From: Octopus vulgaris
Taxonomy: Eukaryota
Direction: 5' to 3'
Length of the DNA stretch: 64,000 bases
Assembly: GCA_951406725.2 (NCBI GenBank)
Contig: OX597831.1
Location: forward strand, 21,886,001-21,950,000
Translations under genes and position numbers: made by a program
The notes under the pieces: model-generated
The model's database searches: none
What the model was told of the DNA's origin: nothing
What the model saw: the letters and a program-made list of their open reading frames with translations, nothing else
Part shown: positions 1 through 64,000 of the stretch, piece after piece
Layout of the letters: the number at the start of each line of letters is the position of its first letter
Numbering within the stretch: position 1 is the stretch's first letter

Positions 1-115
1 AAGAAAGCGCTTTGCTCGATACTGTAAACCACCTTTCTTTCCTTCTCTGAGCGTCTGCTGATATATTACATGTAACACGTCCTCGCGTTTCTGTTTTTTG
101 TGTTTGTTCTTCGTG
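1..115 (+). mobile_element. Partial copy of short dispersed element 'Y' (same family as 20295-20487)
   Basis: Shares gctcga..taaacc..ctgagcgtc..cacgtcctcgcgtt with the reverse complement of 20300-20430; followed by (TA)n/(TG)n. Confidence 0.6.
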
Positions 116-139
116 TTATATATATATATATGTGTGTGT

Positions 140-179
<40 letters not shown>

Positions 180-180
180 T

Positions 181-545
181 GGAGGCGCAATGGCCCAGTG
201 GCTTGGGCAGCGGACTTGCGGTCGTAGAATCGCGGTTTCGATCGTGTGTGTTTATTGACCGAAAACACCTAAAGCTCCACAAGGCTCCTGTAGGAAGCGT
301 TGCGAACCCTGCTGTGCTCTTTTACCACAACTATCTCTCACTCTCTCTTCCTGTTTCTGTTGTACTTGTATATCAAAAGAGTCAGAATTGTCACACTCTG
401 TGTCACGCTGAAACTTCCTGAGAACTACATTAAGGGTACAAGTGTCTGTGGAGTGCTCAGCCACTTGCATGTTAATTTCACGAGCAGGCTGTTCCGTTGA
501 TTGGATCAACTAGAACCCTCGTCGTCGCAACCGACGGCGAACCAC
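181..545 (+). mobile_element. tRNA-derived SINE family 3
   Basis: Head ggcgcaatggcccagtgg..gggcagcggact..ggtttcgatc with A/B-box-like motifs; gtgtttattgagcgaaaacacctaaagctcc block shared with 1457-1740 and 60867-61140. Confidence 0.75.
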
Positions 546-828
546 GATATATATATATATACATATATACACACACCTCACACATATGTGTATATATTAT
601 CGACCGCACATACTCAACGTATGTGTTTTATATTGTATTTTCACTGGTTCGATGCCAGATAGTGCTTGGGGGTCAACTCGCCTGTCAATGAGTTTCAGAT
701 GTTTTAATACCCAACATTATGAGGGAATCTTCCCCTATAATCTATTCTGCAGCAAACCCACGAACAAAGAAAGCACATACGTTGAGTATGTATTTTTACA
801 ACGCTAACGGTACTTTAATTCGTCAGTG

Positions 829-915
<87 letters not shown>

Positions 916-1456
916 TAGACGTTTGTTGTCCACAAGTTAAGTATGAAATTTTTACTGAAGTTTTTCTATAAGTGTTAAGAGGTACTTGTTGCAGGAAGGA
1001 GAAGAGAAAATAAATATTTCCGAAGAGTGTGCACTTTGTAGTAAGATGACGGAATCCTACATTGCAGAGCTGAATTAGGGCCCTGAATACAAATATTTGA
1101 TACTGGCTGGACCTATGTGATTTCCATTCCTTTACTTATTTATTTTTTTTGTACCTTTCTCAATATCAACTGGAATGTTTTCGTCACCCGACAAAGCTGT
1201 GAAGCAGATGATGTAACCAGTATCGAAGTAATGCTGATAATGTGCGCAACTCACATGCACACACACTCTTGGGAAAATACATAGAAACACGTACATATCG
1301 CATACGTAAATAAATATACGTGTCGACCCACCTACATACAAACATACACGTCATACGCCTACACAAACACAGAGACAGATATGTACATCCAACAAATACA
1401 CACACACACACACACACACACATACATATTATTTACGTATGCGCATGTATATGTTT

Positions 1457-1740
1457 GGAGGCACATGGCCTAGTGGTTAGAGCAGCGGACTCGCGGTCGA
1501 GGGATCGCGGGTTCGAATCTCAGCCCGGGCGACGTGTGTGTTTATGAGCAAAACACCTATGCTCCGCGCGGCTCAAGCAGAAGGTAGTGGCACACTTCAG
1601 CTGACTCTTTCGCCACAACCTTCTCTCACTCTTTCCTCGTGCATCTTGCAGCTCACCTGCGATGGACGGGGAACCTATACGCCAATGAAACCGGGAAACC
1701 GGCTCATCATAAGACAGGCATGGCTTGAGAAGGAACAAAC
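1457..1740 (+). mobile_element. tRNA-derived SINE family 3
   Basis: tggcctagtggttagagcagcggac (A box), ggttcgaatctc (B box); body homologous to 181-545 and 60867-61140. Confidence 0.8.
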
Positions 1741-1969
1741 AATATATATGTTTATATATATGAAACCTCAGAAAAACTCAAAGATATACATATATCGCGC
1801 CCCCGTCCACGACCGCATGCATGACTGAGAGTGTTAGTGTGTGTGCGTGCATGTGTGATTGCGTACTTGTGTGCATATATGTGTATGTGTGTATATACGT
1901 GATAATTCTTCTTAGTTTCTGACACAGAACCAATAGTCCCCCAGAACCAGTAGTCCCCCGGTTCAAATT

Positions 1970-2295
1970 ATTTTATCGACTTCGAAAGGATGAATAGTAA
2001 AGAGGACCTCGGCAGAATTTGAACTCAGAACGTAAAGACTGACAATCACCCGCGAAGCCTTTTGTCGGCAATGGTAACGATTCTGGCAGCTTGCCGCCCC
2101 ACAAGGCCTAATATTTTGTAGAGAAGACCCGGTGGATACATTGATCCTAGTACTTAATTGGTACTTATTTTATCGACCTCTATAGGAAGAAAGGCAAAGT
2201 CAACCTCTCTGCATTCGAACTCGGAACGCACAGTCCGACGAAATGCCGTTAAACATTTTCTCTGGCGCTCTAACTATCCTACTGGATCGCCAGCT
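1970..2295 (-). mobile_element. Two tandem decayed copies of SINE family 2
   Basis: ttttatcgac..gaaaggatgaa..gacctcggcagaatttgaactcagaacg blocks, also seen at 45029-45260 and 54148-54372. Confidence 0.7.
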
Positions 2296-3084
2296 TGTAT
2301 ACATCGTAACTCTTTATAGAAAAAGCAGAGGTCCTGAACGTTCGTGGGGCCTGCTAGTCGATTTCATGGTCCCCAGTACTTCGCTGATATTTATTTTATA
2401 TACCTAGCACACCAGCACCTATACACACAAACAGCTATATATAAACACACACATACGTATAAACATTCATACATACATAAATACATACATATAACCATAC
2501 ACACATACTTACACAGACACACATATATATATATACATACGTTCATCCAAACATACACACACACACACATACATACATGCATACATACATAACTACATCA
2601 TACACATACATATACATTGATGCATATATACACGTTTGTGGATTGAACGAGACAAGACTGAACGTAACAGATGCATCCACATACATGCACGCATAAAATA
2701 ACAATGCATGCAAACATGCATATATACACCAAATGCGATACATACAAAAATGCATGCACACATACACACACAGAAACAGACATACATATATACACACATA
2801 CATATTTATGGATAAAAAGATACATGCATATATACATCCATATGGAGCGAATTGAGCAAGACGGAAAGTAAGTGAAGGCGATATAGTTTAATATGGCTAA
2901 AAGATTCGCTCGCACTTCACACTAATGTAATTATGTTTACAAGTGTAAGTGCAATGTAATGTGGTGCATACGTGATGCAGTGCAGTGCAGTGCAATAAAG
3001 TTCAGTGACTTGCATTGTACTGTGCTCCGTCGATGTCTGGCTCTCAGACAAGAGCACAACACCAAGCAAGTGGACGTAGACGAC

Positions 3085-3151
3085 ATATATACACACACAT
3101 ATATATATATATATATATAATATATATATATATACATATATATATACATAC

Positions 3152-3202
<51 letters not shown>

Positions 3203-3280
3203 TAAGTATATTCAGATTAGTACATATATATATATACACATATACATATAGATATGGATATATAGGTATATGTAAGTATG

Positions 3281-3335
<55 letters not shown>

Positions 3336-3418
3336 GCATATATATGTATGTAAGCATATATATGTATGTATATATATCTATATATATATGTATATATGTG
3401 TGTATATATATATATGTA

Positions 3419-3477
<59 letters not shown>

Positions 3478-3541
3478 GTATATATATGTATATATATATA
3501 TGTATATATATATATACATATATATATACATATATATATAC

Positions 3542-3608
<67 letters not shown>

Positions 3609-3860
3609 TATATATATCTATATATATCTATCTATATATATATATATATATATATATATCGGAATGTGGATAAAAGCCAGACATTTGGCTAATAGACAAG
3701 TTAGAGGTTAATTCGGGGGTTATTGTTGCTGCTGCTGTTGCTGCTGCTGACGCTGTTACTGTTGTTGGTGGTGGTGCTGGCGGTGGTAGTGGTACTAATG
3801 ATGATGGTGGTGGTGATGATGATGATGATGATGATGATGGTGATATTGCTATTGTTGTTG
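3085..3860. repeat. Compound (TA)n/(TATG)n tract followed by (GAT/GCT/GGT)n trinucleotide tract
   Basis: Directly visible; source of the YI-rich and poly-L/M pseudo-ORFs. Confidence 0.95.
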
Positions 3861-4441
3861 CACACTGGCTTATTTGGCATAACTACTAGAGTTTCGTGTC
3901 CAACGCCCAACCAGCATATGAGTTGCCATAACTTCTTCAAAATATGAATATTTTTTTAAATAAATAAAACTTTGCGACGACACATTTTCGAGTGTTTAGC
4001 TTAACATGACTTCAATAACATTTTAGAAAAGCAAAAAACAATTTATAAGGGATTGTTCCTATGTTTGATATCAATTTCTTCCCCTTCTATTCGAATTTCT
4101 TTCCTCATATAATCCTTTAAAATGACTTGTATTTAAAAGAAATTTTGTTGAAGGTACGCATTGAATGACTGTATATTCTATAATGGTGTTGTTTCAAATA
4201 CATGAAGCTGAAAGCAAACTAAAAAAACGTAATTTACGGAGACTATTGTTAAGAAAAACCGGGTGGAACGGAAGGCAAAACGATCAAAATTTCTACAGAT
4301 AACATTTACGCTAAATTTTACCAACACACACATATATGTATGTATATGTATATGTACACACACACATACGTATATATTTTATACATACACACATATGCAT
4401 ACATTATACATGCACACATATACATATGCATACATTATACA

Positions 4442-4575
<134 letters not shown>

Positions 4576-4579
4576 TTAT

Positions 4580-4768
4580 ATGGGGAGAATTCATGGAAAA
4601 ACAAAAGACGAAGACAGGTGGTGTAGACAACAAACAGATGTATTAGTTTAACGCTCGGGAAGTGAAAAAGTCTTCAACGTTTCGAGCCTACGTTCTTCCA
4701 CAGAAAGGAACACAGAAAGAAACAAGGGGAGAAAATAAAGAATGTGTAGTGGCTAGCGACCTATCATA
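4580..4768 (-). mobile_element. Short dispersed element 'X' with minimal hammerhead-like motif (4672-4707)
   Basis: Homologous to 20500-20695 and to 21450-21607 (opposite strand); embedded in (TA)n. Confidence 0.7.
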
Positions 4769-4788
4769 TATTATATATTATATATCTG

Positions 4789-4949
4789 CAGGCGTGGCCG
4801 ATTGGTAAGAAGTTTGTTTTCCAGCCATATGGGTCCGAGTTTACTCACGCTCTGTGGCACCTTGGACATGTGTCTTCTACTGTAGCTTCAAGGCCGACGA
4901 AAGCCATGTGTGTAGATTTTGGTAGACGGAAATTGAAAGAGCCTATCGG

Positions 4950-5030
<81 letters not shown>

Positions 5031-5270
5031 TGTATGTGTGCGTGTGTGTGTGTGTGTGTGTGCGTGCGTGCGTGTGTGTGTTTGTGTGTGTGTGTGTGTC
5101 TGTGTGTGTGCATGTTTGCGTGACTCTGTCTCTCACCATCGCTTGACAACTGATGTTGGTGTGCTTACGTAGCCGTAACTAAGCGGTTTGGCAAAATACA
5201 CCGATAGAATAAGTACTATGCTTACAATGAATAAGTTCTAGGGTCGATTTCTTCGACTAAAAACGCTTTA
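4789..5270 (+). mobile_element. tRNA-derived SINE family 1 with internal (TG)n
   Basis: Head ggcgtggccgattggtaag, CORE-like caccttggacatgtgtctt, internal TG tract, accgatagaataagtac block. Confidence 0.8.
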
Positions 5271-6012
5271 AGACAATTTCAAATTTTGGCGCAAGGCCTG
5301 CAAAACTTCAGGGATGGGGTACTTATATCATAGACCCTGAGATATCGGCGAAATTCGAACCAGGAACGCGAAGAGCTGGGAAATATACTTCTAAATATTT
5401 TATCTGACTCGCTAAAGATTCTGTCAGCTCGTTGCCTTAACATTAGTGGATAATAACATGAGATGTGTGTGTGCTTGTGTGTGTGTGTGTGGGGGTGCAT
5501 ATACGCGCGCGCACAAACAGACACACACATGGATATGTCTATGGATGTATAGGTCTGTGGGTACTCGTGTGGGTGGTAAGAATAAAAACCCCACCTCACC
5601 CAGCTCGAATGTGTTTGTTTGTGTTTCTTATATATGTGGATAAATATTTGCATATCGTATACTAGTTACAAGTTTTGGCACAAGGCCAGCAATTTCGGGT
5701 CCCAGTGTTCAACTAGTGCTTTTTTCACCGACCCTGATGAAGTACGTACCCGTTAAAAAGCATTGACACCCACCTCCCTGGTGACGCAGTACAACAGCGT
5801 TCATGAATAATGCGTTTGCATTGGAGTAATTATTTTATCGCCACTGAATAAATGAAAAACAAAGTCAACCTTCGCGGAATTTGAACTCAGAACGTAAAGA
5901 CGGACGGAGCAATGCAAATCATTCTGCTCGGCGCGGTAACGAATCGACTAGATATGTTTCGACCAAAGATTGGTCCAGGCTATGTCTAACATAATAACAC
6001 CACCTGATAGGT

Positions 6013-6362
6013 TTATCTAAATCCTTTCAAAGTCAAGTTTTGTGGTATTATGGTCCATTCAAGTAGTGCGTTCTTGATGAATGAGTTGCAGCCAGGTATA
6101 GGTGGCTTATCTGGTATTCCTTGAAGAAATTTGTCCGGACTCCATTTAACGATGATGGGATCTTTTCCCTCTTTGATCAGTTTTGGGACAATGTTAAACA
6201 GAGCAGGGCCTGTTGAGCAAAAGAAATTGTGTCGCATTGTACCTATATGTTGTGATCCTGAATTGGGAAGGGGACGTATGGCCCGCGGTTACAGCCTTGG
6301 ATGAACCTTGAAGCTAATGTTCAGGTCGTTTGGGCAATGCTGGCGGTATATTCTCCAAACCG
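6013..6362 (-). pseudogene. CR1/L2-group non-LTR retrotransposon 3' end (ORF2 C-terminus)
   Basis: ...GPALFNIVPKLIK...DKFLQGIPDKPPIPG...NALLEW resembles the C-terminal region of invertebrate CR1-group ORF2; in-frame stop upstream. Confidence 0.7.
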
Positions 6363-6396
6363 TGCTATATATGTATATATATATATATATATATAT

Positions 6397-6649
6397 TAAT
6401 AAATAAAACATATGCATATATATAAACATATATGTACGTACCTACCTCTACATGTACTTATACACGCATATATTGAGTACAGGACACCAAAAAGACGTCG
6501 AACACAATGAGAAACGAAACCATAGACACAAACCCAAGGAACTGGACATTTTTTTAAACAACAAAAAAATAGAGTACAGGACAATTAACACAAAGAAAAA
6601 ACCCCTTCTTCAGTCGCTATGGTTTCATCTACTCTACATTTCGAAGGTG

Positions 6650-6650
<1 letters not shown>
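6397..6650 (-). mobile_element. Dispersed ~250-300 bp element 'Z' (probable PLE pseudo-LTR-like repeat)
   Basis: catatatgtacgtacctacctctacatgt..acaggacaccaaaaagacgtcgaacac..ccccttcttcagtcgct..tttcgaagg; homologues at 17035-17290, 25425-25530, 32545-32842, 33421-33718, 34070-34378, 48860-49190; strand assignment tentative. Confidence 0.65.
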
Positions 6651-6707
<57 letters not shown>

Positions 6708-6959
6708 ATATTCGTTTAGATCACTTGGCATCTAAACGAATATGCTCGCTGGATAAGTACTGTAGCTGGTCGATAATTAGATTCCAAGATTACAACTAAG
6801 GCCGGGTCTAGGGATCTGTGTTAGGGTTCCGTTATAGTATGTATGTATTATATTAGAGGAAAAATGAAAAACCAAGGCAGAACGAGTAACTCAAATCATT
6901 TATTCTAAATGACTTGGGATACTCGTTCTGCCTCGGTTTTGATTTTCCCACTATTCTTT

Positions 6960-7215
6960 TATTCTTTTACTCGTTTACTTGTTTCAGTCATTTGACTGCG
7001 GCCATGCTGGAGCACCGCCTTTAGTCGAGCAAATCAACCCCCAGGACTTATTCCTTGTAAGTCTAGTGCTTATTCTATCGGTCTATTTTGCAGAACCGCT
7101 AAGTTACGGGGACGTAAACACACCAGCATCGGTTGTCAAGCGATGTTGGGTGGACAAACACAGACACACAAACACATGCACACACGCACATACACACATA
7201 CACACACACACACAC

Positions 7216-7269
<54 letters not shown>

Positions 7270-7325
7270 TACGACGGGCTTCAATCAGTTTCCGTCTACC
7301 AAATCCACTCACAAGGCTTTGGTCT
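6960..7325 (-). mobile_element. SINE family 1, 5'-truncated
   Basis: tttcagtcatttgactgcggccatgctggagcaccgcctttagtcgagcaaatc...ccgtctaccaaatccactcacaaggctttgg. Confidence 0.85.
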
Positions 7326-7331
7326 TTCTTG

Positions 7332-7369
<38 letters not shown>

Positions 7370-8056
7370 AGGGACCTATGTATGTATGAAATGGGTGGTT
7401 GGTTGAATGGATGGATGAACTGACGGAAGGCAGGAGCGAGGAATAAATATGTGTATATGAATAATTATAAATTTCCCCAGTAATCATTTCCCAAGTGAAG
7501 GGCTCTAATGAATTCACAGACCATTAGTTTTTCAAAGTTCACTGGTCTTTCATAGACTCTCTCTTCCATTCCATTTCTCTTTGATATCATCACACCCCGA
7601 TAAACTAATAATTGATCGATGACCAATACAGTGGGTGAATTTGAACATGGATCTCAATAATTTAGAACATCTATACCATAGAACCATCTTGTCAGTCTCC
7701 CTAAGAATTCAGCCAGTTCTCCCACACCTTGTAATTAGATTTAGTTAGGAATCATCGCAAAACATTATTCCTGATTTATTTACGTGGCCAGGAGTTTTAA
7801 AGAATAGGGGTTGATCGATAAGTACTTGGCTGGTACTTACGAGGGTGAGCCAGAAAGTAATGCTAATGATAATTACATCAGGTTTATGACTCATTCTTGT
7901 ATTTTATCGATCTCCTGCTTCCGAATGGATGAAAGGCCACGTCGACCTTGGCAGCATCTGGACACCGAATGTAAAGACGTAAAAGAAAACAAACACAAAA
8001 ATTGAGTGGGCGGGGTGCTCTAATGATTCTGCCAGGCCATCACCCTGAATAAAATT

Positions 8057-8097
<41 letters not shown>

Positions 8098-8136
8098 AAT
8101 GCTGATGATGATGATGATAATGCTGATGATGATGAT

Positions 8137-8167
<31 letters not shown>

Positions 8168-8449
8168 TTGTTTTTGTTGTTGTTGTTGTTGTTAAGCAAC
8201 AAGACGGGTAAGGGTGGTTAGGTGATGGTCTAGGGCTTAGGGGTGGGATACCCCAGACCTTGGGAAAAATAAAAACTTTGGTCGTCTTGTTGTAGTCGAG
8301 GGCTCTTCGTTGACGCCCGACACCACTGGGAGGTGGCCTTCGAAGTCGCTGGAAATGGAGATCTCCAGGTCCAAATTCTTGAACGGCTGCTGCTGCTGCT
8401 GAAGATGATGATGATGATGATGATGATGATGAAGATGATGACGATAATC

Positions 8450-8845
8450 CTTTCTGCTAATGGCACAAGGCCTGAAATTTTGGGGGAGGAGAATAGTCAA
8501 TTACATTGACCCCCAATAATCAACTGGTATTTATTCTATCGACCCCCGAAAGGATGAAAAGCGAACTCAACCTCGACAGAGTTTTGGACTCAGAACGTGA
8601 TGACGGACGAAATGCTGCCAAGCATTGTCAATTATAATAATAGTAATTTTGGCACAAGGCCAGCAATTTCCAGCCAGTGAGTAAATCGATTATATCAATC
8701 CCAATATTCAGTCGGTACTTATTTTACCGACACACGAAAGAATGAAAGGCAAAGTCGACTTCAGCGGAATTTGGGCTCATAAAGACGGACGAAATGCCTC
8801 TAAGCAAGTTGTCCGGCTTGCTAACGATCCTGTCACCCCGCCTAA
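8450..8845 (-). mobile_element. Two tandem copies of SINE family 2
   Basis: ggcacaaggcc..gaaaggatgaaa..aaagtcgac..gacggacgaaatgc blocks occur twice. Confidence 0.7.
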
Positions 8846-9407
8846 ATAATAGTAATAATGATGATGATGAAGATGATGATGATGATGATGATGATGATGA
8901 GGATGATGAGGAGGATGATGAGGATGATGACAATAGTGGTTTCTGATCTAAGCATAAGGAAAGGAATTTTGAGGGCCGCAGGTTAACCAAAACAATATCT
9001 GCCTGGTACTTTATCGACGCTGGAAGGTAAAGTTGACCACGGCAGGATTTGAACTCAGAAGAAATAACCTCATCCTCCCCCCATCCCGCGCTCCCTGTAA
9101 AATATTTGCTTTGCTCCAACGATTCTACAACGAGAGGCTCATGAACTCCGAAAAAAAATGCAATTCTGCCATAGGCCAAAGGGGCCTCAAGTTTTGCGGG
9201 AGGTGGGTGCTAGGCGATTACATTGGGCCCCATACTGCTACTTATTCGATCGATCCTGGTGACAGGATGACAGGTGAAGTGAAGCTGGAACGAGTTTGAA
9301 TTTGGCGTTTCTACAGCGGAGATATGGATCCGTGTCAGTTACCTTTTTCTTACGTGCCATTTCGTACAACCCCCTCCACACACACGCTCATGCACACAGA
9401 CACTTAA

Positions 9408-9438
<31 letters not shown>

Positions 9439-9769
9439 CACGAATACATATACACAGATACATACATACACACATAAATATACATACATACATACATACA
9501 TAGATATATATATAAATACATATAATATATATTTATATATAGGTATATATGTATGTCTGTCTAGCTACCTATCAATCTATCTATCTAGCTAGCTAGCTAT
9601 CCATCCGTCTATCTGTCTGTCTGTCTATCTATCTATCTATTTATATATCTATCTATCTATCTATCTATCTCTCTATCTATCTATCTATCTATCTATGATC
9701 TATCTATCTATGATCTGTCTATCTGTCTGTATCCCCCTCTCTCTCTATCCCTCTCTTTATATATATATA

Positions 9770-9800
<31 letters not shown>

Positions 9801-10010
9801 AGATATACACACATATATACAGGGTGCACCAAAAGTCACGCATAAAACCATTTGATTTATTATATTTTATTTTATTTATTTTATCATTTCATCATATGCA
9901 ACCCCCCCGCCCAGACTTTATGTCTGTTTTGTATTGTCCTCCTCATCCTTCTGCCCAGTGACAATTAAATGAAATCATCATAATTATTAATATTAATATT
10001 ATTATTAACA

Positions 10011-10165
10011 TGGCGGCGAGCTGGCAGAATCGTTAGCGAGTCGAACGAAGTGCTTAGAAGGTATTTCGCCCGCTGCTGAGTTCTGAGTTCAAATTCCACC
10101 AAGGTCGAATTATACCTTTCGTCCTTTCGGGTCGATTACATTACTGGGGTCGATGTCGATAGTAG
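10011..10165 (+). mobile_element. SINE family 2
   Basis: ggcggcgagctggcagaatcgttagc..gagttcaaattcc (B box)..cctttcgtcctttcgggtcgat. Confidence 0.8.
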
Positions 10166-10189
10166 AAAGGATAATTATTATTATTATTA

Positions 10190-10355
10190 TTATTATCTTT
10201 GCACAACTTCTAACGCTGGAGGTGTACTACAGTGTCAGCTGTTCATTACCAGTGAACTAAAGTAACACCTTCCGGAGTATTTGAGCAGTTCCAAGCAGTG
10301 CTGTTTTCTGCAATTGCTCCACCCTTATTGCACCCCCTATTTGTTCCATGTACTT
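10190..10355 (-). pseudogene. RLE-type (R4/NeSL-like) LINE 3' end
   Basis: Minus strand reads ..EQLQKTALLGTAQILRKVL*, typical of the C-terminus of restriction-like-endonuclease LINEs; ends in (TAA)n. Confidence 0.65.
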
Positions 10356-10406
10356 CTATTATTATTATTGTTTTTGTTATAATTATTATTATTATTATTA
10401 TTATTA

Positions 10407-10440
<34 letters not shown>

Positions 10441-10441
<1 letters not shown>

Positions 10442-10938
10442 GAGTGAGAGAGCAGTGCATGCCATCAAAGTGGCACTGGGATAAAATATACGAAGCCCAG
10501 TATATCTATCATGACTACATGTCTGATAAGGGTACACCAGGCACATGCATCACAACCATATGTGCGCGACATGGTGATCTCATATCAAGATAAACAGCAC
10601 ATGATCTTGCAGGTGGGGCCCAGTTAGAATTTTCTTCAGGTTGAGTAGCCCATCCCGCTCGAAAGGTCCCTGAATAAGGGTTGTTTAAGGATGTTGAAAG
10701 AACCACCCATGTTTCCAGAGGTGAATTATTCAAACACCAAAGAATCCCTCTCAACACATGGCTATGATGCTCCCCCACTACTTCTGCTCGTGATCAGAGA
10801 TACACATATCGTCAGCCACTAAGGGACATGCTCAACTGGTTATGGTCAAACAACTGACAAGCAAATCTGTGGTATTGAGCAGAATATTTGCCGTAGCCCA
10901 TCTTTTATATTGAGCAGAATATTTGCTGTAGTGCATCT

Positions 10939-10945
<7 letters not shown>
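10441..10945. mobile_element. Unclassified interspersed repeat between (TTA)n tracts
   Basis: Complex sequence flanked on both sides by (TTA)n, with a ~35 bp tandem duplication at 10873-10941. Confidence 0.4.
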
Positions 10946-11003
<58 letters not shown>

Positions 11004-11250
11004 TATGTTTGACTTTTGCTTTATATTTGTACAAGTTGGCTCCAAGTCTCACCCAGAGACCTCAAGAGACAACAGGGTTGGAAGTTCATGTTGTTGTTAT
11101 GCCTAGTGTGCCATATATTTGGGGGGTGGGGATGTTGTACTAATGAATGTCTAAAAAAAAAAAAAAGGTTTTTTTTTTTTTTTTTTTAAACCGAAAATTA
11201 TGTTTGTTTTAAACATAATTTTCGGTTTAAAAAAAAAAAAAAAAAAAAAA

Positions 11251-11306
<56 letters not shown>

Positions 11307-11510
11307 GACGGCGATCTGGAAGAAACGTTATCGCGGGCGAACGAAGTGATTAGCAGTATTTCGCCCATCGCTGCGTTCTGAGTTCAAATTCCACCGAGGT
11401 CGAATTTGATTTTCATTATTTCGTGGTCGATATAATAAGTACATGTTGAACGCAGGTCGACGTAATCGACTCATCGACCTTTCCCAAAAATTTGTAGCAA
11501 AACTTTGACA
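11307..11510 (+). mobile_element. SINE family 2
   Basis: gacggcgatctggaagaaacgtt..gttctgagttcaaattccaccgaggtcga. Confidence 0.75.
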
Positions 11511-11556
11511 CCATAATCATCGTTATTATTATTCATTATATTCACAAGTACCTGTG

Positions 11557-12057
<501 letters not shown>

Positions 12058-12070
12058 TATTCATGATCTT

Positions 12071-12120
<50 letters not shown>

Positions 12121-12619
12121 AAACATATATACTTATACGTATGCACATGTACATATGGCAAGGAAGAGATCACAAGTGAGCGATTCTGAGAAAGAGCGAT
12201 CGATTCTACCTTGAGTAAAGTTCTTCATAGCACGCTACTGCTATCTGCTCAAATGAAAAAGTACCAGATGTTTTTGCTCGTCCTGTAATTTCTATAACTT
12301 CCAAATCTTTGATGTTGCGGGGCTCGTCAAGTGTGGGTCGGCCATGAGATCCGTCTATGCTCGTTACATAAGGAATCGAAGCATGCTACCCAATCTTCCT
12401 TGATACCCGGTGTGGGATATAAATGTGTATGTATATATGTGTGAGCGTTTGTGTGTGTGTGTGTGAGAGAGAGAGAGACACACACACAGAGGCAGAAACA
12501 GAGAAAGAGAGAGTGAATGTGTATGTGTATACATATTCTTTTATTCTTTTATTTGTTTCAGGCATTAGTCGATCAAATAGATCCTAGGACTTATTCTATC
12601 GGTCTCTTTTGCCGAACTG

Positions 12620-13014
12620 CTCTTTTACTCTTTTACTCTTTTACTTGTTTCAGTCATTTGACTGTGGCCATGCTGGAGCACCGCCTTTAGTCGAGCACAT
12701 TGACCCCCAGGACTTATTCTTTGTAAGCCTAGTACTTATTCTATCGGTATATTTTGCCGAACCGCTAAGTTACGAGGACGTAAACACACCAACCTTGGTT
12801 GTCAAGTGATGGTGGGGGGACAAACAGACACACACACACACAAACATATACGATGGGCTTCTTTCTATTTCCGTCTACCAAATGCACTCACGAGGCTTTG
12901 GTTAGCCGGAGACTATAGTAGTAGACACTTGCCCAAGGTGCCACGCAGTGGGACTGAACCCGGAACCATGTGGTTGGGAAGCAAACTTTTTACCACACAG
13001 CCACGCCTGCGCCT
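12620..13014 (-). mobile_element. SINE family 1, full length
   Basis: Same architecture, with (AAAAGAGT)n tail at 12620-12645. Confidence 0.9.
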
Positions 13015-13319
13015 ATGTAATCTAACTCAAAATATATTCGCAAGAAAATTGCAAATATGGCATTAAAAATACATAAGAGCATGGTAACAAACTTGAAATA
13101 AAAATATCATGCATTACTGAAATGTCAAAGGGACTTCTCAAGGATCTTGTGTGCACTTTATGTGTCCGCGTGTAAAATCAAACATACTTATACGTATGTA
13201 TACAGACATACACACTCTTATACACTCATACACAATCATGTACACACATACATTCATTACGTATATTTATGGATACATGTACTAATAATAGATTGATTGA
13301 TGGACAGAGTGATCGATCA

Positions 13320-13880
<561 letters not shown>

Positions 13881-14820
13881 GATTGAGGCTGGAAAACAGA
13901 CGGTACAAAAGTGATATCAACAACAATATAAGTTACAGGATTATCGAGCAACAATATACCACGTTAGGTATATATTACTCAACATTATCGTCAACATCCC
14001 AACATTATCAACAATGCAAACATTATCAATATCAGCAACAATATAAACATTATCAACAACTATATGCAGGTAAACATAATGTAAATAGTTTCCTTACCTT
14101 GTCCGTAGAATTGTGTAGCCTGTATATATATGCATATATATACACCTTTAAGAATGCTTGACAATAAATGCGTGTATATATCAATGTGTATCTGTATTAA
14201 CGTATGACTATGTATATATATTCATATATTGTTATATATGCACGTGTTTATATGAATGTATGTTTGACAGTATACATGTATGTCTATATTTGTGTGTGTA
14301 GATATATTATAGATGTATAATATGTATATATTTATTTATTTAAACTTTAATTAGATATATACATAAATGCAGGAAAGTTTGGGACTTTCGGCATCTTTCT
14401 GTGTACGTGTGACGGTGCGGGTATATATTACTATATACATACACCCACTACACTGTATGTATATTTACATATGTTCACCTAGACGTATAAATGCTTGCAG
14501 TGTGTATGTATATATATAGAGATAGATAGACAGATAAAGCAAAATATATGAGTGCTTGTCTATGTACACATATATATATATATATACACGCAGGTGTGTA
14601 CGAATCTATATTACTTCTCGTTTTATTTATCTACCACAATGCGTACGCATGTGTGCATGTATACATGCATGTATGTATGTATGTATGTATGTATGTATGT
14701 ATGTATGTATGTATGTATGTATGTATGTGTGTGCACGTATGATATGTAATGTGTGTAAATGTATATATATATGAAACTATATTTATAAGATTTGCTTACG
14801 AATGTGTGTATATATAAGTG

Positions 14821-14906
<86 letters not shown>

Positions 14907-15707
14907 CCTATCTATCTATATACATGTGTGTGTGTATGAAACTATATTTGTAAGTATGCATGAATGTGTGTATATATGTATGGGTTTATGTGTTTGTGTA
15001 TGCCTGTGTGTGTATAAAAATGTGTATAATAATGTGTGTATGTGTCTGAGGGTGTATTTATATATACATATATATATATATAAACAATATTACAACAGAA
15101 TTGACGACGGTGCAATGTAAATTAGATGGACCGTGGGAAACGTTGAAGTGTCTATATATATAAAACATATACTACGGCCCCCCGACCAAATTTTTTAACG
15201 TACAACACTGATAAACTATCAACAGTATGGTAAATATCACAGAAGCAGCCGGCACAATTTAGATCCGTAAGTTGAATGGAATCCGCACGACTAAACATAT
15301 ACCGACTGGCTGGCTGGCTGGCAGCGTGTGTTGGTTGGTTGGTGAGAGAGCATGGGTGGTTGACTGTACGGTTGGTGGGCTGGCTGGCTGGTTGGCTGGT
15401 TGGTTGGTTGGTTGTGTTGATGGGCGCCTCTGTCCTCTCTATGCTCACGTTTGCTTGCATCTCTCTCTCTTGGTCACCAGCCTCGTCTTCCCACTCCCTC
15501 GCTCTCTCTTACTTTCGCTCTTTCTCTTTCACTTCTCTCTGCTTTTTTTACGTTCTCTTTTTCCACCTCTTTCTCTCTCTCTCTCTCTTTCGCTTTCTCT
15601 CTATCTAACTATCTATCGCTTTCTTTCTTTCTCTCTTCCTTTTGGCTTCTTCATCTACACTTGTTCTTCCTCGTCGTCACCATCGTACCACCTCTGTGTC
15701 ACACTTG

Positions 15708-15781
<74 letters not shown>

Positions 15782-15863
15782 TTTAGCTAAGTGTTCATAT
15801 ATAATATTCGCGTAACTTTTCACGTTCAGCTTCTTCGTAAGTTTGTGTCGGCACATATGTTTA

Positions 15864-15922
<59 letters not shown>

Positions 15923-16004
15923 GCACATACATACACGCACATACACATTTTATTTGTTATACTAATGTGATTTTAAACATATATATATATACATACAGAT
16001 AATA

Positions 16005-16306
16005 ATAAGTGTAATATTAATTAATTAGTAATTAATAATTTTACCAAGCAGTGTTCAGTATGTAAAAAGACCATTTACGGTATATTTAAAACATTACTTT
16101 ATATAATTAGGGGGGGTTCAGCAAAAAAATTTACTTTACCACACACCGAACTTTTAGAAATAGCAGCCAAAGAATTTAGCTATTTCCTCTACTGTAAGTC
16201 TGGGAGACTCTTCTTATAGTAGAGGAAATAGCTAAATTCTTTGGCTGCTATTTCTAAAAGTTCAGTGTGTGGGAAAGTAAATTTTTTGCTGGACCCTAAT
16301 TATATA
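16005..16306 (-). mobile_element. Fold-back element A carrying the GGCUGCU structured motif
   Basis: Inverted arms 16100-16198/16213-16306; gaaatagcagccaaa at 16157-16171; P1 16053-16063/16141-16151. Confidence 0.75.
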
Positions 16307-16370
16307 TACATACAGATATATATATGAAGCTTTATTTGTAGTTATGCCTGTATAGTTATACACACACAAC

Positions 16371-16404
<34 letters not shown>

Positions 16405-16449
16405 ATGAACCTATATTTGTATTTATGCATGTATGGATATATACACACT

Positions 16450-16870
16450 CTTTTTTACTCTTTTTACTTGTTTCAGTCATATAACTATGACCATGCTGGA
16501 GCACAGCCTTTAGTCGAACAAGTCGACCCCAGGACTTATTCTTGGGAAACCTAGTACTTATTATATCGGTATCTTTTGCCGAACCGCTACCTTACGGGGA
16601 TGTAAACACACCAGCATCGGTTGTCAAGCGATGTTGTGGGGGACAGACACAGACGCACAAACATATACACGCACATACATATATATGTACATATATACGA
16701 CGGGCTTCTTTTCAGTTTCCGTCTACCAAATCCACTCACAAGGCTTTGGTCGGCCCGAGGCTATAGTAGAAGACACTTGCCCAAGGTGAGACGCAGTGGG
16801 ACTGAACCCAGAACCATGTGGTTGGTAAGCAAGCTACTTACCACACAGTCAGTCCTACGCCACACAGCCA
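16450..16870 (-). mobile_element. SINE family 1
   Basis: Full family consensus blocks. Confidence 0.9.
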
Positions 16871-16873
16871 CAC

Positions 16874-16908
<35 letters not shown>

Positions 16909-17034
16909 CTTTACTATCCACAAGGGGCTAAACACAGAGGGGACAAAGACAGACAAACAAGTCGATTACATTGACCTCCAGTGCGTAACTGGTACTTAAT
17001 TTATCGACCCCGAAAGGATGAAAGGCAAAGTCAT

Positions 17035-17290
17035 CGAAACACGCAACGAGTCGAAACAGGGGCAGCTGAAGAAGGGGAATGTCCCTTGTATTGTCTGTCT
17101 TGTACTCTGTTTTTTCGTTGTTAAAAAAAGTTCGTTTCCTTGTTTTGTTTTTATGTTTTCGTTTCTCGTTGTGTTCTACGTTTATTTGTGGTGTCCTGTA
17201 CCCATATACGCATATATATATATATATGCATATAGATGTAGGTATGTACATATATGTATGTATGTATGTATGCATATGTATTATTTATTA
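17035..17290 (+). mobile_element. Element Z copy fused to a truncated SINE-2 tail (16905-17034)
   Basis: Diverged reverse complement of 6397-6650. Confidence 0.65.
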
Positions 17291-17317
17291 AATTGTTATT
17301 ATATATATATATTTACA

Positions 17318-17351
<34 letters not shown>

Positions 17352-17904
17352 AATATATATATATATTTACATTTATATATTTATATATATATATATGTAA
17401 ATATATATATATATATATATTTACATTCATATATATGTATATATACATACATTTATATATGTATGTACGTGTGTGTGTACATGCTTGTGTGCATGTATAT
17501 GTATGTGTATGCAAGCTCGTGTGTAAACTTAGGAACGTATGGGAGTGTGAACGGCATCTGAAGTGTAAACGATACAAAACAGTAACAGGACCGAACCACA
17601 CCATCGGTGTTCGATCTTTGGACCGTTCGCTGAAAGATAAGTGATGCACACTACAAACACATACACACACACACAAACGCACGCGCACACACACACACAA
17701 ACACACACACACACACAAACACACACGCACACACAAACACACACACGCACACACACACACAAACACACACACAAACACATACACGCACACACGCACACAC
17801 ACACACGCACGCGCGCACACACAAAAACATACATGCACACACATAAACACACAAACATACACACACAAACACACACACGCACACACATACACACACTCAC
17901 TCAC

Positions 17905-18016
<112 letters not shown>

Positions 18017-18386
18017 ATACGCATATAGATGTCTGCCATAATGTTCCGGCCTGCTTGGTCTCTCGCACAGGTAAACCGCAACTCCAAAACTATCGTTAGT
18101 ACACAGGGATATGCTTTATGAACAATTTAACATGCTGCGAATCGAACCTGCAGCCATCAACTTCCCCGGTGTAAGGAACCCCCGCGCGCGTACGCGCCTG
18201 TGAAATTATGTAAACCGGCAGTTTAAGAATAAACAAACCGAAAGATTACACAATACCTGTTAGCTGAGTACATATGTATTAACCTTCACACGTTGAAACT
18301 TGGCAGTAACTTCGAATTTTCCGTTTGTTCGTCGTCACCATACTGCCTGTTGTATATGTGAATGCGTATATATATATATATATATC

Positions 18387-18437
18387 AGCTTCCTGATGAT
18401 TTCATTTGAATGAAACAGTTCTAGTCCCGTAGAAGCT
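18387..18437 (+). ncRNA. Type I hammerhead ribozyme motif
   Basis: Stem I agcttc/gaagct; CTGATGA; stem II ttca/tgaa; GAAAC..GTA cleavage triplet at 18429-18431. Confidence 0.7.
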
Positions 18438-18519
18438 CCTTCTATAAAATAAATTAATTTACTCTGCTATGTATTGAGTACCTTATTTACTGTGGTTAAC
18501 CCCGACTCAACCCGGGACC

Positions 18520-18595
<76 letters not shown>

Positions 18596-18818
18596 TATCT
18601 TGTTGTTTGTTTTATATGTTTCAGTCATTTGAATGCGGCCATACTGGAACTCTGCTTTGAAGAATTTTCTCAATACTTCCTCTTTTTTCTTTTTCTTTTT
18701 TTTTTTTTTTGCTTTTTCTTGAAAAACCTAGTACTTATTTCATTGGTCTCCTTTGTGGAACCGGTGACTTACGGGGCCATAAACACACACACACATGTAT
18801 ACATATGTATATATGTAT

Positions 18819-18900
<82 letters not shown>

Positions 18901-19200
18901 ATTATAATTATAATTAGAGGCAACGGAGTGGTACCACCAAGCTAGAAATAGCAGTCAAAATCTGACTTTATAACCACATCAAGTCCCGTAAAAATACACC
19001 GGTCCCGTAAAAATATTTGATGTCGCTTTAGAGTCAGTTTTAGACTGCTATTTCTGGGATGGTGGTACCTCTCCGGTACCCTAAATTATAATTATAATTA
19101 TATCATTATATAGCCATAATAATTATTACCTATAAAGTCTTTTTTGTCAATGCTGGCCACTTTATATGAACGGTATTTTAAAATAATGGTCTTATACTCC
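18901..19200 (+). mobile_element. Fold-back element B carrying the GGCUGCU structured motif
   Basis: Imperfect arms 18901-18982/19016-19100; gactgctatttc at 19043; P2 ggtacc/ggtacc 19064-19080; gctggccact at ~19152. Confidence 0.65.
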
Positions 19201-19224
19201 TTATATATAGTCTTTTAGTCTCTT

Positions 19225-19672
19225 TATTCTTTTACTTGTTTCAGTCACTTGACTGCGGCCACGCTGCAGCACCGCCTTTAGTCGAGCAAATCGACCCCAG
19301 GACTTATTCTTTGCAAGCCCAGTACTTAATCTATCGGACTATTTTGACGGACCGCTAGGTTACGGGGACGTGAACGCACCAGCATCGGTTGTCAAGTGAT
19401 GTTGGTGTGGGGACAAACACAGACAAACAAACATGTACACACACATACATACACACAAACACACGCACACACACACACACACACATACATATATATATAT
19501 GTATATGTTACGGGCTTCTTTCAGTTTCCGTCTACCAAGTCCACTCGCAAGGCTTTCACCAGCCCGGGACTATAGTACAAGGCACTTGTACCTAAGGTAC
19601 CACACAGTGGAACTGAACCCGGAACTATGTGGTCTTAAAGCAAACGTCTTCCCACAAGGCTACGCTTGCGCA
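19225..19672 (-). mobile_element. SINE family 1
   Basis: Family consensus blocks with internal CA/TA tract. Confidence 0.85.
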
Positions 19673-19716
19673 TACAAAGATACATACATAAACACTTACA
19701 CGCACGGAAACACACG

Positions 19717-19758
<42 letters not shown>

Positions 19759-20095
19759 AACACGCCTCTACTCACACTCATTTGTATATACAGGCATAGC
19801 ACTTCATTGATTTTTTCTGATTCCAAAGCCCTTCTTTGTTGCTGATAATTTTTCCGAACCAGAGGTGGTCGTACGTTAAGTCAGACAACTATCACGTTGT
19901 TGTTGCATAATTAACAGCAATACATGTTCCTGTACATTAGTATAAATAATACATGTTTATTAATGTTCTGCCGTGCATGGTACTAGTAAATAAGCATAGC
20001 GGCCGCGGAAATTTGGAGTTCCTGCTCGTAAATTAGTGCAGATTTTAGAAGGTTCCGGGCCATCAGTGTCCGGAAAGCCGGTGTTATATGTACAC

Positions 20096-20130
<35 letters not shown>

Positions 20131-20255
20131 TGTATGTATGTATGTATGTATGTATGTATGTATGTATGTATGTATGCATGTGTGTGTGTGCAATGTATGT
20201 ATGTATGTATGTATGTATGTATGTATGTATGTATGTATGTATGTATGTATGTATG

Positions 20256-20294
<39 letters not shown>

Positions 20295-20295
<1 letters not shown>

Positions 20296-20695
20296 ATCCA
20301 AACAAGAAAACACAAAAAAAACAAAAAAAAAAACACAACAACGCGAGGACGTGGAACAAATAAAGTATTATTGGACGCTCAGGAAAGAAGGGAAGAAGGA
20401 GGGTTTAACGTTTCGAGCGGCGCTCTTCGTCGGAAACATAGGAGAAGGAAAGATCCCGAGAAGGGAAGACAGAGGAAAAAAATCCCTATATATATGTATA
20501 TAGGGAGAATTCACAAAAAAAAAAACAACAAACGACGAAGACAAGTGGTGTAGGCAATAAGCAGATGTATTAGTTTAGCGCTCCGAAAATGAAAAAGTCT
20601 TTAACGTTTCGAGCCTAGGCTCTTCCATAGAAAGGAACACAGAAAGAAACAAGGAGGGAAATAAAGAATGTGTAGTGGCTAGCGATCTATCATGG
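20295..20695 (-). mobile_element. Adjacent elements Y (20295-20487) and X (20500-20695), each with a minimal hammerhead-like motif
   Basis: Minus strand gttt-CCGACGA-A-GAGC-gcc-GCTC-GAAACGTT-aaac (20403-20437) and cttt-CTATGGA-A-GAGC-ctag-GCTC-GAAACGTT-aaag (20599-20634). Confidence 0.65.
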
Positions 20696-20772
20696 CGAAT
20701 ATATATACACACACGCATATGTGTGTGTGTGTGTGAGTGTATGTATATGTCTGTGTGTGTGTACCTATCTAT

Positions 20773-20823
<51 letters not shown>

Positions 20824-21197
20824 CCTATCTATATGTTTTTTTTTCTTTTATTCTGTTATTAGTTTCAGTATTTGACTGTGGCCATACTGCGCCTTTAGTC
20901 GAATAAATTGATCCCAGGACTTATACTTAATAAGTCTGTTACTTATTCTATCGGTCTCTTATGCTGAACCGACGTTTTTCGTGTTTCTTTCTGTTTCCGG
21001 CTACCAAATTCTTTCAAAAGGCTTTAGTTTGCCTGAGAGTATAGTAGAAGTGGCTGGGAAGCAAACCTGTTACCACACAACCACCTATATATGGGAATGT
21101 GGTGCAAACAGAAAAATTAGAACTCAAAACATGAGTATATGTTTTTTATTAATATTTAGCAGAAACTATCGGACCCTGAGTTAATCTGTTGCTTCTG

Positions 21198-21345
<148 letters not shown>

Positions 21346-21449
21346 TGTATGTATGTATGTATGTACTTATGTATGTATTTGTATGCATATATATATAGAT
21401 AGATAGATAGATATAGCTCTTCCCTCTCTCTCTCTCCCTATATAAATAT

Positions 21450-21710
<261 letters not shown>

Positions 21711-21747
21711 TATATTTATATACATATATACACACACACACATATAT

Positions 21748-21778
<31 letters not shown>

Positions 21779-22334
21779 CATATATACTATATATACATAC
21801 ATACATACAGAGAGAGCAGTCATCTCTTCCTCATATATGTTTCATTTGGTTTCATGCATAATACATCCGAGCATGCATAGACGCTCCTTCGTTCATCCCA
21901 CGCTCGAACGACGTAAGATCCGGGTTGTGATAACTGGGAGAAGCAAACACCAAACATAGGGCGAGAGTCCTCCTCCAGTATTCATAATTAGTTATTTATT
22001 TCCTGCTGATTAGAGTTTAGCAGTGTAAAATGAAGGAAGTTAGCTCACGTATATCAAATGGAACCCGGCCTAGCAATCGAACTTACGACCATGTGAACGT
22101 AAGCTTATCGTTCCTAACTAGAAGGCAAAGCTTTATTCTGATGTAGGCACAGATGCGTATGTGTGTGTGTACGTTTGTGTGTGGTTTCGGGTTCAATGTC
22201 ACTGCTCGGCGCTTGCCGGCTTGTGTCTTCTACTATAACCACAATGTCACAGACCGATTATTGTTTTACGAAGTGAATAACTGAGATTGATAAACGAAAA
22301 CTATTAAGAAGCCCAGATATATATATATATATAT

Positions 22335-22700
22335 CTCATTTACTCATTTACTTGTTTCAGTCATTTGACTGTGGCCATGCTGGAACACCGCCTTTAGTCG
22401 AGCAAATCCACCCCAGGACTTATTCTTTGTAAGCCTAGTACTTATTCTATCGGTCTATTTTGCGAACCGGTTGTCAAGCGATGTTGGGGGGATAAACGCA
22501 ACACACAAACATACACACACACATATATATATATACATATATACGACGGGCTTCTTTCAGTTTCCGTCTACCAAATCCACCCACAAGGCTTTGGTCGGCC
22601 CGAGGCTATAGTAGAAGACACTTGCCCAAGGTGCCACGCAGTGGGACTGAACCGGAAGCATGTGGCTGGTAAGCAAGCTACTTACCACACAGCCACTCCT
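22335..22700 (-). mobile_element. SINE family 1 (internal deletion)
   Basis: Family consensus blocks. Confidence 0.9.
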
Positions 22701-22741
22701 ATATACATATATATATATATATTTGTTGTGCAATATTTTTT

Positions 22742-23146
22742 ATGTGAAATCGTGTTGAAACAGATATTATTGTATTTCGGGATGGTCATTTTGCCAGTTT
22801 AGCCAATGATAACACACGCACTATATATTTGGTGTTACTTTGCTTCAGTGTTATTTATTTTTTACATTAAACTTAATCTTATTTTGGTCAGAGTTCTTTC
22901 GTCACACTCCTGTGACCGCATCAGTGGTCCTTTGCTTTCTTCTTTCTTTTTTGTGTGTCTCTCCTCAGCCATTTTGTATTTCTATTGTCTGTGTCTTCAT
23001 TTGCGCATGCGTATATCTCTATGTGCGTCTATGTTTAGTTAGTGTGTGTGTGGGGGGGCTGTAATATTTGTATCTTCTGTTTATATACGTTCGTGTAATT
23101 TGTTTTTGCTTTTGTTTATTCTTATTTTGTTCATGTGTTTACATCC

Positions 23147-23218
<72 letters not shown>

Positions 23219-23277
23219 CATTATTATCATTATTACGTATGCTTGTATGCATGTATGTATGTATAACAACAATACTA

Positions 23278-23346
<69 letters not shown>

Positions 23347-24435
23347 TTTTAAAATTAAAAATCAAAAATTAAATTTTTTAAATGTATATAGTTATTTACT
23401 TCCATTTGTTTATTTATCTGTGTATTTTATTTTATTATGTTTTCAGATTTGTTTATATTGTAACCAGTTTATGGGGATCCTGTTCTGTCATATGTTGTGG
23501 TGTGTGTGCTAGTGTTCCATTCCAGTTTCCTTTTCAGGCTACGTTTATCTTCTATTATGTGTCGAGCTTCCGTAATTTGTCTGATTGTTGCGTCTGTTCT
23601 ATGTGTGGACAAGATTTTAACTTTTATGTTGTTGATTGAGCCCCCGTGTTCCTGCTCGGTGTGTTGGTATAGAATCGATGAGCTCTTTCCTTCCTTAAGT
23701 TCTCTCCAATGAACATTTATTCGCTCTCCTATGCTTCGTGCCGTTTCCCCTACGTATGTCGTTGTCTTGTTACTGCATCGTCTCTCTATACATCTTATAC
23801 CATAGACTACATTTCTGGCTTTACAGTTTGTTTGTGGGCTAAATCTACACACAGTACAGTACCTATCCGTACAGGGGGTTCTACTAAAAGGGTAGGTTCT
23901 ACCGATTATGGATTTGATAAGGTTGCCTGGCTTTTCAACAAACTTAATCCTTAGCTTAAGTTTGTCTAGGGTCCTTCTAAAGCGGTACGCCACTTCACCT
24001 CTAGGGGTGGTGTCAACGAACATGACACTCTGGTATTTGTGGCTATCATACCAAGAGTTGGTCTTCCCTATTTTCTTTTTTGTCCTTTCCATAGTGTTCC
24101 ATGTCTTGCTCCTATAGAGTGGGCAAATCCCATTCCTATCATTACATAAGATAGTATCAAATTTCTTCACGCCTCGTTTGTATACTCTGATCCTTTCTTT
24201 ATGGCTGTAACCTGAGAACTGCATGCGGTGAACGAAATGTTGTACGTGTCTCTAACTCTGTAGACTCGCACATGCGGGGCACATTCCGCATTATTCTGAC
24301 GAAGTCTGCCATCAAACCTAAGTTTAATGTAAAAAATAAATAACACTAAAGCAAAGTAACATCAAATATATAGTGCGTGTGTTTTTATTGGCTAAACTGG
24401 CAAAATGACCTTTCCGAAATAAATACAACATCATA

Positions 24436-24438
<3 letters not shown>
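22742..24438 (-). mobile_element. 5'-truncated Penelope-like retroelement (probably Naiad-type) with 3' pseudo-LTR and inverted terminal copy
   Basis: ORF remnant with GIY-YIG; 22761-22878 is the inverted copy of 24319-24436; hammerhead-like motif at 22886-22930; flanked by (TA)n. Confidence 0.85.
23469..24316 (-). pseudogene. PLE ORF C-terminus: RT thumb, CxxxxCxxC linker, GIY-YIG endonuclease
   Basis: MQFSGY..PLYRSKTW..WY..VMFVDTTPRG; CTDRYCTVC; NVVYGIRC..C..YVGETARSIGER..H; H..EH; RQITEA. Extends upstream through a frameshift near 24250 (MADFVRIMRNV../HVQHFVHRMQFSGY). Confidence 0.9.
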
Positions 24439-24471
<33 letters not shown>

Positions 24472-24475
<4 letters not shown>

Positions 24476-24665
24476 CTCAGTCGAAGTCGACTCTCGGTTA
24501 CTCGTTGGATCAGTGTCCTCCAGTCAGTTCTATCCTGGGCCGCTTCTTTCAGATTGGCTATGTCCATTCCGGTATCACTCTTGATGGTGTCAAGCCAGCG
24601 GGTTCTTGGTCGGCCTCTTCCTCTTTTGCCACTGACCATTCCGAGCATGATGTCTTTCTCCAGGG
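24472..24665 (-). pseudogene. RTE-clade LINE 3' end
   Basis: MLGMVSGKRGRGRPRTRWLDTIKSD...AAQDRTDWR is the typical RTE C-terminal motif. Confidence 0.85.
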
Positions 24666-24667
24666 AT

Positions 24668-24700
<33 letters not shown>

Positions 24701-24953
24701 TGTTTCAGTCATTAGACTGGGGCCAAGCTGGGGCACCGCTTTGAAGAGTTTTAGTCGAACGAATAGACCTCCCCCTAATTTTTTTAGTTTTTTTTTTTTT
24801 TTTTAAGCCACGTACTTATTCTATGGTCTCTTTGGCCGAATCGCGAGTTTCGGGGACATAAACACACCGATAACGATTGTGAAGATGTGAGCGGGGGACA
24901 AACAGACTCTAAAAATGCACGCATGTGTACATATACATATTTACATACTCATA

Positions 24954-25033
<80 letters not shown>

Positions 25034-25037
25034 AAAT

Positions 25038-25179
25038 AATTATATATAAGGGCGTTTTTTAAGCACCTGCTTTGCTAAAAATAGGAGTCAAAACGTTTAA
25101 TTTTTGTGACTTCAGAATGTTTCGACTCCTACTTTTAGCAGACCAGATGCTTAAAAAAGCGCCGTTATTATATATAATT
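25038..25179. mobile_element. Fold-back element C (truncated member of the GGCUGCU motif family)
   Basis: Arms 25038-25098/25116-25179; ctaaaaataggagtcaaa variant of the motif. Confidence 0.6.
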
Positions 25180-25687
25180 CGACTATATATATATAGTAGA
25201 AGCTATATATATATATAGACAAGCTTCTTTCAGTTTCCATCTGCAGTCAGACCACCATGTGAACGTAAGCTTTGGTCGATTCGCGAATATAGCAGATGAC
25301 AGTCAAGCTTACTCACAGTGGGACTGAACACGGAACCATATGGTTTGGAAGCAAACTTCTTACCAAACAACCACGTCTGCATACATATATATACATACAT
25401 ATATATACATATATATATATATATAGTGTAATAAATAAAATATATGCATACATACAAACATATATGTACGTACCGACATCTACATGTATATATACATGCA
25501 TATATAAATATATATACGTACAGGACATCACAGGAACATATATATATATACATACATATATATATGTACATACATATATATATATATATATACATATGTA
25601 TACATATACATATATATATATATACATACATATATACATATATACATATGTATACATATACATATATATATATACATACATATATAC

Positions 25688-25720
<33 letters not shown>

Positions 25721-26306
25721 CATATATGTATACATATACATATACATATATACATATATACATATACACATATATACATATACACATATACACATATATA
25801 CATATACACATATACATATATACATATATACATATACATATATACATATGCATATATACATATACATATATACATATACACATATACATATACACATATA
25901 CATATACACATATACATACATACAGACAGACATACAGACATGCATGCAGACAGACAGACAGACAGACAGACATACAGATAGATATGTGTGTGTGTATGTA
26001 TAATAATAAAAACTAGTTTATTCTAAGTGACGGGATATAGCTGTTATTTGAACTGCTATAAATACATACATACATGCATAGACACACATACGTATACACT
26101 CACGATTGCGCGCGTGTATTATAATCCTTTCTAGTATAGGCACAAGGCCTGAAATTTTTGGGGTGGGGACCAGTCGATTACATCAATCCCAGTGTTTCAC
26201 TGGTACTTAATTTATCGATCCCGAAAGGATTAAAGTCAAAGTCGACCTCGGCGTGTGTATAATAAAAACTATTTTATTCTAAGTGACGGGATATAGCTGT
26301 ATACAT

Positions 26307-26541
26307 ACTCTTTTACTCTTTTACTTGTTTCAGTCATTTGACTGCGGCTATGCTGGAGCACCTCCTTTTAGTCGAGCAAATCGACTCCAGGACTTATTCT
26401 TTGTAAGCCTAGTACTAATTCTATCGGTATCTTTTGCCGAACCGTTAAGTTACGGGGACGTAAACATATCAGCATCGGTTTTCAAGTGATGTTGGTGGGA
26501 CAAACACAGACATACAAACACGCACACATACATACACACAC

Positions 26542-26572
<31 letters not shown>

Positions 26573-26736
26573 CGACTGGCTTCTTTCAGTTTCCTTCTAC
26601 CAAATCCACTCACAAGGTTTTGGTCGGCCCGAGGCTATAGTAGAAGACACTTGCCCAAGGTGTCACGCAGTGGGACTGAACCCGGAACCATGTGGTTGGT
26701 AAGCAAGCTACCTACCACACAGCCACACCTGCGCCT
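26307..26736 (-). mobile_element. SINE family 1, full length
   Basis: Family consensus blocks. Confidence 0.9.
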
Positions 26737-26773
26737 ATACATAGATACATAGATACAAACATACATACATACA

Positions 26774-26804
<31 letters not shown>

Positions 26805-27199
26805 GTGCATACGCACACACACATATATGCAAAGAGAGAGTGGGAAAGAGATAGAGAGAGACATGGAGATTGACAGATACACAGACAAACAGACAGATAA
26901 AAAGTAGTGCGCTCTATATGTCGTATGTCCTTTTCTTCTCCATTTTCCATGTGTGCGTGTGTGTGTGTGTGTGTTTGTCTTGGGTTTGTCCACCACGCTA
27001 CCACATGGCAACCTGTGTCGGTTTGTTTACGTCTCTGTAACTGCTACCTTCGCCAAAAAAGCTGCTTATAGCTGACGTAAAGTAAGTAACTATAAGTACT
27101 GAATCGGTGGTGCCCCAGCATGGTCGCAGTGCAAAGACTGAAACAACAACAACAACAAAGAAAAAGATACATGACAGCAGATATATGCACACACACTCA

Positions 27200-27233
<34 letters not shown>

Positions 27234-27309
27234 GGTAAGAAAAGACACACACACTAAAATCAACATCCGTCACCCGTCTGTCTCTTTCACTTTCACTCTC
27301 TACCTGTCT

Positions 27310-27328
27310 GTCTTTGTCTGTATATCGT

Positions 27329-27360
<32 letters not shown>

Positions 27361-27505
27361 TCTTTCTTTTTCTCTTTCTCTCTTTCATTCTTTATTTTTT
27401 CTGTCTTTTTCTTTCTTTCTTTTTTCTCACTTTCTTTCTTTATTTCTTTATTTATTTTCTCTCTCTCTTTCTTTATCTCTCTTTCTCTCTCTCTCTTTCT
27501 GTCTC

Positions 27506-27536
<31 letters not shown>

Positions 27537-27537
27537 C

Positions 27538-27568
<31 letters not shown>

Positions 27569-27575
27569 CTCTCTT

Positions 27576-27607
<32 letters not shown>

Positions 27608-27671
27608 TTCCTTTCTTTCTTTCTTTCTCTCTCTCTTTCTTTCTTTCTTTCTTCCTTCCTTTCTTTCTCTT

Positions 27672-27716
<45 letters not shown>

Positions 27717-27725
27717 ATCTTTCTT

Positions 27726-27772
<47 letters not shown>

Positions 27773-27914
27773 CTACGCTCTCGTTTTCTCTTCCAGTGAT
27801 GCTTTAATTTCCCTGTCAATATCTGCCTCATCTATTTACACCTCTCCCGCGCTTTAGTCCCTCCCCCTTTCTCGCTGTCTTCATCCTTATGCATATATAC
27901 GCGTATGCAGATAA

Positions 27915-27947
<33 letters not shown>

Positions 27948-28270
27948 ACACATACACACACACACACAGTCAATCACCCGCACAGCCACACATCCATGCA
28001 ACCACACGCAAAGACTTCCACTCACACACGACCATTCATACAACATGCACAGCCACATGCACAAACACAAACAACAATCACACACACACACACACACACA
28101 CATGGACACAACAGACTCACACACAATCCCCACACAAAGACATACACATACACATACACACACAACCACGCGCACACGTACATAACCACGTGCACAGCCA
28201 CAAACAACAATTATCACACAACCAAAACCGAGCACAACGCCATACACACACACACGTACACACACATATG

Positions 28271-28327
<57 letters not shown>

Positions 28328-28733
28328 CCATTAAGAAACGAGTATCACTGCTCTGTTTCTACGTGGTTCATTCAGCCTGCTAGAAATAACAGCTAATCTT
28401 CTCGCAATCGCACTATTCTCTGAAATATTGTGCAATTCTGATTATCGCGAAGGTCATGGTAGGAATGCTTTTGATGATACAGATGCCCATTCAGTACCCA
28501 TTTAGTGTTCACTTGGGGCTGAATAAAACACAAACAAATACACAAACACTCACAGGTACACACGCACGCGCGCACACATACACAGACACATACACACATG
28601 TACACACATGTACACACACATACACATACACACGCGCAACACATACACACACACACACACACACACAATCATAGCTACACACATACTCACTGGTACACAC
28701 ACACGCGCATCCCCACACACATGCACGCGCAGG

Positions 28734-28764
<31 letters not shown>

Positions 28765-29400
28765 GCACATACACTTGCGCGCATACACATACACACACAT
28801 ACATATACACACATACACTCTTACACACATATACACGCATACACACACACGCACTCACAGGCAGACACACAAACACACATACACATAAACACACACGCAC
28901 ATAAAAACATGCACATATACACACACGCACATACACATGCACACACACACACGCACACACTCACACGCACATACACTTGCGCGCACACACATATACACAC
29001 ACATACACATACATACACACACATACATACACTATTACACACATATACACGCATACACACACATGCACTCACAGATACAACACATAAACACACATGCACA
29101 TACACACACACATGCACATACACACACATGCACATACACACACATATACACGCATACACACACATGCACACTCACAGATACACACACACATACACACACA
29201 CGCACACACACACACACACACTCACACACACGCACGCACACAGCTTCACACAGTCACAAACACGGATATAAACACACGTGCATACAAAGTCACGCACAGA
29301 ATTACACCCTCCCAATCGTACACACAGACACAATCACAAACACACACACAAACACACACACAATCTCTCTCACACGCACAGACGTAATCATACACACGTT
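27310..29400. repeat. ~480 bp (CTTT/CT)n polypyrimidine tract followed by ~1.5 kb degenerate (CA)n
   Basis: Directly visible. Confidence 0.9.
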
Positions 29401-29581
29401 TTCATTTCTCACCTCCTCTGTTTCTATATCTTTATCTCTGTTATTCTGTTATTCTTTTATTCCGTTATTCGCTCTCTCTCTCAAAAGTCCGTTTTAGTAT
29501 TTCTTTCCATTGCCGCGCTTTTCATCCTGCATCGCGGACACGCTCGTCAAACAAACAAAGCACATACACACACACGCTGAA

Positions 29582-29612
<31 letters not shown>

Positions 29613-29740
29613 AGCGCGCGTGCACCCACTTTCATTTTCTCTCTCTCTCTCTCTCTCTCTCACACACGCTCACAAATACAAGAACAATAATTTCTCTGTC
29701 TCCCATCTTTACGACGTATACATGTGTACGTGTGTGTGTG

Positions 29741-29798
<58 letters not shown>

Positions 29799-30016
29799 CA
29801 TGTGTGAGTGTGTGAGGGTGTGTGTGTATATATATATATATATGTGTGTGTGTGTGAGTGTTTGTGTGTACGTAGATTATATCTATGTGTGTATATGTAT
29901 ATATATAGATATATATTTATATGTATATTTATATATATGTATATATTTATATATATACATATATATGTGTGCGTGTGTGCATGTACATACATATATATAT
30001 ATATAAAATACGCACG

Positions 30017-30056
<40 letters not shown>

Positions 30057-30323
30057 CATCTACATGTATGTATATATACACACATATTTTATGTATACAA
30101 CCACATACCTTCATATATGTATGCATATGTATACATACATCCATATATACATACGTAACTGCATAAATATAAATACGTCGATCGCGGGAGACGAGGTTGC
30201 TGACCCGGTTGCGTATCCCACAGCTTTACTAATTGTTTATACTTACATACATACATACATGCATACACACATACATACATACATACATACATGTGTGTAT
30301 GTATGTAACGGTGAACATGTATG

Positions 30324-30367
<44 letters not shown>

Positions 30368-30446
30368 GATACATTCATACAAACACATACGTATGTGTGT
30401 GTATATATATATATACATACATAGATACATTCATACAAACACATAC

Positions 30447-30483
<37 letters not shown>

Positions 30484-30488
<5 letters not shown>

Positions 30489-30680
30489 GTTTGACAAAAT
30501 ATTAGAAACACCTAGTTAAATGGAAGATTTATCGTTTAATACGAATTTAGTGCCTGTTCGGCATCAATCATAACTCTAATACGTTGAGGAATGCACTCAC
30601 ACATGTACTAATTGGTTGTTAGCGGAATTTCCAGCAATTCTTTCAATTAAAATCTGCATTAGTTCTTTCAGAAACGTTTA
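30484..30680 (-). pseudogene. Tc1-like transposon 3' end
   Basis: Minus strand EIPLTT..CECIPQRIRVMIDA resembles the Tc1 C-terminus (..SMPRRI.AVI.A); TIR-like ggggtttgacaaaatattagaaacac next to TA. Confidence 0.5.
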
Positions 30681-31365
30681 CAGGTGGAAGCGCCCCACCA
30701 TTGCTGTCTTGGGTTTACAGTCCAGCCTATAATAATGGCGGCGTCCGGCGTTCTCTGCCACCGGACCATATCTCGGCTCACCGTTTCCAGAACGGTGATA
30801 ACTCGCCTGTATTGGCAGGCAGATGGCTATCCGCAAGTGTGAATCCCATAAGTCCCATAAGTCCCATAAGTCAGACAGCATCTTCCTCATCTTCCTCCTG
30901 GACGACGCCTTTTCCATTTTGTCTCCTGAGATCATGAGGCATGAGATCATGAATTACTGTAAATCGAGAGGATGTAAGAATGTAAAAATCAACTTATTCA
31001 ATCCCTCTGAAAACTAAATGTCTATATTCTAATCTGGTGATTGCGGGGGACATCTAAGGAGGCTGTTACCATCAATCTTTTACTTGTTTGTGTCATATAA
31101 CTGCGGTCATTCTGTGACACTGCCAGAAGAAATTTTAGTCGAACGAATCGACCGCAATATTTCTGTTTTCTGGGGGTTTTTTGTTAATCCAGGTACTTAT
31201 TCTATCGGTAATTTGTGTCGAACCGCTAGCTTACGCGGGATGTAAGCAAAGAAACGCCGATTGTCAAGCAGTGGTGGGGAACAAACACAGACGTTAAGAC
31301 ACACACGCACTCACACTAACACACATGTATATGTATACACACACACACATATATATATGAATATA

Positions 31366-31415
<50 letters not shown>

Positions 31416-31419
31416 CCTA

Positions 31420-31900
31420 AAAATAAGGCTGTCTGAGAGACACCACCATGCCGAAATAGCAGCCAAATCCCTGACTCTAAAAACCACCTTAAATGTTCAT
31501 ATCGCACCATGGGATAAGACAGAGGGACAAAATAGACTAGCAAAACAGAGATAGGGACGTTCGTATATGTAAGTATAACGTTTGTTCTGTATATATATAT
31601 TTGTATTTATGTGCCCATCTGATATATTCAATTGATGAAGGCAGAGCTTATTTAAAGCAAAGCTAGAAATCCAGGATCTTGTATTATTCAGTAATATCTT
31701 TTTGCTAGTCTATTTTGTCCCTCTGTCTTATCTCATGGTGCGATATGAACATTTAAGGTGGTTTTTAGAGTCAGGGATTTGGCTGCTATTTCGGCATGAT
31801 GGTGTCTCTCAGACACCCTTTTTTTTAGTTGTAAAAAATTATTACCTTTGTATGGTATTTTTTCCCATGCTGGCCACTTGATAATATCGATATTATCCTT
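31420..31900 (+). mobile_element. Fold-back element D carrying the GGCUGCU structured motif
   Basis: Near-identical arms 31427-31545/31700-31818; complete motif 31778-31897; decayed hammerhead words in the spacer. Confidence 0.8.
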
Positions 31901-32124
31901 ATTTATAAATTCATATATATATATATATATATATATGTATATCCGACGCTCTTTCAGTTTTCGTCTCGCAAATCCGCCCACAAGGTTTTGGTCGGCCTGA
32001 GGCTAACAATACGAGACACTTTCCCAATGTGCTATGCTATAGAATTGAACACGGAACCATGTGGCTGGAAAGTAAACTACTTACCGCACACCCAAACCTG
32101 CGCCTACTTCACACGTATTTTTCT

Positions 32125-32410
32125 ACCACTTTTGAACGACATTTCCCTTGTGAATTCGTGCATATCGTCCTAGAAGACTGTACTACCACCACGGAACAAT
32201 ATCTGTACAATAGGATGGACATGATCAGTTAAAATTCTCGGATAACATTTTACGTTAATTCTACCATGCAGAACAACTAAAGAACTTAGAGTGTTTCCCT
32301 TGTAGAGCCTCTTCCATGCTTCATGGTTAGGGCCAAATGTTCAGGCTTGAAGGTTTCGTTGGTCTGATTCAAGACATAAACTCATCAATGATATACTTAG
32401 ATTCTCAATA
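32125..32410 (-). pseudogene. Tc1 (DD34E) transposase catalytic-domain fragment
   Basis: LVVLHGRINVKCYPRILTDHVHPIVQILFRGGSTVF*DD..FT resembles Tc1 Y..IL.DH..P....FQDDNAP.HT. Confidence 0.65.
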
Positions 32411-32487
32411 TCTAATCAAACACTGATGTCGCAAAAACTAGTGGGTTTATTAAAAGTAATTAATAGTGATAGAAACAGTATTAATAT

Positions 32488-32544
<57 letters not shown>

Positions 32545-32545
<1 letters not shown>

Positions 32546-33718
32546 AATAAAATAGAACATATGCATATATATAAACATATATGTACGTACCTACCTCTAC
32601 ATGTACATATACACGCATATATGTGTACAGGACACCAAAAAGACGTCGAACACATAGAGAGACGAAAAACATAGACACAAACCAAGGAACAGGACAAGCA
32701 AAAAAGAAAAAAAGAGATACAGGACAATAAGCACAACGAAAAATCCCCTTCTTCAGTCGCTAAGGTTTCATCTACTCTACGTTTCGAAGGATAAAAGCGA
32801 GACGTATACTTCGAAGAAACTTCCTTCCTGCGAAAAGCAAATCAATTAAAATTCTGAGATCTTTTCGCAGAGGGGTAAAAAATGGTAAAAAAAGCAAGAC
32901 GGTAACGACAGTACAAACATATAAACAGTAAAAAAAAAATTATATATAAACAGTTGAAAAATAAATATATAACAGTGAGAGACAGGACAAGGAGAACAAG
33001 ATAAGAAGGGCTGTTTACGCCAGACGAAAAAAGTAATGCAAACGCTGGATTATAGTGGACGACGAGAGAGAAAGAATGTCGACCAGTGGCCTTAGAAGGC
33101 GGGCGAGAAAAGACAGGATAGCAGTTACGACGGAAGTATCGTCGCAGATGGACGACGGGAATGGGGGAGGAGGAGCAAGAGGAAGAGAGAGAAGAAGGGG
33201 AATGGTGCGAGGAGACCATGAAGAATGGTGAGGGGGAGAGAGAGAATGAAGAATGAGAGAGAGAGGAAGAGACAAGTTAAGTGAGGGAAAAAGGACGAAA
33301 AAGGGAATGGGAGAGAAAGAAAGAAAGATGCAGAGTCGCGTGAGAGTTAATATCAAGGCTAACTTGATAAACAGAACAATCTTACTTAATAGGGTGCGTG
33401 CGTTTAGTCGTATAATATGCTAATAAAATAGAACATATGCATATATATAAACATATATGTACGTACCTACCTCTACATGTACATATACACGCATATATGT
33501 GTACAGGACACCAAAAAGACGTCGAACACATAGAGAGACGAAAAACATAGACACAAACCAAGGAACAGGACAAGCAAAAAAGAAAAAAAGAGATACAGGA
33601 CAATAAGCACAACGAAAAATCCCCTTCTTCAGTCGCTAAGGTTTCATCTACTCTACGTTTCGAAGGATAAAAGCGAGACGTATACTTCGAAGAAACTTCC
33701 TTCCTGCGAAAAGCAAAT
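32545..33718. mobile_element. Non-autonomous element bounded by 298-bp identical direct repeats (element Z as pseudo-LTR)
   Basis: 32545-32842 matches 33421-33718 with no difference seen by eye; purine-rich 578-bp interior; (TA)n flanks. Confidence 0.8.
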
Positions 33719-33940
33719 ATATATATACATATGAATTAGAGAAGAAACATTATTATGTAATTAAAACAATGATAGACATAAACCAAATCATAAAGAAAAA
33801 AATAAAATATCTTATAAAGCATATAACTAGATCAATATATATATATAATTTATATATATTATATATTTATATTGTGAAATTTGATTTAATACTAAATTGA
33901 AATTTTCCCCGTTAATTTGGAGTTATACTCCCTAATATTG

Positions 33941-34059
<119 letters not shown>

Positions 34060-34069
34060 GCATGTATAC

Positions 34070-34378
34070 ATACATATATGTACATACCTACATATATATG
34101 TATATATAAATACTTACATATCTGGGTACAGGACGTCAAAAAAACGTGAACAAAATGATAAGCGAGAACGAAGTCACATCTTGTCCCTACCTTCGAAAAC
34201 GCGGAGTAGATAAAACAGGGGACAACTGATGAAGGGAATGTTCTTTATGTTGCTTGTCTCGTTTCTCTATTTGTTTCTCTCGCTCTTCGACAAAAGTTTG
34301 TTTTCTATGTTTTTGTTTTTATGTTCTCGTTTTCATGTTGTTCACGTTTTTTTTGACGTAGTGTAACCATATATACAT
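34070..34378. mobile_element. Fold-back derivative of element Z
   Basis: gacgtcaaaaaaacgtgaacaaaatga (34132) is inverted to tcatgttgttcacgttttttttgacgt (34333). Confidence 0.7.
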
Positions 34379-34385
34379 GTATACA

Positions 34386-34417
<32 letters not shown>

Positions 34418-34441
34418 CTCTCTCTCTCTCTCTCTCTCTCT

Positions 34442-34484
<43 letters not shown>

Positions 34485-34513
34485 ACATATATGTATATAT
34501 ATATTTATATATT

Positions 34514-34911
34514 ACTAGCAGTATCGCCAGGCGTTGCTCGGGTTTGTAAGGGAAATAACTATATAAGCATTTTTAGAGAGTTATAGCCAAAAAATAGCAA
34601 AAAAATACATTAAAAATGGAAAAAAAATGATGGTAAATTTTTTTTTAATCATTGATTCATCGTAGACATTTTTAGAGAGTTACTTCCCCTATATAATAGC
34701 GAAAAAATGCATTAAAATGGAAACAAATGATGGTAAATTATTTTTAAAATCGTAGACTCATCGTAGACGCTCGCTAATACCCAGAAGGGCTCGATATGAA
34801 TCACGACTATAAGATACCCGGTTTTGGTTAAACTGCACCGCAAAATGTGGGAGTAGTTAGGAATCTAAATCGTAGGAGACAGACACACAACTTCACTTTT
34901 ATATAAAAAGA
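34514..34911 (-). mobile_element. Non-autonomous Helitron
   Basis: Minus strand starts A|TC and ends with GC-rich hairpin cccgagcaacgcctgg then CTAGT; internal ~99-bp duplication (catttttagagagtta twice). Confidence 0.8.
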
Positions 34912-35180
34912 TATATATTATTATATGATTGAACGCCATGCATCCATTTCCAAGTAAGTTTTATATATGTATATATAGAGAGTGAGAGAAAGAGGGGGGA
35001 GAGAGAGAGAGAGATACGGTAGGCTTTCAATATATATGTATCACAAGCTTTTGGTTAGTATGAGATTATATTAGAAGACACTCGTTCAAGATGTCACGCA
35101 GTGGAACTGAACTCGAAACTTTGTATCTGGAAAGCAGACTTCTTACCTCAAATGCAACGCCTAGTATGCAAACACACACA

Positions 35181-35236
<56 letters not shown>

Positions 35237-35288
35237 TACATACATACATACATACATACATACATACATACATACATACATACATACA

Positions 35289-35321
<33 letters not shown>

Positions 35322-35334
35322 CGACTCCTGATAA

Positions 35335-35890
35335 CTCGTAACAGAACGTATCTAAAATTGATAAAAGTAGATGCGGGAAAGTAGGAACCTTAAAATACAT
35401 GATTTCCAACTGTTCAATGGCGTTGGTTATATATGCCAGGAGACAAAATTTGGCCCTCCTCAATGCTGCTAAGAATAAAATTGCTCTAATCCACATTGGC
35501 AAGGAACCACAAATGAAACCAGGCAGGGATTTCGATAACTTCGTACGTCCTGTACAGCAGATCCATTTGAACAAGAAACTTCAAGTGAACAATGAAAGTG
35601 AGAGGGACGGCTATTAGGAGCTGACTGTAGATTTACCGGTGTGCCAGGATTCCTCTTCGTACTGGTTACGAAGGAATCAAATATTATCATGTGATGTAAG
35701 GAAAAAGAATTTTGTGAATCTGGTCGAGTTAACCGTTCGGACGGGAAACATAATCCAATCGATGTTGGATGTAGAGGATTCTTTGGAAACAGTATGAGGT
35801 GATTGTTGTTTTCGCTTGTCCTGACTTGTGAATAGTTAGGAGAGTCCAGTTTGTTGGACATTGTTGTAGAGCTGAAAACGAGGCAATTTC
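35335..35890 (-). pseudogene. Highly degenerate non-LTR RT fragment
   Basis: CPTNW..TIHKSG and IEEGQILSP are reminiscent of RT domain 0/1 and the QG.ILSP motif; many frameshifts. Confidence 0.35.
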
Positions 35891-35894
35891 TACT

Positions 35895-36084
35895 CTTCTC
35901 CCCTGGAAGGCATCTACTCGCAATACCAGAGGGCGCACACTCTGCTACCCTGATGTAATCTCCAGGGATACAGGCATCCAGCAACAGGACCTCCGTAATG
36001 CCATGATGGACCGTGAAGTCTGGCGTAGCATGGTAAATTCCATTGTCTCGACCACGGTCGAACAATGATGATGATGATGATGAT
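35895..36084 (+). pseudogene. RTE-like LINE 3' end with (GAT)n tail
   Basis: ..RGRTLCYPDVISRDTG..DLRNAMMDREVWR..* followed by (GAT)n. Confidence 0.75.
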
Positions 36085-36524
36085 TGTCCTAACTCAACCT
36101 AAAGCAAATACCATCATGATCCGTAGCCAGGCTCCAATGGAGAATGCAAGCCACTGGGTTTTGTTGAAAAGAGACGAAAAGCAACGAAGACCATTGAATG
36201 AAGCCTAGAAACCTTTTAATCGAGCAAGTAAAGCCTCGTCTCAATGAGGGATGGAGGCGCATTAAGGACATCGAGAGGAAGGTCCCGAAATGGCGTGCAT
36301 TCTCTCTTGGTTGTTCCATAAGCCTGCTTGTCTTTGTATGCGGAGTTTTTAACTGGCAGCACTTGTAATGTACGTGTGTGTGTGTGTGAGTGTGCGCGTA
36401 TGTGTGTGTTAGTGTACATGTGTGTGTTAGTGTACATGTGTGTGTGTGTTCTCGCGCGCATATAAATATACTCCCAAACATGTATGTATGCAAGTACACA
36501 TGCACACACACATACATCATACGT

Positions 36525-36850
36525 ACATACATAAGGATTTGGAATAGAGCAGAGAAACTGCACAGGTGTGGAAATCAGCTGCCCAACGGATGTTAGCATT
36601 AAGCTGTAGATCAGTGAAAAAGAGAATACCTGTCATTGAGGAATCTACAGTTACTCTATCCAGATTACAAGTTCAGGTTCATACCTGTAATTATTGGGGG
36701 TACTGAGATATGTAGCACACTGCCTAAATACCAATCTTGAAAAATTGGGCTTCTCAAAAGCAGAAAGGAGAAAGCTGAATCGAAAACTACAGGTCCAAGC
36801 CATCACTGGAACTGTAAAAAATCTGTAAAACTTTCAAGAAGTTTATCATT
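36525..36850 (+). pseudogene. RLE-type (NeSL/R4-like) LINE 3' end
   Basis: IWNR..VEISCPTD..K..EK..LEKLGFSKAERRKLNRKLQVQAITGTVKICKTFKKF; PD-(D/E)xK-type endonuclease C-terminus; frameshifted. Confidence 0.7.
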
Positions 36851-37075
36851 TAAGTGTATATGAGCATGTCTAGATATGTAAGTATATGCATAAGAAGCCA
36901 TACATAAAAATAAAACATGCAAATCTGCACGTATACATACATACAAAAATACGCTGTTGTTGAAATTCCAATGAAGGAGACATAGATCTAGGTTAGAAAC
37001 CGGCTCTATATATATTGGCAAGAAATCATAAAATAAAGCTGAATAATGACATACGTACGTACATACATACATACA

Positions 37076-37133
<58 letters not shown>

Positions 37134-37859
37134 CATAAAAATACACACACACACCTATATATATGTATGTGTATATATATATATATATATATATGATATA
37201 TCTATACATCAATGTACATACAAGTTTACTATTGTATAACTTAGTTTCACATTGCGGTTTGATTAATTATATTAACGACTCTACTTTGAACAGAGTTGTA
37301 AATTCATAAATGTATTCAAAATTAATTAATTTTTACTAAATACAAGGCGACAGACACTTTTAATAAATTATACACTAAGTACATATAAATGATATACTAT
37401 ATTGCATGCGAAGTATGTATAAATAGTATAGCAAGTACTTACTAAATTATTGGTTTCTGGCCATTATTGACTTTTTCCAGACCACAAATTATATTCATTT
37501 TATTCTTTGGTTTTATTTTATTATTATTATTGCTATTAAGTCGTCTGGTGGAAGAAACTGAAAGGCATAAAGACTTTCCTAATCGACTTTTACAAGTTTT
37601 ATTTGGAAATGAAATTGAGGGTGCTGAAGGAAGTGCTGTCCCCAAATGAGTTTATTGAGAGGTGGGTGAAAGTTGCAAAAGAAATGGCAAGAGTGAGTGA
37701 TCCTGTTCCAAGTATAGACTTGCGTGTCGGAGGACAGGAATCGTAGAAGGCATTTACCTTTGGTATTCAGAGAGAACTTAGATGGTGAGGTTCCTCGATT
37801 ATCCCTAGAGGTCCACGTCAAGACATACATCATCTCGAAAGAGTCCAGAAGCTGGCTAC

Positions 37860-38305
37860 CCGCATGGTTCTTGGCCTCAAGCATTTGTCTTATGAAGAAA
37901 GGCTGAAGACGCTCGACCTTTATTCTCTAGAAAAACGTCGACGCCGTGGTGATCTCATTCTTACTCACAACATCATAAGCGGAAAGTGTAACCTCTCGAA
38001 AGAGCTGTTCTTCACTCCTGCTCCAGAGCGTCGGCTGCGGGGTCAGTCACTCTGAAAAGCTCTATCTGCGACGATTTCATCTTAATCGAAGGAGAGAGGC
38101 TTTCTCCGTCCGGGTTGCGGATCCGTGGAATAAGCTGCCGGACGAGATAGTGAAGATGCCGACGACCGCTCGGTTCAAAGTTTCCCTTGACCAGAAATGG
38201 CCTGAACTCCTTGCATAAACACCCTCCCTGTACATAACTCCATGTCCCCCTACATGGCCTTGCTTTTTGCTTTTTGAGCCAAAAAATTAACTTAACTTAA
38301 CTTAA
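37860..38305 (+). pseudogene. CR1-clade LINE 3' end
   Basis: LSYEERLKTLDLYSLEKRRRRGDLI..RG / ..FSVRVADPWNKLP..FKVSLD; (AACTT)n tail at 38289-38305. Confidence 0.9.
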
Positions 38306-39354
38306 GTATCAGGAGAACCACATTACCATAATCTTTTGCTATTCTTTTATTCTTTTACCTGTTTTAGTCAAATGACTGCCGCCATGCTAGAGTACCGTTG
38401 TGTGTACTTTCTTTTCTTGTCTTATTGTATACTGTGTATATATTTACAATCTCTTTTATACACATATCTTTTATCTTTCATATTGTATTTGTTTGAGTCA
38501 TCAGACTGCGGCCATGCTGGGGCGCCTGCTTGGGGAATTTTCAGTCCAATGAATCTACCCCAACATTTATTGCATGCTGTACGAATTCAAAGGTGGTTCT
38601 TCAGTAATGGACGTAGTAAGAAATATTCTTTCAGTTTATGAAAATGAAGATTTTGGTTTTCTGATATGGCAACTATAATTTTGCCAGTTTCGCTTGAGAA
38701 TTTTTTCTCTCGTAGATTACCCTTGATTTGAAGGACTAAGTTCAGTCACTACTGAGCTTCTGAAAACCGTAGTTGCAGAAAAATCAAAAGCCCGAGGATT
38801 TGCAAAATCGCTCAAGTTACACTTTGATTATAAAAAAAAGAATTCATTAACTAGAAAAAGTGTCTACACATGATCGGTAAGTCCCTTGTTATCTTATTTC
38901 TTCTCAGCTTTATTAAATAGTTGTCTGCTTGTCATTGAAAAGTAGATTTACTACCAAATCTTTCCTCGGTAGTAATAAAGTAATGAAAAGTGAGTTCTCT
39001 ATAATCATATCCAGTGAAAATGGTAATGGTTAGCATTAGTTTGTATCTTTCCCAGCTTGAAGATGCGACAAAACTTTCTTTCCAACCTAATATTTCTATG
39101 CCCAGCTTTGACGCTCTAACCACTAAGCCATCTCCCTTCATATATAAATATATATGCATGCATATATATGTCAGGATATCCCATAAGCAATATCTGAATT
39201 TTGGGTAAGGAAAAAGGTGATCTAATTTTCCATTTTATTAAAAACGGAATAAAAGAAGAAGAGAACATCCCCAAACCAAGACTACACCCAAAGAACAGTT
39301 ATGCACTGTCTTTGATACAACATGAAGGATGTCTTCCATCATGAAGTATTATGG

Positions 39355-39560
39355 ATTTGAAATTCTGGCACACGACCAGCAAATTCGGAGATGGGATACA
39401 TCGACAATATCGATCCCAATGTTCAACTCGTACATATTTTATCGTTACGAAAGGATGAAAGGTTAAGTCGACCTCGGCGGAATTTGAACTCACAACGTAA
39501 TGACGGACGAAATACCGCGAGCACTTTTCCCATCGTGCTAACGATTCTGTTAGCTCGCCG
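39355..39560 (-). mobile_element. SINE family 2
   Basis: Family consensus blocks. Confidence 0.75.
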
Positions 39561-39748
39561 CATTATCATGAAGTATTATTGCAAAACAAAGCAGTTAATG
39601 TGGATACATATTGTCGTCAATGTCAATTGGAAGGATTTCCTAAACATGTTTTTCACAAATATGTACACATCGTTGCTCAGTTGTAAAAGAGTGCTGCCCT
39701 TACATGACGTTGTTAGACCACAAATTGCTCAAGTACCAATTATGGTAC

Positions 39749-39798
<50 letters not shown>

Positions 39799-40123
39799 AG
39801 GGAGTCTACACCAATGATTCCGGATAAAAGAGGATAACACCAAATCTTCCAAATAGCAGGGAAATATTGAACAACATGGAGCACTCACGTGATACTATTC
39901 CTCGAACAGAATGAACAAAATTGTGGGGCCTTGGAGATATTGTAACGCATGCATGGTCTTTGATTATTAGTGCCATCAACCATGAAATTTAGAACGATCA
40001 TATTTATGTACATTCATGTGTACAGGTATATCTATCTATCTATCTTTCTATCTACCTATCAACCTACCTATCTATATCTATATATCTGTCTATCTGTCTA
40101 CCTATGTATCTATCTTTCCATCA

Positions 40124-40188
<65 letters not shown>

Positions 40189-40224
40189 TAGAAATAGATT
40201 TAGATATATACATACATATATATT

Positions 40225-40897
40225 TACATGTAAACTCTGCCATACAACCACAGAGATCTGCAAGGAGTTTGTTTTCAAAAAGCATTTGGACCAATTTTTT
40301 ATGTGAGGTACCAACATAAACCCTCATCACGATAGGAAGTACAAAGCGACGCTGCTCTGTTCAAATCGCTATTCAACCAAAACGTATCCCGAGGGAAACA
40401 CCAGACGTGAGTGTGATACATAAGCCATTTACACAAAATTCAACACGTCAAGCAGCTCGTGAAAGTGAACTAACAAGACACAAAATGCGTACAGTGTTGC
40501 ACAAAGAACTGAATTTTCGTCCGTGGAAACCCCATTACGTGCAGGAGCTAAAGCCTGTAGACTGTAACCGCAAAAGTCCTGAAGTCCAGAACTCCAAGAA
40601 GTCCAAATCTCACTCCATGTGATTTTTTACCTGTGGGGTTGCACTAAAGGGGTGTACAAGACAAAACCTCACACAATGGAAAACCTGGAGACACGGATTC
40701 AGCAAGTTCTCAACGATATCCCATACAACGTCCTTCAGAAGGCCTCATTCCATCTCTGATCGCTTAAGGAAACTGATTGACGCCAACGTTGAAATATGAA
40801 GACTTACTTTCATTTTCATATTATTTCTTTCAATAAATTTGCAAAAGGAATAAGGATTTTATTACCAATTTTTAATTCTACTTACTTTTCACCCACC

Positions 40898-40901
<4 letters not shown>
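40225..40901 (+). pseudogene. Internally deleted mariner/maT-like transposon
   Basis: STRQAARE..LHKELNFRPWKPHYVQEL fused directly to PRSPNLTPCDF.LWG..VYKTKP..LETRI; terminal ..cacccaccctg next to a TA tract. Confidence 0.8.
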
Positions 40902-40974
<73 letters not shown>

Positions 40975-41337
40975 GGAAGATTAATTCCGAGTTCACAGAA
41001 ATTAGACGTTCAAATTAAAGGTACTAAAGTGAACTTCTCTCAATAGTTTATTCATATATATATATATAAAAGTAATAAATATGTAGAATCCAGATCTGAT
41101 GATTGGGAGTACGTCGATCTAATTGAGTATTGAAAATAGACACCTTATATCTCAAAAATACCGATATACTGCCATGAAATACGTGTTGTCTTTAAAATGG
41201 AAAGTATGGAATTCTGAATAGGATACAGTATCATATTTAATATTTTATGGTCGGTTGCGTATATCTTTCAATGTTGATTGAGTTGAGGGTGGTTCTGTCT
41301 CTAAAATTACTTTTATATATAGATACATATACACACC

Positions 41338-41434
<97 letters not shown>

Positions 41435-41537
41435 CCATCTTTCTATATCTATCTATCTACATATATATGTGCGTGTGTGTGTGTGTACAACGAAACAGGA
41501 GAGCGCGATGAGGACTACCTTCCCAGTGAAGGTAGTC

Positions 41538-41576
<39 letters not shown>

Positions 41577-41770
41577 CTATATTTCGGAACGGTCATTTTG
41601 CCAGTTTAGCCAATAAAAACACACGCACTATATATTTGATGATATTTTGCTTCAGTGTTATTTATTTTTTACATTAACCTTAATCTTATTTCGGCCAGAG
41701 TTCTTTCGTCACACTCCTGTGACTACATCAGTGGTCCTTTGTTTTCTTCTTTATCATTTGTGTCTCTCCT
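41577..41770 (-). mobile_element. Solo pseudo-LTR of the 22.7-kb Penelope-like family, with hammerhead-like motif 41693-41737
   Basis: High similarity to 22770-22965. Confidence 0.85.
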
Positions 41771-41978
41771 TACTATATACACGAGTCATATATCCTATAT
41801 TAATACGTATTTTACAATAAAGTTGGAAATAGTTGAAAGTTGCGGTTTTCAAAAGCACACATACGGTATGAATGTTGTAGGCATAAACCATGTTATTTTT
41901 ATTTTATTCCAAAATATAACAATATCTGTTTCAACACACGACTTCACATAAAAAATCTTGCACCTCAAATATATAAAC

Positions 41979-42017
<39 letters not shown>

Positions 42018-42764
42018 TGTATATATATAAATATATATACATATATACATATATATCTTCATATATACACATATATATATACATATACATATATATATAT
42101 ATTTATACATATATATATATGCATATACACATACATTCCATTAGACAAGCTTAAATATATTTTATACAACAGTACCATCGAAGCATGGTTATGCGTATAT
42201 AAATTACATATATAATATATACAGTGAATAATGTAATAGGTCCCATGCTAATTTTGTGTTTCTAGGATCATTGTGAATACAGAATTCACATTTATTTCTC
42301 GTTTGCCATCAACAAGTATAGAACGCCTGTCAGGACCAAATATTTCAATGCTTGCAGGAGATAATTTATATGTAATTTTTTGCGGAAATAGTTAATATTT
42401 TAAAATTTGTATTATACAATAGAAGAACCTTTATTGTAAAATATGTATCAATATAGGATATATGACTCGTGTATATAGTTGAAAATTGTGGTGTATAGTT
42501 GGAAATAGTTGAAAGTTGCGGTTTTCAAAGGCACATATACGGTATGCATGTTGTAGGCATAAACCATGTTATCTTTTATTTTAAACGACTTTTTTTCCAG
42601 TTGTCGTAGGCGTTAATATTCTCACTATTGATGTAGACGTGAGTATATGTGTGTGTTCATGTGCATACGTATATGTATAACAAACGCAAACATATATATT
42701 ATATAAACATATACATACACATATATATGTATGTTCATATATATGTATATATATTTATATATAT

Positions 42765-42812
<48 letters not shown>

Positions 42813-42954
42813 GAACACACACAAATATAGAAGCAGACACACACACAAGTATACACACATATATACACACACATATATCTATATATATATATATATTCAT
42901 ACGTGCATATATATATTTGTGAATGTGTGCGTGTGTGCGTGTGTGCGTGTGTAC

Positions 42955-42990
<36 letters not shown>

Positions 42991-43431
42991 ACGTGCGTGT
43001 ATGTACCAAGAAAGATGAACGTGCTATGAATATATCTAACACAGTTTTTGCCATCATTTTTTTTTTTTAAGAGTAAAACAAGTGTCGATCCTGGCCAAAC
43101 ATATTATTTTTCAGAAAAGCATATGTTACTGTTTACATGCTTATGTTACTAAATAAATAAATAAAGAGATAAAATGAATAAAGAAATAAGTAAAATAAAC
43201 CGAATTAGAATGCAATATAATGTCGATATTACATCGTGGCAGAAATCATAATGAATAAAAAAAAAAAAAAAGGACAACTATCGTTCGTTAATAATGCTGG
43301 AACTGAAAATTTCTAAAGTGACTGCAGTGTTAGAAACCCAGATGGCCGCTGAATGTTAGAAGCGCGGGTCCATTAACGCATATGTATGTTTCCTTTTCAT
43401 CTCAAAGATATCGTTTCAAGCTATATGTCCC

Positions 43432-43528
<97 letters not shown>

Positions 43529-43837
43529 AATTACATATATATATATATGTATATATGTATATATGTATATATATGTGTGTGTATCTATATATATATATGT
43601 ATCTATATGTATATGCGCATGTGCTTGTCTGTGTGTGTATGAATGTGTGTGTGTGTGTGTATGTCTGTACAGGTATCGACATTGTGCATTGCATGTACCT
43701 ATATGCGCATGTCCCAAATTATATATAACTGTAAATGTAAACCCATATACATATTACCAAGTAGAAAGCCAACTAGTATTCACTTACATATACATACATA
43801 CACACAAAAACACACACACACAGAGGCCGATGTGTGC

Positions 43838-43899
<62 letters not shown>

Positions 43900-44864
43900 A
43901 TGTATGTGTTTACGTGTATCTTCTTTGGGACAAACAACCGCACAGTGTGAAGGGGTAAAAATAGTGAACTCAATTGAAAGTGATGGTGCTATCATAGTTA
44001 TTTCACATTCAACCGTTTTTTATTCATTTCTTTCGAAATCCATTTAAAGAAGAAAAAAATCAATTCTGATTCATTTTGTGGCATTTTAAGATGTAATTTT
44101 CTTGTAAATTTACATTTACATATAGTTCAGATATTTCTATAAACATATTTTCCTGTTTTATGCAATCACACATACATTCATGTGTATATGTGTGTCTGTG
44201 TGTATGTGTATGTATGTATGTATATGTAAATATATGGTAGCTATATATTTGTGATACACTCAAGCTTTAAATTTATTTTATATATTTCTATATATTTTTT
44301 ATAAATTTATACATAGACATATTGTTTATTTCAGTAAATTTATATTTACATATTTTCATATATTTTTACATATTTATATTTATATTTTCATATTTGTAAT
44401 ATATTTTTACATTTCATATATATATTTTATGAATTTATATGTACATGCATTTTCATATTTTTATAAATATATGTTTTCAGAAATTGTATATATTGTTATA
44501 AATTCATATTTCTTTCTTTTTTATATATAGCTTTAAAAAGTTTTTTTTTTTTTTCATATTTTTAATATAATTTTACAGGTTTATATTGGTAAATATTTAT
44601 CATTTTTCATTAAATGTTTTTATTGCATTGCATATGGATCCTTAGTCTGATCGAAAACAAAAATACCCTTTATTTTCTTATCCCTTATACAGTTTTTTTA
44701 AAAGTCACCAACCATTTTGATTTAAGTTTTATCCATATTCATCATACTTTGTTTATTGATTTATCGCCCTTTATTGTAACTCTTTTTTTAGTTTATACTT
44801 TTTTAGCGAGTGCACATTGTTTATTTTTAATTTTATCGACTACACAGTATAGTGGAGTCAGCTG

Positions 44865-45830
44865 GGGAACGTTTGTGAGAGAAACAGCACCATGACCCAA
44901 TTCACTCTGTCAAAAATTTGAAAACGACATGTGGTACTGCTTTGCATTTGCACCGGAAGCTCCAATACGAACATTTCAGAGTGTTTGGGTGTCAATCTGA
45001 GGACAGATTGTCCCCGAAACGTATACCTATTTCTTTATCACCCACAAGCGGCTAAACATAGAGGGGGAAAACAAAGACAGACATAGGTATTAAGTCGATT
45101 ACATCGACCCCAGTGCGTAACTGGTACGTAATTTATCGACCCCGAAAGGATGAAAGGCAAAGTCGACCTCGGCGGAATTTGAACTCAGAACGTTGCGACA
45201 GACGAAATACCGCTAAGAATTTCGCATGGCGCGCTAACGTTTCTGCCAGCTCGCCACCTTCGAGACGTATACCGAGAGTGATACAAATCAAACATCCAGT
45301 CAACGTCATGGTGTTTGGAGTGACCGTTATTAATGGCCATATTAAACCTCTATTCATCTTCCCACACGGCCTCAGAGTCAACAGGGAGGCCTGAATAAAG
45401 TGCTTGGAGGAGGTAGTGCAGCCCTGGGCCAAGAGGGTGGCTGCTGAAAGACACTATGCCTGGCAGCAGGACTCTGCACCATGCCATGCGAGCAGGAGAA
45501 CCCAGTCGTGTCTGTCAGAAAATTTCTCCGATCACATCATCTTTAACATCTGGTCACCTAACTCCCCAGACCGCAAACCCTTTCATTATAATTTGTGGAG
45601 CGCAGATAAATGAGAGATCAACAAAACTTATAACACCAACGACGAACTGAAGGCAAGGATTATGGCAGCATTGACCAGCTTAAACTAGGAATTGCATAAG
45701 ACTCCGAAGTCAGCTAGAGGTCGTGGTTTAAGCCAATGGCGATTTTATTGAATAAATTAACACTTTAGTATTTCAAGAAACTTTCATTCAATGTTGATAA
45801 ATGTAAGTTAAAATGAGATGTCAGTGTTAT
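44865..45830 (+). pseudogene. mariner/maT-like (DD37D-type) transposase remnant interrupted by a SINE
   Basis: KHPVNVMVFGV..PLFIFPHGLRVN; WQQDSAPCHAS; WSPNSPD..P motifs; N-terminal HTH remnant at 44892-45010. Confidence 0.85.
45029..45260 (-). mobile_element. SINE family 2, full length, alternative 3' tail
   Basis: ggcgagctggcagaaacgttagc head; gcctttcatcctttcggggtcgataaa..taccag central domain (resembles the MetaSINE domain). Confidence 0.9.
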
Positions 45831-45904
45831 TTTCAATTTTGCGTAATTTCGACGACAATATATTCACACACACACATACATACATATATACATACATACA
45901 TACA

Positions 45905-45936
<32 letters not shown>

Positions 45937-45937
45937 A

Positions 45938-45988
<51 letters not shown>

Positions 45989-46034
45989 AATGCATGCATA
46001 CATACATACATACACACATACATACATACATACA

Positions 46035-46173
<139 letters not shown>

Positions 46174-46179
46174 GCTGCG

Positions 46180-46335
46180 CTTCTTTCAGTTTCTGTCTAC
46201 CAAATTAACTCACAAAGCTTTGGTCACCCCGGGGCTATAGTAGAAGATAACTGCCTAGCGTGCCACGTAGTAGGACTGAACCCGGAACTATGTGGTTGGG
46301 AAGCAAGCGTCTTACCACACAGCCACACCTGCGCG
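46180..46335 (-). mobile_element. SINE family 1, 5' half
   Basis: Family consensus blocks. Confidence 0.8.
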
Positions 46336-46411
46336 TATACAGATAGATAGGTTGAAGGGTAGGTAGGTAGATAGATAGGGAGGTAGGTAGGTAGGCAGGT
46401 AGATAGGCAGG

Positions 46412-46477
<66 letters not shown>

Positions 46478-46579
46478 TGTAGGAAGGTAGGTAGGTAGGT
46501 AAGTAGATAGATATGTAGGAAGGTAGGTAGGTAGCTAAGTAGATAGATAGATAGATAGATAGATAGAAGGGTGGGTAGG

Positions 46580-46654
<75 letters not shown>

Positions 46655-46687
46655 GGAGGCAGGTAGGTAGGCAGGTAGATAGGCAGG

Positions 46688-46754
<67 letters not shown>

Positions 46755-47143
46755 GTTACGTCAGTGAATTACATAGATATTGCAGGCTTGCGTAACAATC
46801 CAAACTTGTTATTGCAAAACACCCACTCCTACACATTCGGCATTTCTGCACATGTTGAACTACATATATTGGACACCTACATATGAAATACACAGGGCAA
46901 TTAAGAAAGCTATCATTATATCACATGATGTCACTCGGAACCATTATACACCCACACGCATTATAGTTGAAGGAAACGCCCACTCAGGAAGTAACTCGTA
47001 TGCAAATGTACAAGCATACGTTCACCTTTGGTATTATCCATATATCTATCCTTATATTTCTTCATTTTTTTTTTATCGATCTTCGCGCACAGTCGTGTGC
47101 GTATGTTTGTACGTGCATGAACAAATATATAGTTTCTTTTTCT

Positions 47144-47284
<141 letters not shown>

Positions 47285-47423
47285 GAAAGGGGCGCGAACG
47301 CGAGCATTTATGTATGTGTATATATATATATATGTGTGTGTGTGTGCGTATATTTATATATATATATGTAACTATAGATAGATTGATAGCTAGATAGATA
47401 GATACATACATATATAGATGCTT

Positions 47424-47475
<52 letters not shown>

Positions 47476-47627
47476 AGACATACATATATATCGACACGCA
47501 GACGTATTAATGTTTGTATATGTTGAATATATGCGTGTGTGCATATATACGTGTGTATATATATGTATATATATATATATATATGCATGTGTGTATGTAT
47601 ATATATGTATATAAATGTATTTATATG

Positions 47628-47666
<39 letters not shown>

Positions 47667-47920
47667 TAGGAGGTCAATATAATCTGCACACCCGAACAAT
47701 ATTAGTTGAATATTGGATATAAAGACTCGGTGCAGGGTGTTTGTAACTGATATTCCTGCCGTGTATGCAGACAACACAACTCAATTAACTGAATATATCC
47801 GCTGTTGGTAATTCAGCCATCTACTTTTATAAATGTACTTTCTATATTATTTGCGTGGTGCAGATTCCAAGTTAGTGAACAGAATATAAGTAAGTAACAA
47901 AGATGTGCAGGTGTCAATTG

Positions 47921-48000
47921 ATTACCGCCATTTCAAGCGGTTCCTTTAATTGATTAATGAAAACATTACATGAATTTGAAAGCAACCGTTCTCATCAGAT
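47921..48000 (-). ncRNA. Degenerate type I hammerhead
   Basis: at-CTGATGA-gaacggtt..aaccgctt-GAAAT-ggcg-GTA-at; stem I only 2 bp. Confidence 0.5.
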
Positions 48001-48355
48001 ACCCGTATAGACTTCAAAAATAAGGATGTAACCATTTTTTGAAACATACGAGAGTCTAGATGATTGCCATTAACTAAAATACAGTCGCCAACTCCCAATG
48101 GATTTAATTTGTCTAAAGTCCATCTGGTGACGTTGATCGCCTGGGGCTAAAAGCATCAGTAACACCCCACCCCCAGTGGCTAGTCACATTCAGATGGCTA
48201 GTACACCTTACGTTGTCGAGCGGTTACTGTTTATATCTCGTTCAGAGATTTATTATTGCTTTCAGACAGTTTTTCTAAATCAGTGACAGTGGTTGCTGTG
48301 AAAAACGTTAAATATTATTTGCAAGGGGTCTCCTTCATCGAAAACCGGTGCTTAC

Positions 48356-48400
48356 CATGCGTTGACGAGAGGCAATTACCTTGAAACTATAGTCCGTATG
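48356..48400 (+). ncRNA. Type I hammerhead ribozyme motif (U3 variant)
   Basis: catgcg-TTGACGA-gagg-caatta-cctt-GAAAC-TATA-GTC-cgtatg; stem I extended by flanking IR 48315-48347/48410-48446. Confidence 0.75.
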
Positions 48401-48859
48401 TAGTACTTAGGTTTTCGAGGGAGGATGACCTCCCTTTGCAAATAACACAAGGGCACTGAGATTGTGTCTAAAAGTCCATCTGGTGACGTTGATCGCCTGG
48501 GGCTAAAAGCATCAGTAACACCCCACCCCCAGTGGCTAGCCACATTCAGATGGCTAGTACACCTTAGGTTGAATATTACATTCTACATAAAGTCTTCTAA
48601 ATATAAGTAGCTAGGTCACCACTCTTTGTTATCCTGACCCAACTATTTCTTCTTCTCCTACCCTCTAAATCATAGTAGACTTAACGTGGTGTGCATTATT
48701 TTCTAAATTCATCCTGCCACAGATGCGACAAATGAAACAATCTCAGTACATTGAGTTTCTTTATTGATATAATGTTATTAATCAATTAAAGGAGCCGCTT
48801 GAAACGGTTGTAATGAATTGACACCTGTACATCTTTGTTACTCATTATATATATATACC

Positions 48860-49185
48860 CCTCTGCGAAGTAATTTTATTTAATTCTCTCGCAGGAAGGC
48901 TGGTTTGACGAGTCGTGTTCTGTCCTACCTTCGAAACACGCTAGAGTTGAACTAGGGACAGCTGATGAAGGGGATTTTTCCTTGTGTAATTTGTCTTGTA
49001 CTCTGTTTTTCTTATGTAAAAAAATGGTTGGTTCCATGCTTGTTTTTCCGTTTTCGTTTCTCGTTGAGTTCTACGTCTATTTGTGGTGTCCTGTACTCAC
49101 GTATATATATTTATATATGCATGTATATATACATGTAGATGTAGATACGTACATATATGTATGTATGCATATATTTTATTTATTA

Positions 49186-49190
<5 letters not shown>
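48860..49190 (+). mobile_element. Element Z copy
   Basis: Homologous to 17035-17290 and to the reverse complement of 32545-32842. Confidence 0.7.
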
Positions 49191-49223
<33 letters not shown>

Positions 49224-49234
49224 GTAAAATATAT

Positions 49235-49581
49235 AGGGTAGCGAATTGTTTTAGAAATTTCACTACCAGTGGCCTAGCATGTATAAAAAGTCAATAGACA
49301 ACATACTCTCCATATAAAATTAGTGTACATTTAAACACAAAAGAGGCGACCTTTAACAAGCAGCCTTACACGCTAGGAGGAGCAGTCAAAACGACCAAAA
49401 ACACGCTTAAGAATTTGAAACCTAGGTATAGCTGTGAAAAAACAAGGTAAAAGTTCTTATTTTTCATTCCCTTCGAGATTGCTTTTAAATGTGGTTTTGG
49501 TCGTTTTGACAGCTCATTCTAGCGTGTAGGGCTGCCTATTAAAGGTCACCAATTTTGTGTTTTAAATCTACACTAATTTTG
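49235..49581 (-). mobile_element. Fold-back element E carrying the GGCUGCU structured motif
   Basis: Arms 49316-49412/49484-49581; P1 cctagcatgta 49273-49283 / tacacgctagg 49367-49377; P4 49237-49267. Confidence 0.7.
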
Positions 49582-50353
49582 TGGGTGTGTTTGTGTGTAT
49601 ATCCTATATAGTTATACATATACATACGTACTTATATATGTATGGATATGCATCCAACGATATCCCGTCACTATAAGCGGCACTCAATGTCATCCCAGTA
49701 TGACAGACCATTTTTGAAATCTTTCATATGGCATCTCCATCTTGCCATCCCTGTGTACCGTCAACTCAGTAACCAGACAGTCTTTTATCAAGTCATATAT
49801 CATAACAGCAGCCCAAGACATCATACTACACGCGAGTAATCTATCTTTGCCTCAGAAGTGTTAGCCCTGCTCAAATACTTAAACCATGGTTCCGCCGTTT
49901 ACACTCCAGTATTTTCATATCCCGCCTTTCCCCTGATCTCATTAACACCGACCCATTACGCCATTACAATAGAACCTAGTTATAATGATTGAGCGCAGTC
50001 CCAGGAACTTTTCGAAGGAAGAGCAGAAGGTCAGAAGGGAATGCAATTCCAAGAGAAAAGGGCGTAATAACATTATTCAAAAGGGTGCACTTCTTTACTT
50101 GATGTGGGGGAGTGCCCCTCAGCCCCCCCCCCCTCCACAAACCCCCCCACCCCGGGCCGCCTCTGCTGATGGCGTCTTTGTATCTGACTCATCCCGTTGG
50201 TGGCTGATCACCGTTTCTGAACAGCTTTAATCCATTCCAAACGTATCGTAGCAATCACATATTGGTAGATGCAATATTTAAACTCAGACTTAGATGTTCT
50301 GTTAGAATAAACTGTGTTGCAGTAGGGGAACTCTCTTATTGGACTTCGATGTA

Positions 50354-51130
50354 AAATGCATTTTTATTCATATCGCTAGCTGGGATATAAATCCCTGCCA
50401 CTTCCAGCGCCGAGACACTAAAATAACGTAATTTCGACCTTTTTTGGTCGCGCCAATGATAGACACTCGACCACTAGATGCAACAGCGAGTTATCTCCCT
50501 GCAAGCGATAGAGAGAATAGCAGTGCCAGAACAGGCACTCATGTCACGATTAGCCAGTTAACTTGATTATAATATATATCTTAGCGACGTAATGGCTTTT
50601 GGTGCAAAATGCATTCTATTTCATATCGCTAGCTTGTTCATATCCCTGCCACTTTCAGCGACGAGACACTGAATAACGTGATTTCGACCTCTTTTGGCCT
50701 TGCCAATGATAGACACTCGACCACTAGATGCAACAGCGAGTTATCTCCCTGCAAGCGACAGAGAGAATAACAGTGTCAGAACAGGCACTGATGTCATTAT
50801 TAGCCAGTTAACTTGCTTATAATATATATCGTAGCGACGTATTGGCATTTGGTGCAAAATGCACTCGGCTTTATATCGCTAGCGGCGAGATAAATATGAG
50901 AGATTCTCTTGTAGTATCTATAACAGTATCGTTTGTTTTAACAGAATATCCTCGTTAGGGGATAAATATTACTAGATAATATATTACTTCTTGGTATTAA
51001 TACTGCATCTATTACTAATAAATATTTTTTAACAAGCTCTCTAGCTAATCGTGACATCAGCACCTGTTCTAGCTCCATTATACTACATATCGCTGGCGGG
51101 GAGATGAATCCCTGCTACGTTGAGATAAAT
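50354..51130. repeat. 250-bp tandem duplication (~2.1 units) plus a diverged inverted partial copy
   Basis: agacactcgaccactagatgcaacagcgag at 50461 and 50711; reverse-complement homology at 51040-51125. Confidence 0.85.
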
Positions 51131-52407
51131 GTTACCTCCCTTTATTAATACTGCCTCTATTGCTAATAAATATATCGATAGATGTTTTTAAACTGTCAAC
51201 GTAGACCTCATTTATGTCTATTATGATTAGGACATCTAGGAAGGTCTTGTGTTTTTTAAGTTATTAGCTTTTTCTGTTGTTTATGTATCCTATGCTAATG
51301 GGTGGTTGGCAGTCATATGAGTTTTTTTTTTTGTTATTTGAATTAATGATTACAGATGATATTTTTTGGTGGATTTTTTAAAAATCTTTTCTTTCTGAAG
51401 CCTGTCAATTCTTTGATTGAGTATCATCTAAATATTTCATTACACTCTGTTTTTCTTTTTGTTTTTTTTCTAACTTTGATGATAATCTTGTCAACTCTCG
51501 TTTTCCTCGTGGAATACAAGGAAGTGAAACACTGTATAGATTATCATAAACACCAGTCTTTTACACCATTTTGTTGCTTCATTAATACATCAACGAGGAC
51601 AGTAAAGACATTTTTATGCCACCGGGCATTCCTTGAACGTGATTTACATGTATGTTACTGAAATGTTCTCCAAAAGTACACGACCACCGCAACAAAGACA
51701 ACCAATTTAATCACATCAGCTTGATCATCTAATTTCAAAATATGATTACATTCTGACTGCTCAGGCTATATACAAAATCACAACCTGCTTAGGTAGCAGT
51801 AATTTCTCTACAACCAGAGAACGGTTGTTCTCTTCTTCCCTGTTTCCTCATGTTGCTCACGCATGTTGTTTTCCCAACCATTCTGATTTAGTCAAAAATT
51901 TCCTCCACTTTCTCGAATAGTTGCACACAACATGTAATCTGTGCTGTAGAGAAAACTTTGAGATTCTACGCGAGAATAAGGATCTTCTTAATAAATAGCG
52001 TGATGTAACGTAATAACATCTTGCAGGCATATATTTTCCAAAATCTTTTCCTTTTACCATAGATAGATGGGCGTCAATCAAATTACATAACGACATGATT
52101 GTATTCTGATTTGAACATTCTTATATTTTGCTTTCATTTATAACATAGCATTTACTTACTTGGGCTAGTAAGAAATACGACAAATATGTACATATATATA
52201 CACTCGTACAATTATATGATAAAATTATATTGTATATACACAATATGGAGCAAATTTTCGTTAGTGTTGTGAAAGATATATATAAATAAATATGCATGCA
52301 TATAGATGTGTGTGTGTTTATGTATGTTTGTATAGATGCGTGTATGTGTATATATATGCGTATATATGTGTGCATATATACCTATATATAAATACTTATA
52401 TATATGA

Positions 52408-52441
<34 letters not shown>

Positions 52442-52937
52442 ATACTCTTATATATCAATATATATATACTCTTATATATCCATATTTATATATATATATG
52501 TGTGTGTGTATGTGTGTGTGTATGTGTGTCTGTGTATGTGTGTCTGTGTATGTGTGTTTGTGTGTTTGTGTGTTTATCAGCAATAATTATGACGATTTAG
52601 AATATGGGGACATGCTGTTCTCAAAATTTATTTAATTTTACTTTACAATTTCATACAGCATGTTTTTACGGTTTTTAGGATCGTATATATGAGCCATATG
52701 CGCGCAAATACGTACATGTATATACACACATCACAGGCACACACACACACACATCATACACTCACACACACCCACACATACACACACGTACACACAGATA
52801 TATGTACAGATTGGGAGGGAGAAAGAGTGAGAGAAGGAGAGCCCAGCTCTGCGTGAAAGTCAGAATAGACTGTCAATCAACTCATGATAAATGTATATAC
52901 GGGTGAGTGAGTGTATTTGTATATGTATATATACATA

Positions 52938-52983
<46 letters not shown>

Positions 52984-53210
52984 CGCTCTCACTCTCGCTC
53001 TCTCTCCCTGTCTTTTTTCTCACACAAACACATGCACAAACACACATATATACACACTTACGTCAATGGGTTCATACACATGTCTATGCATGTATATATG
53101 TATGTACGTATGTATGTATCTATCTATATATATATATATATATACATATATATTTATACATATATAAGCATATACATATACATATGTATATATATATGTT
53201 TATATATATA

Positions 53211-53261
<51 letters not shown>

Positions 53262-53359
53262 GTATATATATGTGTATATATATATGTGTATATATATATG
53301 TATATATATAAATGTATATATATATGTGTGTATGGATACATACACACACACACACACAC

Positions 53360-53457
<98 letters not shown>

Positions 53458-54147
53458 CTATATTACGCACGCTATACTAATAATGAGAAATTGCTGTTCG
53501 TCATGCACTTTGTACGCGAGCCTCGGTGAGATAGCGCCCATCAACTTTCTAACATCACATAAGAGCATTTTCAACCGAGTGTTATGTATCTATGGGAATA
53601 TTAAAGCGAAACACATTAAAAATAACAGAAACAGAGCAACAGCATGAATTCCGATAAAGTTACTAGGGTGAATTTAATGTACTGTATGTCATACGCGCCA
53701 CAACACTCACCTTCATCGCTACCGCTAGTTTCCACACTAACACATCCACCGTCGCCATTACTGCTAGACTTCTCCGATCAACAAATATATTTTAGTAAAT
53801 GATGCTTTTTCTTCTATCGCATGTTATGTCACGATATGTTAGACCCTGACAGAGATAATGCACATTGTTTGAGCATTTTACACATTGTATCGAGCCACTG
53901 AAAGGACACGTCATAGATAAGAGAGTTCTGTATAGCGTGAAGTCAATTATTATGAACAAGATGGTTCAATAACTACTCCAACGGCTTTCCGATCTTGCCG
54001 CCTTTTTCATGTTGACTCTGCATGTATACTTCAGTCGTCAGTTCCGTTATTATTATGTGATATCTTTATATGTCGATCGACATGCTTTGACTGATGTGTA
54101 TGTGCGTGTTTTATTGTACTTTGAAGAAGTAATGTATAGTACATATC

Positions 54148-54372
54148 AAGACGAGCTGGCAGAAACGTTAGCACGCCGGGCGAAATGCTTAGCGGTATTT
54201 CGTCTGCCACTACGTTCTGAGTTCTAATTCCGACGAAGTCAACTAAACCTTTCATCATTTCGGGGTCGATAAATTAAGTACCAGTTGGGTACTGGGGTCG
54301 ACATAATCACCTGGTCCTCTACCGCAAAATTTCGGGACTAGAGTAGAATTTCGGTGCCTAGAGTAGAAAAGA
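54148..54372 (+). mobile_element. SINE family 2, full length
   Basis: gacgagctggcagaaacgttagcacgccgggcgaaatgcttagcgg...tcggggtcgataaattaagtaccag. Confidence 0.9.
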
Positions 54373-54390
54373 ATATGTAGTACATGTGTA

Positions 54391-54452
<62 letters not shown>

Positions 54453-54720
54453 CCAAAAATAGCAAAAAATGCATATATGTATGCATGCACGTCTGTATGT
54501 ATGTATATATGTATGCATGTGGATAGGTATGTATGTATATAATATACGTATGTGTGTGTGTGCTTTTGTTACAATGAGAAAGTTGAATAATGGTGTCAGA
54601 GATTCGCCGTGGGTCGGCTTTGTCACTTTATACAACAGTATGTTTGAATCTTTCGTGATGTTATGATACACTCGAATGGGTTTGTAATAAGAGGGATGTC
54701 AGCACGGTTTAATAGCAACA

Positions 54721-54912
54721 TACCGTATTTCAACTTGTATAAGGAACCCTCGTGTATAAGGAACTCCCTAATTTGGGGTGGGGTGGGGGCCTAAAATTTG
54801 AGAAATCGATTTTGTAAGGGATTAAAATACTATGCATGTATAAGAAACTCTGATATTTCTTTAAACTAATTTTTGACAAAAAAGGGTTCGTTATACACAT
54901 TAAAATACGGTA
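54721..54912. mobile_element. Tc1/pogo-type MITE
   Basis: Termini taccgtattt..gtataa / ttatac..aaatacggta with TA at both ends. Confidence 0.75.
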
Positions 54913-55039
54913 ATTTAAGCATAGAAAACATTGGAACTCCCCGGGCTATATACATATGTGTGTATGCGCACGTGTATGTGTGTTTGTGAATTTTAAAGTG
55001 TGTGTATGTATATGTGTATATGTATCTATCTATATATAA

Positions 55040-55395
55040 TTAATAAAAGGGTAAAATTAATTAATTAATTAGCTAGTTGATAATTAATAATTTTACCAAG
55101 TAGATCGGTACGTTAAAATAGACTTTCTAGGTAAAATTATACAAATATTCTATAATTATAAACATAATTATAATTAAGGGTCAGCTATTTGCTTCGCCAC
55201 GTACCGAATTGAGAAATAGGAGCTAAAATTCCTTTTCTACTACCGTAAAGATCTCCCAGACAGTAACACACTTTTTTACGAAAGCAAAAGGAAAAAAATA
55301 ACGAATCCACACCACTCAGATTAGCTACATACGCGTTTCGAGATTAAAGTAAAGTTATATTTACTTACATATTTCTCATCTTCAGAGCAGCATTT
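55040..55395 (-). mobile_element. Element F: hammerhead followed by the GGCUGCU structured motif
   Basis: Hammerhead 55324-55391 then motif 55050-55227, both on the minus strand. Confidence 0.7.
55324..55391 (-). ncRNA. Type I hammerhead ribozyme motif
   Basis: gctgct-CTGAAGA-T-gaga..tctc-GAAAC-GC-GTA-tgtagc; palindromic stem III ACGCGT. Confidence 0.75.
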
Positions 55396-55608
55396 CAAAT
55401 ATAAATTTGAGGGTGCTAGGATTAAATATGTACGCGATCGAGCGCCATCGCATAACTGATATTCAACCAACACTTCCAAAAATATGCGGCCAAATGTGAA
55501 CACATATTTATCCTCAATACCCACGTATGCGTTACGAGCAATCCCGCAAGTCTAATATACTTGTTCAAGGAGTAAATTATAATTTCAATGATTGAATATT
55601 AGGTAGGC

Positions 55609-55646
<38 letters not shown>

Positions 55647-56004
55647 AAAGTACAAACTAGAACAAGACCTTAACAGACAACAAAATATCGACCCACTTAC
55701 ACTATACGAAGGAGGACATAAAAAAACTAGAAATGTCATTCGGAGCCTTCTATCGTCAGTCGAGTTCCAGATCATATCTGCAGTTTCACCTGGTTACACT
55801 CGAGGCTGCGCCAATCTGGCCGGTCCCAAGAAAACCTAAGGTAAGGGCACTAGATTCTTTGGAAGAAAGCAAGCGAATGTATAAGCAAACAAGAACGAAA
55901 CAAAACGTTACCCAATTACAAATACAAACAACAAGACAATAATAACAGGTATCTTTCGACTAAAGACGAATTAAGTTAAGCTAGCGTATGGAGAGTGAAG
56001 CATT

Positions 56005-56057
<53 letters not shown>

Positions 56058-56058
<1 letters not shown>

Positions 56059-56392
56059 CTGAGAACCCTTCGGTCATGATTGACCATGGGATTGCACCTA
56101 GAAAGTTACCCTCCTAGTCACAAGTCCGGGCAAGGTTGTTTATGGAAGACCAGCAGTCGCCCATGCATACCAGCCTCCCCTCTCCACGCTACCAGTGTTA
56201 CCCAAGGGAAAGACAAAGGTCGATACAGCTTGGCATCTGTGACGTCGCAACTCATTTCTACAGCTGAGTGAACTGGAGCAACGTGAAATAAAGTGTCTTG
56301 CTCATAAACACAACGCGCAGCTCGGTCCAGGATTCGACCTCACAAAACCTCACGATCGTAAGCTTGACGCTCTAACCCCTGAGCAATGCACC

Positions 56393-56394
<2 letters not shown>
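56058..56394 (-). mobile_element. tRNA-derived SINE family 4 (V/CORE-like central block)
   Basis: ggtgcattgctcaggggttagagcgtc..ggtcgaatcc head; ttgtgtttatgagcaagacacttt block. Confidence 0.75.
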
Positions 56395-56431
<37 letters not shown>

Positions 56432-56496
56432 ACACACATATATATATATATATGTAGAGAGAGAGAGAGAGGGGAAGAGAGTGAAACATACATACC

Positions 56497-56545
<49 letters not shown>

Positions 56546-57237
56546 GTGTGTGTGTGTGTGTAACTATGTACGTATATATATGCATAATATATATGTGTAT
56601 ATCCAGGTGTGTGTATATATATGTATATCTATACGGTCGATATTATTTCGATTTATGCTGCAAGGGAAGTTTCTGGAACTGATTAGGTTTAGCTTGGTAT
56701 GTAAAAATTAATACCTCTGTTGCGCAGAAAAAAATGCATTATGTGCGTTCTTGAAGAATACAGTCGGAAATTAGATAACACGCCAAACAACCATCTACTC
56801 TCCAAAGTAATTTCTTCAACGTATGCGCTCTTAGCATCGAATATTGTCATGCCGCAAAGAACAAGAACGCAGGGTGGGTTCTACTTTTCCAGAATATTTT
56901 TTCGACATTTTTTTTCAGTTTTGACATGTTTTTTTTTATTACCAAACTCAGAATCAAACATCTATGACATGAATCACAAGAATTGTTTTGCATTTTTCGT
57001 AATTTATTTATATATTCATTTATTTATTTATTCATTTATTTATGTGGCTAACTGAATAACAAATAATTTCCGACTCTGCTTTTGCAGAACTTGAATTTGT
57101 GTGTGGGTATGTGTGTGTGAGTGTGTGTGTGTGAGTGTGTGTGTTTGTGTGTGTGCGTGTACGTGTGCGTGTCTGTGTCTGTGTGTATGTGTGTATAAAA
57201 ATTTGCATATATGTATGCACATAAATATGCATATATG

Positions 57238-57268
<31 letters not shown>

Positions 57269-57379
57269 GCTGATATACATATATATATGTATATATTTCT
57301 ATGTATGTATACTTATACATTTGTAGATAAAACTTACTTGGAAAACGATGCGTGGCGTTCGTGTGTATATATATATATA

Positions 57380-57440
<61 letters not shown>

Positions 57441-57481
57441 ATATATATATATATATGTATATACATGTATGTATATACATG

Positions 57482-57530
<49 letters not shown>

Positions 57531-57594
57531 TCAGGGTGAGTACTTGATAATTGTAAGCACCTGTATATACCGTTTGGTGGTGTAGGTGGTGGAG

Positions 57595-57978
57595 TAAATT
57601 AATCAAAATAAAAACATGATGCCAAGGATTCAGCGGTACATATGTTTCGGGCCTTTATTAGACGGATTTATAACAATGCATAATGTGTGCCTATGGCCTT
57701 CTTCAGCTCATTCTACATCAGCCCATTCTACATTGAGAGAAGGACGAGATGGACACTTCATTTTTGTGCTAGTGCCGCATTATGTCGTACGCGAATGAGA
57801 GGATTTGCATCCCCAACGTAGAATTTTTGATGTAATACATGTCCTTGAGGTAGTAATTGTGCGCGGCTGAAGAAGGCCATAGACACACATTATGCATTGT
57901 TATAAATCCGTCTAATAAAGGCCTGAAACATATGTACCGCTGAATCCTTGGCATCATGTTTTTAGTTTGATTAATTTA
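57595..57978 (+). mobile_element. Fold-back element with 113-bp inverted arms containing a hammerhead
   Basis: 57595-57707 is inverted to 57866-57978. Confidence 0.85.
57863..57940 (+). ncRNA. Type I hammerhead ribozyme, canonical core
   Basis: gcgg-CTGAAGA-aggcc..ggcct-GAAAC-ATAT-GTA-ccgc; palindromic stem III ACATATGT. Confidence 0.85.
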
Positions 57979-58111
57979 TATATATATGTGAGTGTGTGTG
58001 TATATATATATAGAGAGAGAGAGAGATGGAGGGAGATAGTTAGATGCATACATAAAAATATACCAACACATACACAAACACATACACACATACACACACA
58101 CATACACGCCC

Positions 58112-58145
<34 letters not shown>

Positions 58146-58477
58146 TTATCTTTTGTTGAAGGCCAACCATCTATGATCTGATTGTAGTGACCCATTCATT
58201 CATCTCAATACCTTTTCCGAAATAAGCGACAGGTTTATATTACAGATTTCGACCTGACCTAATGACACCGGTCGTTAGGATATGATTTACTGGTCAGTTC
58301 ATCGATATTGGCTGCAGAGGATATTCAACATTTCAGATTCATTTTAATTTAAAGAAAATCTCATTAGCGGATAAGATGTAGCATTTGAAATAGATTAAGA
58401 TCTCATCTGGCAGGACAAAATATTATTGTAGCTGGTTTTATAAATGTATGTGATTTTGTCTGGGAATATATCGAGAC

Positions 58478-58508
<31 letters not shown>

Positions 58509-58698
58509 TGTATGTATGTATGTATGTATGTATGTATGTATGTATGTATGTATGTATGTATGTATGTATGTATGTGTGTGCGTGTATGTATGTTTGTATG
58601 TATGTGTGCGTGTATGTATGTTTGTATGCATGTATGTATGTGTGTATGTATGTTTGTATGCACGTATGTATGTATGTATGTGTGTATGTATGTGTGTG

Positions 58699-58732
<34 letters not shown>

Positions 58733-58954
58733 TGTATGTATGTATGTATGTATGTGTGCGTGTATGTATGTTTGTATGCATGTATGTATGTGTGTATGTA
58801 TGTTTGTATGCACGTATGTATGTATGTATGTGTGTATGTATGTGTGTGTATATATGTATGTATGTATGTGTGTGTATGTATGTATGTATGTATGTATGTA
58901 TGTATATAGGTAGGTATGTAGGTAGGTAGGTAGGTAGGGAGATATCTGTGTATG

Positions 58955-59018
<64 letters not shown>

Positions 59019-59129
59019 TACATATATATATATATGAATATATATATATGCATATAACTGAATAAAATAGAGTCAAGAAGTAGTACGGCTAGACAGCTAT
59101 TTGATAAACACCGCACATGTTTCGATACA

Positions 59130-59746
59130 GCATATACACTGGATTTAAAGCATGCACCGGTTTACTGGTAAGCAACGGCATAATGGGAACCATTTGTATC
59201 TCCTCATGTGATTTGCAATTGCTGCACCGTTAGTACAGGAGAGGTTTTTCTTCTAGCTCTTCGTTCACAATACCCAAGCTTATGCAGATATGTACCACAC
59301 GTTCTTGGACTAAATTCTAGCTGTTTTGCAATGTCAGAATCCTTCGAACGGAGTTAGTTTTCCACAATTCTCTTCAAACAGCGAAGCTTCCTTTCCGAGG
59401 GCCCAGGTCGGCTGGGACGAGAATCTATTGATTCTTTTCCTTGGCTTTTGAACTGCACTATAATTCTATTAACACTAGCAAGAGGAATTTGAAGATTTTC
59501 GTCAATTTTTCTCTGGCAATTAGCAGCCTCTAATTGCCCAATAAAAAGGCCTCTTTGAAAATCTGACAGTTCTGCTGAATTTTTTGTGCGTGGCATGGTT
59601 ACTCTTCGCAAATGTTTAATATAATGGCACCTGGAATGAAAAAGAATAATTACATTGTAAATTCTACACCGCTGAAAGAATATCAAGACGTTTCGATCAG
59701 AAATTTTGAAAATTAAGGGTTTCTATTTACTTCCTGCATGTCTGTA
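59130..59746 (-). pseudogene. Tc1-like transposon 5' half (paired-like HTH DNA-binding domain)
   Basis: MPRTKNSAELSDFQRGLFIG..IPLASVNRII..RPSRP..LKRIVEN*..LHKLGY..RARRKPLL; TIR-like cagacatgcaggaagtaaatagaaac next to TA. Confidence 0.8.
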
Positions 59747-59761
59747 TATATAACATACTAT

Positions 59762-60115
59762 ATTTAACAATTAAAGAATGGCCTTAATAGGCCATTCGTC
59801 CACTAGAAAGAGCAGCCAGGACTCAAACCGCTAAGTAGTAGTAATTCAGAAATTAGGTGAAAATTTAAAAACGTTTACCCTAATTCATCTTTAGACGTCT
59901 AAAGATGAATTAGGGTAAACGTTTTTAAATTTTCACCTAATTTCTGAATTACTACTACTTAGCGGTTTGAGTCCTGGCTGCTCTTTCTAGTGGACGAATG
60001 GCCTATTAAGGCCATTCCTTAATTGTTAAATTTATATATTTAGTCTTTGACTATTTTCTCTTTCCCACTAGACCGCTGGTAGCGATAAATGTCTATTGAA
60101 TTTTTTGCTACCCTA
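59762..60115 (+). mobile_element. Fold-back element G: 270-bp loopless palindrome plus complete GGCUGCU structured motif
   Basis: Arms 59762-59896/59897-60031 with one mismatch (59775/60018); motif 59976-60112. Confidence 0.85.
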
Positions 60116-60302
60116 AATTGATTAATATAACATAATCTATGTATTCAAATATATATATAGGTATATATGTGCGTGGTGTGTGTGTGTATGTGCCTGCGTT
60201 CATATGTATGTGTGCTTAACAACATATGCGTATATCTATAGGTTAGTGCAGGTATGATAAATATGGCTAAGAAGCTTGAATTACTTCCGCGTGGTCTTGG
60301 GT

Positions 60303-60719
60303 TTACTCTTTTCTCTCTTTTACTCTTTTATTTGTTTCAGTCATTTGACTGCGGTCATGCTGGAGCACCGCCTTTAGTCGAGCAACTCGACCCCGGGTCT
60401 TATTCTTTTTGTAAGCCCAGTACTTATTCTATCGGTCTCTTTTTGCCGAACCGCTAAGTTACGGGGACGTAAACACACCAGCATCGGTTGTCAAGCAATG
60501 CTAGGGGTACAAACACAGACACAAACACACACACATACATATATATATACATATATACGACAGGCTTCTTTCAGTTTCCGTCTACCAAATCCACTCACAA
60601 GGCATTGGTCGGCCCGGGGCTATAGCAGAAGACACTTGCCCAAGATGCCACGCAGTGGGACTGAACCCGGAACAATGTGGTTGGTTAGCAAGCTACTTAC
60701 CACACAGCCACTCCTGCGT
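60303..60719 (-). mobile_element. SINE family 1, full length
   Basis: Family consensus blocks. Confidence 0.9.
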
Positions 60720-60866
60720 CTCACTATATGCCAACTTAGATAATTGTTTTCAGCAATAGACTGGCACCAACAAATGCGGTATGAATAAAACTTGACACAG
60801 GTGTTTTCTTAAAATAAGAAACGACGCACTCAGAGAATACGATTTATCTGATGTATTATTTCTGTA

Positions 60867-61142
60867 GAGGCGCAATGGCTGAGTGGTTTCGATTCCCAGA
60901 CCGGGCGTTATGTGTGTTTATTGAGCGAAAACACCTAAAGCTCCACGAGCCTCTGGCAGGGGGTTGGTGGCGACCCCTGTTGTACTCTTTCGCCCCAACT
61001 TTCACTCTTTCTTCATGTTTCTTGAATAACGCTGCGATGGACTGGCGTCCCGTCCAGCTGGGGGGGGGGGGAACACATACGCCACAGAAACCAGGAAACC
61101 GGGCCCATGAGCCTGGCTAGGCTTGAAAAGGGCGCATAAAAA
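60867..61142 (+). mobile_element. SINE family 3 (internally deleted head)
   Basis: Homology to 181-545 and 1457-1740. Confidence 0.75.
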
Positions 61143-61298
61143 AAAATTACATCTCAGGAAAGAAACGTTAGGACGTCCCCAACAGGAATTCTTTGATCCT
61201 AGATCCATACAAAGGCAACCTAGGACTAAACAACAACAGCAACAGCAGCAGCAACAAATACTACTGCTGCAAATACTACTGCTGCTACTACTACCACG

Positions 61299-61341
<43 letters not shown>

Positions 61342-61685
61342 TTACTACTACTACTGTTACTACTACAACTACTACTACTACTAATAATAATAATAATACT
61401 GCGCACGCACTCGCTTATCGCAAATATATTCACGCACACGCAAGCAAGCGAATTTTCCTAAAATAGGACCTACACACAAAAGCGCGCACGTTCACTCACA
61501 CTCGGGTACGCGCGCGTACAGACACTCTCGCGGTTACATGCATGCACAGGACACCACTACAAACAGACACACTGATGTAAACACACACACGTGCGCACAC
61601 ATGCACACCAATACTCACAGATATACACAGAAAACAAGCATATATATAGACATACTCTCACATGCACGCCATCCACAATTTCATA

Positions 61686-63950
61686 ATTTTCATACACACA
61701 CATATATACATTTTCATACATATATACATACACACACATATATACATTTTCATACATATATACATACATATATACATTTTCATACATATATATATACACA
61801 CACATATGTACATTTTCATACATATATACATACACACACATATAAACATTTTCATACATATATACATACACACACATATAAACATTTTCATACATATATA
61901 CATACACACACATATATACATTTTCATACATATATACATACATATATACATTTTCATACATATATATATACACACGCATATATACGTTTTCATACATATA
62001 TACATACACACACATATATACATTTTCATACATATATACATACACACATATATACATTTTCATACATATATACATACACACACATATATACATTTTCATA
62101 CATATATACATACACACATATATACATTTTCATACATATATACATACACACACATATATACATTTTCATACATATATACATACACACACATATATACATT
62201 TTCATACATATATACATACACACACATATAAACATTTTCATACATATATACATACACACACATATAAACATTTTCATACATATATACATACACACACATA
62301 TAAACATTTTCATACATATATACATACACACACATATAAACATTTTCATACATATATACATACACACACATATATACATTTTCATACATATATACATACA
62401 CACACATATATACATTTTCATACATATATACATACACACATATATACATTTTCATACATATATACATACACACACATATATACATTTTCATACATATATA
62501 CATACACACACATATAAACATTTTCATACATATATACATACACACACATATAAACATTTTCATACATATATACATACACACACATATATACATTTTCATA
62601 CATATATACATACACACACATATATACATTTTCATACATATATACATACACCCACATATATGCATTTTCATACATATATACATACACACACATATATGCA
62701 GTTTCATACATATATACATACACACATATATATACATTTTCATATATATATACACACACATATATACATTTTCATACATATATACATACACACACATATA
62801 TACATTTTCATACATATATACATACACACACATATAAACATTTTCATACATATATACATACACACACATATAAACATTTTCATACATATATACATACACA
62901 CACATATAAACATTTTCATACATATATACATACACACACATATATACATTTTCATACATATATACATACACACACATATATACATTTTCATACATATATA
63001 CATACACCCACATATATGCATTTTCATACATATATACATACACACACATATATGCAGTTTCATACATATATACATACACACATATATATACATTTTCATA
63101 TATATATACACACACATATATACATTTTCATACATATATACATACACACACATATATACATTTTCATACATATATACATACACACACATATATACATTTT
63201 CATACACATATACATGCAAACACATATATACATATTCATACATATATACATACACACACATATATACATTTTCATGCATATATACATACACACACATATA
63301 TACATTTTCATACATATATATATACACACATATATATGCATTTTCATACATATATACATACAGACACATATATACATTTTCATACATATATACATACACA
63401 CACATATATACATTTTCATACATATATACATACACCCACATATATGCATTTTCATACATATATACATACACACACATATATGCAGTTCCATACATATATA
63501 CATACACACATATATATACATTTTCATATATATATACACACACATATATACATTTTCATACATATATACATACACACACATATATGCATTTTCATACATA
63601 TATACATACACACACATATATGCAGTTTCATGCATATATACATACACACATATATATACATTTTCATATATATATACACACACATATATACATTTTCATA
63701 CATATATACATACACACACATATATACATTTTCATACATATATACATAGACACACATATATACATTTTCATACATATATACATACACACACATATATACA
63801 TTTTCATACACATATACATGCACACACATATACATATTCATACATATATACATACACACACACGTATATACATTTTCATACATATATATATATACACACA
63901 TATACACATTTTCATAGACATATACATTTTCATACATACACATATATACG
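61686..63950. repeat. 36-bp minisatellite (CATTTTCATACATATATACATACACACACATATATA)n, about 60 units
   Basis: cattttc recurs every 36 nt (e.g. 62161, 62197); accounts for the 805-aa pseudo-ORF. Confidence 0.95.
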
Positions 63951-64000
63951 CATAGGTACACAAAAACAGATACACACCCGAACCCCAGATTACCGCACTT

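Follow-up and report, generated by a model that had tools for sequence, protein, structure and literature searches.

In the published record, retrozymes form circles and have been proposed to travel as passengers of Penelope-like elements (PLEs) (PMC7229834; bioRxiv 10.64898/2026.07.22.740005), while PLE insertions are marked by partial tandems, an inverted 5'-truncated copy and a tail at one end (PMC8557442). Minimal PLE hammerheads with a palindromic helix III are described as dimer-acting, with poor cleavage in vitro (PMC4209133). For the Anolis element PAc, reverse transcription starts at two sites that lie 85-92 nt 3' of the hammerhead cut and 111-118 nt into the ORF, the cut itself being at +26; hammerhead mutants of PAc still insert, no RNA reads end at the cut, and for its protein a dimeric form cleaving both strands is predicted (PMC11167929). 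How a PLE chooses its RNA and what causes the inverted arms and the one-sided tail are open questions in the available passages of PMC8557442 and PMC11167929, as is the mobilisation of animal retrozymes in those of PMC7229834.

We analysed a 64,000-nt stretch of the Octopus vulgaris genome (contig OX597831.1, positions 21,886,001 to 21,950,000; hereafter the window), in which at least seven elements (A-F and H) carry a word of the form TTTRRCTSCTATTTCT. We read these repeats, with a probability of roughly 0.7, as non-LTR retrozymes in which the word and a predicted RNA fold would form a handle for a PLE reverse transcriptase (RT)/endonuclease with two start points, the hammerhead being internal and not setting the ends of the DNA copies. 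Like the metazoan non-LTR retrozymes in the available parts of PMC7229834 and bioRxiv 10.64898/2026.07.22.740005, the octopus repeats are built of non-coding units some hundreds of nt long, with a single type I hammerhead per unit, and they occur as solo copies and in tandems, of which partial ones were seen here; PLEs are proposed mobilisers in each case. Unlike those published in these parts, they have a conserved predicted 3' fold, two fixed ends and short/long inverted insertions, and the octopus copies are mostly monomers or partial tandems. With PLE pLTRs and PAc they have in common a minimal hammerhead whose helix III is palindromic and in which A9 is followed by an extra base (PMC11167929, PMC4209133), as well as two start sites downstream of the hammerhead that bound a 'tail' (PMC11167929); AT-rich targets, partial tandems, an inverted 5'-truncated copy and a one-end tail are features of PLEs too (PMC8557442). 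They differ from PLE pLTRs and PAc, as far as the available passages go, in having no ORF, in a tail of ~80-120 nt rather than 30-40 nt (PMC11167929), and in two ends that go with a predicted multibranch fold, the closing helix of which shows covariation between families. The order of hammerhead followed by start site is thus the layout already known from PAc and is not the novelty here.

Folding of one long copy per family gave a common plan that opens with a variable hairpin, its 3' strand in most cases formed by the word. Next, a helix P1 (8-13 bp) encloses a multibranch loop from which two or three small hairpins branch; beyond P1 lie a short linker, P5 as an AT-rich terminal hairpin and, last, a CC-U-rich end. 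Across families, two fixed 3' ends of the DNA copies were found, a short end after hairpin P2 or P3 and a long end after P5, both abutting (TA)n. The features of the word-bearing elements, in window positions, are the following.

55036..55592, minus strand: element F, one full 557-nt non-coding hammerhead repeat monomer from long end to long end, with (TA)n on both flanks
55324..55391, minus strand: type I hammerhead of F, predicted cut 55330/55329, minimal palindromic helix III, extra U after A9
Parts of the F hammerhead, minus strand: stem I 5' strand 55391-55386; core CUGAAGA 55385-55379; GAAA-CGCG-UA 55339-55330; stem I 3' strand 55329-55324
55212..55227, minus strand: word of F
55105..55207, minus strand: predicted multibranch domain of F, closed by P1 (55207-55199 with 55113-55105), with the short end near 55138 inside the domain
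55050..55097, minus strand: terminal hairpin P5 of F, the long end ~10 nt beyond, into (TA)n
31552..31915, plus strand: long arm of element D, of a 485-nt family
31626-31684, plus strand: decayed hammerhead of the D long arm, cut 31678/31679
3' module of the D long arm, plus strand: word 31778-31793; P1 31791-31798 with 31866-31873; P2 31801-31817; P5 31880-31897
31417..31545, minus strand: inverted short arm of D, terminating at the short end
49410..49580, plus strand: short arm of element E, of a 462-nt family, with the word at 49505-49520
49417-49434, plus strand: hammerhead 3' half of the E short arm, cut 49428/49429
49232..49409, minus strand: inverted long arm of E, which includes the tail, P5 and the partner strand of P1
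16000..16300: element A, an inverted insertion whose two arms both bear the word, long arm on the minus and short arm on the plus strand
18900..19205: element B, a decayed two-arm inverted insertion that bears the word; all retrieved copies stop short of a hammerhead
25040..25175: element C, short inverted insertion, each arm stopping near the short end
59759..60125: element H, inverted insertion with arms joined at a 6-nt palindrome (59895-59900), short arm on the minus and long arm on the plus strand

The preliminary description of this DNA had placed a complete type I hammerhead (55391 to 55324) before the motif on the minus strand of F. The placement holds, but the base of stem I is a U.U mismatch, at a position that pairs in 13 of the 15 F-family copies having both cores. 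For D, the proposed decayed words UUGAUGA at 31632 (C3 to U) and GAAA at 31666 were recovered, whereas the GTA at 31681, which had been listed as a third such word, is a mutated portion of the stem I 3' strand; the triplet is AUC at 31676-31678, after the palindromic helix III. The hammerhead 3' half claimed for E was confirmed as GAAA-CCUAGG-UA at 49417-49428, the 5' half being lost at the inversion point in the window copy and present in the E family. Each of the window copies D, E and F has a hammerhead defect. In family D, the hammerhead also has an unpaired base on each side of stem II (after A9 and before G12; window 31660-31669), and its stem I is extended, with an internal loop.

F, D and E are each a copy of a large family of its own (2041, 2611 and 1221 first-look candidates, respectively), and for each family 40 candidates were scored and 30 loci taken by similarity to the window copies. 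The monomers (557 nt for F, 485 nt for D and 462 nt for E) are self-closing and have no ORF. Both hammerhead cores were exact in 15/30 F, 18/30 D and 9/30 E loci, and among these both-core loci stem I was paired 6/6 in 11, 17 and 4, respectively. By their sequences, the D, E and F families have the cores, the NUH site and helices I-III, helix I being open, of type I hammerheads, with predicted cleavage. Rfam matched no hammerhead family to F, and none at gathering score in four loci; over the window, the matches listed (150 of 413) included only microsatellite-driven miRNA matches below gathering score, and the 2.8-Gb host genome is rich in microsatellites. A single PLE protein used as tblastn query found no match in the 90 D/E/F loci, and the RT plus GIY-YIG ORF of an autonomous PLE is not present in the monomers, which likely belong with metazoan non-LTR retrozymes in size and content, being few-hundred-nt, non-coding and equipped with one type I hammerhead. 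Partial tandems spanning the monomer junction were seen among the copies. In addition, contigs of four presumed-RNA runs span most of the D monomer; these carry no end, strand or circle information.

The hammerhead had been said to lie upstream of the motif on the same strand at about 80-100 nt, and in the family monomers the distance from cut to word is indeed 101 nt for F, 99 nt for D and 77 nt for E. The coupling was assessed in an unbiased sample of 140 evenly spaced 10-kb stretches of the genome (1.4 Mb), with a word profile trained on the window copies only (score 16) and a hammerhead descriptor. The profile gave 73 word matches compared with 6 in shuffled DNA, and the strict descriptor 64 hammerheads compared with ~8 in shuffles. 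A strict hammerhead was found 40-200 nt upstream in the sense direction, where the preliminary description had called for a count, in 6/73 word matches and in none in the other three quadrants, while under random placement the count averaged 0.27 and never exceeded 3 in 500 trials; some of the six share a family, so that fewer than six independent events are represented. When one core mismatch was permitted, the counts became 9 (sense-upstream), 1, 0 and 0. We conclude that the coupling between hammerhead and word is real, and the strand call is borne out, as is the position of the hammerhead 5' of the motif on one strand; for F and D the sense strand also folds better than the antisense strand. 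The broader proposal of a two-part mobile RNA with a Penelope/pLTR connection is supported. The link is not general, however: a word was found downstream (78-128 nt) at just 6/60 strict hammerhead sites, the other 54 having none, and 40/73 word matches fall in a hammerhead-less old repeat, family X. The two modules are therefore separable.

At window 57595-57980, an inverted two-arm insertion of another hammerhead family was observed, with intact-looking cores and a long and a short arm, and without the word; relatives of it occur at two other loci, L189 and L101.

We were interested in whether the fold downstream of the word is a conserved RNA structure. Over 17 families, which were selected by eye for tail completeness while P1 energies were visible, and were aligned in a register fixed on one G-C pair, an 8-bp P1 was paired in 127/136 cells; shuffling of partners (n=5000) gave 109.9 on average and at most 122. 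Seven of its eight pairs change on both sides, the eighth being the anchor G-C pair, and the duplex of each strand with its own partner had a mean energy of -12.5 kcal/mol, against -7.5 kcal/mol across families (0/20000 permutations). These families are kin, with a median identity of 0.50 (range 0.35-0.92). When the MAFFT alignment of 10 families was left as produced, 94.9% of P1 cells were paired, a level attained in 0/500 shuffles and compared with 11-44% in slid registers; four pairs change on both sides in this alignment, which 33/500 shuffles attain. RNAalifold predicted no pair from the 17-family MAFFT alignment, where P1 is split by an alignment gap, and the seven A/F-type families alone showed no pairing excess over shuffles, F being out of register there. 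P1 covaries across the 17 families as a predicted RNA helix, and hairpin P5 was predicted in 16/17 of them. No Rfam family matches the predicted fold, one exact A/F-type motif pattern had no match in metagenome contigs, and two 15-mers used as text matched no papers. Among the papers searched, we found none describing an RNA module that covaries between families and brackets the two start sites of a PLE, though supplements may hold related consensus sequences.

The 3' ends of the copies were mapped with a motif-only 71-nt query, which returned 30 family-D matches from 28 insertions. Twelve of the 30 ended at +44 to +56 from the word, directly after P2, and 16 at +146 to +153, directly after P5, with two elsewhere; most ran into (TA)n. 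Among inverted insertions, one short arm was combined with one long arm in 31 of 34 classifiable cases (17/18 for D, p=7e-5 against 50:50; 8/8 for E; 6/8 for F), a count that leaves out 9 unclassifiable insertions of D, 1 of E and 5 of F. Of the window elements, A, B, D, E and H obey this rule and C, with both arms short, breaks it. The marks of PLE-type insertion, namely 5' truncation, partial tandem, inverted 5' copy, one-end tail and (TA)n target, are all present. Outside the window, at L314/L315, a family-A inverted insertion has two long arms whose tails differ after the short end, which suggests two templates or a template switch.

An alternative account of the arrangement is that its order was merely inherited from one pLTR or retrozyme ancestor, hammerhead and word being mere neighbours and the word a conserved remnant. 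In its favour, the families do have common ancestry, 54 of 60 strict hammerheads come without a word, the word stands without a hammerhead in family X, and the spacer length ranges over 77-128 nt. Against this, the word, P1 pairing and P5 are retained with compensatory changes at ~50% identity, and the insertion ends hold their position relative to all three. We regard mere inheritance as unlikely, since the retention of word, P1, P5 and end positions at such divergence calls for selection on the 3' module, though it calls for none on the link with the hammerhead. Many divergent passenger families hold a small common predicted fold, natural compensatory changes and two mapped start sites, so that mutant and rescue versions already exist in nature for testing in a priming assay like that available for PAc in vitro.

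It is also conceivable that the word is a DNA element, a promoter or host-factor site driving the next tandem monomer, and no RNA handle at all. The word is conserved as sequence while its own base pairing varies among families, it recurs in the unrelated-looking old repeat X, and pLTRs are reported to hold promoters in the available text of PMC11167929. Nevertheless, the word abuts the RNA-covarying helix P1 and is positioned relative to the ends of reverse transcription, and it is not found in the conserved upstream block of five U2 snRNA genes of the genome, so that a role as snRNA promoter (PSE) was rejected for U2. We consider a DNA element quite improbable.

The preliminary description had further assigned one end of the mobile RNA to the hammerhead and the other to the fold. 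The second half of this assignment stands, with the amendment that the fold is associated with two 3' ends, but a hammerhead-defined end of the DNA copies does not. The 5' ends of the 30 D matches scatter from -450 to -30; the cut, at -99, has no 5' end closer than 10 nt, and 21 of the matches read through it. In the pooled D, E and F arms (n=69, only those not selected by a hammerhead-containing query), the end is within 10 nt of the cut in 4; another 32 continue through the cut site, and the remaining 33 stop downstream of it. Although fixed order and narrow spacing, one sampled copy (L251) that begins at the cut and a slight surplus of D arms with ends 3-21 nt past it would fit a mobile unit made of the piece between a hammerhead-cut end and a motif-set end, this least probable of the accounts is largely refuted for DNA copies by these read-through counts, by copies that cross the monomer junction and by window copy F, a whole monomer with an internal hammerhead and ~260 nt further upstream of the cut. 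The surplus itself is weak (7/48 D arms), and a minor route via a cleaved template may exist beside the major one. The hammerhead is thus internal to the unit that is copied and sets no boundary of the DNA copies, and because copies cross both the cut site and the monomer junction, we infer that the template was an uncleaved multimer or circle.

In the preferred reading of the repeats as retrozymes with a PLE handle, a PLE-type RT/endonuclease would bind the word and the predicted fold and start copying at two fixed points. A cut in (TA)n would provide two DNA 3' ends, one priming at the short end and the other at the long end. The resulting cDNAs would then join head to head, or one would run on alone; if each DNA strand of a single (TA)n break used one of the ends, two-armed insertions would follow. 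As in other retrozymes, the role of the hammerhead would be to process multimers into monomers or circles, and given its palindromic helix III it probably acts as a dimer. For insertion it may be dispensable, by analogy with Anolis PAc in vitro. We would go further only tentatively, to a P1 fold that serves as a twin-priming platform, on which the short-end and long-end starts would lie next to each other and a dimeric PLE enzyme would prime both strands of one (TA)n break from one RNA; we hold this to be possible, with the odds somewhat against it. If true, it would explain the PLE 'tail' and the inverted pLTRs, and the handle kept by many divergent retrozyme families would be a portable signal for PLE insertion.

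Frames of PLEs, the putative partners, are common in the genome, with 9472 and 17640 first-look candidates for two queries. A young Hydra-like PLE elsewhere in the genome (L308:887-3223, plus strand) has an open 778-aa frame, and the endonuclease is 95-99% identical among copies. It carries an RWL motif and, like the Hydra-clade PLEs of PMC8557442, the motifs DKT and CxxC/CxH, and it has a hammerhead, (TA)n ends and two ends ~150 nt apart; Pfam gave no match for the whole protein. A word-like 15-mer lies 30-35 nt after the cut, with the short end ~20 nt past this site. In Hydra-like pLTRs the gapped match to the 15-mer, a pattern chosen post hoc, was equalled in 2/5940 shuffled tiles. In contrast to the retrozymes, P1 and P5 are absent from this element in their retrozyme form, and 0/34 whole-region alignments of the Hydra-like family with the 17 families beat the shuffle maximum. 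No autonomous element with full word, P1 and P5 was found. The Hydra-like element is a candidate partner only.

The window itself contains a C-terminal PLE fragment with a GIY-YIG domain (23472-24251, minus strand, pLTR to ~22730). The pLTR hammerhead of its family reads CUGAUGC (A9 to C) in most copies seen, and CUGAUGA in L094 and L152. The word is absent from this family and from the other PLE 3' regions among those listed.

The other word-bearing elements of the window were compared with relatives elsewhere. Decayed hammerhead words are present upstream in a relative of element A (L201) and in two relatives of element C, whose long 'perfect stem' was rejected as a fold because it is an inverted arm. 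The arm junction palindrome of H (window 59885-59910) resembles a hammerhead helix III with its cut site, and palindromic microhomology may account for inversions near the cut without cleavage.

Family X, an old repeat of ~250 nt, has one copy in the window (28356-28551, minus strand). A (GTT)n run lies on one side of the repeat, which has a long hairpin and bears the word close to its opposite end; its profile gave 125 matches in the 1.4-Mb sample (L121-L260). No hammerhead was found in 40 word matches of the family, no P1 partner strand in 85 copies and a TA end in 2 of 85, no tRNA was found in its profile, and a search of text passages and four of five supplements of PMC4758252 did not identify it. 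Family X and one retrozyme family agree at 28/31 nt. At L155:4286-4570 and in L171, units of ~105 nt from the word-bearing end of X form a short tandem array. Besides, the window contains a duplicate of more than 200 nt with 100% identity at 32583-32842 and 33459-33718, 876 nt apart.

Follow-up and report, generated by a model that had tools for sequence, protein, structure and literature searches.

Non-coding tandem elements of the octopus genome contain a predicted RNA fold of six helices, which probably functions as a docking and start-site structure for the reverse transcriptase (RT) of non-autonomous Penelope-like elements. The fold was noticed in a stretch of 64,000 nucleotides of the Octopus vulgaris contig OX597831.1 (positions 21,886,001–21,950,000, forward strand), referred to here as the window. 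Comparison of diverged families, with the base pairs taken from predicted structures, supports selection on the sense-strand fold in these elements. The motif is apparently an undescribed covarying RNA fold: no description of it was found in the literature searched, and the motif words quoted in the preliminary description are absent from the available part of the supplement text of PMC8557442. The elements themselves may be catalogued as repeats in Repbase or Dfam.

The fold is predicted to run in the order P0a, Pa, P1a, P2, AU-rich linker, P3, U-run, P1b, P0b and P4. Helix P0 encloses the hairpin Pa and helix P1, P1 closes a loop that holds P2, the linker, P3 and the U-run, and P4 follows outside P0. 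Copy G, in its own fold, extends over 59961–60112 (+) and comprises P0 (59961–66/60072–77), Pa (59969–72/59980–83), P1 (59986–93/60065–72), P2 (59996–60004/60009–17), the AU-rich linker (60018–40), P3 (60041–45/60049–53), the U-run (60054–64) and P4 (60078–85/60105–12), all on the plus strand. P0 and Pa are two extra predicted helices, with which the fold begins ∼15–30 nt upstream of the coordinates first given for the copies. The word that follows P1b (CCACU, CCGCU, CUACU or CUGCU), originally regarded as a free linker, is the 3′ arm of P0, with its partner ∼25–40 nt before P1a. The predicted pairs are AGCGG/CCGCU in family G, GUGG/CCAC in families B, D, E and I and AUGG/CCAU in family J, and in families A and F AGUAG pairs with CUGCU or CUACU; this pairing accounts for the variation of the word between families. 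The other helix arms that had been quoted occur literally at their copies. The one exception is P4 of copy A, whose 3′ arm is decayed there and intact in the family-A consensus. When the nine family references were folded singly, P1, P2, P3, P4 and the hairpin Pa were present in eight of the nine minimum-energy structures, seven of which contain P0 as well. P0 is possible in reference F, which prefers a longer Pa, and the fold of reference H, a single copy, is dominated by the fold-back apex. Copy G (59950–60125) has a folding energy of −49.7 kcal/mol (z = −5.6; none of 200 shuffles was as stable), and the sense strands of the nine references have z-scores of −3.5 to −6.3, which are low on both strands and do not tell the strands apart.

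The six full copies of the motif that had been listed, as well as a short copy at 25038–25179, are all present in the window. The full copies represent six different families of high-copy, non-coding tandem elements. In total ∼10 motif families were met, the extra ones in the flanks of fetched loci, where they commonly sit nested with other Penelope-like insertions in a single (TA)n run. The genome searched comprises 2.8 Gb in 227 contigs; the best 40 candidates were scored per search and 20–30 loci were taken, and the numbers of first-look candidates (2812 for G, 1984 for F, 2644 for D, 2828 for E, 2502 for A and 516 for B) are not copy numbers. At these loci the families form head-to-tail arrays with periods of ∼470 nt in G, 484 nt in D, 445 nt in E and 550 nt in F; the arrays are flanked by (TA)n runs and in many cases include an inverted arm. 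Four monomers could be rebuilt, of 485 (D), 461 (E), 555 (F) and 470 (G) nt; family A yielded only a 304-nt partial repeat, and the monomer of family B was not recovered. The nine family references are 54–81% alike, most pairs falling between 58 and 69%, and BLAST among the monomers of D, E, F and G gave a single match, a 46-nt stretch of D and G. Family B is the oldest seen, with members 73–85% identical to the window copy. A segmental tandem array of ∼1.9–2 kb contains a family-A copy together with other repeats. The family-G monomer is matched by assembled contigs of four runs with three organism labels, which carry no strand, end or level information. In the window copy G adjoins a transposase-like ORF fragment (59354–59722, −), presumably Tc1/mariner-like, that is also found at another locus. 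No ORF common to the motif loci was seen among the longest 110 of 187 ORFs; since no shared ORF was found beside the motif copies, translation initiation is an unlikely task for the fold.

The claim that the stems change in sequence while their pairing is kept is borne out by compensatory changes in the family alignment and by contrasts between sister families. In a sequence-only MAFFT alignment of seven copies from five families, in which P0, P1 and P4 alone could be assessed (P2, P3 and Pa being unalignable), 13 of the 23 pairs show two-sided change and 83.8% of 160 cells pair, compared with 72.2 ± 2.2% in shuffled and 37–46% in slid-partner nulls; this count, like that of the sister contrasts, uses structures derived from the same sequences, ignores phylogeny and is not equivalent to an R-scape test. 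On the same alignment of single copies, P0 is paired in 66%. For the sister contrasts (G–K, D–B, A–F and E–I), the pairs of one family were projected onto its sister by sequence alignment. Out of 161 pairs, 118 are the same, 19 are kept by one-sided change, 7 are compensatory and 17 are broken, whereas the null gives 30.1 ± 2.3 broken pairs, with a value as low as 17 in none of 5000 trials. The weakest contrast is E–I, in which 8 of 33 pairs are broken. A count on a model-fitted alignment (two-sided change at 20 of 23 pairs) was set aside, as that alignment is fitted and contains truncated arms.

The pairing also points to one strand. The sense fold contains 49 G-U pairs and no A-C mismatches, against 18 and 8 in the antisense fold, and it is more stable than the antisense fold in nine of ten cases (six consensus sequences and four single copies). 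The G-U bias of the preliminary description therefore favours the sense strand, as had been suggested, whereas CpG decay, named there as a possible mimic, is inadequate as the sole explanation because the bias is present in the family consensus sequences. The elements are palindromic and AT-rich, with low z-scores on both strands and an apex that dominates the fold of reference H, so that the helices might be seen as by-products of fold-back formation and base composition. However, they occur within single monomers of direct arrays, show compensatory changes between families, and match a layout descriptor 90 times in 492 kb of motif loci, and 3 times in the window, versus zero times in shuffled genome DNA; an origin as by-products is thereby largely refuted and scarcely credible.

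The 3′ ends of the insertions fall at two fixed places in the fold. Among 217 ends from six families, 78 lie in the AU-rich linker, inside the loop that P1 closes and before P3 (End1), 129 lie ∼12–26 nt after P4 (End2) and 10 lie elsewhere. Numbered from the cut site of an upstream hammerhead motif, the end clusters are located at 143 and 225–228 in family G, 150–155 and 250–251 in D, 151–156 and 241–249 in E, and 187–192 and 291–312 in F, with a spacing between End1 and End2 of 84–114 nt. In family G, 19 of the 20 End1 calls share one position. Both outward arms are present in 74 of 134 insertions (overlapping loci merged). Of these two-arm insertions 69 combine End1 with End2, one has End2 on both sides and four have another end, the free observation being the other end only, because the choice of loci by their full motif builds in one End2 per insertion. 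The short arms start at End1 and continue past P2 and P1a, reaching up to 900 nt.

This anatomy can be followed in the window, where the preliminary description regarded every copy as a fold-back; an inverted arm accompanies copies A, B, D, E and G, and none was found in the window for copy F. The long arm of copy G (59896–60126, +), at 99.6% to the family monomer consensus, runs from the hammerhead cut site to End2, 14 nt past P4, where AT-rich flank begins, and the inverted short arm (59759–59897, −) stops at End1 in the AU-rich linker before P3. Copy D consists of a long arm with hammerhead motif and fold that stops at End2 (31552–31917, +; fold about 31756–31897, +) and an inverted short arm that stops at End1 and is followed by (TA)n (31417–31545, −). 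Copy F comprises approximately one monomer with End2 (55036–55592, −; fold about 55050–55242, −). In copy E the long arm (49218–49412, −) contains the fold, with a decayed 5′ arm of P0, and End2, and the inverted short arm (49410–49580, +) stops at End1. The long arms of copies A (16005–16198, −; with fold) and B (19012–19209, +; fold decayed) are accompanied by inverted short arms that stop in the linker (16201–16306, + and 18880–18984, −, respectively). At E ≤ 1 the covariance model misses copy A. The copy at 25038–25179 (no strand assigned), described as truncated, scores weakly (nhmmer E 1e-4; covariance model E 0.83) and is a fold-back of two short arms from a further family, which have the 5′ word, P1a, P2 and linker and are without P1b, P3 and P4.

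As the (TA)n flank noted beside the copies implied, (TA)n runs follow the insertion ends. A TA repeat of at least 10 nt is found after 129 of 207 ends, with no difference between End1 and End2, and the median run length in filled sites, the only ones considered, is 17 after End1 and 16 after End2 (p 0.89). End1 sits on UA-rich stretches, and its offset to P3 differs by family, from about −19 to +1; target microhomology may therefore fine-tune the site, and because of such microhomology the exact junctions are blurred. That both ends lie in UA-rich stretches at family-dependent offsets is also what would be expected if the fold were kept for another RNA task (forming circles, stabilising or exporting the RNA, or gating the hammerhead) while the ends were set only by single-stranded UA-rich stretches pairing with a (TA)n primer. 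The accumulation of metazoan retrozymes as self-paired circles, reported in the available part of PMC7229834, is in line with such a task. Yet the monomers contain many other UA-rich stretches that hardly serve as ends, and six diverged families, with references mostly 59–69% alike, keep one layout with the ends at equivalent places, which renders this explanation unlikely.

Upstream of the fold, on the same strand, a type I hammerhead motif is predicted in all four rebuilt monomers. These assignments are based on the core words and stems I–III, Rfam having given no detection. The core words and stems, with a long stem II, are present in D, F and G; E has the core and the long stem II as well, with a stem I of only two clear pairs; for family A there is a decayed match alone, in the 304-nt partial repeat, and for family B no hammerhead was recovered. 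In the window the motif is located at 31632–31678 (+) in copy D, where the first core C is changed to T, and at 55330–55385 (−) in copy F. The fold starts ∼60–90 nt past the hammerhead cut site and the 5′ word of the motif lies 77–107 nt past it. The fold had been called 3′-terminal. This holds only once the DNA is inserted; within a tandem monomer the fold occupies an internal position. The 5′ ends are scattered across the whole monomer, with an excess within ∼8 nt of the cut site (18 of 164, compared with 5.0 expected) that is found in families G (p 3e-4) and D (p 8e-4), is borderline in E and is absent in F. In the window copy G the fold-back apex coincides with the cut site and yet includes 3–4 nt of stem III, so that, instead of cleavage, a snap-back at this palindromic stem could have produced it. 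In family E, 6 of 43 5′ ends cluster at monomer positions 399–402, at the start of the hammerhead core, which may reflect a subfamily break or a real stop. Just past End2, a family-G locus contains box C/D-like words (973–1035 and 1443–1505, −) that match the SNORD52 model with E 0.0015, below its gathering score, and that are lacking in the D and F scans.

The preliminary description considered two functions for the fold, RT recruitment or priming in non-autonomous Penelope-like elements and a second self-cleaving ribozyme. The multi-helix junctions, the conserved 5′ word, the U-run and the sharp ends could belong to a ribozyme that makes RNA ends at End1 or End2, and Rfam is insensitive here, having also missed the upstream hammerheads. 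No Rfam family was found over the motif: the whole window gave 413 matches at E ≤ 1, and the 150 of these that were listed are microRNA models on microsatellites or palindromes, all below the gathering score, while scans focused on the G, D and F monomers yielded no match above noise at the motif. However, no ribozyme model matches the G, D and F monomers at E ≤ 10, the end offsets relative to the helices shift between families, and there are few conserved junction purines. A conserved pseudoknot is also absent, the P3 loop and the U-run having 0–4 possible pairs, unconserved over eight families. Moreover, in the two families tested, G and D, no 15-nt window of the motif shows an excess of 5′ ends (P 0.50 and 0.29), unlike the hammerhead site. 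The claim of a second ribozyme therefore finds no backing in family matches, end sites or 5′ ends, and we consider it very unlikely.

The hairpins could instead act in DNA, if a GIY-YIG endonuclease or a rolling-circle or fold-back transposase recognised their single-stranded or cruciform form and cut at End1 and End2. Sub-terminal inverted repeats combined with a 3′ hairpin are features that we take to resemble Helentron-type elements. Helentron/HINE and MITE DNA transposons have fixed 5′ and 3′ termini; a fixed 5′ terminus is absent here, the 5′ ends being scattered over the whole monomer, and assignment to these transposons was rejected. The Penelope endonuclease of Drosophila virilis needed the tail to recognise and cut plasmid DNA (work cited in the available part of PMC11167929), which would suit a DNA signal. 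The G-U bias, in contrast, suits the sense strand and not the cDNA strand, and the same-strand hammerhead, scattered 5′ ends and monomer arrays suit retrotransposition. A signal acting in DNA is thus quite improbable.

The reading as a docking and start-site structure is the one to which the insertion anatomy points. The insertions show the ‘tail’ signature of Penelope, with a tail on one end and tandem or partial-tandem copies combined with inverted, 5′-truncated copies. The combination of two fixed ends, a same-strand hammerhead, inverted 5′ arms and (TA)n targets makes the first function considered, RT recruitment or priming, the probable one. From this anatomy we infer the link to a Penelope-like RT, together with transcription, protein binding, priming on the UA-rich stretches and joining of two copies. 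In the proposed mechanism, the element would be transcribed to RNA, and a Penelope-like reverse transcriptase-endonuclease, supplied in trans, would bind the fold and cut both strands of a (TA)n run. The UA-rich linker (End1) could then prime one DNA end, while the UA-rich stretch that follows P4 (End2) would serve the second. The two copies would extend towards the RNA 5′ end and stop variably, more often at the hammerhead cut site, and their head-to-head joining would give a fold-back with one long and one short arm.

The closest known system is the anole element PAc, the data on which are taken from the available part of PMC11167929. On AT-rich DNA the purified PAc protein cleaves both strands and extends them. 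Reverse transcription begins within a stem-loop, at two internal sites of the RNA, and the sequence between these sites corresponds to the genomic tail. A 3′-truncation series points to a protein-binding motif at the tail, and hammerhead cleavage is dispensable in vitro. The octopus elements resemble PAc in that two presumed start sites lie inside the element, past a type I hammerhead, and in having a tail on one end only, AT-rich targets, and tandem and inverted copies. Unlike PAc they are non-coding, and they contain a six-helix covarying fold in place of a single AC-rich stem-loop. Their tail is 84–114 nt long, as compared to 30–40 in PAc. Their ends coincide with UA-rich stretches, which match the (TA)n target; PAc, in contrast, starts at a site without homology to its target. 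The part of the PAc study that was available locates the sites without a comparative RNA structure. Since the anatomy matches PAc and the two sites occupy equivalent places in the fold across families, the fold is likely to be an RT docking and start-site signal that works, by analogy, like the start-site element of PAc.

Further similarities are found with other Penelope-like elements and with retrozymes, within the available parts of the sources. A tail at one end and an inverted truncated copy are typical of the Penelope-like group, and the Hydra and Naiad elements of octopus prefer (TA)n (PMC8557442). Hammerheads occur in Penelope-like elements (PMC4209133). The octopus elements share (TA)n targets and hammerheads with Hydra-clade elements (PMC8557442), which in contrast encode RT and endonuclease and, in those sampled in the octopus genome, are without the fold. 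The non-LTR retrozymes of metazoans, of 170–400 nt, for which Penelope-like mobilisers have been proposed, likewise consist of low-GC monomers in tandem that code for no protein and contain a type I hammerhead (PMC7229834). The octopus monomers differ from these in their length of 461–555 nt, in the inverted arms and two fixed ends, and in the presence of a conserved fold besides the hammerhead.

In ciliate telomerase RNA the stems follow in the order I to IV. In the octopus fold a single-stranded copied segment lies in a loop closed by a helix, with one hairpin on its 5′ side, another on its 3′ side and a terminal hairpin beyond. This arrangement is similar to that of the telomerase RNA core (available part of PMC12133305), and the presumed Penelope-like enzyme is related to TERT. 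The fold might accordingly be a template scaffold of the telomerase-RNA kind, in which the helix-closed loop would hold the UA-rich template to the (TA)n primer, P4 and the P0/Pa junction would grip the enzyme, and one RNA, or a pair of RNAs on a protein dimer, would start both strands. We see a small chance that this is so. Unlike telomerase RNA, the fold has no pseudoknot and no template boundary, copies running through P2 and beyond, the (TA)n runs in the filled sites compared give no sign of repeat addition, and no Rfam telomerase RNA match was found over the motif. Despite the similar helix order around the copied loop, the absence of pseudoknot and boundary rules out that the motif is itself a telomerase RNA.

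An autonomous element with the fold was sought among the families sampled, using the best-scoring candidates of each search, and none was found. The covariance model did not match the own ends of a family with proteins of 1312 amino acids (aa), of at least five Hydra-like families or of a 781-aa family; its matches at autonomous loci are neighbouring non-coding insertions. A search for GIY-YIG families likewise yielded none with the fold. It gave no match either in 77 metagenome loci of relatives, and an exact-pattern search of metagenome contigs found nothing. Six descriptor matches in metagenome loci were dismissed as chance, as they lie antisense inside ORFs and one was obtained in the control. 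Of the 1312-aa family, which is autonomous, Penelope-like and abundant (9298 first-look candidates), the window contains the end with Thumb and GIY-YIG (23469–24251, −). This family lacks the motif and has ORFs of up to 1312 aa with a long Asn-rich insert, its own hammerhead near 22890–22925 and a tail of ∼60 nt. In the 3′ repeat of the 781-aa family (2950–3430 of the locus) a TATA-like box comes after CCAAT-like and TGACGTC words in tandem, an arrangement that is likely to be a polymerase II promoter.

At least five Hydra-like families have intact ORFs, of 778, 804, 842, about 900 and about 980 aa, and their proteins contain DKT, and CxxC and CxH around E and N, as described in the available part of PMC8557442. 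The 778-aa family has been recently active, its copies being 97–100% identical among the matches listed, and has two ends ∼50 and 195 nt past the hammerhead cut; a hammerhead-bearing end fragment of the 842-aa family is present in the window at 57600–57720 (−). The Hydra-like families of this genome have the same long-stem-II hammerheads as the motif elements and two ends beside (TA)n. Their post-hammerhead regions, compared in five copies, have a weak consensus fold of a different layout. They also contain conserved words, one of which, just before the first end, reads AACTCC-ATTT, to be compared with AACTCCTATTT in family F; this resemblance to the 5′ word of the motif, seen in the letters, was noted post hoc. 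Because the long-stem-II hammerhead and the two (TA)n ends are common to both, our guess is that the partner may be an unsampled member of the Hydra-like families.

The fold bears on the question of how Penelope-like RTs, which are related to telomerase, select an RNA and the two internal sites at which they start. The ∼10 diverged families provide a covarying fold on which both presumed start sites are mapped, and the question can therefore be tested by helix-breaking and rescue. The elements also give genomic support to the proposal that Penelope-like proteins move the hammerhead-bearing tandem RNAs of animals. If the reading as a template scaffold were true, the fold would show, in a living system, what kind of template RNA was used by the ancestor that Penelope RTs share with telomerase, and would constitute a portable signal to load any RNA onto such an enzyme.
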